NCBI GenBank assembly: GCA_964057225.1
Contig: OZ059898.1
Location: 5,084,001-5,148,000, forward strand
DNA: 64,000 bases
Reading direction: 5' to 3'
DNA from: Auanema rhodensis
Taxonomy: Eukaryota > Animalia > Nematoda
In this document: in pieces, positions 1-64,000 of the stretch
Layout of the letters: each line of letters starts with the position of its first letter
Position numbering within the stretch: the stretch's first letter is position 1
Made by a program: the position numbers and the translations under genes
Notes under the pieces: model-generated
Told to the model about the DNA's origin: nothing
Database searches by the model: none
Seen by the model: the letters and a program-made list of their open reading frames with translations, nothing else

Positions 1-386
1 GATAGCAATTAAGAGATAGTTATCAGATTTAACAACCTAAGAACATTTCTAAGTATATAATTAACATTTATTACATGTTCTGCCTTATTTGGTATGGCTG
101 ATTACAAATGGAGGAGGTAAGAAGAGGTACCGATTCTCTGTAATTATATGAAAACTGGTGGAGTAAATACAAGGACCCAACTATGAAAGGTCACCGGCTG
201 GTACACATAACAAAAACATTACCAGGGTAAAAAGTATAACAAAGAGAAGAATATAAATGTTTAAACTGATACAGAACAATTTGAAACCCGTTGAATTAGT
301 ATAGTAGTCGGCATATACACAATCCAAAAAATGAGATGAAATGATAATTGGAAGACAAATAACAACGATGCAAAATAAATAAATGT

Positions 387-3300
387 CTATGAAAGAGGAT
401 GTTGTGGATGTCCTGAAGATTCTTGCGAATCAGAAGCTGAGCTACTGGCCGACTGTAAAAATTACAAATTACAGTAGGCAGTATTTATTGGGGACCTACC
501 GCCGGTAATGAAGAAGACTGGGAGGGAGTATTCTGTTGCATCTGCAACTGTGGCGGCTGATGATTAGCTTGTGAATGTGTCGTTTGCTGAGAAGATTGGG
601 GAGAAGGTGTGAAACTTTGGGAACTTGGCTGAGTTTGACTATTTTGTGAAGCAGGACTAGGACTAGGTTCCGAAGAAGGAACAACGACCGAAGGGGTTAG
701 TTGTGGTGGTTGCGATGAATGTTGCTGAGACTGCTGCATGGAAGGTGGAGCTATTACAACCTATAGACAAAATAAAATTTAGAAATGTTTTCACTATTTA
801 ACTACCTGTGCAACTGTTTGGGGAGAACCTCCTCTAGAAGGAACATTCATACCACGGGTTAAAAGCTGCCTAGTCATAGGAGCTCCAGTATGCCCTACAA
901 ATAAATTTACATTATTCAAGTTTTTATAGTATTATCCTACGATTACCTTGAACAATTTGAGAACCACTTCTGGCATTTGGAGCCATTACCATTATACGGG
1001 AACCAGGAGGTAGGTTAGCAGGATTACGTGGAACAGCTCTAACTTGTTGGATCGGGGCAGCACGACCAGGCATCACCATGGTGGTAAGTTGCTGAATAAC
1101 AAGTTTAAGCAAAAAAAAATAGAGACTTTTCTTACCGGATTGTTAGGACTATTATTCATAGTTGTTCGTCGTGGGGGTAACCGTGTATTTGGTATCATTC
1201 GTACATTCGATTGCATCACATATCCACGTTCCGATATTGTTCCAGATCCTTGTGTCATATACATTCGAGTCCCAGTACCCTATAGTAGAAAATAAAATTA
1301 GGTATTCTGATATAATATTTTATACCCTTGGTACAACTCTTCCCGGAGCCTGTCTTTGAATTCCAGCAGGTATAGTCTGAGCACATGTAGTATAAACATT
1401 AGACGAATTTGGATTAGCAGATGTGAACCCTCCACCCGATTGTCCACCGCTGGTCACATAGCCAACTGGGGCACGAGTCATGCCAGTAGTAATCGGTGTG
1501 TTAGGAGGAGTTCGACGAGCAGGAGGACCAGTAAAGCTTCGGAAAACTTGATTAACTCCTTGACCGCCTGCTTCTTGACGCTGAAACAGATTTAGCTTAA
1601 CTATCAATATTAACATTTAAACACAAACTCGTATTCCAGGTACATTACTGTCATGACCAACTACCACATAACCTTGTTGTGCAGTTTGCTGCTGCTGCAT
1701 ATTATGAGCGTAATTGCTGCTTATTGAGCCAACACGACGTGCCAATGCAGGCTGAGTATATGTAACCTTAAATGAAGTTAGTCATTATAATGAAGACATG
1801 AAACAAAATTACCACGTTGTGTTCTTGCTGCATAGACGATTGAATACTCTGTGGAGGAGGTGCAGGAGGTCTGACGGGCTAAAAATAAATATAATTATTA
1901 GAAGTGGGTATGATACCATATAATACCTGAAGAGGTACAACCTCCAAAACAAAAGGAGCTTTAGAGACAACGCTGCCTGTTCCTGCAGTAACCGCAGGTG
2001 GTCGAACGGTTACGCTGATAGATCTGAACGGTGAGCCCTATAAATCAAAATTGTATACAGCAAACAAAAAACAGTATTACCCCGCGATCTTCAGCCGGTT
2101 GTTTTTCAGGAGCCTTCTTACGTTGTTCGGAAGTGAAATGCTTGTCTTCCTAAATTACTTACTAACTTACATAGATTTCATAGTTTACTTACATGAATAA
2201 GAACAATATCTTCAGCCGATATGCGATGAAGGTTGAATTCATTGAGCTTCGCTTCATGATTAGGAGGTAAACGACCATTCAAGGCATCAATTGAAACATT
2301 TTCTAAAACGGAACTACTGGTTTGTTTTGTTTCAGAATAATTACCTAATGATCGACGGAAAGGTTTCAAAGATTTGGATGCTAATGTAGAGATAGTCTTG
2401 ATTCTTCCTTGTATACTTTTTTCAAGAATGCTGGCAATATCAAATTCGTATTGCATTTCTGTGGTTACACGACCCTTCCGCAAATGAATCACTTCCAGTG
2501 GTGTTAAATTTACTTTTCTTGGTTTCTTAGTTAAAGGATCAATAGCAACCAATTGGCCATTTTCCCTGGGGCGAACAGCAGTTTGATAACGAATGCAACA
2601 CTGACGAGGAGATCTAAACTCATAAATAAATACAGAAATTAATTTATATTTTACCTGTAGAATCCGGTAACTCTGTTAACAAAACCAGATATAAACTCCC
2701 AATTGTAAGTCAATGGACATCGGTTTCTTTCCAGGAGATGTTTAAGCCGATTTTCATTTCTCACAGCCTAAAGTTTCATTTATTGAGATATACTACTATA
2801 ATTTAGTCTACCTCTAAAAGAGCTCTATCTTCAATTATATTCCATTCAGGGCCCTCGTATTCATATTCTTCTCTAACAGGTCTTGGCGGCGTAACAGCTC
2901 TTTCCAGATCCCGTTGAGATCTCTGATCATTTCTACCCCCTCTAGACTTTCTAGGAACTACGATTTCAGGGAACGCATCGTCTAAACATAGAAAATTAAA
3001 AAAAATAATTGAAAAAAATTGATTGCCTATTTTAATGTTACTGAATTCGTTGTTCGAACAGTTTTCTTCTGGATAGGGTGTTGATGTATTGAACAATCCT
3101 GAAGTACGAGGATCAGTAGCAGATTTGAGAAGCTGCAGAACAGTCTGTTCGGTTGAGAGTGAATTGGTATTGTGTGATCCTGAACAGATGAATAAGAAAT
3201 TTTTTGAACATACCACTGTTAATACTTTTAACAGGACTGGGTTGCTTTGTAAGCGGTCGATGTAAATCATAAATCGTTGGTGGTAAGCGTGCTTCACCCA

Positions 3301-6300
3301 TAAAATCTGGATCATACAGAAGATCAAGGCATTCGTCATAATACACATCGTTTTCAGAATCAGACACAGGGGGAGTAGGTGGAGTCCAAGACTTTAACAG
3401 AAAGTTAAACGGTGCTAGATAGTTTGTAACTTACAGGCATGAACTGGTCAAAAATATCAGGACCATCGGCAAGTATCTGAAGATAAAGAAAACTAGTTTT
3501 TTTTGCTAAAACATTTGGTTTCTTTTCATATTTTGAAATATGCAAACCATTTTTCAAAACAAAATCGTGTTACTCAGTTTTCGTAGCGGTTCTAAGGCAT
3601 GCAGCCTGCGGTCTATCGACGCCCGACCCGTGCCGTCTCGACACCTGGCGATCAGTTGAAAATATTAAAATCTTCGATCTGACCGTCCTCTTCGAGGCCG
3701 AGGTGCGTGGTCTGTCGAACGAATCGAACGACGCGCCACAGACCGCAGACTGGCGCCACGGATCAGGAGACGATAAATAACAGACATAACATACTTCATA
3801 TACCACACGTCAACAATTTACAAAACAAGCTATAAATATTCTGGGACAGGGATGGGACAATATAAAAGCTAACAAAGTATCATTGAAAAAAATGTTATAA
3901 AGTAATAAAGTCTACCGAGCTGGATACCCGAGATAATTAACCGAGAATATCGCAATATGCGAAGCATGTGTTAGGAATATGAGTGAAAAACCTGCATAAT
4001 ACCAAGGCAAAAAGGAGGGATAAGATAACGGAAGTTATACACCTCATTTTAGCTTAACAAAATGAGACATGATTAAAATCTATCAGTCTTCAACAGAAGA
4101 CCCCCGGCCTTCAGATCGATCACGCCTAAACGAAAAACGAGGTCTAGCATAATCGCCAAGACTAGGTCTTACATCTTCATGTTGTGCTGGTACTACACGC
4201 ATAGACGTGGGGGGTGTGACAAAAACAAGTCTCGTAGGGACATTCGATCTCCCTTGAATTGGTATATTTGAAGGCCGGGTAATATAAGTATTAGTGGAGG
4301 AAACTACTTGATAACGACCTGTAGTTGCCCGATCAGCGTGAAAATATGGCCGTTGAGGGCTAATTACTTTGACAGGTAACATTAAGCGTGGACTAGAAGA
4401 GGAGGGTGATGTGGATAAAATACGATGTGGTGCTCCTCTCTCTGGAAAGACTGGCATAACAGTAGAAGGTCTCTGTGTACTGCGGGGAGACTCTTCAGAA
4501 TTAGATTTCGAAGATGTTGGAACAAGAAATTCGGCACGTGGCCTTTGAGGAAGTGAGGAATGCGGCCGTTTCAAAGTGGTTTTAATAATAGATTTAGGAG
4601 GTAAAGAGGAAGCGGAAGAGACAGTGGCCTGAATCTCCACTTTTTTAGGTGGAGCTGGAGCTGCTGCAACTGGAGCAGGTTCTGGAGAAACCGGAACAAA
4701 ATCAGACTCCAAGGGTACTCTACGAGGACGACCCGGTCGCCTTTTCATAGCAATACCATTTATAATGGTTTGGGGAGAAGAATTGTTAGAAATAGTCTTA
4801 GCACGGTTTACGGCTTTCTTAACGGCCGAGCGAGCCGCGATCTGTTTCGAAGAAGTAACTAGAGAGGCACTACGTCTAGATGAATTTTTGAGGGGCGAGC
4901 TTTTCTTAGCTAAAGAAAGTTTACGGGCAGATTGGCGAGAGGGTACCAGGCGGGGACGAGCATTGTTTTGAGCGGCGCGGTCACGACGACGGCGAGACCG
5001 TACCTCATCAAGAAGTGATCCACATCCATAGAAATCGTCCTCCACATTATTTTCATCGTTCATAGCTTTCTCATGAGCCTTTTGCCAATCATCTTTCTTT
5101 TGTTCAATCAACGCCTTAATAGAAACATAAAAAATACAAAAAATTTCGGGTAAATTATTACCTCAGCTTCTTTTACTTCTTCTTCGAACTCTGGCTTATA
5201 CTCTGCTTCAAGGAAATTTACAGCGTATCTCTCGATGGGCTTGAGCTAAACAAATATTTGACTAACATTTATACATAACTACAAACCTGTCCAATTAGTT
5301 CAATATATTTATCATCCATGATATCATCGCCACCAGAAAGCTGACTCGAGGTTAACTTTTCCTCAAATTCGGCAGAGTCAACTTTAGCTTCAGCTGAAGC
5401 CATCTTGGCTGCTGCCACGTCTTGTTCGTCTTCCAATGAAGACATAGCCTTGTCGAGCTCTTTTTGATCGCGTGGAGCACTAATAGCGGTCGATATTTCT
5501 TCCGCTCCAATCTCTCCAGCAAACAAATCCCTAAAAATTCGAATTATTATATGATTTTACACTATATAACAATAGGTTACCTAATATTATCAGATTGCTT
5601 GAAAAAATCAGGTGTAAAGCCAGCTTCATCAATTGCTAGCTCACCGAGACGTCTTTTTTGAATAGCTTTTTTCAATATATTTTCTTCTATAGTTCTCTCC
5701 GAAATCAGACGATATATGGAAACACTTCTAGTTTGTCCAATCTAAACAAAGACTGTGAAAAGCTCCAAATCGGCCAACTTACTCTATGGCAGCGATCTTG
5801 AGCCTGTGCATCCATTGTAGGATTCCAATCAGAGTCATAGAAAATAACAGTGTCGGCTCCGGTAAGATTAATTCCTACACCACCCGATCGGGTTGAAAGG
5901 ATGAAGCAGAATATTTTATTATCCGCATTAAATCTCTCCATCATTGCTTGACGCTGTTCGATTCCAGTGGAGCCGTCCAAACGGAAGTATTGATAGCCAT
6001 GGTAAGAAAGGAAAGCCTGTATATAAGAATAAATATTATTCCAAATATTGCTCATACCTGTAGTACATCCAGCATTCTCGACATTTGAGTGAAAATTAAG
6101 CATCGGTGCTTGTACAAGTACAGTTCACGTAAGAGGTTTGCTAGTATTTGCAATTTTCCACAATCATATTCGATCAATCTTAGTTCTGGGAATTGAAGTC
6201 GCGTATCTAACATAACTTTATGAGCATGGTCAGAACACCTTTGATATATCGATCTTAAATCATATCTGGTAAATCAATAAAACAGTTATTTGAAAAACCT

Positions 6301-9300
6301 TGCTAAATCACTAATATTCCTTTGGGTTAGTAAAGCTGAGGGAGTTCTCCCTGCGGAATAAGCAGTTACAACAGGGGAATCCGAGTGTGCTGGCGCCACG
6401 TACATGACAAACCTAAAAATATATAAATGAAGTTCAATTATAAAATATGGTTACTTTTTAACTACGAATCGAATTTTATTATCCAAGTGTTCTTCTATGA
6501 CTCGATTGTTTGCGTTCCACCCATCCCATAGCCAATCTGCACCACTACGATGAACCTATTTTAAAACAATTAAGACCGTTCAATAGAGAATAAAAAACCT
6601 CCTTTATCTCTTTAGAAAGAACTTTGATCAACTCATTTGAGAAAATAGGTTGAGCTAATAATCCATAGCGAGATCTAACTTTCTGAAGTCGTTGGATTTT
6701 ACTATCCGCCAAACTTGTAAATACGTTAGCCTAAAAAAGCAAGTGAATATTTCTATAACATACAACAAGAACGTACAGGAACACATTCTTTATAGTCACC
6801 GGATACAAGTGAAGGAGCAGCTATTTTTCTACGCTTCATAGGAGGGCTGAACTGATACTTATAATTAACAATCGACTCCCGGGCACCGCCCTCGGCCATC
6901 AAATGATGGAAGCCGGAACTATTTCCAGCACTTCGAGCTGTATCCGAGGAAGTGTTTGATAATACAGTGCTAGATCTCAAAGATGGCTGAAAGATAACCC
7001 ATAAAATAGAAGGGAAAACAAAAGTCTTACGTGAACATTTAAAACTCGAGGTTTTTGAGAACCGTATACTTCTCGAACTTCTTGGTTTTCGATTTTGAAG
7101 TTGTGGAAATTTGCGAAAGTAATACCGAGATAGTGTAGAGATTTCTCTCCATTTTGAACAATCAGCTAAATTTTAAATCATTTTCTACATTCACACTAAT
7201 TCAAGAAATTTTACATACTTTGTATAGTCGAGTATTGGATTCTAAAACTACATTTTCAATTGAAATTTTTCCTTCCACCAGTTTGGCTTTGATCGCTCCG
7301 TTCAAAGCTGGAAAATATGCGTTATAAACAAAATCATATAATATAACATACGTTCAGAACGATTGTGCAATCTACCAATATCCTCATCATCTCTGACAAC
7401 GACAAATACATCTCCTTCAACTACTCCGACGTTACCAATAACAAGCGGATCTAACTCTAGCACGTAAGCTTTGAAAACCTCATCAGATATTTTCTTTAAA
7501 ACAAATTACGTCATAAATGAAATATAAATCTTCAAAACCTCTCGTCTTTCTAATGGGGGTCTTTGAATATTGAAACCTGCTACAGATGGCGGCGAAAGTG
7601 GAGCTTCGTACGAACTTAATTCTTCAATTGTAGGTTTTTTTGATTTCACCTGAATAAGTTATAATTTTTGCAATATAGTACTTTGAAATAAAAATTACCG
7701 ATGTAGTCCAACCATTCAAACGGTCATTCAATAGAAGACACTCAGGAACAGTTTTATCATCATGACTATTTTCACCACAAATATCAAACACCAAAGCAGG
7801 CAGTTCTGTTCTGATCTTAGAAAGAGCAAAGGGCGACATTACTGGTCGAGGTTCGAACAAATTAGGATGGTTACAGCACTTAAATAAAACAGTTTGACTT
7901 TCTTTTTTTTTAAAGCTCACCTTTCTTAATTGCATTACTATGTTCAAAACAGACATCATATTTCCCGATTTCAAATTATCCTTGGTACTGAACAAAAATA
8001 AACATGAGAAAAAATTGTATTACAAAAAACATACGTTCGTCGACTCATGAAATCATCATATAAATATCTTTGCCTTTTTGATAGCTCGCATTTAATTACA
8101 TGTTCTGTCTTTTCAGGGAGTTGTTTTTCCACTTCACTTTTCAAGCGACGTAAAATAAACGGACGCAAAACCTATACCAAACCTTAGAATGAATATAAAA
8201 TGCAACCCTACCTTATGAAGTCTTTGAACAAGAGGAGCATTGTATTCAACATTGCCTTCCATCATACCAGTGAGAGGGTTACTAAACCAATCTTTGAAAT
8301 CATCATGACTAGCAAAAATAGCTGGCATTAAAAAGTGCATCAGAGACCATAATTCCATCAACGAATTTTGTAACGGAGTACCTTCAACAACAAAATAGTT
8401 TAATAAACATTACAAAAAAACCTGTTAACAAAAGGCGTCTTCTAGCTCTGATATTTAAAAGAGCTTGCCAACGCTGGCTCTTCCAGTTTTTTATATTTTG
8501 AGCTTCATCTAAGATGAGGTATTGCCAAGCCTAAGGAAAAATAAACAATAACTTTACAACATATTTTTGTTACCTTCATTTTAAAGGACCGAATATCAGA
8601 GGTAATAGTCTTATACGAAGTAATGCAAATATGAAATGAGTTTTGTTTTGACCAACCCTATGTTATAAAACTGAAATTAAGCTAAGCTAAGAAAATACTA
8701 ACCTTTCTTTTTTCTCTTCTGTCACTAACACTTCCAAAATATGTTAAAATCTTAAGTGCTGGACACCATTTCTTGATTTCCATCTCCCAGTTGAGAATTA
8801 CAGATGTTGGAACAACAATTAAATGTGGACCCCATATAGATTCAGAACAAGCCAAATGAGCTAATAATGCTATGGTTTGAATGGTTTTACCCAATCCTGA
8901 AAAACATTACAATATTTTGTCGATTTTCAAATGTAGAAATTTACCCATTTCATCGGCCAAGATTCCGTTAAGATTTTTTTCATATAGGGTGACTAGCCAG
9001 TCCAACCCAACCATCTGATATTCACGAAGTGTTCCACGAATAAGAAACGGAACTTCCGTTTTCACCTTAAACCATAATCAATATAAAATAACTATAGAAC
9101 ATCATTATACTTGAGTTGTTTCCAAAGTAAAGCCTTTCGGTTGAAATTTCAATGCTTCTTCAGCTATATTAGCTAATTCCTGTTGACGTTCATCACTGTT
9201 AACACTGTGCAACTTAGCATAATCGACGTTTTCCAACATTCCTCGGCCATCACCATTTCCTTCTTCATGTCCTTCCTTCTTAACATCTTCGGAACTTTCT

Positions 9301-11194
9301 TCTATTCGCCTCCTCTTCGCACTTGAAGCATAGTCCTCATCCGCAGGCTAAATAACCGAATTGAAACAAGTTATCAAGGTGGTAAAAGAAACCTTTGCCT
9401 CTTCCGGTTTTTCCTCCTCTTCTTCAACGCTTTCATCACCACTCGTACTAGCATCATCCAATGAGTTCATACTAGTCCCATTGGACAAGGATGATGTAGT
9501 ACGAGAAGCATTCAGCCCCAAAGATGCTAGATAATCGGGTGGCAACTGAAAAATTAAACATGGGTTCAGAATGAATACAAGAATTTCATACAGATGCAAG
9601 CAATTCGTCTATATCCTGATCAGCTTCTTTGTTAAGAGCACTGACTTCTCCTTCCACATCGTGATTCTTTAGTGCCTTCTCATCTTTGGCAATAGTTGTT
9701 TCATCATCAGATTCATCATCATTTTGAAGATGAAACTCTTTATCATCACCTAAAATAGTAAAAATAATACACATGATTAGAGATTATGTCTTACGATCTT
9801 CTTTGGATGCGATCGAAGGTGACTTTGACGTTTTCTCTTGAACTAGACCTTCTTGTACCAAACTACTCAACTTGTCAGCTTCGCTAACAATAAATGCAAG
9901 ATGTTGATCAAGTGCTTTCCGTTTTTTCGATTCCAAAATTTCCTAAACAAAATGTTAATCAATTTAGGAAATATGCTTACTTGTGCTCTAAAGTCTACAA
10001 CTTTATCCACATTCTGCCAGAAGTCCCGAACCATCTTTGCTATGTTAGCACATATTCTTTTACCATCCTATAGACATGTTATCATGTATTGAAAATAAAT
10101 AAGATTTGTTTACCTTAATTCTTCTTTGCTCTGCTCTTTCAACTTCCATCTCTTGTTCTTTTTTCTGTTTGTGAATAGCACTAGCAATCTAAATGCATAT
10201 AATTTTGTTTGTAACAATAATAGTTACTTGCCTTTCGAGCCATACTACGCTTAAACAAGCGTTCTTGTCTGAAATCATTAGCCATCCATTTCACTTCTTC
10301 TAACAAATAATCCCAATGAGTTTTGTTACGCGGTGGCTCTACACACAACGGAAGACGACTTTGGGTCCACAACCCAGCTCGTCGTAATTCCGCTATTCTG
10401 GCCATAACTTGAGCTTCCTATGCACATAAAAGTGAAAAACTATATAAAGATATGTAACTACCTGCTTAGCTGCTTTTTCAACATTAGTTTCACCCGTATT
10501 AACAGACAACAACGAATGAGACTCAGTAACAGATCCCTGATTTAAAAAACTCATTAGAAGAACGCCGGAATAAAACTTTACCAGAGAACTATTTTCTTCA
10601 ACTTTAATTTCTATTGGGGCGAGAGCTTTAACAGGTGATCGAACTTTATTTAGCACTGAATTTAGTTTTTTTTATAATAATTGAGATCAATAGTAACCTT
10701 TGAGTGAGTTATCTGGTTGTACAGTTAGATGCCAAACTTCATTTGTATACTTACTGTTGGCTAAAATATCTTCGAGTAGTATCCCAGTAGTTCTAAACTC
10801 GAATTTACGGTTACACACAATGTTAAAACCTAAACCTTTTCTCTAATTCTTCAACATGACTATTCATAGCCATAAGTTTGGCACTGATGAATTCATTTAT
10901 TTTTTCCTCTGTCCATGCACTGTTTTCTCTACGCAGATTTCTTCGAAATTGAGCTTCCCTAATGAGGAAATATGAATTATTTTATATTGATATTACAATT
11001 ACCGTCGGTCACGGATAGCACGAATTTGGCGTAACAATCTAGCCACAAGTTCAATTTTCTGTTCATCTACATCTCTGTTTTTGCACTGGAATGCTACCCT
11101 TGTTTATAAAATTTCTCAGGAAACTTACATCTGTACTTGTGGAAGGACTATCATCCAATGCTGTTTTAATCGGGTGCCTACGGGAGGCACGCAT
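387..11194 (-). CDS. ssl-1: p400/Domino/SWR1-family SNF2 chromatin-remodelling ATPase, long (SANT-containing) isoform; multi-exon gene span
   Basis: HSA region ([31 protein letters not shown]). Split SNF2 ATPase ([129 protein letters not shown]). EP400-type [10 protein letters not shown] motif, SANT-like [27 protein letters not shown]-rich tail. Last exon 387-452 ends in TAG. ATG at 11194; a possible upstream in-frame ATG at 11263 via a short intron. Confidence 0.95.
3565..3775 (-). ncRNA. Unassigned structured RNA element in the ssl-1 intron / short-isoform 3' region
   Basis: About 59% GC over 3601-3770 (hand count) in AT-rich flanks. Nested complementary segments, e.g. 3733-3752 with 3602-3622, whose mismatches read as G-U pairs only on the minus strand. 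Confidence 0.55.
4083..5003 (-). CDS. ssl-1: Alternative terminal coding extension of ssl-1 (read-through of the 5' splice site at 5003), ~306 codons with an AT-hook
   Basis: Exon 5114-5004 ends LLDE|GTACGG. Unspliced, the frame stays open to tandem stops TGA TAG (4085-4080). The extension is basic, S/P/R-rich and contains KRRPGRPRR (4745-4719). Confidence 0.75.
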   Translation of the reverse strand, partial: VRSRRRRDRAAQNNARPRLVPSRQSARKLSLAKKSSPLKNSSRRSASLVTSSKQIAARSAVKKAVNRAKTISNNSSPQTIINGIAMKRRPGRPRRVPLESDFVPVSPEPAPVAAAPAPPKKVEIQATVSSASSLPPKSIIKTTLKRPHSSLPQRPRAEFLVPTSSKSNSEESPRSTQRPSTVMPVFPERGAPHRILSTSPSSSSPRLMLPVKVISPQRPYFHADRATTGRYQVVSSTNTYITRPSNIPIQGRSNVPTRLVFVTPPTSMRVVPAQHEDVRPSLGDYARPRFSFRRDRSEGRGSSVED

Positions 11195-11539
11195 ACCTCT
11201 TCCTTGAAGGTAAAATCAAAATAATTTTAAATGAAAGTTTCGACAAATATAACCGAACACCATAGAGGTTAAATACTAATGTGAATTTGAATCCTAAAAC
11301 AACCAAATAATTATTAGCCCCTCAAATTACTGATACTATTATAAATTATGTACATCGTCATGCAGCTGTAGGAACAAAAATAATATTATAAAATTAGATA
11401 ATAGAAAACGTTAATAACTATTCAAATCATGAAATGGATAAAAAAGCTTGACCCAGCATTGTGGGCGCCATTCTTCATCGTTCAAAGTGACGCGCACGCA
11501 TCTATATCGCGTTGCGGTTAACACAGCAAATTTGTTGCC

Positions 11540-11552
11540 CGGGAGATTTGAA
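11540..11552. promoter_or_regulatory. E2F/CHR (DREAM)-like element upstream of ssl-1
   Basis: CGGGAGATTTGAA, resembling a CDE/E2F half-site next to CHR (TTTGAA), in a small GC-rich patch (11455-11552) about 350 bp upstream of the ATG. Confidence 0.35.
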
Positions 11553-11802
11553 TTTTAGAAAAAAGAGCAGATTTAACTTGACACAATAATTTTAAATATT
11601 TTATATTGAATACTTAGATTATTATCACATAAGATTGAGTTGACATTATAAATTAATAGTAAAGCTTCTGCTTTTTACAATTTTATCACGGAGAAAATCT
11701 TAATATCAGGAGATAAATAGCAGGAGCGCTAATTTTAAGAGAAATGCTAAAAACTAAAAGCAATAAAACAATACTTCATAGGAATCCTAGAACATTAACA
11801 CC

Positions 11803-12978
11803 TTACTTCCCTTTATTTTTTGTCATTTTGCTATCAATCGCATCAGCAATGAGACCTACAAACACTATTCCAGTACCTAACACTTGTCTTTCACTTAGCG
11901 GATGATTCATAAACACAACAGAAATTATAATAGTGAACAGCTTTCTTGTAGTTGTAATAATTGAGCATGTTAAAGGCGAGAATTCACTGATAGTTTTGAA
12001 GATAAAATACTGCAAGATAAAATTAAACATTTTAGACAACCGATTTTGTACCTGTCCACCACAACTGGCCAAAGCCAAAAAGCATAAATCACTAAAAACA
12101 GATGGATGACGTTTGATAAACGATATAAAGCTGAACAGTTCACCGGTAGCAACAAGACTGAAAAAACAATAACTTGATTCATAAAAAAAAAAGTGGCTAA
12201 CCCAATAAGCAAGTAAATTGAGGAAAACAGATTCATGTAATACATCATACTCAAGGCACTTTTACGATAACTACGGTTGATCCTATCTTGAATAGATGTT
12301 GTAGTGCCATCCATAGCAAGTGAAAGAAGCTAAATTTCTTGATTCTATACATTTATAAAACAATATATACCAAAAGAATTTCTCCTAGACCATATCCACT
12401 GCCACTACTAGATTTTTTATCTTTATATAGAAACATGGCTACTCCTACAACAATCATCAACACAAAAAAGTATTTACGAGCATGGTATTTTTTTGCAGCA
12501 AAGAACACTCCAAAAATCATAACAGGAATAGGTTTGCAGGATTTGGCTAGAACCTATAATGAATAAAATACTATTAGCGAAAAATAGAAAAACGATTACC
12601 TGTGTTGGATATGGAAGATACTGTAAAGCTTGATTACTGAAAAGCATAGCAGCTAAATAACTACCTGCACAAATACTATATGTTTTGCTAGGAACATTGT
12701 CTATATCATTGGAAGGTCTGAATATCTTAGCGAAAATTGTGTTAGCAGCGCACATGAAGAATACTAAAGCTAAGGTATAAGTGAACTTTTCACCATTATC
12801 ATATTTTCCTTGAACTCTAAAACAATATAAGTTGGTACACGATATGACAGAATCAAACATACACTCGTTCTTGCTGTATCCCAAAATAAAAATAACATAA
12901 CAGGATTCCTCCAGCACATAGGAAAAAGTGGAATGCTTCGTTTAAGAATGTCCGCTGTTTAACTACTTGCCCTGCCAT
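11803..12978 (-). CDS. hut-1: UDP-galactose/ER nucleotide-sugar transporter (SLC35B1/UGTrel1 family)
   Basis: Spliced product ILLCYFYFGIQQERV|VQGKY..EKFTYTLALVFF, SNQALQYLPYPTQ|VLAKSCKPIPVMIFGV, LSLAMDGTTTSIQDRI, FIFKTISEFSPLTCSIITTTRKLFTIIISV. C-terminal KNKGK fits a KxKxx ER-retrieval signal. TTTAG acceptor 1 nt before the ATG. Confidence 0.93.
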
Positions 12979-13390
12979 TCTAAATATGATTAATTAGTAA
13001 GAAGTATATATTAAACATTCAATCCAATTAGAAAAGCTTAACATTTACAAGCAAACATAAGCATTTCCCAAGCTGAAGTTTTCCACAAGGCAGTATTTTA
13101 TGGACTATGCAAATAGAGAGACGCAGAGAAAAAATAGCAATGGAGCACGTGCAATGCCCATGAGTTGGCCTACTCCGTTAACTATTGCAAACTACGGTAC
13201 CTATATAGAATCGCTGCCATTTACGTAAACTTAAAAACTGAAAATTTAAAACAGTTCTATGTGTTTTAATGTCGAAATGAAGTCTACTTAATTGAAAATT
13301 ATCAGATAAATAAATATATTTTTATTGAACTTATATGTAATACATATAAATATACACTTATATTATATACATATATTATGGTACAACTTT

Positions 13391-14024
13391 CTAAAAATTT
13401 GTTTCGTCATTTGATGATGAATTCCCCGTTGGACACCAAACATCTTTCTGAAATACGACTGGCCCCATAGGTGATTCATGAATTCCACCATATTCTTCAG
13501 GCTTTTTTTTCCAGCTTATCCTGTATATTGATGGAGGATCTATAATCAGAATCTAAAACAAAAAATATTTTTTTAAAAGCAATACTTTCTGGCTCATTGT
13601 CTTCAATAAGAATTGTTTGTTGTGCATTTGATGGAATATTCATATCTTCTGAGCTATTATTTTCATTTTGCTCTAGAATTGATTTCAAATGTTGAATGTA
13701 CTTCATTGCGTGCCGTAACGTATCCACCTTAAATGTGATAAAGTTGTATAAAGAATGTTTTTTGATTACCTTTGAAAGTTTCTTATCGCAGTTTCCAGAT
13801 GGTAGCCTTCCTCTTAAGCTATTAAATCCTTGATTAATGCTGGAAAAAAAGTATAATGACTTAATAAGAGAAGAAAAAAACCTATTCATTCGTTTGCGTT
13901 CTCGTTCATTTGCTGCCTGCCTCTGTTTTCCTGTAACTTTCTGTTTGGGATGTCTTCTGTCATACGCTTGATCGTATACCATTGTTGGATATATATTGAA
14001 GTTTGGAGAAAAATCGAAGTCCAT
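13391..14024 (-). CDS. PTF1a/Fer-like class II bHLH transcription factor, 167 aa, 4 exons (14024-13882, 13839-13770, 13727-13586, 13539-13391)
   Basis: RQAANERERKRMNSINQGFNSLRGRLP..KKLSKVDTLRHAMKYIQHL resembles the PTF1a bHLH (RQAANVRERRRMQSIN..KRLSKVDTLRLAIGYI). Last exon encodes YRISW and DVWCP. Exon lengths sum to 504 nt. Subfamily assignment is by eye. Confidence 0.8.
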
Positions 14025-14827
14025 GATCTAAAAACAGAAGGTAAAATTAAGGAGTGTGATGATGTGGTGAATATGTAAATGAAGAATATTGCGACATAAT
14101 AAAGACACATGTAATGTTGAGTAACATGGCCCAACCCACCAACGTTGAGTACCCATTTAGAGGCTGACCGTTGATAGCCAGATGTGTTTGAGGACTTCTG
14201 GTAATATATGCCTAACGGATTACTACCAGCCCCCTCTATTAATACACAAGCAGATTCGATTACATGTTGGATTTGGCATGTTATGTCTGTAAGAAATTCA
14301 TATTATACAGAAATGCCAAGCGAATGTATCGTGTAAGTGTATCTTTGAAATCTATAGAAAGAGAAAAGAAAAATCGTCTCATCAGTTTTGCAAAGTCAAA
14401 TACAGCGAATGATTTATATTCAAAATAGTATACTGGATTCATTATAATATATGTTTAATTATTTCCAAAGATCATTGAAAGCCATTCTTTCCAATACTAC
14501 TACTTTTTTTGTGTGCCAATAGGATCACCAGAAGAGGACACGTGTGGTACAACTCTTATATCCGGCAGATGATGCAAGCGATACTTGACCGTCTTCAAGA
14601 TGCTCAGACACAAATGCCCTTTGTATTATGAAGAATAGACTATTCAACCTTCTTTCTCCCTCATATAAAAACTATTTGCATGGACAAATCGAAATTTCAT
14701 TAGACACTAGAGTTAACAACAAGATATGCAACAATTAAAACAAGTAACAACATTTCCATCAACAGCATATGGGAAAATAAGAAGATTGTAACATATAACA
14801 AAAAACAACAAGGTAGTTATACTCTTA

Positions 14828-17800
14828 TTATAAAACTTTAACTATAGCTTTAACAACATGAACAGGAGCTTTACCACAAAGCTGAAATATCACGAATTAG
14901 ATATAATCGAAAATATTAAATATACCTGTTGGCAAGCGGAGTTACATTTTTTCAAATCAGTTTTCCATAATGTTTCATTTTCAATTAGTGGTTCCAAAGT
15001 TGTCAAAATAGTTTTGGTAACTACTTCCTTAATCAATTCTACTTTAGTCATCACTAGTAACCTGGAATTCCAAACCTTAACGCTATCATCAGAGCAAGTA
15101 GACACGGTATGGATAACTTTAAGTACAGATGCGAAGAAACGAGGTTTTATATCAGAACTATTGGCTATAGCTGTATTGATATACGATTTACATTTTTTCA
15201 ATAATGTTTTGACTCCAGATTTCTCAAGATTTGTGGATATTTTAACAATAGCGTTGATACACAACAATGTTTCCGTCTAGAATACAGTATTTACATGGAC
15301 AAGTAAATAGGCACACTTACTCTTCTGAAAATTCTATAACTTTCATTAAAGGCAAGTTCTGACAATTTAACTAATTCTGATTCAAAGAAGCTCTGAAAGG
15401 TAAATTCAAATATACGCCTGAGATAATAAATCTTACAGGATATCTGTAGATAGTAGCTGTTGCAAGCTCATTGTTAATAGATCCATCTTCTTGAGTAACA
15501 AAATTGGTGAAAACTTCTGTATATGCTTCCTTAACGTTGTCAAGGACTTTAGAATCTTTTAAAGAACATCCAAACTGAAATAAAATAACGATATACACAT
15601 AATAATATATAAAAATTCACCAAGAAAGCTGCAACAGCACCAATACTCTTCACAAGACCTGGGTTGGAAATGTCAGAAGATGCTTCCACTAATTTGTTGA
15701 GCAATTTAATGACTTGTTTTTCGGAGCAGGTAATTTTTTTAAGTTTAGCAATAATTCCAAGCAATTCAATAGACTTTACGGCCGAAGGTCCTTCATTCGA
15801 TCTCTTGAGTTGAACTTTTACTAAACGCAATAAGGGAACGATAAGATCCAGTTTAATTTTTTCTGGAGTTTCGGCAGATGATACAGTGAATAACAACAAA
15901 TCAACAACTTTGGACCGGAAGGTTTGCATATTAGTAGTTGCTTCTTTCCTAAAGTGTTAATATGTAACACAAGAGAACAAAAAGATATACTTTTTAGTAG
16001 AAGGAACCATAGATTTGAAAGCAGCAGCTAATTTCTCATCCATTGCAAACATTGCTTCGTCATCCATATCCGACAAACTTGCCTTTAATAATAGAACTTA
16101 AACAAAAACAAAGAGGTAATAAACTTCGCTATCATTGTTATCTTGTCCATTGGATAAAGCATCTTGTAATCTGTTAACAAGATTTGGATCAACCTTAGCG
16201 TCTTCAGTATCTGTATCCGAACCATCAGAAATATCTTCAGAATCACTAGGTAAATCTTCTTCCATTTCTGTAATAATTTAGAAATTTAATCACAACAAAA
16301 GAATAGAAGTTACCATCCTCATCTTCCCCATCACTTTCTTCATTCTTTCCGCTCAATTCTTTATCAGATAACATTAACGTTTCAATAATGTGAGATACAT
16401 CATCTTTACTAATTGTTGGTAGCATATGAGCATACACACAATAAGCTACAGCTCTGTGGAATTTCGCAGTCTGTCCCAAGAGAGAAATCAGTAAATCGAC
16501 CAAAACCTGAAACTCATCATCTCACCATATTAAACAGATTTTTAGTTTATACCGTATTGTTAATTTTCTCGGTTGCTTCGGATATTTGAATGACTTCATC
16601 AGCAGTTTGTTTGTAGAATTCTTGTTGGTCACTCTCGACGGTTAATTTACCCCAAAGTTTTAAGCAAAGCCATAAGATAGAAAGGGGTCTAGAAATATAA
16701 ATAGATCAACAGACAAAATTCGGTACAGCGTACTTGCAAAGTGGATGCTTTTTCAAAGTTTTCAAAGTTTTCTTCACTTCATTTCCAGCGAAGGATTCTA
16801 CAAGAGTACGGAGAATTCCTTCACTCTCATTGGTAAAAGTCACAGTAACCGATTCCCCAGGTTTCACCTAAAAATGAAGGTAAAAACAATAAACAGAAGA
16901 CATACCTTGATCTTGAACAAAGAATCTATGCAGTTCGAAATAGTGTAGTAAATGTCATCAGAAGCAGGTCTGCCCACAAGATTATTTAAAGCAGCAAGCT
17001 GCGCTTCATGAGACCATTGTGAGAAGACAGATGTAATTTTCCTGATACCAGCTTCGGTTGTAACAGTCTATAAAAGCCTGAATCATTATGTATAAGAATA
17101 CCTCAAACCTCAATCCATTTCGAAACAGCATCCTTATCCATTTTTGAAATCAGAGGTCCAGTTACTAGTCCCATAGAGAGAACTTCGAAGTTTCCTTAAA
17201 GACAACACTAAACAGTCCAACTTAATTCAATTACCTATTTTATCAAATGTATGTAGCACCTCCAGGATGGCAGCATTATCATTAAGAGCATTAATAAGTT
17301 TCTCCGCAAAAATAGTACAGAATGATGAAATCTAAAACATGTCCATTAAAACAAATGCGAAGAATGGCATTCCATAGTAATCTTAAAGAACGCTTATGAT
17401 TCAACAAAGCAGTTACCCCATACAAGATGTTAGACATATCTTTCAAAACAGGAAATACGACAATATCATTTGACAATCTACTCGAATGCCCATGTTCTCT
17501 CGCGATTCGAGATTACACTTGCTAAGATGTTGTACAAAAGAAAGATAAGAAGTCGGTTTCCCCTCGAAGGCATTCATTTCAGTGTTCGGCGTCTGATTTG
17601 CTAGACAAGCAAAATAATGTTCAAATACCTGATATATTCTACTTTATTTGTTATTATCAGTGCTAAATCTATTAAGAAGGAAAAATTCATCGATACTGCT
17701 CAAATCCTTTTCGACAACCCTAAGATTTGTAAGTTTTCATGTAATTATACCCAAACAGGATTAATTATCTTAAGGTGGAAATCCATTTTCTGACCCCGTG

Positions 17801-19478
17801 TGGATTCCAGTATTAGATTTGTGTAACGAAAAATGCGACCCTATAGCTGAATATTGCGTGGAAAATGAAGAGCTTGTCCAGCAATGCAAAAGTTGTACGT
17901 TGAACAAGCATAAGCATAGATCACTTTTTTTTTCAGTGCCAGAAGAATGCCAAAATTTGATCAGAAAATATAATGACCCAGATATACTTAATAGGTAACT
18001 GCTCACTTAATATATTCAAATATAAATGTTTTCAGAAGTGAATATAAAGCTGACAAAGCGGCTTAAAAGCTTTTTGTGATATATACCTATGAATTATGTA
18101 TGTAAATAGTAAGATAAATACCTTCGTTTTGAGTAAACGCTGTTGAGGACCTTGCTTTCCTAGAATAACGCTAGAGATTTTTGACACCATAACTGGAGAA
18201 AACACAGCCATAATCTAAATCGAAAAAATTTAAAACGCTAAGAAGACTGTAAGTACATCATTGTGAGTTGTAGTATATTCTAACGACATCTCAGCAGTTT
18301 TGAAAATTCTTTCAAGTACTTTTGACTCATCTCCACTCGCGGCCCATTTTTCAATTACACCTTAATAAAAACTATAATGCAGATAAAATAGATTTTACTT
18401 ACGACAGTATATATCGAAAAACTGATTTCCTTCTTTTCCACATTGTAACAACTGTTCCGTAAAAAATTTAACTGAAGATACATCACATTTCTGAAAGTTT
18501 CAACCATCTAAACGTTAAATTTCTTATGATAACCTTTAGAGCTAAGAGCAAATTAGTGTAGTCCGCTAAATCAAATTCAATAGTTCCATCCTTCTTCACG
18601 AATGATAATGAATCAGACAACACAGACTAAATAAAGATGTTAAAAAAACTAAAATCCGGACAAACGAAGCAACTTACTCCGTGCTTTTTCGCAATACTCA
18701 AGACAAGAATTAGAAACTCAGGTAAGGGAGTAGATAATGCCGATTCGACATAATCTTTGATGCGAGGATAAACAGCCTGTAATAAAAACAAAATAAAAAA
18801 GTTCTCATAAAATGATATGCCTTTTTGAACTTCTTAGTTTCCATTTTTGATCCCATATCAGCAATTGTGTAGCAAATAGTAATACCTAAGAATGTAAATT
18901 GTCGGTACAAGTGACATAGTTTTTCGGAAATAGCTGCGTAGTCCTGAGAAAAAAGTTTAAACTGAAGAAACAAATTGTATTTATAACTTCTTCATAAGCC
19001 GATGATCCAATGATAGTAGTGCACAAAAGATATTGACCAATAGCGTTAGCAGCTCCACGTTCCTTAACATACAAAGAATATAAGTTTAAAAATGATTATA
19101 CTCGTACTTTATCATTTAAATCTAGCTTCTTGTCAGCTAATTGGAAAAGTTTCTCTATTGGCCACTTATCATGACATTTATCCAAAATGAGAGTAAGTGC
19201 AGTTGAATACCTAAATTTTACACAATATAGAGGAAAATATGACACTAAACTAACCCAATTCGTGTGGCTGCTCTGGCTGATCCAATTCCGCTAATTAAAC
19301 GATCGATACAATATTCTTCTATTTGATCATTTGAATTCTAAATTCAATACCTTTTTTGAAAACTCAACTTTTATCTTACAGCCTTATCCAAAATTGATGC
19401 TACCGATAAATTTCTTTTTTCGTTATTTAAATCTGATAAACCATAGAATACATCCAAAACATCATTGGTTGGCCTCAT
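14828..19478 (-). CDS. MYBBP1A / Pol5 (DNA polymerase phi)-like nucleolar ARM-repeat protein; multi-exon
   Basis: N-terminus DVLDVFYGLSD..EYCIDRLISGIGSARAATRIGYSTAL resembles MYBBP1A (YALKRLITGLG..AR..YSLAL). Further hallmarks VLVDLLISLLGQ, an acidic tract, DMDDEAMFAMDEKLAAAF and FRSKVVDLL. Last exon 14881-14828 ends in TAA. Confidence 0.85.
17617..18066 (+). CDS. Small secreted cysteine-rich protein (105 aa), nested antisense in MYBBP1A intron 17332-18121; exons 17617-17728, 17775-17891, 17937-17994, 18036-18066
   Basis: Four GT-AG exons sum to 318 nt in frame: MFKYLIYSTLFVIISA (signal-peptide-like) KSIKKEKFIDTAQILFDNPKICGNPFSDPVWIPVLDLCNEKCDPIAEYCVENEELVQQCKMPEECQNLIRKYNDPDILNRSEYKADKAA*; 6 Cys. 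Confidence 0.8.
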
Positions 19479-19840
19479 TTTTCTTTAATTTATATGAATT
19501 AGTTAAAAAACAACAGAGAAATATTATAAAATAAAAATGCAAATTTGTTTCAAATGTTAGAATTTGCAGAGACGCAACTACAGTGAACTTTGAAAACAAA
19601 TTTAACGACATATCACGACTGAGAAAATTGTTTGAAATTTTATATTGGTTGAAGTATCGTAGTGGTAGCTTTCATTTCGATATTTGTCAATTTTAAATGA
19701 AATAAATATATCTTGCATAAATATTATATGATTGTTTATCTGATAAATATTTGATTTATATTTCTTTATTTATAAGAGAATCTAACATAATTATAGTTAC
19801 ACATCTTCGATACATGGTTTTAAATAGATAGAAATCTGAA
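19479..19840. promoter_or_regulatory. Short bidirectional intergenic promoter between MYBBP1A-like (-) and sax-2 (+)
   Basis: About 360 bp between divergent ATGs. Contains AGAGACGCA (19568-19576) followed by ACTACAGT. Confidence 0.55.
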
Positions 19841-40506
<20,666 letters not shown>

Positions 40507-42343
40507 AGCTTTAGCCTTATTTATTTCATGTTTTGCTTTACCAATCTGTTTTTTCTCTTTAATAACAGTCTACTGCATATGATACCTTTTACAGTCACAG
40601 TTAATATTACAGCTGAGCTTACATCTAGTTATATGTCAATAGTTGACGCACAGTATTTTGTTCAGTCTAGTTTTAATAGCGGTCATGTAACCCCGTTTTC
40701 CTTTATAGTTTGCCCTGTTCCTTACTTGTATTGACCGGTATTTTGATTTAAAAAATTGAGATTCATTGTCATTCCTCTCCGCTTAAACTGTGACTGTACT
40801 TAGTTCTCTCCTCTTATATATTGTTGGCTGTCTTTTCGCACATTGTGACAACTACCGTATACATTTGCTAAACTGGTATTGAATAGCCCAGTCTGTTGTT
40901 TTATCCTCTTGTACATATTTGGATTATGCCAAATAGACTGCTAACATTTGTTGAAATAAAAAGTATTATGAATAGTTTACACCGATTTTTGACTACTGAG
41001 TATAAGATTATTATAGTTATGAAATGTGTCCAGCTTTATAAAACTAGCACATTAGTATAGCTGGATATACATGTATTTGTGTATTCGTATTATCGGTTAC
41101 GGTACTGTTATCTGAAGTTTGTTCTATGTTTCATAACATATACTAAACAAATGTTATAAGCAATGAATTTATTCTTTAAACGAATTTTTAATTAAAAAAA
41201 TCACTGGGAATGATGGGATTTTGTACAGAGAATAATAAGAAACAGAATATGAGGAAAAACAGGTACAGATCGAATGAAAGCGATTAGACAGGGGTGATGT
41301 AGGGTCGACGAAGGAAATAGGTATTGTAGAAAAGTTAGAATAAGACACATACACATGCAAGAAACATATGTAGAATAGTCTATCTATTATAGCAACTTTG
41401 ATTTGTGATCTGTCCACAAAATGCTCTCAATGTTCTATAAGGACGAATTTTAAGTTCCTTAGCCATGGGTGATTTACTTGTGTATAAATGGCATATAGAT
41501 ATTGATGGAAAGACAAAGTATAGCCTGAGATGAGGTATGAAAAAATCTTATAGATGAGCAGCATTTTGTGAAAAGATCAGCTTCAAAGCTGAAAAACATA
41601 TACATATAAGGGAAAACATTGTAAAGCTTGGCACAAGTGGCAGAATATACGATGATGAGAGTGAAAGAAATGGAAATGGGACATATAATCAAAGAAATAG
41701 AGGTGGTAAGAATATGAAATAAATATTTATAAGTATCTTCATTATATTTATAGTTAAATATATTATATATTATGTGTATATAATATATATTATATATGAA
41801 TAAAAATGTAAACACTGATTGAGGAGCCCGAAAAAAAATGTCATAGATCAGAGTAAAGGACTAAAATAATATAAGAACGTCAAGACAGTAAAGAGAATTA
41901 AAGAAATGTAATAAATATAACTTACATAATAAGACAAACATCTGAATCAACTAGAGACTAGTATTTTGCAAAGCGAGAGCAATAATATGGATGACCCTTG
42001 AGTGAGAAGTAAAATGTCATTTGTTGTTTTTTAATCTCCAACAACGTTTAGAACGTTTTTAAATGTTATTGATGTTGTAGTTTATACAAAAAGCTGGCAT
42101 TTGACTTATTTTTAAGAAAAAACGAAAAGCGGAACAGCTTGGAGATAAGATGAGGGAACTGAACGTACAAAGTGTGGCAGGTAAGTTGAGGTGACTGAAG
42201 ACGAGAGAAAAAGAACCGATGAGAACATCACGACGGCAACAAGTTGGAGGACAATACTACTGCAGATTATTAGGCTGTAGCCTTTGCTATTTGGAATTCA
42301 TCTGGCTTAGTTAAGCAAGGATTTCCGTGTGTCCAATCGTGTT

Positions 42344-45300
42344 TTATGGCTTGGATAAGAGATCGCAAACATCAAAGCCTCCTTTACGAGGATTGGATGG
42401 GACGAGAGAGACAGGTAACTGAGGTACCATCTGCGGTCGGAATATTGCTTGCCATTGGCTAAACAGATCAGTGGAATACATATCATGCTGGAACAGCGGG
42501 AACGGAAAAAGTGGTGGTCGTCCCATTCCAGCAACTGCAGCAGCTCCTGGAGTTGTCGTCACGACTGCTGGGCTACTTCCGGATGAGGTAGCAGAGCTTG
42601 TCGTTGGCGTTGAAGGCGTAGGTGTAATTGAACTTGTCGTTGTAGAAGAACATGAAGTGGGGCTGATAGTTCCAGATGTTGCCACAACAGCAGAAGCAGC
42701 TGCTAGTAATGGGCTAGATAGTGTAGGGCTGGCAGCAAGAACTGTACTGATACTAGAGTCCTCAGGACGAACTTTTTTGCTGCTGGGCTCTTCTTCGTCT
42801 TGCTCGCTGTCGGTATGGTTTGATGTCCGACTAGCAGCAGGAGAGCATTGCTCAGCTCGTTGCTGCATCAACCGCTTCTTTTCCCGTTTTCCCGCTCCAG
42901 ATTCTCGGAAACCTTTTGCGAAAGGATTGTGATCGATCTTCAATTGAGTGACCTGAAATAAAAAAACATAAAATTGGAAAAAAATTCGATTGTCCCCTTT
43001 ATATGAATATGTTCGATTTCAGAAGGAATTATTGTGTCTGTTATACATGGGAAATGCCCTCAGAAAACATTTAATTGTCTTAGTGGTTGACAGCCAAATT
43101 AGCTGAAAATGCCTTTCGGCATACTTGACCTTATATGGCTATGTTCTCTAGAAGAATTGGAAAAACCTTCAATTTATCGTAGCAGATTGCATCATTCTGC
43201 TAATTGAGAAGGCTTGAAAGTAAAGTGTCAATTCATGGTCAATTCAATCATCAATTACTATGATTTTTGACATTATTCTATATGTAATTTGGTATTATAT
43301 ATATAGTATATGCATTAATGTATATTTATCTATCTGTCATCATATCAGAAGACGAAGACCTCCAGAAGAACAAGACGATTAGGCTTGTAATCAGGTTATA
43401 CATACATTGACTCCTCTTTTTCTCTTTTACAATTCTTTTTCTTTATATGCATATAGATATACATGTATATATCTCTACAATCAATTCTCTCTTTATTAAC
43501 ATTCTCTCAGTTGTCTAAGTTTCTTTTTTTCTCTCATTCTCTCTCTCTCTTTCGCTCCTAGAACATTGGGTCATCTACATTCATTGGAAGTGATGCAGTA
43601 GGTACGGTAACCACAAACTTCGATAACGGGGCTGTTGTGAGAAAGCGAGAGAGAAAGTTGTGAAGGAAGGAATAGAAAATCTGAAGAGAGAGAGAGAAAA
43701 AGAGTCAAAGATAGATGAATATAGAGAACGAGAAATATTGACGATAATGAACAATATTTTCGCACTCATGATCGATTTACTGATTTTTTTTCATAGGTTA
43801 TATATAAAACTTGGAGTATGTATTTCTAAAGATGTAACTAATAAATCTAAATTGATCATATTTACTCATCTTCAGTAACTCTGTTGGGTTTATACTAATT
43901 TCATATAGTTAATAACAAAGGAAATGTATATATTATAGTAATTAAGAAAAGCAAATGTTTGAAAAATGACAGAAGAAATATCTAACCTTCTCGTTTTGGT
44001 ATGCTGTCACTGCAATGAATTCCGTCTCCTTGAAGACAAATGTTCGGAATGTTGAAAAAGGTAATTGTATCAGCTCAGTACATCGGACAACATGAAGACG
44101 TGGCTGGTATTTGTGCATTGAATTAAGAATAGTCTGAAAGCATGAATAATTACTAAGTTGTTCAATGGAAATGTCTTTTTTAAGAAAAATGGAGGAGACA
44201 AATAAGTGTTGGACGTGGTTGTACAGCTAAAATATATGTACATATGTTTGTTATATAGAACTTTCGAATCGTGTGTTGTTATAAGTTTTTGTTTATTTTA
44301 ATTTTTTGATACAAGCAGAGAAAATGAAAAGGTTTAAGCTTAAAGCCGAAAGCTATGAGTCAGCTTATTCACTTTTCATGCTCTTCAGACAACACTCAGT
44401 TCATAGACACTCGTATATACACTCACTCACACACTTGGTTCTTCAGATACTCTTATCGCTTTCGATTCAGCATCAGGTTACGCTGTCTATGTGTCTTTGT
44501 TTCAGCTCAAGATTGAAGTCGATCCCGTCATCATCAAGATACAATGGTTACAAACATTGTCACTACTTGCTTCAGACATACAGCTCACCGTAGTTCGTTT
44601 CTAAGTTGTTTGTATTGGTGAGAGATGTGGCTGGCTTTATTGCCGATTTGGTGCACGTTGCCACGGGCAATCTGTGGCAGTCTCTGACCCCCCTTGTTGT
44701 GCACCCATCAGCAGAGGCCACCCCGAGAATCCATTATATAAAGTCACTGATGTGCTAAAGTTGTCGCAAACACATGGCTTTCTTGTTGGATACGGTAATG
44801 ATGAAGAGAAGTGGAGACGGAATGAAGTCTGAACGCCACAAGAAGAGAGTGTAGAGTATGTGGAGAGAGAGAGGAAGGTCAGGCAGATAGAAATACACAA
44901 CAATGAAAATATATGCAGAAAGAAAAAGCTTATGAGCTGCTTATAAGCGGTATATGAAATGTAAAAAAAGGAAAAGCAAAAAAAGACATTGTGTTATCAA
45001 TACGATTAATCTTATGGATGGAAGAATAAGGTATGGTGTGGATGTAGTATGCAAAGCATTCTTTTAACGACAAAGGAATTGCAAGCTGTTTCTATAAAGG
45101 ATACGACAACGGATTAGTGTATTATGGAGATTATTACGGAAAGTATGTCATATGGCTCTGATGCTCATTGAACTTCTCAGATTCCGGACACTGATAGCAT
45201 CTCTACTTGTGCACCTTCCTTGTACACTGTCACAGTTAAGACAAATGGCATGTCATTGAGGTATTATGCTCGCATATCTTGACCGTATTCTATCCTAATT

Positions 45301-48300
45301 AGATACCTGATTATAATTATTGTGTGAAAATCTCAGAGTTTAGCTGATTTATCTAGTTAGATCTTGCAATTGCTACAAGCATTGCTACTGCTCCTCATCT
45401 TTCTCTGTCTCTCACTCTTCATATACATCAATACATCTCTTGTATCCGGTGCATTTGCTGGCAAGATGAGAAGATCGCAGAGAGGAAAATCAGCAGAAAA
45501 TCGAGAAACTCAAAGACGAGAAAAAAGATAAACGTTTGTGAGCTGATAACATGTGAAAATGAAGTTCAGTGATAACTAAGAGAGAAAAAAAGAGAATTGA
45601 CAGAGTAGAAACAGGCATTATCTTGTTCAAAGTCACATCACATGTGTCTCATCTATCTTCATCTTTATCTTTTTCATCATTTTCAAAACTAACGTTCTTA
45701 TTTGTTAAATTCTTAGAACATGACAACTGATGTTAAGTGCCAGATTTCACGCGCCTTCCGTGAAAATGAATATGGCACCAGATTTGAAGAAGACTAAGTC
45801 TTGCATACGATATATGCTTAAAGTCGACTGAGTGTGCATGAATGAGAGAGAGCGAAAGAGGATAATCGACTACTGGTTGAATTGCAATAGCACATGTAGC
45901 TACCGTATCCATTACACGCTTTTCATCTTGTTCGTGTCGACAGTCAGGCTGTCGTGGTTGTCGCGTTTGAAGGCGAAACGGACGTATGATGATGACAACG
46001 ATTTAGATGTCAGCAGACGATAAGAGCCAAAAAAACGAGGGCCTTGAGGTCTTGTCGTCGATGAGCGTTTTGACCAGACAAGAAGATGACGACTATGATG
46101 ATGATGATGAGCGAGAAAATTGGCGAGCACGGCGTCGCTATCAACGCTCAGTGCGTTTTCTTTGTCGACAATAATGACGACGGCGACAACGAAGAGAAGA
46201 GGATGAGATGACAAGCCAACTTATCCGAAAACTCTATTTTTCGCGGAAACAATGATTTAGAATATTGAGAAGAGGCGCAAGAGGAGAAATTGTCTTCGAC
46301 AGCCTGCACAAGATTCTCACCCACAAAACAAGAAAGTTGAACAAGCTTAAGTGTAAAGTAGTCAAGTTCAGGATTTCTGATGGGAAGAACAAATATTCAA
46401 GTAAACCTTTTGCCAATTGAAATTACATTTCAATTTTCATGGTCATTAAGACATCTGTTAAGAAAAAAGGAAAAAGCACATATGTTGCGCATCTCACATA
46501 ATTTAGTGAAGCGTGAAAATGATGAACATTATTAGATTTTGATGATTTGAAATTTCGATAAGTCAGTTCTTTTTCTATCCTATCTTTTATTGTTTCTCTC
46601 TCTCTATCTCTCTATTTCTCTCTATCTTTCTCTCTTTTGCCTTTTATTTCTCTCCTTTTTTTCTTCCATACGACTTGTACAAGACAATTTGATTGTGTTT
46701 GAGATGAAAGACGAGAAACAAGAGATTCTGACACGTTTCAGGTCTTGGTTTTGTTGACAAAATTTGGAATGGTATACGGTTTTGCAAATCTTTAGGATAG
46801 AAATGGAAACGGAAGCATAACAATCAACCAAGGAAAGAGAAAATGGGGAGAGGCAGACGTAGCTATGGGCGGAAAGAGAGAAAGCCTCAGTAGACAAGAG
46901 GCAGAAAAGGGAAAAAACGAAGATGAAAATTGAGAAAAAAAAGAAGGGGAAACTTACGTAGCCGTGCTTGTCAGAGATGTTGTTTGTCAGCTTTAGCTTG
47001 TGGAAGTTGGCTCCTTTAGCCATCCAATGCTCTCCCGTAGCAGGAGAATCCGGATGCACGTAGAGCCGTTTCGGCATTTCTGGATCGGCTTTACCGGCAA
47101 CCATCCATCTGAAAATAGGTACACCTTTAAATGGCTCCAGCATGTAGGTACCGTAGTCGATAAGAAAGAGAAGAGTGTAAAAGCTTGACACAACAGCTTG
47201 ACACTACTTATCTAACTCATTTCGATAATATTTCAATTTCGGTCCAATATATTTAAGAATAAAACATTTGTTCACAGTTTCCAAATATGACTATGTGTTT
47301 TAGATAAATGTGTGCGTTACACTACTGATTTTCACAGTTTTCAGCTCGTTTTAAGCAACCTCATGTTTTTTTGATTAAATTAATGTTTAACCATACTATT
47401 TTGAAGTCAATTTGAACACCAATAAATGGATTACAAACTGATGTTAGTCAGTTAACGCTTCTATCTCGAAGGGTGTCGAAGTTTACGATTTGTAGGAGAA
47501 CAAACGGATTAGGCGATTAAGCAACGTGTCAAACGTACACCATTTCGATGAAGACTGAGAAGAGCAGAAAAAGAAATATAAAGAGACAGACAAGAGTTGT
47601 TACTAATATTTAGAAAAAAAGCCTAAGCTAATAAGGATTAATACAGCTAGAGAAGATAATTTAAAAACTAAGAATTCCAAAATGAATACAAGAAAACAGA
47701 ATTAAATGGAATTCAGATGCAAACAATCAGAAAGGAAGGTGAGGTGGTGATAACGAAACTAATTACATTACGCGTTTTGTGGCTAGTTTGAAGTAGCATT
47801 AAGACGCTATATTATCAATATTAAAAGGATTAAGAACAGACAATTAGTTTGAAGTGTGATGAACAAAACACTCTATGGCTTGTCGAATCAAAAACGTTTC
47901 GTTTTCTTTCCATTTTTTTTCTACAAAAATATACTATCAAATATTATATATACGAATGTGTTAAAGAAAAGTTTATGTCTTAATGAAATTTAACCAATCT
48001 TTCTCAAACTTGGTAATTTGAAAAATTGTGTTGATTACGTATATACGTGCTAACAGTAAGAAGCTGTAAAAAGGTGATAAGATACATGATTGGAACAAGA
48101 AACAGCAAATTGAAGAGATGATAGATGATGAGCTACAGAATGCAAGAGCTGTGATAGCATCTTATAACATCAGTTGGTGTGTATGTGTGAAGAAGGTTGG
48201 TAAGAAAGCTTCAAAATACATGGCCATTCATCATCAGTTGCTTAGAACTTAAAATTTTGCGCAAAAATTGATTGGAAAACAAGAACAATTTTGTTTTGTT

Positions 48301-48841
48301 ATAAAAAATTATGAATAATAGTTCTGAATAGTAGTAGTCAGAATAGTAGAATATGAATAACATATCAGAAGATTTTGGTATATCAACACTTACCGACTAT
48401 TATTGAACTTATATCGGCACTCATCAGCCGGCACAAGGTCCATCAAGAGAAAATACTTGCTTTTCTTGTCTAATCCACTAATTTTAACTCGGAAAGCGGG
48501 AAATATCCGACTGAAAATAAACATAAAAAGTGATTTGCGAGGGGGAAAATGTATTACCGGCCAGATTTGGTTATAACCATTTCAGTCCCACACTCATTGA
48601 ATCTTGTCCAAAGCTCTTGATCATCAAGCTCAACTTTAGGATCATCGACTATACCGTCATCTTCAGGAGGCTGAACATGTCGTTGAGCTGCAGCAGCAGC
48701 TAATGTGGCCATATCACCGGCAGTAGCTGCAGCGGTTGGAGGTAAAGATGGGAAAAAACCAGGAGCAAGCAATCCAGGATTCATGAATGGTAATCGTCCA
48801 GCAAAGTCATTACCGCGACCCAAAAATGGATTGAATGCCAT
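42344..48841 (-). CDS. tbx-2: Tbx2-subfamily T-box transcription factor; exons 48841-48558, 48510-48394, 47108-46958, 44133-43987, 42952-42344
   Basis: MAFNPF.., [119 protein letters not shown]-terminal eh1-like FDVCDLL. All junctions are GT-AG and in phase. Confidence 0.97.
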
Positions 48842-49169
48842 ATTGGCTGACTGTAAGAGATCAGTCGCGAGGCTCGTTGAGGGAAACGTGGTTGCAGATG
48901 TTTTATAGAACGATGCCACCGGCCAAAGGAATAGAATAAAGAAAACTAATAATACAGCACAGAAATAGAAAGAATTGCCAATACGATCTAGTTGTGTTGA
49001 AAATTTGAATATAACACTTGAAGAGTTGTTACACGACGCTTTAATAAGACGTTCGCGTTGTCAGAAGTTTATTGTTGATCTGATTGAATTGTCGTTTGTA
49101 AGCTCGTTGTCTACTAACCGTACACGGTCAGGTAGAAGCACAAGGATGAACAAGACAACAACTGTGTGC

Positions 49170-50400
49170 CGAAATTGACACCTCACACACACACACACAC
49201 AAGTTACTGGCAGACTCTTCGTCTGCTTGCACCGCCCCCTGCGACTTATGCTGACTGCTGATTGGTTGGCACCGCCTACTGGGGCGACCGCGGTTCGCCT
49301 CCTCTTTTTCTCTACCCCAGCCAGGCTATGGCCCCTCGGGTTTTCCAGCCAAACGTCCGTCTCCACCCCCTCTAATCATAGATAGATCATCAATAATATC
49401 TGATATATTCAAATAGTATAATGGTTCAATATCATTTTTTAATATAAAGCACATTCCGTTATTACAGTAGTACGGTAGATGATACTTCCAAATATGTTTT
49501 TTCACATAAGCAACCAATCAATTTCTAGTCATTCCCTATATTTAAACTTCCTTCGTTCGTTTTCATGCTTATTTATATTGTTTAATTTCTTTACATAAAT
49601 CATTATTTAATTCTTTTAAACTATCACAGTAGTTAAACAATTATTTTCTCTAATACATGTTCCTTTTTTATAATGATATTCACTTAAAAATACTCTTCTT
49701 TTACTATACCATTTTACTTAATAGAATCACACCTACAACCTGATTTTGTCTTTTATTTCTAAACTTTTCAACAAAATCTGTTATCAGAGCTTTCGCTTTT
49801 CATTGCGTTTCATGTCAACGGTCGCAAGCCTTTCTTAAAGGTTGTATTGAAGCTCTTGAGGGTTACCGTAAGAAAGGTGTGAGTACCGCAGTGCTACTTG
49901 AGATAACCACCTTTTATTCTCTCACATAACAATGTCAACACCGCTTCCACCCTGAGAGCCACCGAAGATACTCAGCAAGCCGATCTGCTTCTTAAACCCC
50001 CCAGGGTTAAATATTCAACCAAAAAGTACAGAATTATAATATCTTTATGCAAAGCTATAAGAAATTAACAAATCGAACATAATGATAAATGGGAAAAGAA
50101 CCAAAAAAACAGACTGACAGACCTCGAGAGATGAACACACACGGACAAAAGAATTTAAATCACAACCGAAAGACGAATGGCTCGAACTTTTGCTATATTT
50201 TACGAGTCGATTGACGGGTACAAGAATGCGGAGGGAGAAGACACATATCGTGATTTGGCGGAAAGATAACAGAACAAACAATTTAGACATTTAGATACTT
50301 CTGCCTCTCGTTTCTACACATGTAAGATGAAATGATGAGCAATTGCGTGAATGAAACATGTTAGACTTACAAGCTAACTTATTGATTATCACACCTTTGT
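49170..50400. promoter_or_regulatory. tbx-2 promoter/proximal regulatory region with T-box half-sites and CCAAT boxes
   Basis: TGACACCT 49176-49183, TCACACCT 49727-49734, AGGTGTGA 49875-49882, TCACACCT 50389-50396. CTGATTGG 49258-49265 and AACCAATCA 49512-49520. GC-rich patch 49210-49370. Confidence 0.6.
49184..49201. repeat. (CA)9 microsatellite
   Basis: cacacacacacacacaca in the tbx-2 upstream region. Confidence 0.9.
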
Positions 50401-50666
50401 CTCGAAAACGTCAAACGTGAAATTAGTCTGTCAAAATGCTTAGCTAAGACATCGGCTGCCATATACTTCATTGTCCAGCGTCGTACGCTCTCAAGGTCGC
50501 CAGCATCAACAAAAACAAAGAGGCTAAGAACAGGAACAACAAAAACAAGGTGGTTAGCATGTTGGATACACGCAAATCTTGGAGAAGACGGTATCACATT
50601 CTTATTGACCAGACCACTTGAAAAAGTGATAGGCTGGATACGTTCTAGTAGAAAAATTTAAAGAAA

Positions 50667-53600
50667 CTAATTAAGTTCTTTCAAGGAGGCCAGATCCTGA
50701 CTGATGCCCATCTCGTTTTCATATCTGATCAAAACTCCTATCAATGCATGAAGAGTATGTTCTTCTTGAGCAAGTAGATGTAATGGTTTCATCTTTGGAG
50801 GTGGGGCCTAAACAAATATGACCTTATATCTATATGAAGAAATAACTAAAAGCAAAGTAGCGTGCTTTGATTGAGGTTCGGTTATCAATGACCGTAATTT
50901 TCTATGCTTTAACAGTGTGTTCTGATTTATTGCAGTACCTTCTGATATTAGTAACATGTGCTACTTAAATTTTACGATTACGCTATTTTCTCAACCAAAA
51001 GAATCATTTCATGAGAAGGAAATCATCAGGCACTGGCATATACTCGAGTTGAATAGATTGAAACTTACGTTTAAGTCTTCAGGTTCGCGTGTGGCCTTGT
51101 CTAATTCACGTAACAGAGCATATACACCAGATGAACGAAGTTTTTCACGACCAAGTCGAGTAGCACATAGCTAAAAATAAAAACTATATAGCATGTGGTT
51201 TCAAGACTAAAAACCAATATATTTGAAACAAGTAACTGTTAATTCACAACCCGTCTTCAAAAAAAATTGACCTATTTAATTTCCGAAAAGTATCAAAGGT
51301 AAGGTGGTGAGTTACTAGAAAAAGCCTCGATAATCTGTTGAGAGAAGCTAAGGAAACTCAGAAGCCGATGCCGTTTCGTGTTTGCCATGGAATTGTCGAC
51401 GCATTAGAGCGAATTAGTACATAGAGCGTAGAGAAGACACCGCCAAAATTCGCAGCAGGCTCCTGCTCTGTCCCATTCGTCTGTATTTATACAAAACAAT
51501 TCTAAAAATTATTTGAAGCTGAAGCTATTTGGCTCAAAGGAGCTGACTAAATTTGTAGTCTTCAAAAGATACCATAGTTATCCACAACAGGCAAACAGAA
51601 TCCAGGACCCCCTTTCCCCCAAAAAAAAGTTTTTTACATCTCAGAATTACACTACTAATTAAACTTAAGGGAAATTAGCCGAATAAAAAGCTGGAAATTA
51701 CCTGATATAATGCTTCAATCAATTTTTGACGAATATGAGGCGAAGTTTCACGTTCTCCTTCATAATATTGTAAACGAAGAGGTAGTTTTTGAATTTCTTC
51801 ATCGTCCAAATCGTCTTTGGCATCAGCAAGGGGGGTTAAAATGGAAACCAAGTAATCATCAGAAGTATTGAGTAATTTTTCATGAATAGCTGAAAATTAA
51901 TTATTAGTTACCTATATACGACGTTTTTTTGATAACTAGGAGGTCTTATATTTATAAATAGAATAATTTCCTTGTCTGATTCAAAGGCAGCTGACCGCTG
52001 AATATGACACTACTAATCCTCTTTCTTTCTTTCAAGTATATAATGAATTGCAACAAATCTAATGTAATTTGTGATACGTCGAAATTTGTCAGGTAGACGA
52101 AGAAATCTCTTTAGATCATTGTGTCTCCTTTTTTACGAAAGTTAGAAACGACATCAGCCCATCACTGTTTAATCAGACAGACAGGGGCCCGAATATATAT
52201 AGTCGCTTAAGAGAATCGGGATTTGTCGAAATCAGTCTCATTGAAAACCCTTTTACTCTTCTTGTTCATCGATTCCCTTGGTCAACACGTGCAGCTCCCG
52301 TTGAACAATGAGTTAGCAAAGACTCAATTACCGTATATGGATGAGAAGAAAAAGGGAGATGTAAGTACTGAAGACGTCAACTTGTGGGGACATAAATAGG
52401 CCCCAAACCACAACTTGTTTGTCATATCCACAAGCACAGTGGAAATTGAATAGAAATTGTGAAAGACAAAAATTCGAAGATTTTTCTTTTTTTCTCTATG
52501 AATTATATCTTCAAAAGGAAAGAACCACGAAAATGATCTCAGCACCTTCTATATTCCCTTATGTCAGCTCTGTTGACAAACATTCCTTTTACATTACTAG
52601 AAGCCACAGCTTCATATGAGAGTCTATTCAAACTAATCCTTTTCATTTGTGCAACAATCGCCGCCCGAGCTTTGTAAGGGCTCTGGTTATACGGTAGGCC
52701 TTTCTCACTCTATCCTCTTTTTTTCGGATTTTCTATTGGAACTACATGCAGGGATGAACAGAGGCGTATTTTCGAAAATAAACTATTGCATACACTTTCC
52801 CTCCACACACTCAGCTAACCTAGGCAAGAGAGATAACTGCCCTCCTAGTGACACCTCTGCCGCAGCCACATCAGTAAAGTTACGTAAAGTTATACGGTAG
52901 AAGATAAGAAAGATACTTTCTAAGAGAAAAAGCATGTCATCCCAAGCTCACAGAATATGTTTGTGTCTTGTTGGTTAATTGAAGACGTGCCAATGACAAC
53001 AGGTGCCAGGCTGGGATCAGCGTTATTCTCGCACCCTACACCAGAGATTGTTATCATCTTCTATGAAGATAGTGTGGTTAGGGAACGTCAGATGATATCT
53101 TTAACAAGAAAAATGTTTCCAATATTCATGGTTACATCATTTACAGCAGTTCAAACATGTGATATAATGCCATGAAGGCGTATTTTGGTGAATGATTATT
53201 TTTTTGGGCTAGCATTCGAAAGGTTTTGTAGTAACAAATATACACATGAGCAAGACTTGCTATGCAACTCAATCAAAAGCAGTTTGGAACGAAATTGGAA
53301 GACAACTACGGAAACTGTAGAGTAGAATGTGATTGGTCTCTGGAGACCATGCTCGAAGACGTAGACTCACCCTCACAAGACCCAATGCTTACTAATTGTG
53401 CTCAATTCCACAAGTTGGGGCGCCAAATTGAGCATCCACCAGGCGTATCTGAGTCTCTTTACTATGCATGGTCTCTTAACCACTGTCTGCTTAATCATAT
53501 TGAACACCGTGAGTTGGAAACAAGTGAGAAGATAATTAGACATTTAAGAAGAAAGAGAAGAAGCCCGACCGCTGGATCTTTCTCTGAATAACAACTAGAA

Positions 53601-56600
53601 ACCGACACAAAGGGATGGTTTTTCCCTTCACACTAAGTTTTCTAATACACAGTATAATAATTTAAAAACATGCTCAATACATATGGCCTCTCAATAGTGG
53701 TTGTAATTGATATGTATGTAAGGTAACTAAAATGATCTATCAGCTACTTTCAATGACAGTATTGTAAACATTTAGAGATTGCTTAGCCTACTTATGTCTT
53801 ATTTTATGAGCACTCTTGTCTTGATCATATATGAATGTATAATGCAACAATCTGTGTAAGATTCAACACATTGTGTCAGCTATCTGGCAAACCATCCCAT
53901 AAATCTTCTGCGCATTCATAAGACTATGAAAAGTTTGTCAACAGAAACTTCATAAAACTTAGTGTGAGAAGAAGACAATGAGAGCTATTAATACAGATGA
54001 TATCAATGAACAAGAGCCAGATATAACACTAATGCCGCCGCCCTGTCTGTCTCCCATGTCGGGTGCTCCCAATATATCAATGAGGTGTCCGCTAGTGGCC
54101 CGAGCTAACCTGTTACACCCTTACACATGTTTCTTGCCTGCTTTCTCATCTCACTAAGATTTGTGATGAATATCCAATATCTGCTACAAGTGTTAAGAAA
54201 GCTAAGAGTATTTAGATTTCAATATAACAACATATGCCTTTAGAAAATTATTCGCAAGAATTCATAGAATATAATGAAATAAAGAATGGCATAATGTACA
54301 AGAGACAACTATGTCTGTATATATGTGTGCTGCTGATGGATGAATAGGTGGACAGACGGGGGTCCATTCTCTACTAACGACAACTGTTGCTTATTTCCAA
54401 TGTCTTGTCTTGACAACACCGGCAGTACATCGGTAGCCGGGCGGCTCAAAAGCGATATGAACGACATGTAAGACAGGCGCTGCGAGCGACAACTTGTCTT
54501 CATCAGAATCTCTAATACACTCCTGTTCTAATACTGCACACAGGTGCATCAGTGGAAACAGGGAACTTCTTTTTATCCTCACTTCAAAGGGTCAATGTTT
54601 CTCACTAGGTAATTAGTACCTGGAGATACTTTTACAGGGAGCAAAAAAACTGCAAAAGCTGTCGACCAAGAAATTATTTTAATTAATATGAATAAATAGC
54701 ATAATACATACATATATTCAGCAAGTTATGGTACGAAAACATTACTAAACTAATTTCTTATAGTATTGCAAAGTAAGTTTGTAAGTGAAAAAAAGTGAAC
54801 ATTAGTATTTAAGAAACAAGTTCAAAAGAGATTATCGGACACGGTGCAATTTTCTACACCACCTCGATTTACAGCTTTTTGATTGTCAAATTTCACGCAG
54901 ATGCAATCAACGAAAAAAAATCATGTCTTCCCGTTTTTTATATATTTTCTAATTAATGGAATGTGAAATTTCTACGATAAATGTACAGTGGACAAGACTC
55001 AGTATTGGCAACATCATCAAAAAATGAAAATGTCATACCTATATATATATATATATATATATATGTAATAACAAGTAGGAAATAGCAATCAAACACAAAT
55101 TATTTAAGGCAGTACTTGTGTGATAGATGTAATATACTCAAACAAAACAAGAACTGTAATTCTACAAAACGCGACAGCAGCTTGTCACAGAGTCATTTAT
55201 GTGATCCTAATCTATATAATTTCGAAGCATACAAATTAGTTCTAAACTATTTGTATCAAGTATCAACGACGTGCTTATATTGTCAGATTTACTAAGCATA
55301 GCATATCATAAAGAAAGTCGTTCGTTCGTTCCCTGCCTTCAGCATGAACTGATGTGTGATGGTGCGACTTCTAATTTGATGTTAATTCAACACGTCGCAT
55401 TGCTCTCTTATTTGTCAGTTTCGAGGTGACACCATCATTTATGGCCACGGTTTTTCTTCTCTAGTTAAGACAGACATAACGAGATCGTCGTACACGATTT
55501 CGCTACATATTGAGAACTGCCCTAATGAAGAGACAAACACCTCCGATCAGGACAATGAAACAATGATTTTTCTCCCTTACACGCTTCAGTAAAACATATA
55601 AAGGGACTAATTACATGAACAAAACTATCATTTTTTTCTTTAACATCACATTTGCAATTGCGGTAATTTCTCCAAATGTAACTGCAATTATCTCAGAGCA
55701 AACTTGCGTCATCTCATCAGACTTCGATTTCAAGAATCATGGGTTATTTGAGATCCATGAACTAGCCTAGCAAACAGTTGCTTGATGAGTATAGATTGCG
55801 CCACACACATTATAGCACACAAACAGTTTGACGACTTAATAGATGAGCTGAATATCGGATGTCAAGTTCAAATATGGGCATAATATTGTTGCACACCATG
55901 AGCCAACTAATCCACGGTGAATGTAGCCCAGTAGGTTTTCAAAGCTCATATTACAGATTGCTTGCTAAGGTGACAGTAGTTTATAGTGGTATTGTTAGGG
56001 TCGCGACAACGATTAAGCGGGGGCTAATGCGCATTGGATTGGCCAAAGTGTTAGAGAAAAATTAAAGTAGTGAGAGAGACAACTGTAAATTCGCATCGTC
56101 ATCGTCGTTGTCCTCGTCACCTTCAGCGGGGAAACAAACCAAATTAACGATTATTTAATCAGATAAAATGTCAGTCACCGGGAACGTAGAAAAACTATCT
56201 CCTCCCGCTTCTCTTTGTATCGGCACTGATAACATTCCTAACATGATTGCAGAAGCCCAAGCATCATCACCGAGGCGCCCAGAGGGGTTTACCATTAACT
56301 AAACGTTCATTTTTTATAGATCTCCTAATCATATAAAGAGCAATACAAGAAAATTGGAAATCTTGATCACCTTAGAAAGCGTACTTCTCCTTGAACAGAC
56401 ACAAAGCAAGATATTTGAGTTGTGCAAATTGAGGAACAAAGCAATCGCCAGAGTGGCAAAAGGGATATAAGCACGATGAAGAAAGTAAAGAGGAATAGAA
56501 GGATAACGTTGAAGAAAAGAACAACTTGTCCATCATACACAATACGCGGATGTATCGGGTGTCACGGATTAGACGATGAACTGCTGGGGTCAAGTACCGC

Positions 56601-59600
56601 TCCGAAATGACGGACGACATCATCTTATAACTGTTCTCTAGATATACATCCGACAGGACAAGCAATAAGAGAAGAGGAGAGCTGGATAAAACCAGAAGGC
56701 TGATACAGTGCCTTTTAAAAAATGAAAATAACCGTTTCTACACGGCATTAGGGACTAATAATGCTAGGTCAAGAATAGCAATGTCCTTTACCGATTAAGC
56801 ATTAACATGTATGTGAAAAGCCAACGATCGTTGAATAAAGAGGTGACAGAGCGTTGCCACTGTTATTATTTAAACGTCATATTTGACAGATAAACTCAAT
56901 GAATCCTTTAGAAACTGAGAGAACTAAAGGCATGGCGCGATGTCGGTGTTGAATAGGAATAGTTAACATTAACAGAGTATTAAAGAAGAACATCCATTTG
57001 CGATTCAATTTTGGCCTCATATCTGTGAAAATAAAGGGGGGGGGGGGTTCAAAAAATTAAATTAACCACACTTCCCACTATTCAAATGTACACAATAATA
57101 AATGCCAGTAGTCTTTCAGTTTATCAAATAATTCAGGTGACACATACCAGTCATTTCAATATTGAGAGCATAATCAAGTTTACAGTCTTTTCTATCAAAA
57201 ACTCATTAAATAAGAGTCCGTCTCCTTTCGATAAGTTTTGCTACACCGTAAATTAGATATGTTAAAATTGAATTAAAATCTAACGCTACCTATAAAACAT
57301 TGATACGCGAATCAAAGCGAACTTTGATTACCGTAGATGACAACAAAAACTCGAATAGGGTAAACTAATTGAAATGGCATTTAGAACTTCATGCTTAGCT
57401 TTTTCAAGGCAGGGTTTAATGATATCAGTCGTTAATAAACTCGAGAAGCCGCTAATTAATACTAAAGCTACCATCAAAGATAACATTTTATTGGTTTTCG
57501 CAAAGAGACGATTGAATTTTTCGCCATCATAAAGAAACAGCTGAGGAAAGGAGAGAATTTTAACACATTTTCAGACATATTTAGTTGACCATCTCTGTAT
57601 ACAGTTTATGCATGTTTTAATATAACATACACTTACATATGTTTCTTTAGAGTTATTTGGTTAGTGTAATGATTACAGAAGCCAAAATGTATAACTGATA
57701 AATAAGTTGGAGGCTACATCTTATTCGTCATAGTACTCTAAAAAGCGGTATTCTTTTTCACTACACCGTCTAAGACGAGAGCCAAACAAAATGCCGTTGA
57801 GACGGAAGCACTCATCAAAAGGTGAGAGTAGATTGATAAGTTGTAATTAGCATCTAAGTTGATATAAGCAGTAAGAACCAAGAGAACAAATATTTGGAGA
57901 ATACACTTGTAATGGGAATAGAGATTTTTAAGAAGTAAAAAAGATGCAGTGTTAATTTCTAACTTGTTAACTAACCTTCTTCAAATGCCATGTTGCGGAG
58001 TATATCAGCAGCAATTTCTCTATGGCGTTCACTCAGAGTAAAGTAGCTGTAAATAGTAGACAAGCATCCCTGATCCAAAATGAGTCGACGAAACTTTGGC
58101 ACAATAGAGAGATTAACGGCCACAAATCCAAGAAAAACTAGAGTATCACCTCCTTTGGCTGTTAAATCTGAAAAAAAAAGATTTTACAGCTAGCTTTTTA
58201 CTGATTCTAAATTCGTTATTAGAGGATTACGAACTCTTTACATATATATATTTTACACATTTAATTACCATCCCAAAACTTATCAATTCCTTACGTACCA
58301 ACAACATCGGTTATATGAAAAAAAATACAAATACAGTAATTTCATCAGCATCACCGATTCAATGTCTTCATGATTATCAAACACGATCGACATATGTCCA
58401 ATTAAATAAGTGTCGTGTTTAACAGCATTTTTTATTTCAATGCTAAGAAATGAGAAAATGCAGGAACTATCAAAATGGAGGAAAATGAAAAATGTTCTCC
58501 TATCCAATTCGTTTTTTTAACAACTTCTGTTCGAGTAACGAGAACGAATCCTCGAGGTTAACTAGGTACACTCGCAAATAGCGCCAAAAAACTTCAGTGA
58601 CAAATAAGGTCGAAAAGAATCGTCACGATTATTAATCGCATAACCGCAAAGGTGATCGTAAGAACAAGCAACATCCATTCCGTTCTTCATGCATATTTCA
58701 ATTTATTCCCGTTTTTTTATGAAATGAGGGTCAAACAAATATTATCATACATCTATCATACAGGGGACCGTTCTATACGATGATGAAGGCAAATTCCCAT
58801 TGAAACAATATCTCAGAGCCTATCATCCATATCTGCAGAGCAGTTTAGTATTTCATTCCTCCATGAATGGATTTTTTGTAATTTATGACCGACAATGTTG
58901 CGCAATCTGATAATATATCAGTTGTACATCATTCACTCGCGATACGCACCATGAATAGTATGTTTGATATGCAAAGTAAAAATGACCTCGCTGCTTTGAG
59001 CAAGGGACCTAAGCAAAAGTAGAAGAAAATATATAACAAAGCATTTTTTTTACAATGCTTTTGTCAACTGTGTTAAAACGATTTCCCTTTTTTTTTAGAA
59101 AAACTGATAAATACGTAGTCCGATAATGTTAATCTATCAGAGATTTCTTAAATCTATTAAACTGAATATGAAAGCAAACATTATCTGAAAGACGGCTCTG
59201 TGAAATAAAAAAATACAGAAATGTATTACGTTTAAAGACTGTTCAAAGGCATTTTTTCGTTTTGTGTTACCAATAGGTCTTTGTTTTCTGTTCTCTTAGC
59301 TATCAACAATAGTGATCAGCTTCCTTATCACACGGACTATAATCGTTCTAAAGTGAAACGGAAGCAAATTAAAGTTGTTAGCAAAACGACACCCAAGGAG
59401 ACCGTGAATAAAAAGCAAGCCGTGTAAATAAACTAATATTCCCTAACCACAAGTACACCAATTATATTCAAAATTTAAAATTAACTAACCTATAACAATC
59501 TTCAGGCAATTGGCATCGTGGGCAATAAGCAATTCGTGTACTCTATCAGGAAAATGTCGAGAAAGATTTGCAAGTAAACGTGCTCCATATCCAGCAAATG

Positions 59601-59966
59601 GAGCTCCTAATTTACAAGCATCATATGCCAAAACTAGGATTTTCGAATTTGTGAGTATAAAATCGGCTGCTTCCGCAGAGCCAGATGTGAAGTTCGTTAA
59701 TGCAGCTAATGTTGGGGAACGATCAGATATGGTACCTTCACACAGCTTACACAAAGCCTGAAACACGTCAATTTGTTAATGTTGTTTAGGAAGCCTAAGC
59801 CTACCTTGCCTAAGGCAAAATCAGCATTACTGAATAATTTACCAGCCGAACCGTCAAGAGCTGCGCTGAGACCTACTACGTGCTCGAGAGCCATCCGACG
59901 AACATCAAGCCGTGTAGTAGGATCCAAAAATTGGATTAATTCTTCCATAACATTGTCTTCAGACAT
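50667..59966 (-). CDS. HGH1/FAM203 homologue (eEF2 chaperone), 350 aa; exons 59966-59805, 59757-59490, 58167-57976, 51889-51702, 51170-51069, 50807-50667
   Basis: EELIQFLDPTTRLDVRRMALEHVVGLS, ARLLANLSR, ADILRNMAFEE, LTPLADAKDDLDDEEIQKLPLRLQYY..RE..LIEALYQLCATRLGREKLRSSGVYALLRELDK match the HGH1 pattern. Exons sum to 1053 nt in phase. Confidence 0.9.
55040..55064. repeat. (TA)12 microsatellite
   Basis: Perfect TA run in HGH1 intron 3. Confidence 0.9.
57036..57047 (+). repeat. G12 homopolymer
   Basis: gggggggggggg in HGH1 intron 3. Confidence 0.9.
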
Positions 59967-62900
59967 CCTATAATAATTTTTTTATGTTCAATATCAATTA
60001 TTGTATCATGTCCATTATTTCTCGCGATTGCCTTCTTTGAATTACAAATAACATTAAATAGTTTGAAAAGCAGGAGAAGTCAGTACCATAGTCTTGCATT
60101 TAAACATTTTTATCAGCAATAAAAGCCAAAGGCGCTACCACTGAATATGACATTAACGAATAACAGTATGGTTCGTCACGTTATTCGGCAATTATATCAC
60201 ATTTTTTCATACGGTAGCTCTGCAACCAATAACATGAACCGGAACATTATATGTTAATTTTCATTTTGTTCAACGAATCACTTTATCCATCACACCTTGC
60301 TTTAGGAGCCGATTGACACGTGTATCACAAAAGGAAAAAAAAACAAATAATATTGTTCTATTTTAGAATGCAATAGCTATCAAGTTTCAACAAAAAATGT
60401 CTTTTGCTAGTTCGCTTATTTCTTTTTATCAGGTGAGCAAATTGACAGTTTTTTCAGCTGTAAAGCTAAATATATTAGTACTCAGATAAGAGATGGCGAT
60501 AAATTAGCTGTACAACAACAGTTGGAAGCGTATCGCATTTTGTTTACAACCCCAACATAACGTCTTAGGTCCAAAAATTTTCAAAGTTCTTGTTGAATGA
60601 AAAACCGACTATGTTTGAAAGTATCAGGAAGTGTTTTGGTTCTTAATGTTTCTAACTTCCCACATTGGTAACTTGCGGCTTTTACAATACTAGTGGTACA
60701 CGTGCCGTTCTGCTAATTTACGCCAATTCATCATCGAAGAAATAGATCCTAACCACATCTGATCAAGCAAACAAAACTGTACAAGGTCATGAAACTGAGG
60801 TTATGAAAACGTCACAAGGAGGAAAATAAATTGAGAAGTAGGCAAAAGAGACCTAGAAAATTACGCAACGAATCATCTAAAGTTGAACAAGGAAAACCGA
60901 CACCGCATCCGGATATACGCAGATTAACCTCCCGATAGCTGACGCAATATTGACATGCTAGTCCAGTTATGGATAAACTTCACCATGTCTGCGAAGGACA
61001 TCGAGATTAGTTGCGGACAGCAAGGGAACATTCTAATCAGCCAGAATAAAGAAACGCATATGTATTGATATGAAGTACGGAAATAATTAATGTTACACTT
61101 GGCGAAATATCCGTAACCATGGATAGGCTTGTCGTAATGATAAATATGTATGTGTAGCTGACCATAGATAGTACTCAGTTCTATGAACTAGAAGTGTAGA
61201 AATTCAGGCATTTATCAATATGAAGACGTTTATAACGGAAGCAAAAGTAGTGTCCTATTTCTCCATTAAAGTATTTTTTATACTTTTCGAGACAGACACC
61301 TGCTAAGAAAGTTTAGTTGGAGTTTGCTATATTGCTAAACGAACAACTTTCAACAAACTTTAGAAAGTATTCATTTAATAAGAATTGATCTTTAGAGATT
61401 AAGTCTCACTACAAAAGTCGAGTAAAATTTGATAATGTAATCTCGGGACTAACATGAACTTTAAATTAAACTTCAAACTAGATATCCTTACAGAATATAT
61501 TCCGTTTTACATGAAACGTATTACAATATATACCTTATGTGTATTCTAGGTCCTCAAACAACCTTATTCTCAAGGTGATGGTTGACAAAACTTCAAGCTG
61601 CCAAATTGTTGTTGAGGTTCTTGAAACACAAACCCAAACATTGAGCGGCAGAAGCAAAAGACGGAAGCGGGGTGAGAGGTTAATCCTGTTAGGAACATCA
61701 TCATCTCAAGGATGATCCAGATATTTGCACCACTCTTGGCACCTCCACAGTGATATTGACTTTTCGCTGTTAGAATCAATTTTTAATACGGTTAAGTCAC
61801 TGTTCTAGATTATGCAATAGCCAGAGGACGGAGTCTTTGTGTGATATGATGAGGGGAACCGCTAATCCCCTTAGCATACGAAGCCCCTTTGTCGGTCAGT
61901 AACTGCTCGCTCATCACACATTGATAGATAATAAAATGGATCGATCCTAATACAGTTATCGGATTAGAGGAAAAATGTGATTTCTTTATCATTAAGGAAA
62001 ACATTATGAAAAAATGTGAGCAAGAACTATTTTACATGAAGCTAGGGATTTTCTGCATTTCGATCTATATGCAACTAGATAACCAGAAACAGAATGACCC
62101 CGTTTCAAATGTAGAAATGTTATTTTTTAGTTTTTATAAAGTTTATGCTAATTTTAAATTAAATTTAAATGATATTACACTTCTTTCGAAAACTCCTATT
62201 AATTAAATAATTGAATTACAATGCAAAAATTTTGGTCTAACATTACCAATTATTGCAAATTTGATGTTAGCTATTCCATAAACTCTTTCAAATAAGTAGT
62301 CATGTGGTCAAACTCTAAGGTATATTTTATTCCACTATGGTCTCAAGCTTTATACTCAGACAAATGGCCTAAGAATGTGTCCATTCAATGACCGCCTTTG
62401 GGATCCACATAATTGAACTGTAATGAGCAGTTAGTTGTAGCAGCTGAGCTATCATATTTCAACATGTTCTTCCTTGTATTGATGAGCACATTATGAACAA
62501 AACGTTCCCGAAAATTAAATAGTCAAGAGACTGGGGATCAAAGTGTCTATTAGTACACAAAAGTTGAAAGTATCAAAAAATATATCAGTTATTGTTTATG
62601 CATATACTATAAGGTCAAGAGGCCAAATGAAAAAGCGAACTTTAAGTCACGCTGCTAAAAAAAGTAATTAAATCTTGCCCGAAAGCAACTATCGTTAATT
62701 CGCATAGATAATAAATTTCACATTTCTCTATACAGCATTGTACAAAAACAATGAAGGAAGTTTTTTTCAAAAGAGCCGATCTAATGAAACATCGTTTCAA
62801 TTTCGAAAAAAAATTAACAGGTTCCAGATTCATTCAATAAATTTTATATTATAAAGAATCTTGCAGGGTAATTGTTCAAAATATTCTCACAATTAACAGC

Positions 62901-63680
62901 AAATCAATCAGGCTAGTAATATCTTCATTAACTCAGGATAACGACAATTTATGGACTTTATCATTAAGTCACGAAACCATTAATTGAGACGATTATTTGT
63001 CTTATCGTTGTTCAGAAGCGTTAAGGACAATATAAGAACTGAATAGAAGTCGTAAAAAGCAAATACTTTGTTCTTCATGGATATTGCTTACAACTAAATG
63101 TTTCATCCAATGAATTCAGTGACAGTCACTTTTCAATTACACATCACGTTACACACTCGCAGTGAAAACAATGAAATTATTGCGCACACGTTTGGTTCGT
63201 GCCTAACCTCATAAACCTTGGCTTCTAGCACCTGGCTTAGGGTAATCAGTCATCAGCATATCATTGTAATGTCCGAACTCACTCGTAAATGTGTTAGACA
63301 TTGCCTCTACATCTTTCTATATTAAACACTACTAGAGAATTACAACATTCTCTAAGACATCGAACAAGGGTGCATCATCACCTGTCACATTATAAGAACT
63401 TCTAACAAAATATGATTTTTAAATAGTATAGGGATACACGGGAAAAAAATAATGAAAACTATAAGCGAGAAAAAATTACTTACTTCGTAATAGCTCAAAA
63501 GAAAGTTCAACGCCCAAAAATAATTGTCTCTAAATATGGGATATACAATGTTAAACTATTTCTACTACTAGAATATAACATACAAGGTATTTCAACCAAA
63601 ATGTGATCAATTAATTAAAATCATATGCTTTATAGCTTTATACACAATTTTCAAATAATGGGCTGATCACAAAATTTTTA

Positions 63681-64000
63681 TTACCACAATCCCAACTTTG
63701 CTTTTTGCTTTTGTTTCTTTGCCACAACTTCGAACTGCCTATCCTTCCATGAAGATTTTCTCAATTTGATAGGTCGGTTTCCAACATATTTACCGTCCAT
63801 TTCACGCATGGCTCGAGCATAATCCTGAAATAAATAAAAATAATATATTTAAAAACTTTTGCACATACATCAGCATCTTTGAAAGAAACAAAGCCATATC
63901 CTTTACTTTTATTAGTTCGTGAGTCCCGAACAACCTAAAAAATCATTTAAATCTTTTTATCTAATAAATAACCCACCTTTGCACGTTGAAAACTCGGGTA
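63681..64000 (-). CDS. rbm-42: RBM42-type RRM protein, 3' end only (exons 64000-63977, 63934-63869, 63824-63681); gene continues beyond the window
   Basis: YPSFQRAK|VVRDSRTNKSKGYGFVSFKDAD|DYARAMREMDGKYVGNRPIKLRKSSWKDR..KAKLGLW* matches the RBM42 C-terminal RRM. Confidence 0.9.

What the first reader, a model, noticed from the sequence alone, without database searches (positions are those of the whole stretch)
3565..3775. Unassigned ~200-nt GC-rich multi-helix RNA structure inside the isoform-deciding intron of ssl-1
Seen: a ~59% GC island in AT-rich intronic DNA. On the transcribed (minus) strand, CAGUCUGCGGUCUGUGGCGC (3752-3733) pairs with GCGUCGAUAGACCGCAGGCUG (3622-3602) over ~20 bp with one bulge. 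Its three non-Watson-Crick positions are all G-U wobbles (A-C on the other strand), which points to selection on RNA structure. Outer helices: CGUGGCG/CGCUACG and AUCGU/ACGAU. Inner helices: CACCU(C)GGC/GCCAGGUG, CCUC-GAA-GAGG, CGGUCAG/CUGAUCG, GAAGAU/AUUUUC, GUGUCG-AGA-CGGCAC. A competing helix GGUCUGU (3744-3738)/ACAGACC (3715-3709) is mutually exclusive with the main stem. I find no SRP, RNase P/MRP, snRNA, tRNA, SECIS or TTAGGC-template motifs. Inference: either a cis element governing intronic polyadenylation versus splicing to the 3476 acceptor (~90 nt downstream), or an intron-hosted ncRNA.
Basis: partly seen in the sequence, partly recalled or inferred. Interest (0 to 1): 0.8.

Follow-up and report, generated by a model that had tools for sequence, protein, structure and literature searches.

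The report
Conserved RNA rod in ssl-1 intron
A roughly 200-nucleotide RNA hairpin sits just after the stop codon of the short form of the chromatin remodeller SSL-1; it is almost identical between Auanema worm species, similar hairpins lie at the same spot in hookworm relatives, and it probably helps decide whether the message ends there or is spliced on to the long form.

Summary
The gene is the ssl-1 orthologue of an Auanema species.

**Gene context.** RNA contigs confirm an intron at 3477-5003. It holds a read-through ORF that ends at 4083, which gives a short isoform.

**Conservation.** A 237-nt block (3594-3830, minus strand) is 94% identical to Auanema sp. JU1783. Outside one apical loop it is 98-99% identical. 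Exons are 69-80% identical and the flanking intron 32-42%.

**Structure.** The RNA folds as a rod whose two ends pair: 3798-3747 with 3638-3593. The z-score is -5.2 to -5.9 on the sense strand only.

**Other species.** Sense-specific rods lie in the same interval in Necator, Ancylostoma, Parelaphostrongylus and Mesorhabditis. The three strongylids show modest covariation.

**What it is not.**
- No Rfam family, tRNA or second copy was found.
- It has no telomerase template and no C/D, H/ACA or Sm motifs.

**Best reading (about 0.4).** It is a cis-acting structure at the intronic poly(A) site. Its GU-rich 5' strand follows poly(A)-signal-like hexamers directly. The main rival is an intron-hosted ncRNA.

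No reads showing RNA 3' ends could be obtained.

The parts
5004..5114 (-). Upstream constitutive exon (...GSLLDE). The 5' splice site GT begins at 5003.
   Evidence: The loose end of the RNA contig at 3478 equals the reverse complement of 5031-5004. The peptide is 92% conserved in JU1783.
4083..5003 (-). Read-through ORF of the short isoform (composite terminal exon). The stop codon is at 4083-4085.
   Evidence: ORF list. Unspliced RNA contigs X1 and X2 cover it. The last 33 residues are 88% conserved in JU1783, and the motif RPxLGxYxRPRxxFR is found in Pristionchus, Necator, Ancylostoma, Parelaphostrongylus and Mesorhabditis.
3831..4082 (-). Presumed 3'UTR of the short isoform, upstream of the element. 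It has no poly(A)-signal-like hexamer.
   Evidence: 57% identity to JU1783. None of 18 hexamer variants occurs here in either Auanema species, but this depletion is not significant.
3594..3830 (-). Ultraconserved block: the whole selected unit.
   Evidence: 222/237 identical to JU1783. It is 98-99% identical outside 3656-3686. Organism B contigs match only 3594-3825.
3817..3822 (-). UGUAAA, a poly(A)-signal-like hexamer in the conserved leader.
   Evidence: It is conserved at the aligned column in JU1783.
3795..3800 (-). UAUGAA, a poly(A)-signal-like hexamer overlapping the base of the rod.
   Evidence: It is conserved in JU1783. The three strongylids carry GAUAAA directly 5' of their rod.
3747..3798 (-). 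5' strand of the outer rod. It is G/U-rich (63% G+U).
   Evidence: It pairs with 3638-3593 in about 40 bp, including several G-U pairs; P is 0.98-0.999.
3593..3638 (-). 3' strand of the outer rod. It contains UGCAUG at 3598-3603.
3709..3744 (-). Hairpin A (GGUCUGU/ACAGACC). It carries the words UGCGGUCUG..CGUCG..CGAUUCG, which are shared with the strongylid apical hairpin.
3639..3707 (-). Hairpin B. Its apical part (3656-3686) is the only variable region.
   Evidence: apical part 71% identical.
3733..3752 (-).
   Evidence: It can pair with 3602-3622 (20 bp, 3 G-U), but only when 3755-3832 is kept unpaired: -72.3 against -89.2 kcal/mol.
3477..3593 (-). Unconserved tail of the intron. The 3' splice site AG is at 3477-3478.
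   Evidence: 32-42% identity to JU1783.
3435..3476 (-). 42-nt exon ([14 protein letters not shown]), the first exon specific to the long isoform.
   Evidence: RNA contig joints. It is conserved in JU1783, Diploscapter and Necator.

Best explanation
The element is a cis-acting RNA structure built into the intronic poly(A) site of the short SSL-1 isoform. It sets the balance between ending the mRNA there and splicing from 5003 to 3477 to make the long isoform.

**Shown**
- The intron holds a conserved read-through ORF and stop codon, so the short mRNA must end between 4082 and 3477.
- The only poly(A)-signal-like hexamers between the stop and the rod (UGUAAA, UAUGAA) lie in the conserved leader and at the rod base.
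- The 5' strand that follows them is G/U-rich.
- That strand pairs over about 40 bp with a strand 110-200 nt downstream, on the sense RNA only.

**Inferred**
- The G/U-rich 5' strand serves as the cleavage region and downstream element of the poly(A) site.
- Once RNA polymerase has made the 3' strand, the rod closes and masks that region.
- Cleavage and polyadenylation can therefore happen only in a short time window during transcription. Transcripts that miss the window are spliced to the long form.
- The very conserved apical hairpin would be a protein-binding module that tunes this.
For: **Gene architecture.** The RNA contig joins 5004 to 3476, and unspliced contigs run at about one third of exon depth. 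The C-terminus of the short isoform is conserved across six genera. Gene predictors split the gene at this point in several species.

**Selection.** The block is 94% identical, and 98-99% outside one loop. Exons are 69-80% identical and the neighbouring intron 32-42%.

**Structure.**
- z is -5.19 and -5.89 on the sense strand against -2.45 on the antisense strand in Auanema.
- In strongylids z is -4.05, -4.13 and -5.03 on the sense strand against -1.15, -1.77 and -3.47 on the antisense strand.
- The element is the most stable GC-corrected 200-nt window of the whole gene in 4 of 5 loci.
- In strongylids 93% of cells are paired, against 22-51% when the partners are slid. There are 4 compensatory pairs against 1.3 in shuffles, reached in 5 of 500 shuffles.
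- The two stem substitutions in Auanema (3733, 3646) keep pairing only on the sense RNA, as G-U.

**Link to the poly(A) site.**
- UGUAAA and UAUGAA are conserved at the rod base. GAUAAA lies directly 5' of the rod in all three strongylids.
- The 5' strands are 63-68% G+U.
- Conservation is asymmetric. The 5' strand is 77-99% identical and the 3' strand 49-86%. Eleven of the 12 Necator/Ancylostoma differences lie in the 3' strand. This fits a 5' strand that does two jobs and a 3' strand that only has to pair.

**Coverage.** The X2 contig ends inside the element, although it is deeper than X1.
Against: - No read-level 3' ends were available, so the actual cleavage site is unknown.
- The hexamers are weak variants, and their absence upstream is not significant (P = 0.07-0.24).
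- Hookworms have other candidate signals (AGUAAA, AAUAAU) 130-180 nt upstream of the rod.
- Near-total invariance within Auanema, including loops, is more than a simple mask would need. It looks more like a ribonucleoprotein RNA.
- There are no compensatory changes in Auanema, because there are too few substitutions.
- Homology between the Auanema and strongylid elements is not significant by sequence (z 2.0, 26 of 500 shuffles). The covariance models only cross-hit weakly (E 0.088 and 0.42).
- Organism B contigs run 32-53 nt past the rod.
Confidence: 0.4

Rival explanations
1. It is an intron-hosted, stable, trans-acting ncRNA, the core of a ribonucleoprotein. It would be processed from the ssl-1 intron or from the short-isoform transcript, and would ride on a gene expressed in the germline, as nematode telomerase RNA does.
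For: - Conservation is at the level seen for snRNAs, including loops and junctions, and exceeds that of the coding exons.
- The apical hairpin is 92-100% conserved among strongylid families.
- In organism B, runs from several studies hold short contigs centred on the element.
- There is precedent for hidden intronic ncRNAs in nematodes: terc-1 lies in an nmy-2 intron (PMC12921731).
Against: - There are no class motifs: no telomere template of 6 nt or more, no C/D or H/ACA boxes, no Sm site, no 3'-terminal ACA and no oligo-T terminator.
- No Rfam hit was found at E<=10 for Auanema or Necator.
- The 3' strand evolves fast in strongylids.
- Organism B contigs extend 32-53 nt beyond the rod on the 3' side, so no defined end is visible. 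Their depth is only 2-4, and GC bias could explain them.
- The element stays at one syntenic spot, tied to the isoform switch, in five genera.
Confidence: 0.25
2. The rod lies inside the mature short-isoform mRNA. It is either a structure that brings the hexamers at its 5' base next to a cleavage site just 3' of it (as the Rex-responsive element does in HTLV-1), or a terminal 3'UTR element for stability, localisation or translation.
For: - Conservation of the block stops abruptly at 3594. By eye the next ~25 nt keep some shared letters (AACC..AC.AAAC), although the pairwise alignment scores them at only 32%.
- The hexamers lie at the 5' base of the rod in both clades.
- The X2 RNA contig runs more than 110 nt past the hexamers, to 3682.
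- In the window, CA plus UUUUGUUUUG lie 22-37 nt after the rod.
- A second candidate signal lies about 65 nt after the rod at aligned positions: UAUGAA at 3530 and AAUAGA in JU1783.
Against: - No conserved U-rich element follows the rod in JU1783, organism B or the strongylids.
- The X2 contig stops about 90 nt short of the rod's end, despite depth 60.
- No poly(A)-tailed loose ends were reported (table 7).
Confidence: 0.15
3. It is one of the generic long double-stranded regions typical of ssl-1 introns and UTRs. These are bound or edited by ADARs or other dsRNA-binding proteins and are linked to robust expression, with no specific role in isoform choice.
For: - C. elegans ssl-1 is reported to have 12 edited introns/UTRs (PMC6239182).
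- An imperfect duplex of about 40 bp is long enough for dsRNA-binding domains.
- Diploscapter and Pristionchus have inverted-repeat-like structures in the same interval.
Against: - Such regions usually come from repeats and are not conserved in sequence. This one is single-copy in all sequence searched and is ultraconserved.
- It is stable on one strand only, unlike the strand-symmetric repeats in Diploscapter and Pristionchus.
- The RNA contigs show no A-to-G differences, although contigs drop rare variants.
Confidence: 0.1
4. It is a transposon or MITE relic, a DNA-level element such as an enhancer, or a chance GC-rich palindrome.
For: - It has long inverted complementarity.
- The Diploscapter counterpart looks repeat-derived.
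Against: - There is no second copy in the 64-kb window or in 180 kb of related loci.
- It is absent from the E. coli genomes, prokaryote genomes and metagenome contigs searched.
- It is syntenic in at least 5 genera.
- The folding advantage is strand-specific, with G-U pairs (A-C on the other strand), which points to RNA rather than DNA.
Confidence: 0.05

Closest known systems
Competition between a weak intronic poly(A) site and a 5' splice site in a composite terminal exon (the classic case is immunoglobulin mu secreted versus membrane mRNA; from general knowledge)
   Same: A read-through ORF with its own stop and 3' end lies inside an intron. The splicing of that intron gives the longer protein. 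A G/U-rich tract follows the candidate signal.
   Different: Here the G/U-rich tract is one strand of a conserved 200-nt rod. No such masking structure is part of the immunoglobulin model. Use of the site has not been shown here.
Poly(A) signals controlled by RNA structure: the HIV-1 poly(A) hairpin (occlusion) and the HTLV-1 Rex-responsive element (juxtaposition) (from general knowledge)
   Same: A stable stem-loop either includes the poly(A) signal and cleavage region or sits between the two, and it changes 3'-end processing.
   Different: Those are viral elements. This one is a cellular nematode element, it has no sequence similarity to them, and its effect on processing is untested.
Drosophila domino isoforms DOM-A and DOM-B (PMC7239659)
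   Same: The orthologous remodeller gene yields two C-terminally different proteins from one gene through alternative processing.
   Different: I know of no conserved RNA rod described at the fly switch. The Pfam scans here did not establish the domain content of the nematode long isoform.
Editing-enriched dsRNA regions in C. elegans ssl-1 (PMC6239182)
   Same: Intramolecular double-stranded RNA in introns and UTRs of the same gene family member.
   Different: Those regions are numerous, are mostly derived from inverted repeats and are not reported as conserved in sequence. This element is single-copy, strand-specific and ultraconserved, and editing was not observed.
Intron-hosted nematode telomerase RNA terc-1 (PMC12921731)
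   Same: A structured RNA of 200-330 nt hidden in an intron of a germline-expressed gene, missed by homology searches.
   Different: This element has no TTAGGC template (no 6-mer of the repeat on either strand) and no H/ACA tail.

Membership tests
Any Rfam 15 family | A covariance-model match at or near the gathering score | tested here: not met
   No match over the element at E<=10 in the window, JU1783 or Necator. The only hits were chance ones below 20 bits beside it or on the other strand.
Telomerase RNA (nematode terc-1 type) | A template of about 1.5 telomere repeats (permutation of GCCUAA; the Auanema repeat is TTAGGC) | tested here: not met
   No 6-mer of the repeat in the block on either strand, and no 7-mer in 3400-5100. 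The repeat is taken from the bioRxiv preprint 10.64898/2026.08.27.747507.
Telomerase RNA / H/ACA RNAs | Hairpin-hinge(ANANNA)-hairpin-ACA, with ACA 3 nt from the 3' end | tested here: not met
   The only ACA is internal, at 3715. There is no terminal ACA and no two-hairpin layout.
C/D box snoRNA | C box RUGAUGA near the 5' end, D box CUGA near the 3' end, and a terminal stem | tested here: not met
   There is no C box. The two CUGA are internal. The weak DdR6 hit at 3778-3886 (E = 1.3) lies mostly outside the rod and is judged to be chance.
Sm-class snRNA / SL RNA | An Sm site (RAU3-6GR) flanked by stems | tested here: not met
   No match.
Pol III small RNAs (sbRNA/Y RNA, 7SK) | An oligo-T terminator at the 3' end. 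For sbRNA, also the UM3 promoter (PSEB plus GTATA) and a UUAUC stem motif. | tested here: not met
   GTATA (3803-3799) and UUAUC (3776-3772) do occur. No run of four or more T follows the rod in the window, JU1783, organism B or the strongylids. PSEB could not be tested because the consensus was not available in text. There are no Rfam hits to Y_RNA, sbRNA or 7SK. A resemblance to the human 7SK GAUC hairpin is recalled from memory only and is not collinear.
MITE / transposon-derived inverted repeat | Multiple dispersed copies, terminal inverted repeats at the element's ends, and target-site duplication | tested here: inconclusive
   No other copy was found in the 64-kb window or in 8 loci. The conserved unit extends beyond the inverted arms, no duplication flanks them, and the element is syntenic in several genera. 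The whole genome could not be searched.
miRNA precursor | A hairpin of about 60-100 nt with one about 22-nt arm conserved and a small terminal loop | tested here: not met
   The rod encloses a branched 110-nt interior in Auanema. Conservation spans more than 140 nt in strongylids. There is no mir family hit on the sense strand. Small-RNA data were not available.
ADAR-edited dsRNA region (EER) | Clustered A-to-G differences between RNA and DNA over a long duplex | tested here: inconclusive
   The X1 and X2 contigs show no other letters, but contigs drop minority variants.
Structured cis-element at an alternative poly(A) site | The RNA 3' end maps at or next to the structure, and the structure changes use of the site | not testable with these tools
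   Only positional evidence exists: the hexamers at the rod base and the contig ends.

The most novel reading that the evidence does not exclude
The rod is the core of a previously unknown, trans-acting ribonucleoprotein RNA of rhabditid nematodes, hosted for more than a hundred million years in the same ssl-1 intron. Alternatively, and almost as novel, it is a co-transcriptional RNA timer that gates an intronic poly(A) site and so apportions one remodeller gene into two different complexes.
Probability: 0.25. Interest if true: 0.8.

Novelty: new member of a known kind. Interest (0 to 1): 0.62.

Why it matters
SSL-1 is the single nematode counterpart of SRCAP/p400/Domino. In flies, the two C-terminal isoforms of Domino define two distinct chromatin complexes (PMC7239659). 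How the isoform ratio is set is not known in any animal.

This element offers a concrete handle on that question. It is more conserved than the coding exons, it lies exactly at the decision point, and it is small enough to test. Experiments could delete the rod, open it, or re-close it with compensatory changes in Auanema, where genome editing exists.

The element is also absent from Rfam. It therefore adds a conserved nematode RNA structure that homology tools do not find.

Tried and rejected
**RNA classes rejected**
- Known RNA family: Rfam at E<=10 was run on three sequence sets and found nothing. ARAGORN found no tRNA.
- Telomerase RNA, C/D, H/ACA, Sm snRNA and a Pol III gene: all rejected on motif tests.
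- 7SK: I recalled two 11-mers shared with human 7SK. They are not collinear, they come from memory only, and Rfam 7SK does not match, so I dropped the idea.

**Origin**
- Bacterial or contaminant origin: no match in E. coli genomes, prokaryote genomes or metagenome contigs.
- Auanema programmed-DNA-elimination motif: that motif is a 29-bp palindrome at chromosome break sites, which does not fit this element.

**Coding**
- The 78-aa ORF at 3570-3806 is broken by the 1-nt deletion in JU1783 and organism B.

**Searches that led nowhere**
- Full-text search for the stem sequences found no paper.
- The 342-aa read-through ORF had no protein homologues in the word-indexed search, which was swamped by low-complexity candidates.
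- The scan's own notes hold nothing on this element beyond the sister note on the alternative terminal exon.

**Tests that gave weak or no support**
- Cross-clade homology by sequence: the local alignment is not significant, and the reciprocal covariance-model hits are weak.
- Depletion of poly(A)-signal-like hexamers upstream of the rod: not significant.
It is therefore not the conserved function.
- Pfam scans of the downstream ORFs gave no SANT or other domain.
Full report
**What is at the coordinates.**
- The stretch 3565-3775 is a GC-rich island: GC is 0.564, and 0.593 for 3594-3760. The flanks have GC 0.28-0.33.
- Folded alone, the minus (transcribed) strand gives -83.1 kcal/mol with z -2.81. 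The plus strand gives z -1.46.
It has one bulge and three G-U pairs.
- There is no other copy in the 64-kb window.
- No Rfam family matches at E<=10 and no tRNA is found.

**Which gene and which organism.**
- The minus strand carries an SNF2/HSA remodeller gene.
- A profile search and cluster names identify it as the nematode ssl-1 orthologue.
- The window is not C. elegans. By tblastn the closest protein is that of Auanema sp. JU1783.
- A hut-1-like transporter gene lies upstream, as in Auanema, Pristionchus and the hookworms.
- RNA contigs from organism A are 100% identical to the window.
- A preprint on Auanema rhodense gives TTAGGC as the telomere repeat.

**The intron decides the isoform.**
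- RNA contigs X1 and X2 join exon 3435-3476 to a sequence that is the reverse complement of 5031-5004. The intron is therefore 3477-5003.
- A separate unspliced contig runs from the upstream exon through the intron. Its depth is 37 against 110 for exons in X1, and 60 against 163 in X2.
- In X2 this contig stops at 3682, inside the element.
- Without splicing, the reading frame continues for 307 codons to a stop at 4083.
- The last 33 residues are 88% conserved in JU1783. The motif RPxLGxYxRPRxxFR recurs in Pristionchus, Necator, Ancylostoma, Parelaphostrongylus and Mesorhabditis.
- Gene predictors end the gene at this stop and call the downstream exons a second gene in JU1783, Diploscapter, Necator, Ancylostoma and Parelaphostrongylus.
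- This agrees with the scan's sister note s1-378859.

**Conservation within Auanema.**
- I fetched the JU1783 locus (L002). The element is at the syntenic place, L002:10236-10475, in the same orientation as the gene. blastn gives 93% identity over 256 nt.
- The locus as a whole aligns at 67-73%.
- Identity by segment:

| Segment | Identity to JU1783 |
|---|---|
| Block 3594-3830 | 222/237 |
| 3687-3798 | 111/112 |
| 3594-3655 | 61/62 |
| Apical part 3656-3686 | 71% |
| Exons | 69-80% |
| 3'UTR-like region | 57% |
| Intron just downstream | 32-42% |

- A third species, organism B, gave short RNA-run contigs that match only 3594-3825. They carry the same variants as JU1783. Their flanks are close to JU1783's (by-eye comparison with the L002 alignment) and unlike the window's.
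It includes 75 AU/GU-rich nucleotides on the 5' side.

**The structure.**
- Once the 5' extension is included, the fold changes. Strand 3798-3747 pairs with 3638-3593 over about 40 bp that include several G-U pairs.
- The 204-nt RNA has z -5.19 in the window and -5.89 in JU1783, with 0 of 200 shuffles as stable. The plus strand reaches z -2.45 and cannot form the outer rod.
- In the full unit the outer rod has pair probabilities of 0.98-0.999.
- The few substitutions lie in the apical loop and an internal loop. There is also a deleted bulged A.
- Two substitutions lie in stems (3733 C>U, 3646 A>G). Both keep a pair only as G-U on the sense RNA.
- Auanema shows no double compensatory change, because there is too little variation.

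**Beyond Auanema.**
- blastn and a covariance model built from the two Auanema sequences found nothing in the Diploscapter or Pristionchus loci.
- In 57 kb of Necator and Mesorhabditis sequence the model's only hit (E = 0.088) fell on the sense strand of the syntenic interval in Necator. That spot is an island of GC 0.65-0.68.
- The Necator sequence folds as an unbranched rod: -105.4 kcal/mol, z -4.05. Its antisense strand gives z -1.15.
- It has clear homologues at the same place in Ancylostoma (88% over 298 nt) and Parelaphostrongylus (86% over 141 nt). These have sense z of -4.13 and -5.03, and antisense z of -1.77 and -3.47.
- In the three-species alignment 93% of cells pair, against 22-51% with slid partners. 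Four pairs change on both sides, against 1.3 in shuffles (reached in 5 of 500), and 11 pairs change on one side compatibly. With three sequences this support is modest.
- In 4 of 5 loci the element is the most stable GC-corrected 200-nt window of the entire gene.
- Mesorhabditis has a sense-favoured hairpin in the same interval (z -5.2). Diploscapter and Pristionchus have strand-symmetric, repeat-like structures there.
- Sequence similarity between the Auanema and strongylid elements is not significant (z 2.0). The reverse model search is also weak (E = 0.42).
- They do share collinear words (UGCGGUYUG..CGUCG..CGAUUCG) that are unique in the window. I chose those words after seeing both sequences.
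- I therefore treat the elements as positional and structural counterparts that are probably homologous.

**Clues to function.**
- Between the stop at 4083 and the rod, the only poly(A)-signal-like hexamers of 18 variants are UGUAAA (3822-3817) and UAUGAA (3800-3795, at the rod base). Both are conserved in JU1783.
- The three strongylids carry GAUAAA directly 5' of their rod.
- The 5' strands are 63-68% G+U, like a downstream element of a poly(A) site. The 3' strands are richer in C and A or G.
- In strongylids the apical hairpin is 92-100% identical, the 5' strand 77-99% and the 3' strand only 49-86%. Eleven of the 12 Necator/Ancylostoma differences lie in the 3' strand.
- This fits a 5' strand with a sequence-specific job as well as pairing, and a 3' strand that only has to pair.
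- Hence the preferred model: a poly(A) site whose cleavage and downstream region is closed by a complementary strand made 110-200 nt later. Intronic polyadenylation is then limited to a short window during transcription.

**Caveats.**
- The hexamers are weak variants.
- Their absence upstream is not significant.
- Hookworms have other candidate signals upstream.
- I have no read-level 3' ends.

**Rivals.**
- An intron-hosted stable ncRNA fits the extreme conservation and has a recent nematode precedent (PMC12921731). However, the element lacks every class motif tested, and organism B contigs run past the rod without a defined end.
- The rod could be a terminal structure of the short mRNA, or could bridge the signal to a cleavage site beyond it. 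This fits the sharp end of the conserved block at 3594.
- A generic ADAR-type double-stranded region, as reported for C. elegans ssl-1 (PMC6239182), does not explain the single-copy status, the strand specificity or the ultraconservation.
- A transposon relic, a DNA element or chance are unlikely.

**Verdict.** This is a real, selected, strand-specific RNA structure that is not in Rfam. It lies at the switch point between the two SSL-1 isoforms. Within Auanema it is conserved nearly to the letter, and it has structural counterparts across rhabditid nematodes. Its function is inferred, not shown.

Noticed in passing
window 4083-4185 (-); L002:9912-10010; L004:14851-14943; L005:19657-19749; L007:22482-22547; L008:24426-24470; L006:15069-15122: The C-terminus of the short SSL-1 isoform carries the motif RPxLGxYxRPRxxFR. 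It is conserved from Auanema to Pristionchus, strongylids and Mesorhabditis, so the short isoform is ancient and its tail is probably functional.
   Followed up: partly
L002, L003, L005, L007, L008 gene tables: Public annotations split ssl-1 into two genes exactly at this intron in at least five species. The downstream half is called as a separate protein with no Pfam domain.
   Followed up: partly
window 11803-12917 (-): A hut-1-like nucleotide-sugar transporter gene lies directly upstream of ssl-1. The same neighbourhood is seen in Auanema JU1783, Pristionchus, Necator, Ancylostoma and Parelaphostrongylus.
   Followed up: partly
window 3598-3603 and 3804-3808 (-): UGCAUG (a Fox-1/ASD-1-type site) sits in the 3' strand of the rod, and GUGUG (a SUP-12-type site) in the leader. 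The strongylid apical hairpin has GCAUGUG. These motifs are short and could be chance.
   Followed up: no
window 3778-3886 (-): A weak Rfam match to a Dictyostelium C/D snoRNA (19.9 bits, E = 1.3; the gathering score is 90). It has AAUGAUAC at 3884. I judged it to be chance.
   Followed up: partly
L003:20111-20300: In Diploscapter the structure in the same interval is a strand-symmetric inverted repeat. A canonical AAUAAA follows immediately at its 3' base.
   Followed up: partly
L007:20551-20750: In Ancylostoma there is a second strongly sense-specific structured window inside ssl-1: -54 kcal/mol against -15 on the other strand, z about -5. It is unexplained.
   Followed up: no
L008:30101-30300: In Parelaphostrongylus there is a near-perfect strand-symmetric inverted repeat (z about -12) downstream of ssl-1. 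It is probably a transposon.
   Followed up: no
window 5351-5650 (-): This is the second most structured stretch of the gene (z -3.4 to -4.1). It overlaps the exon that encodes ...[13 protein letters not shown]... and its flanking intron.
   Followed up: no
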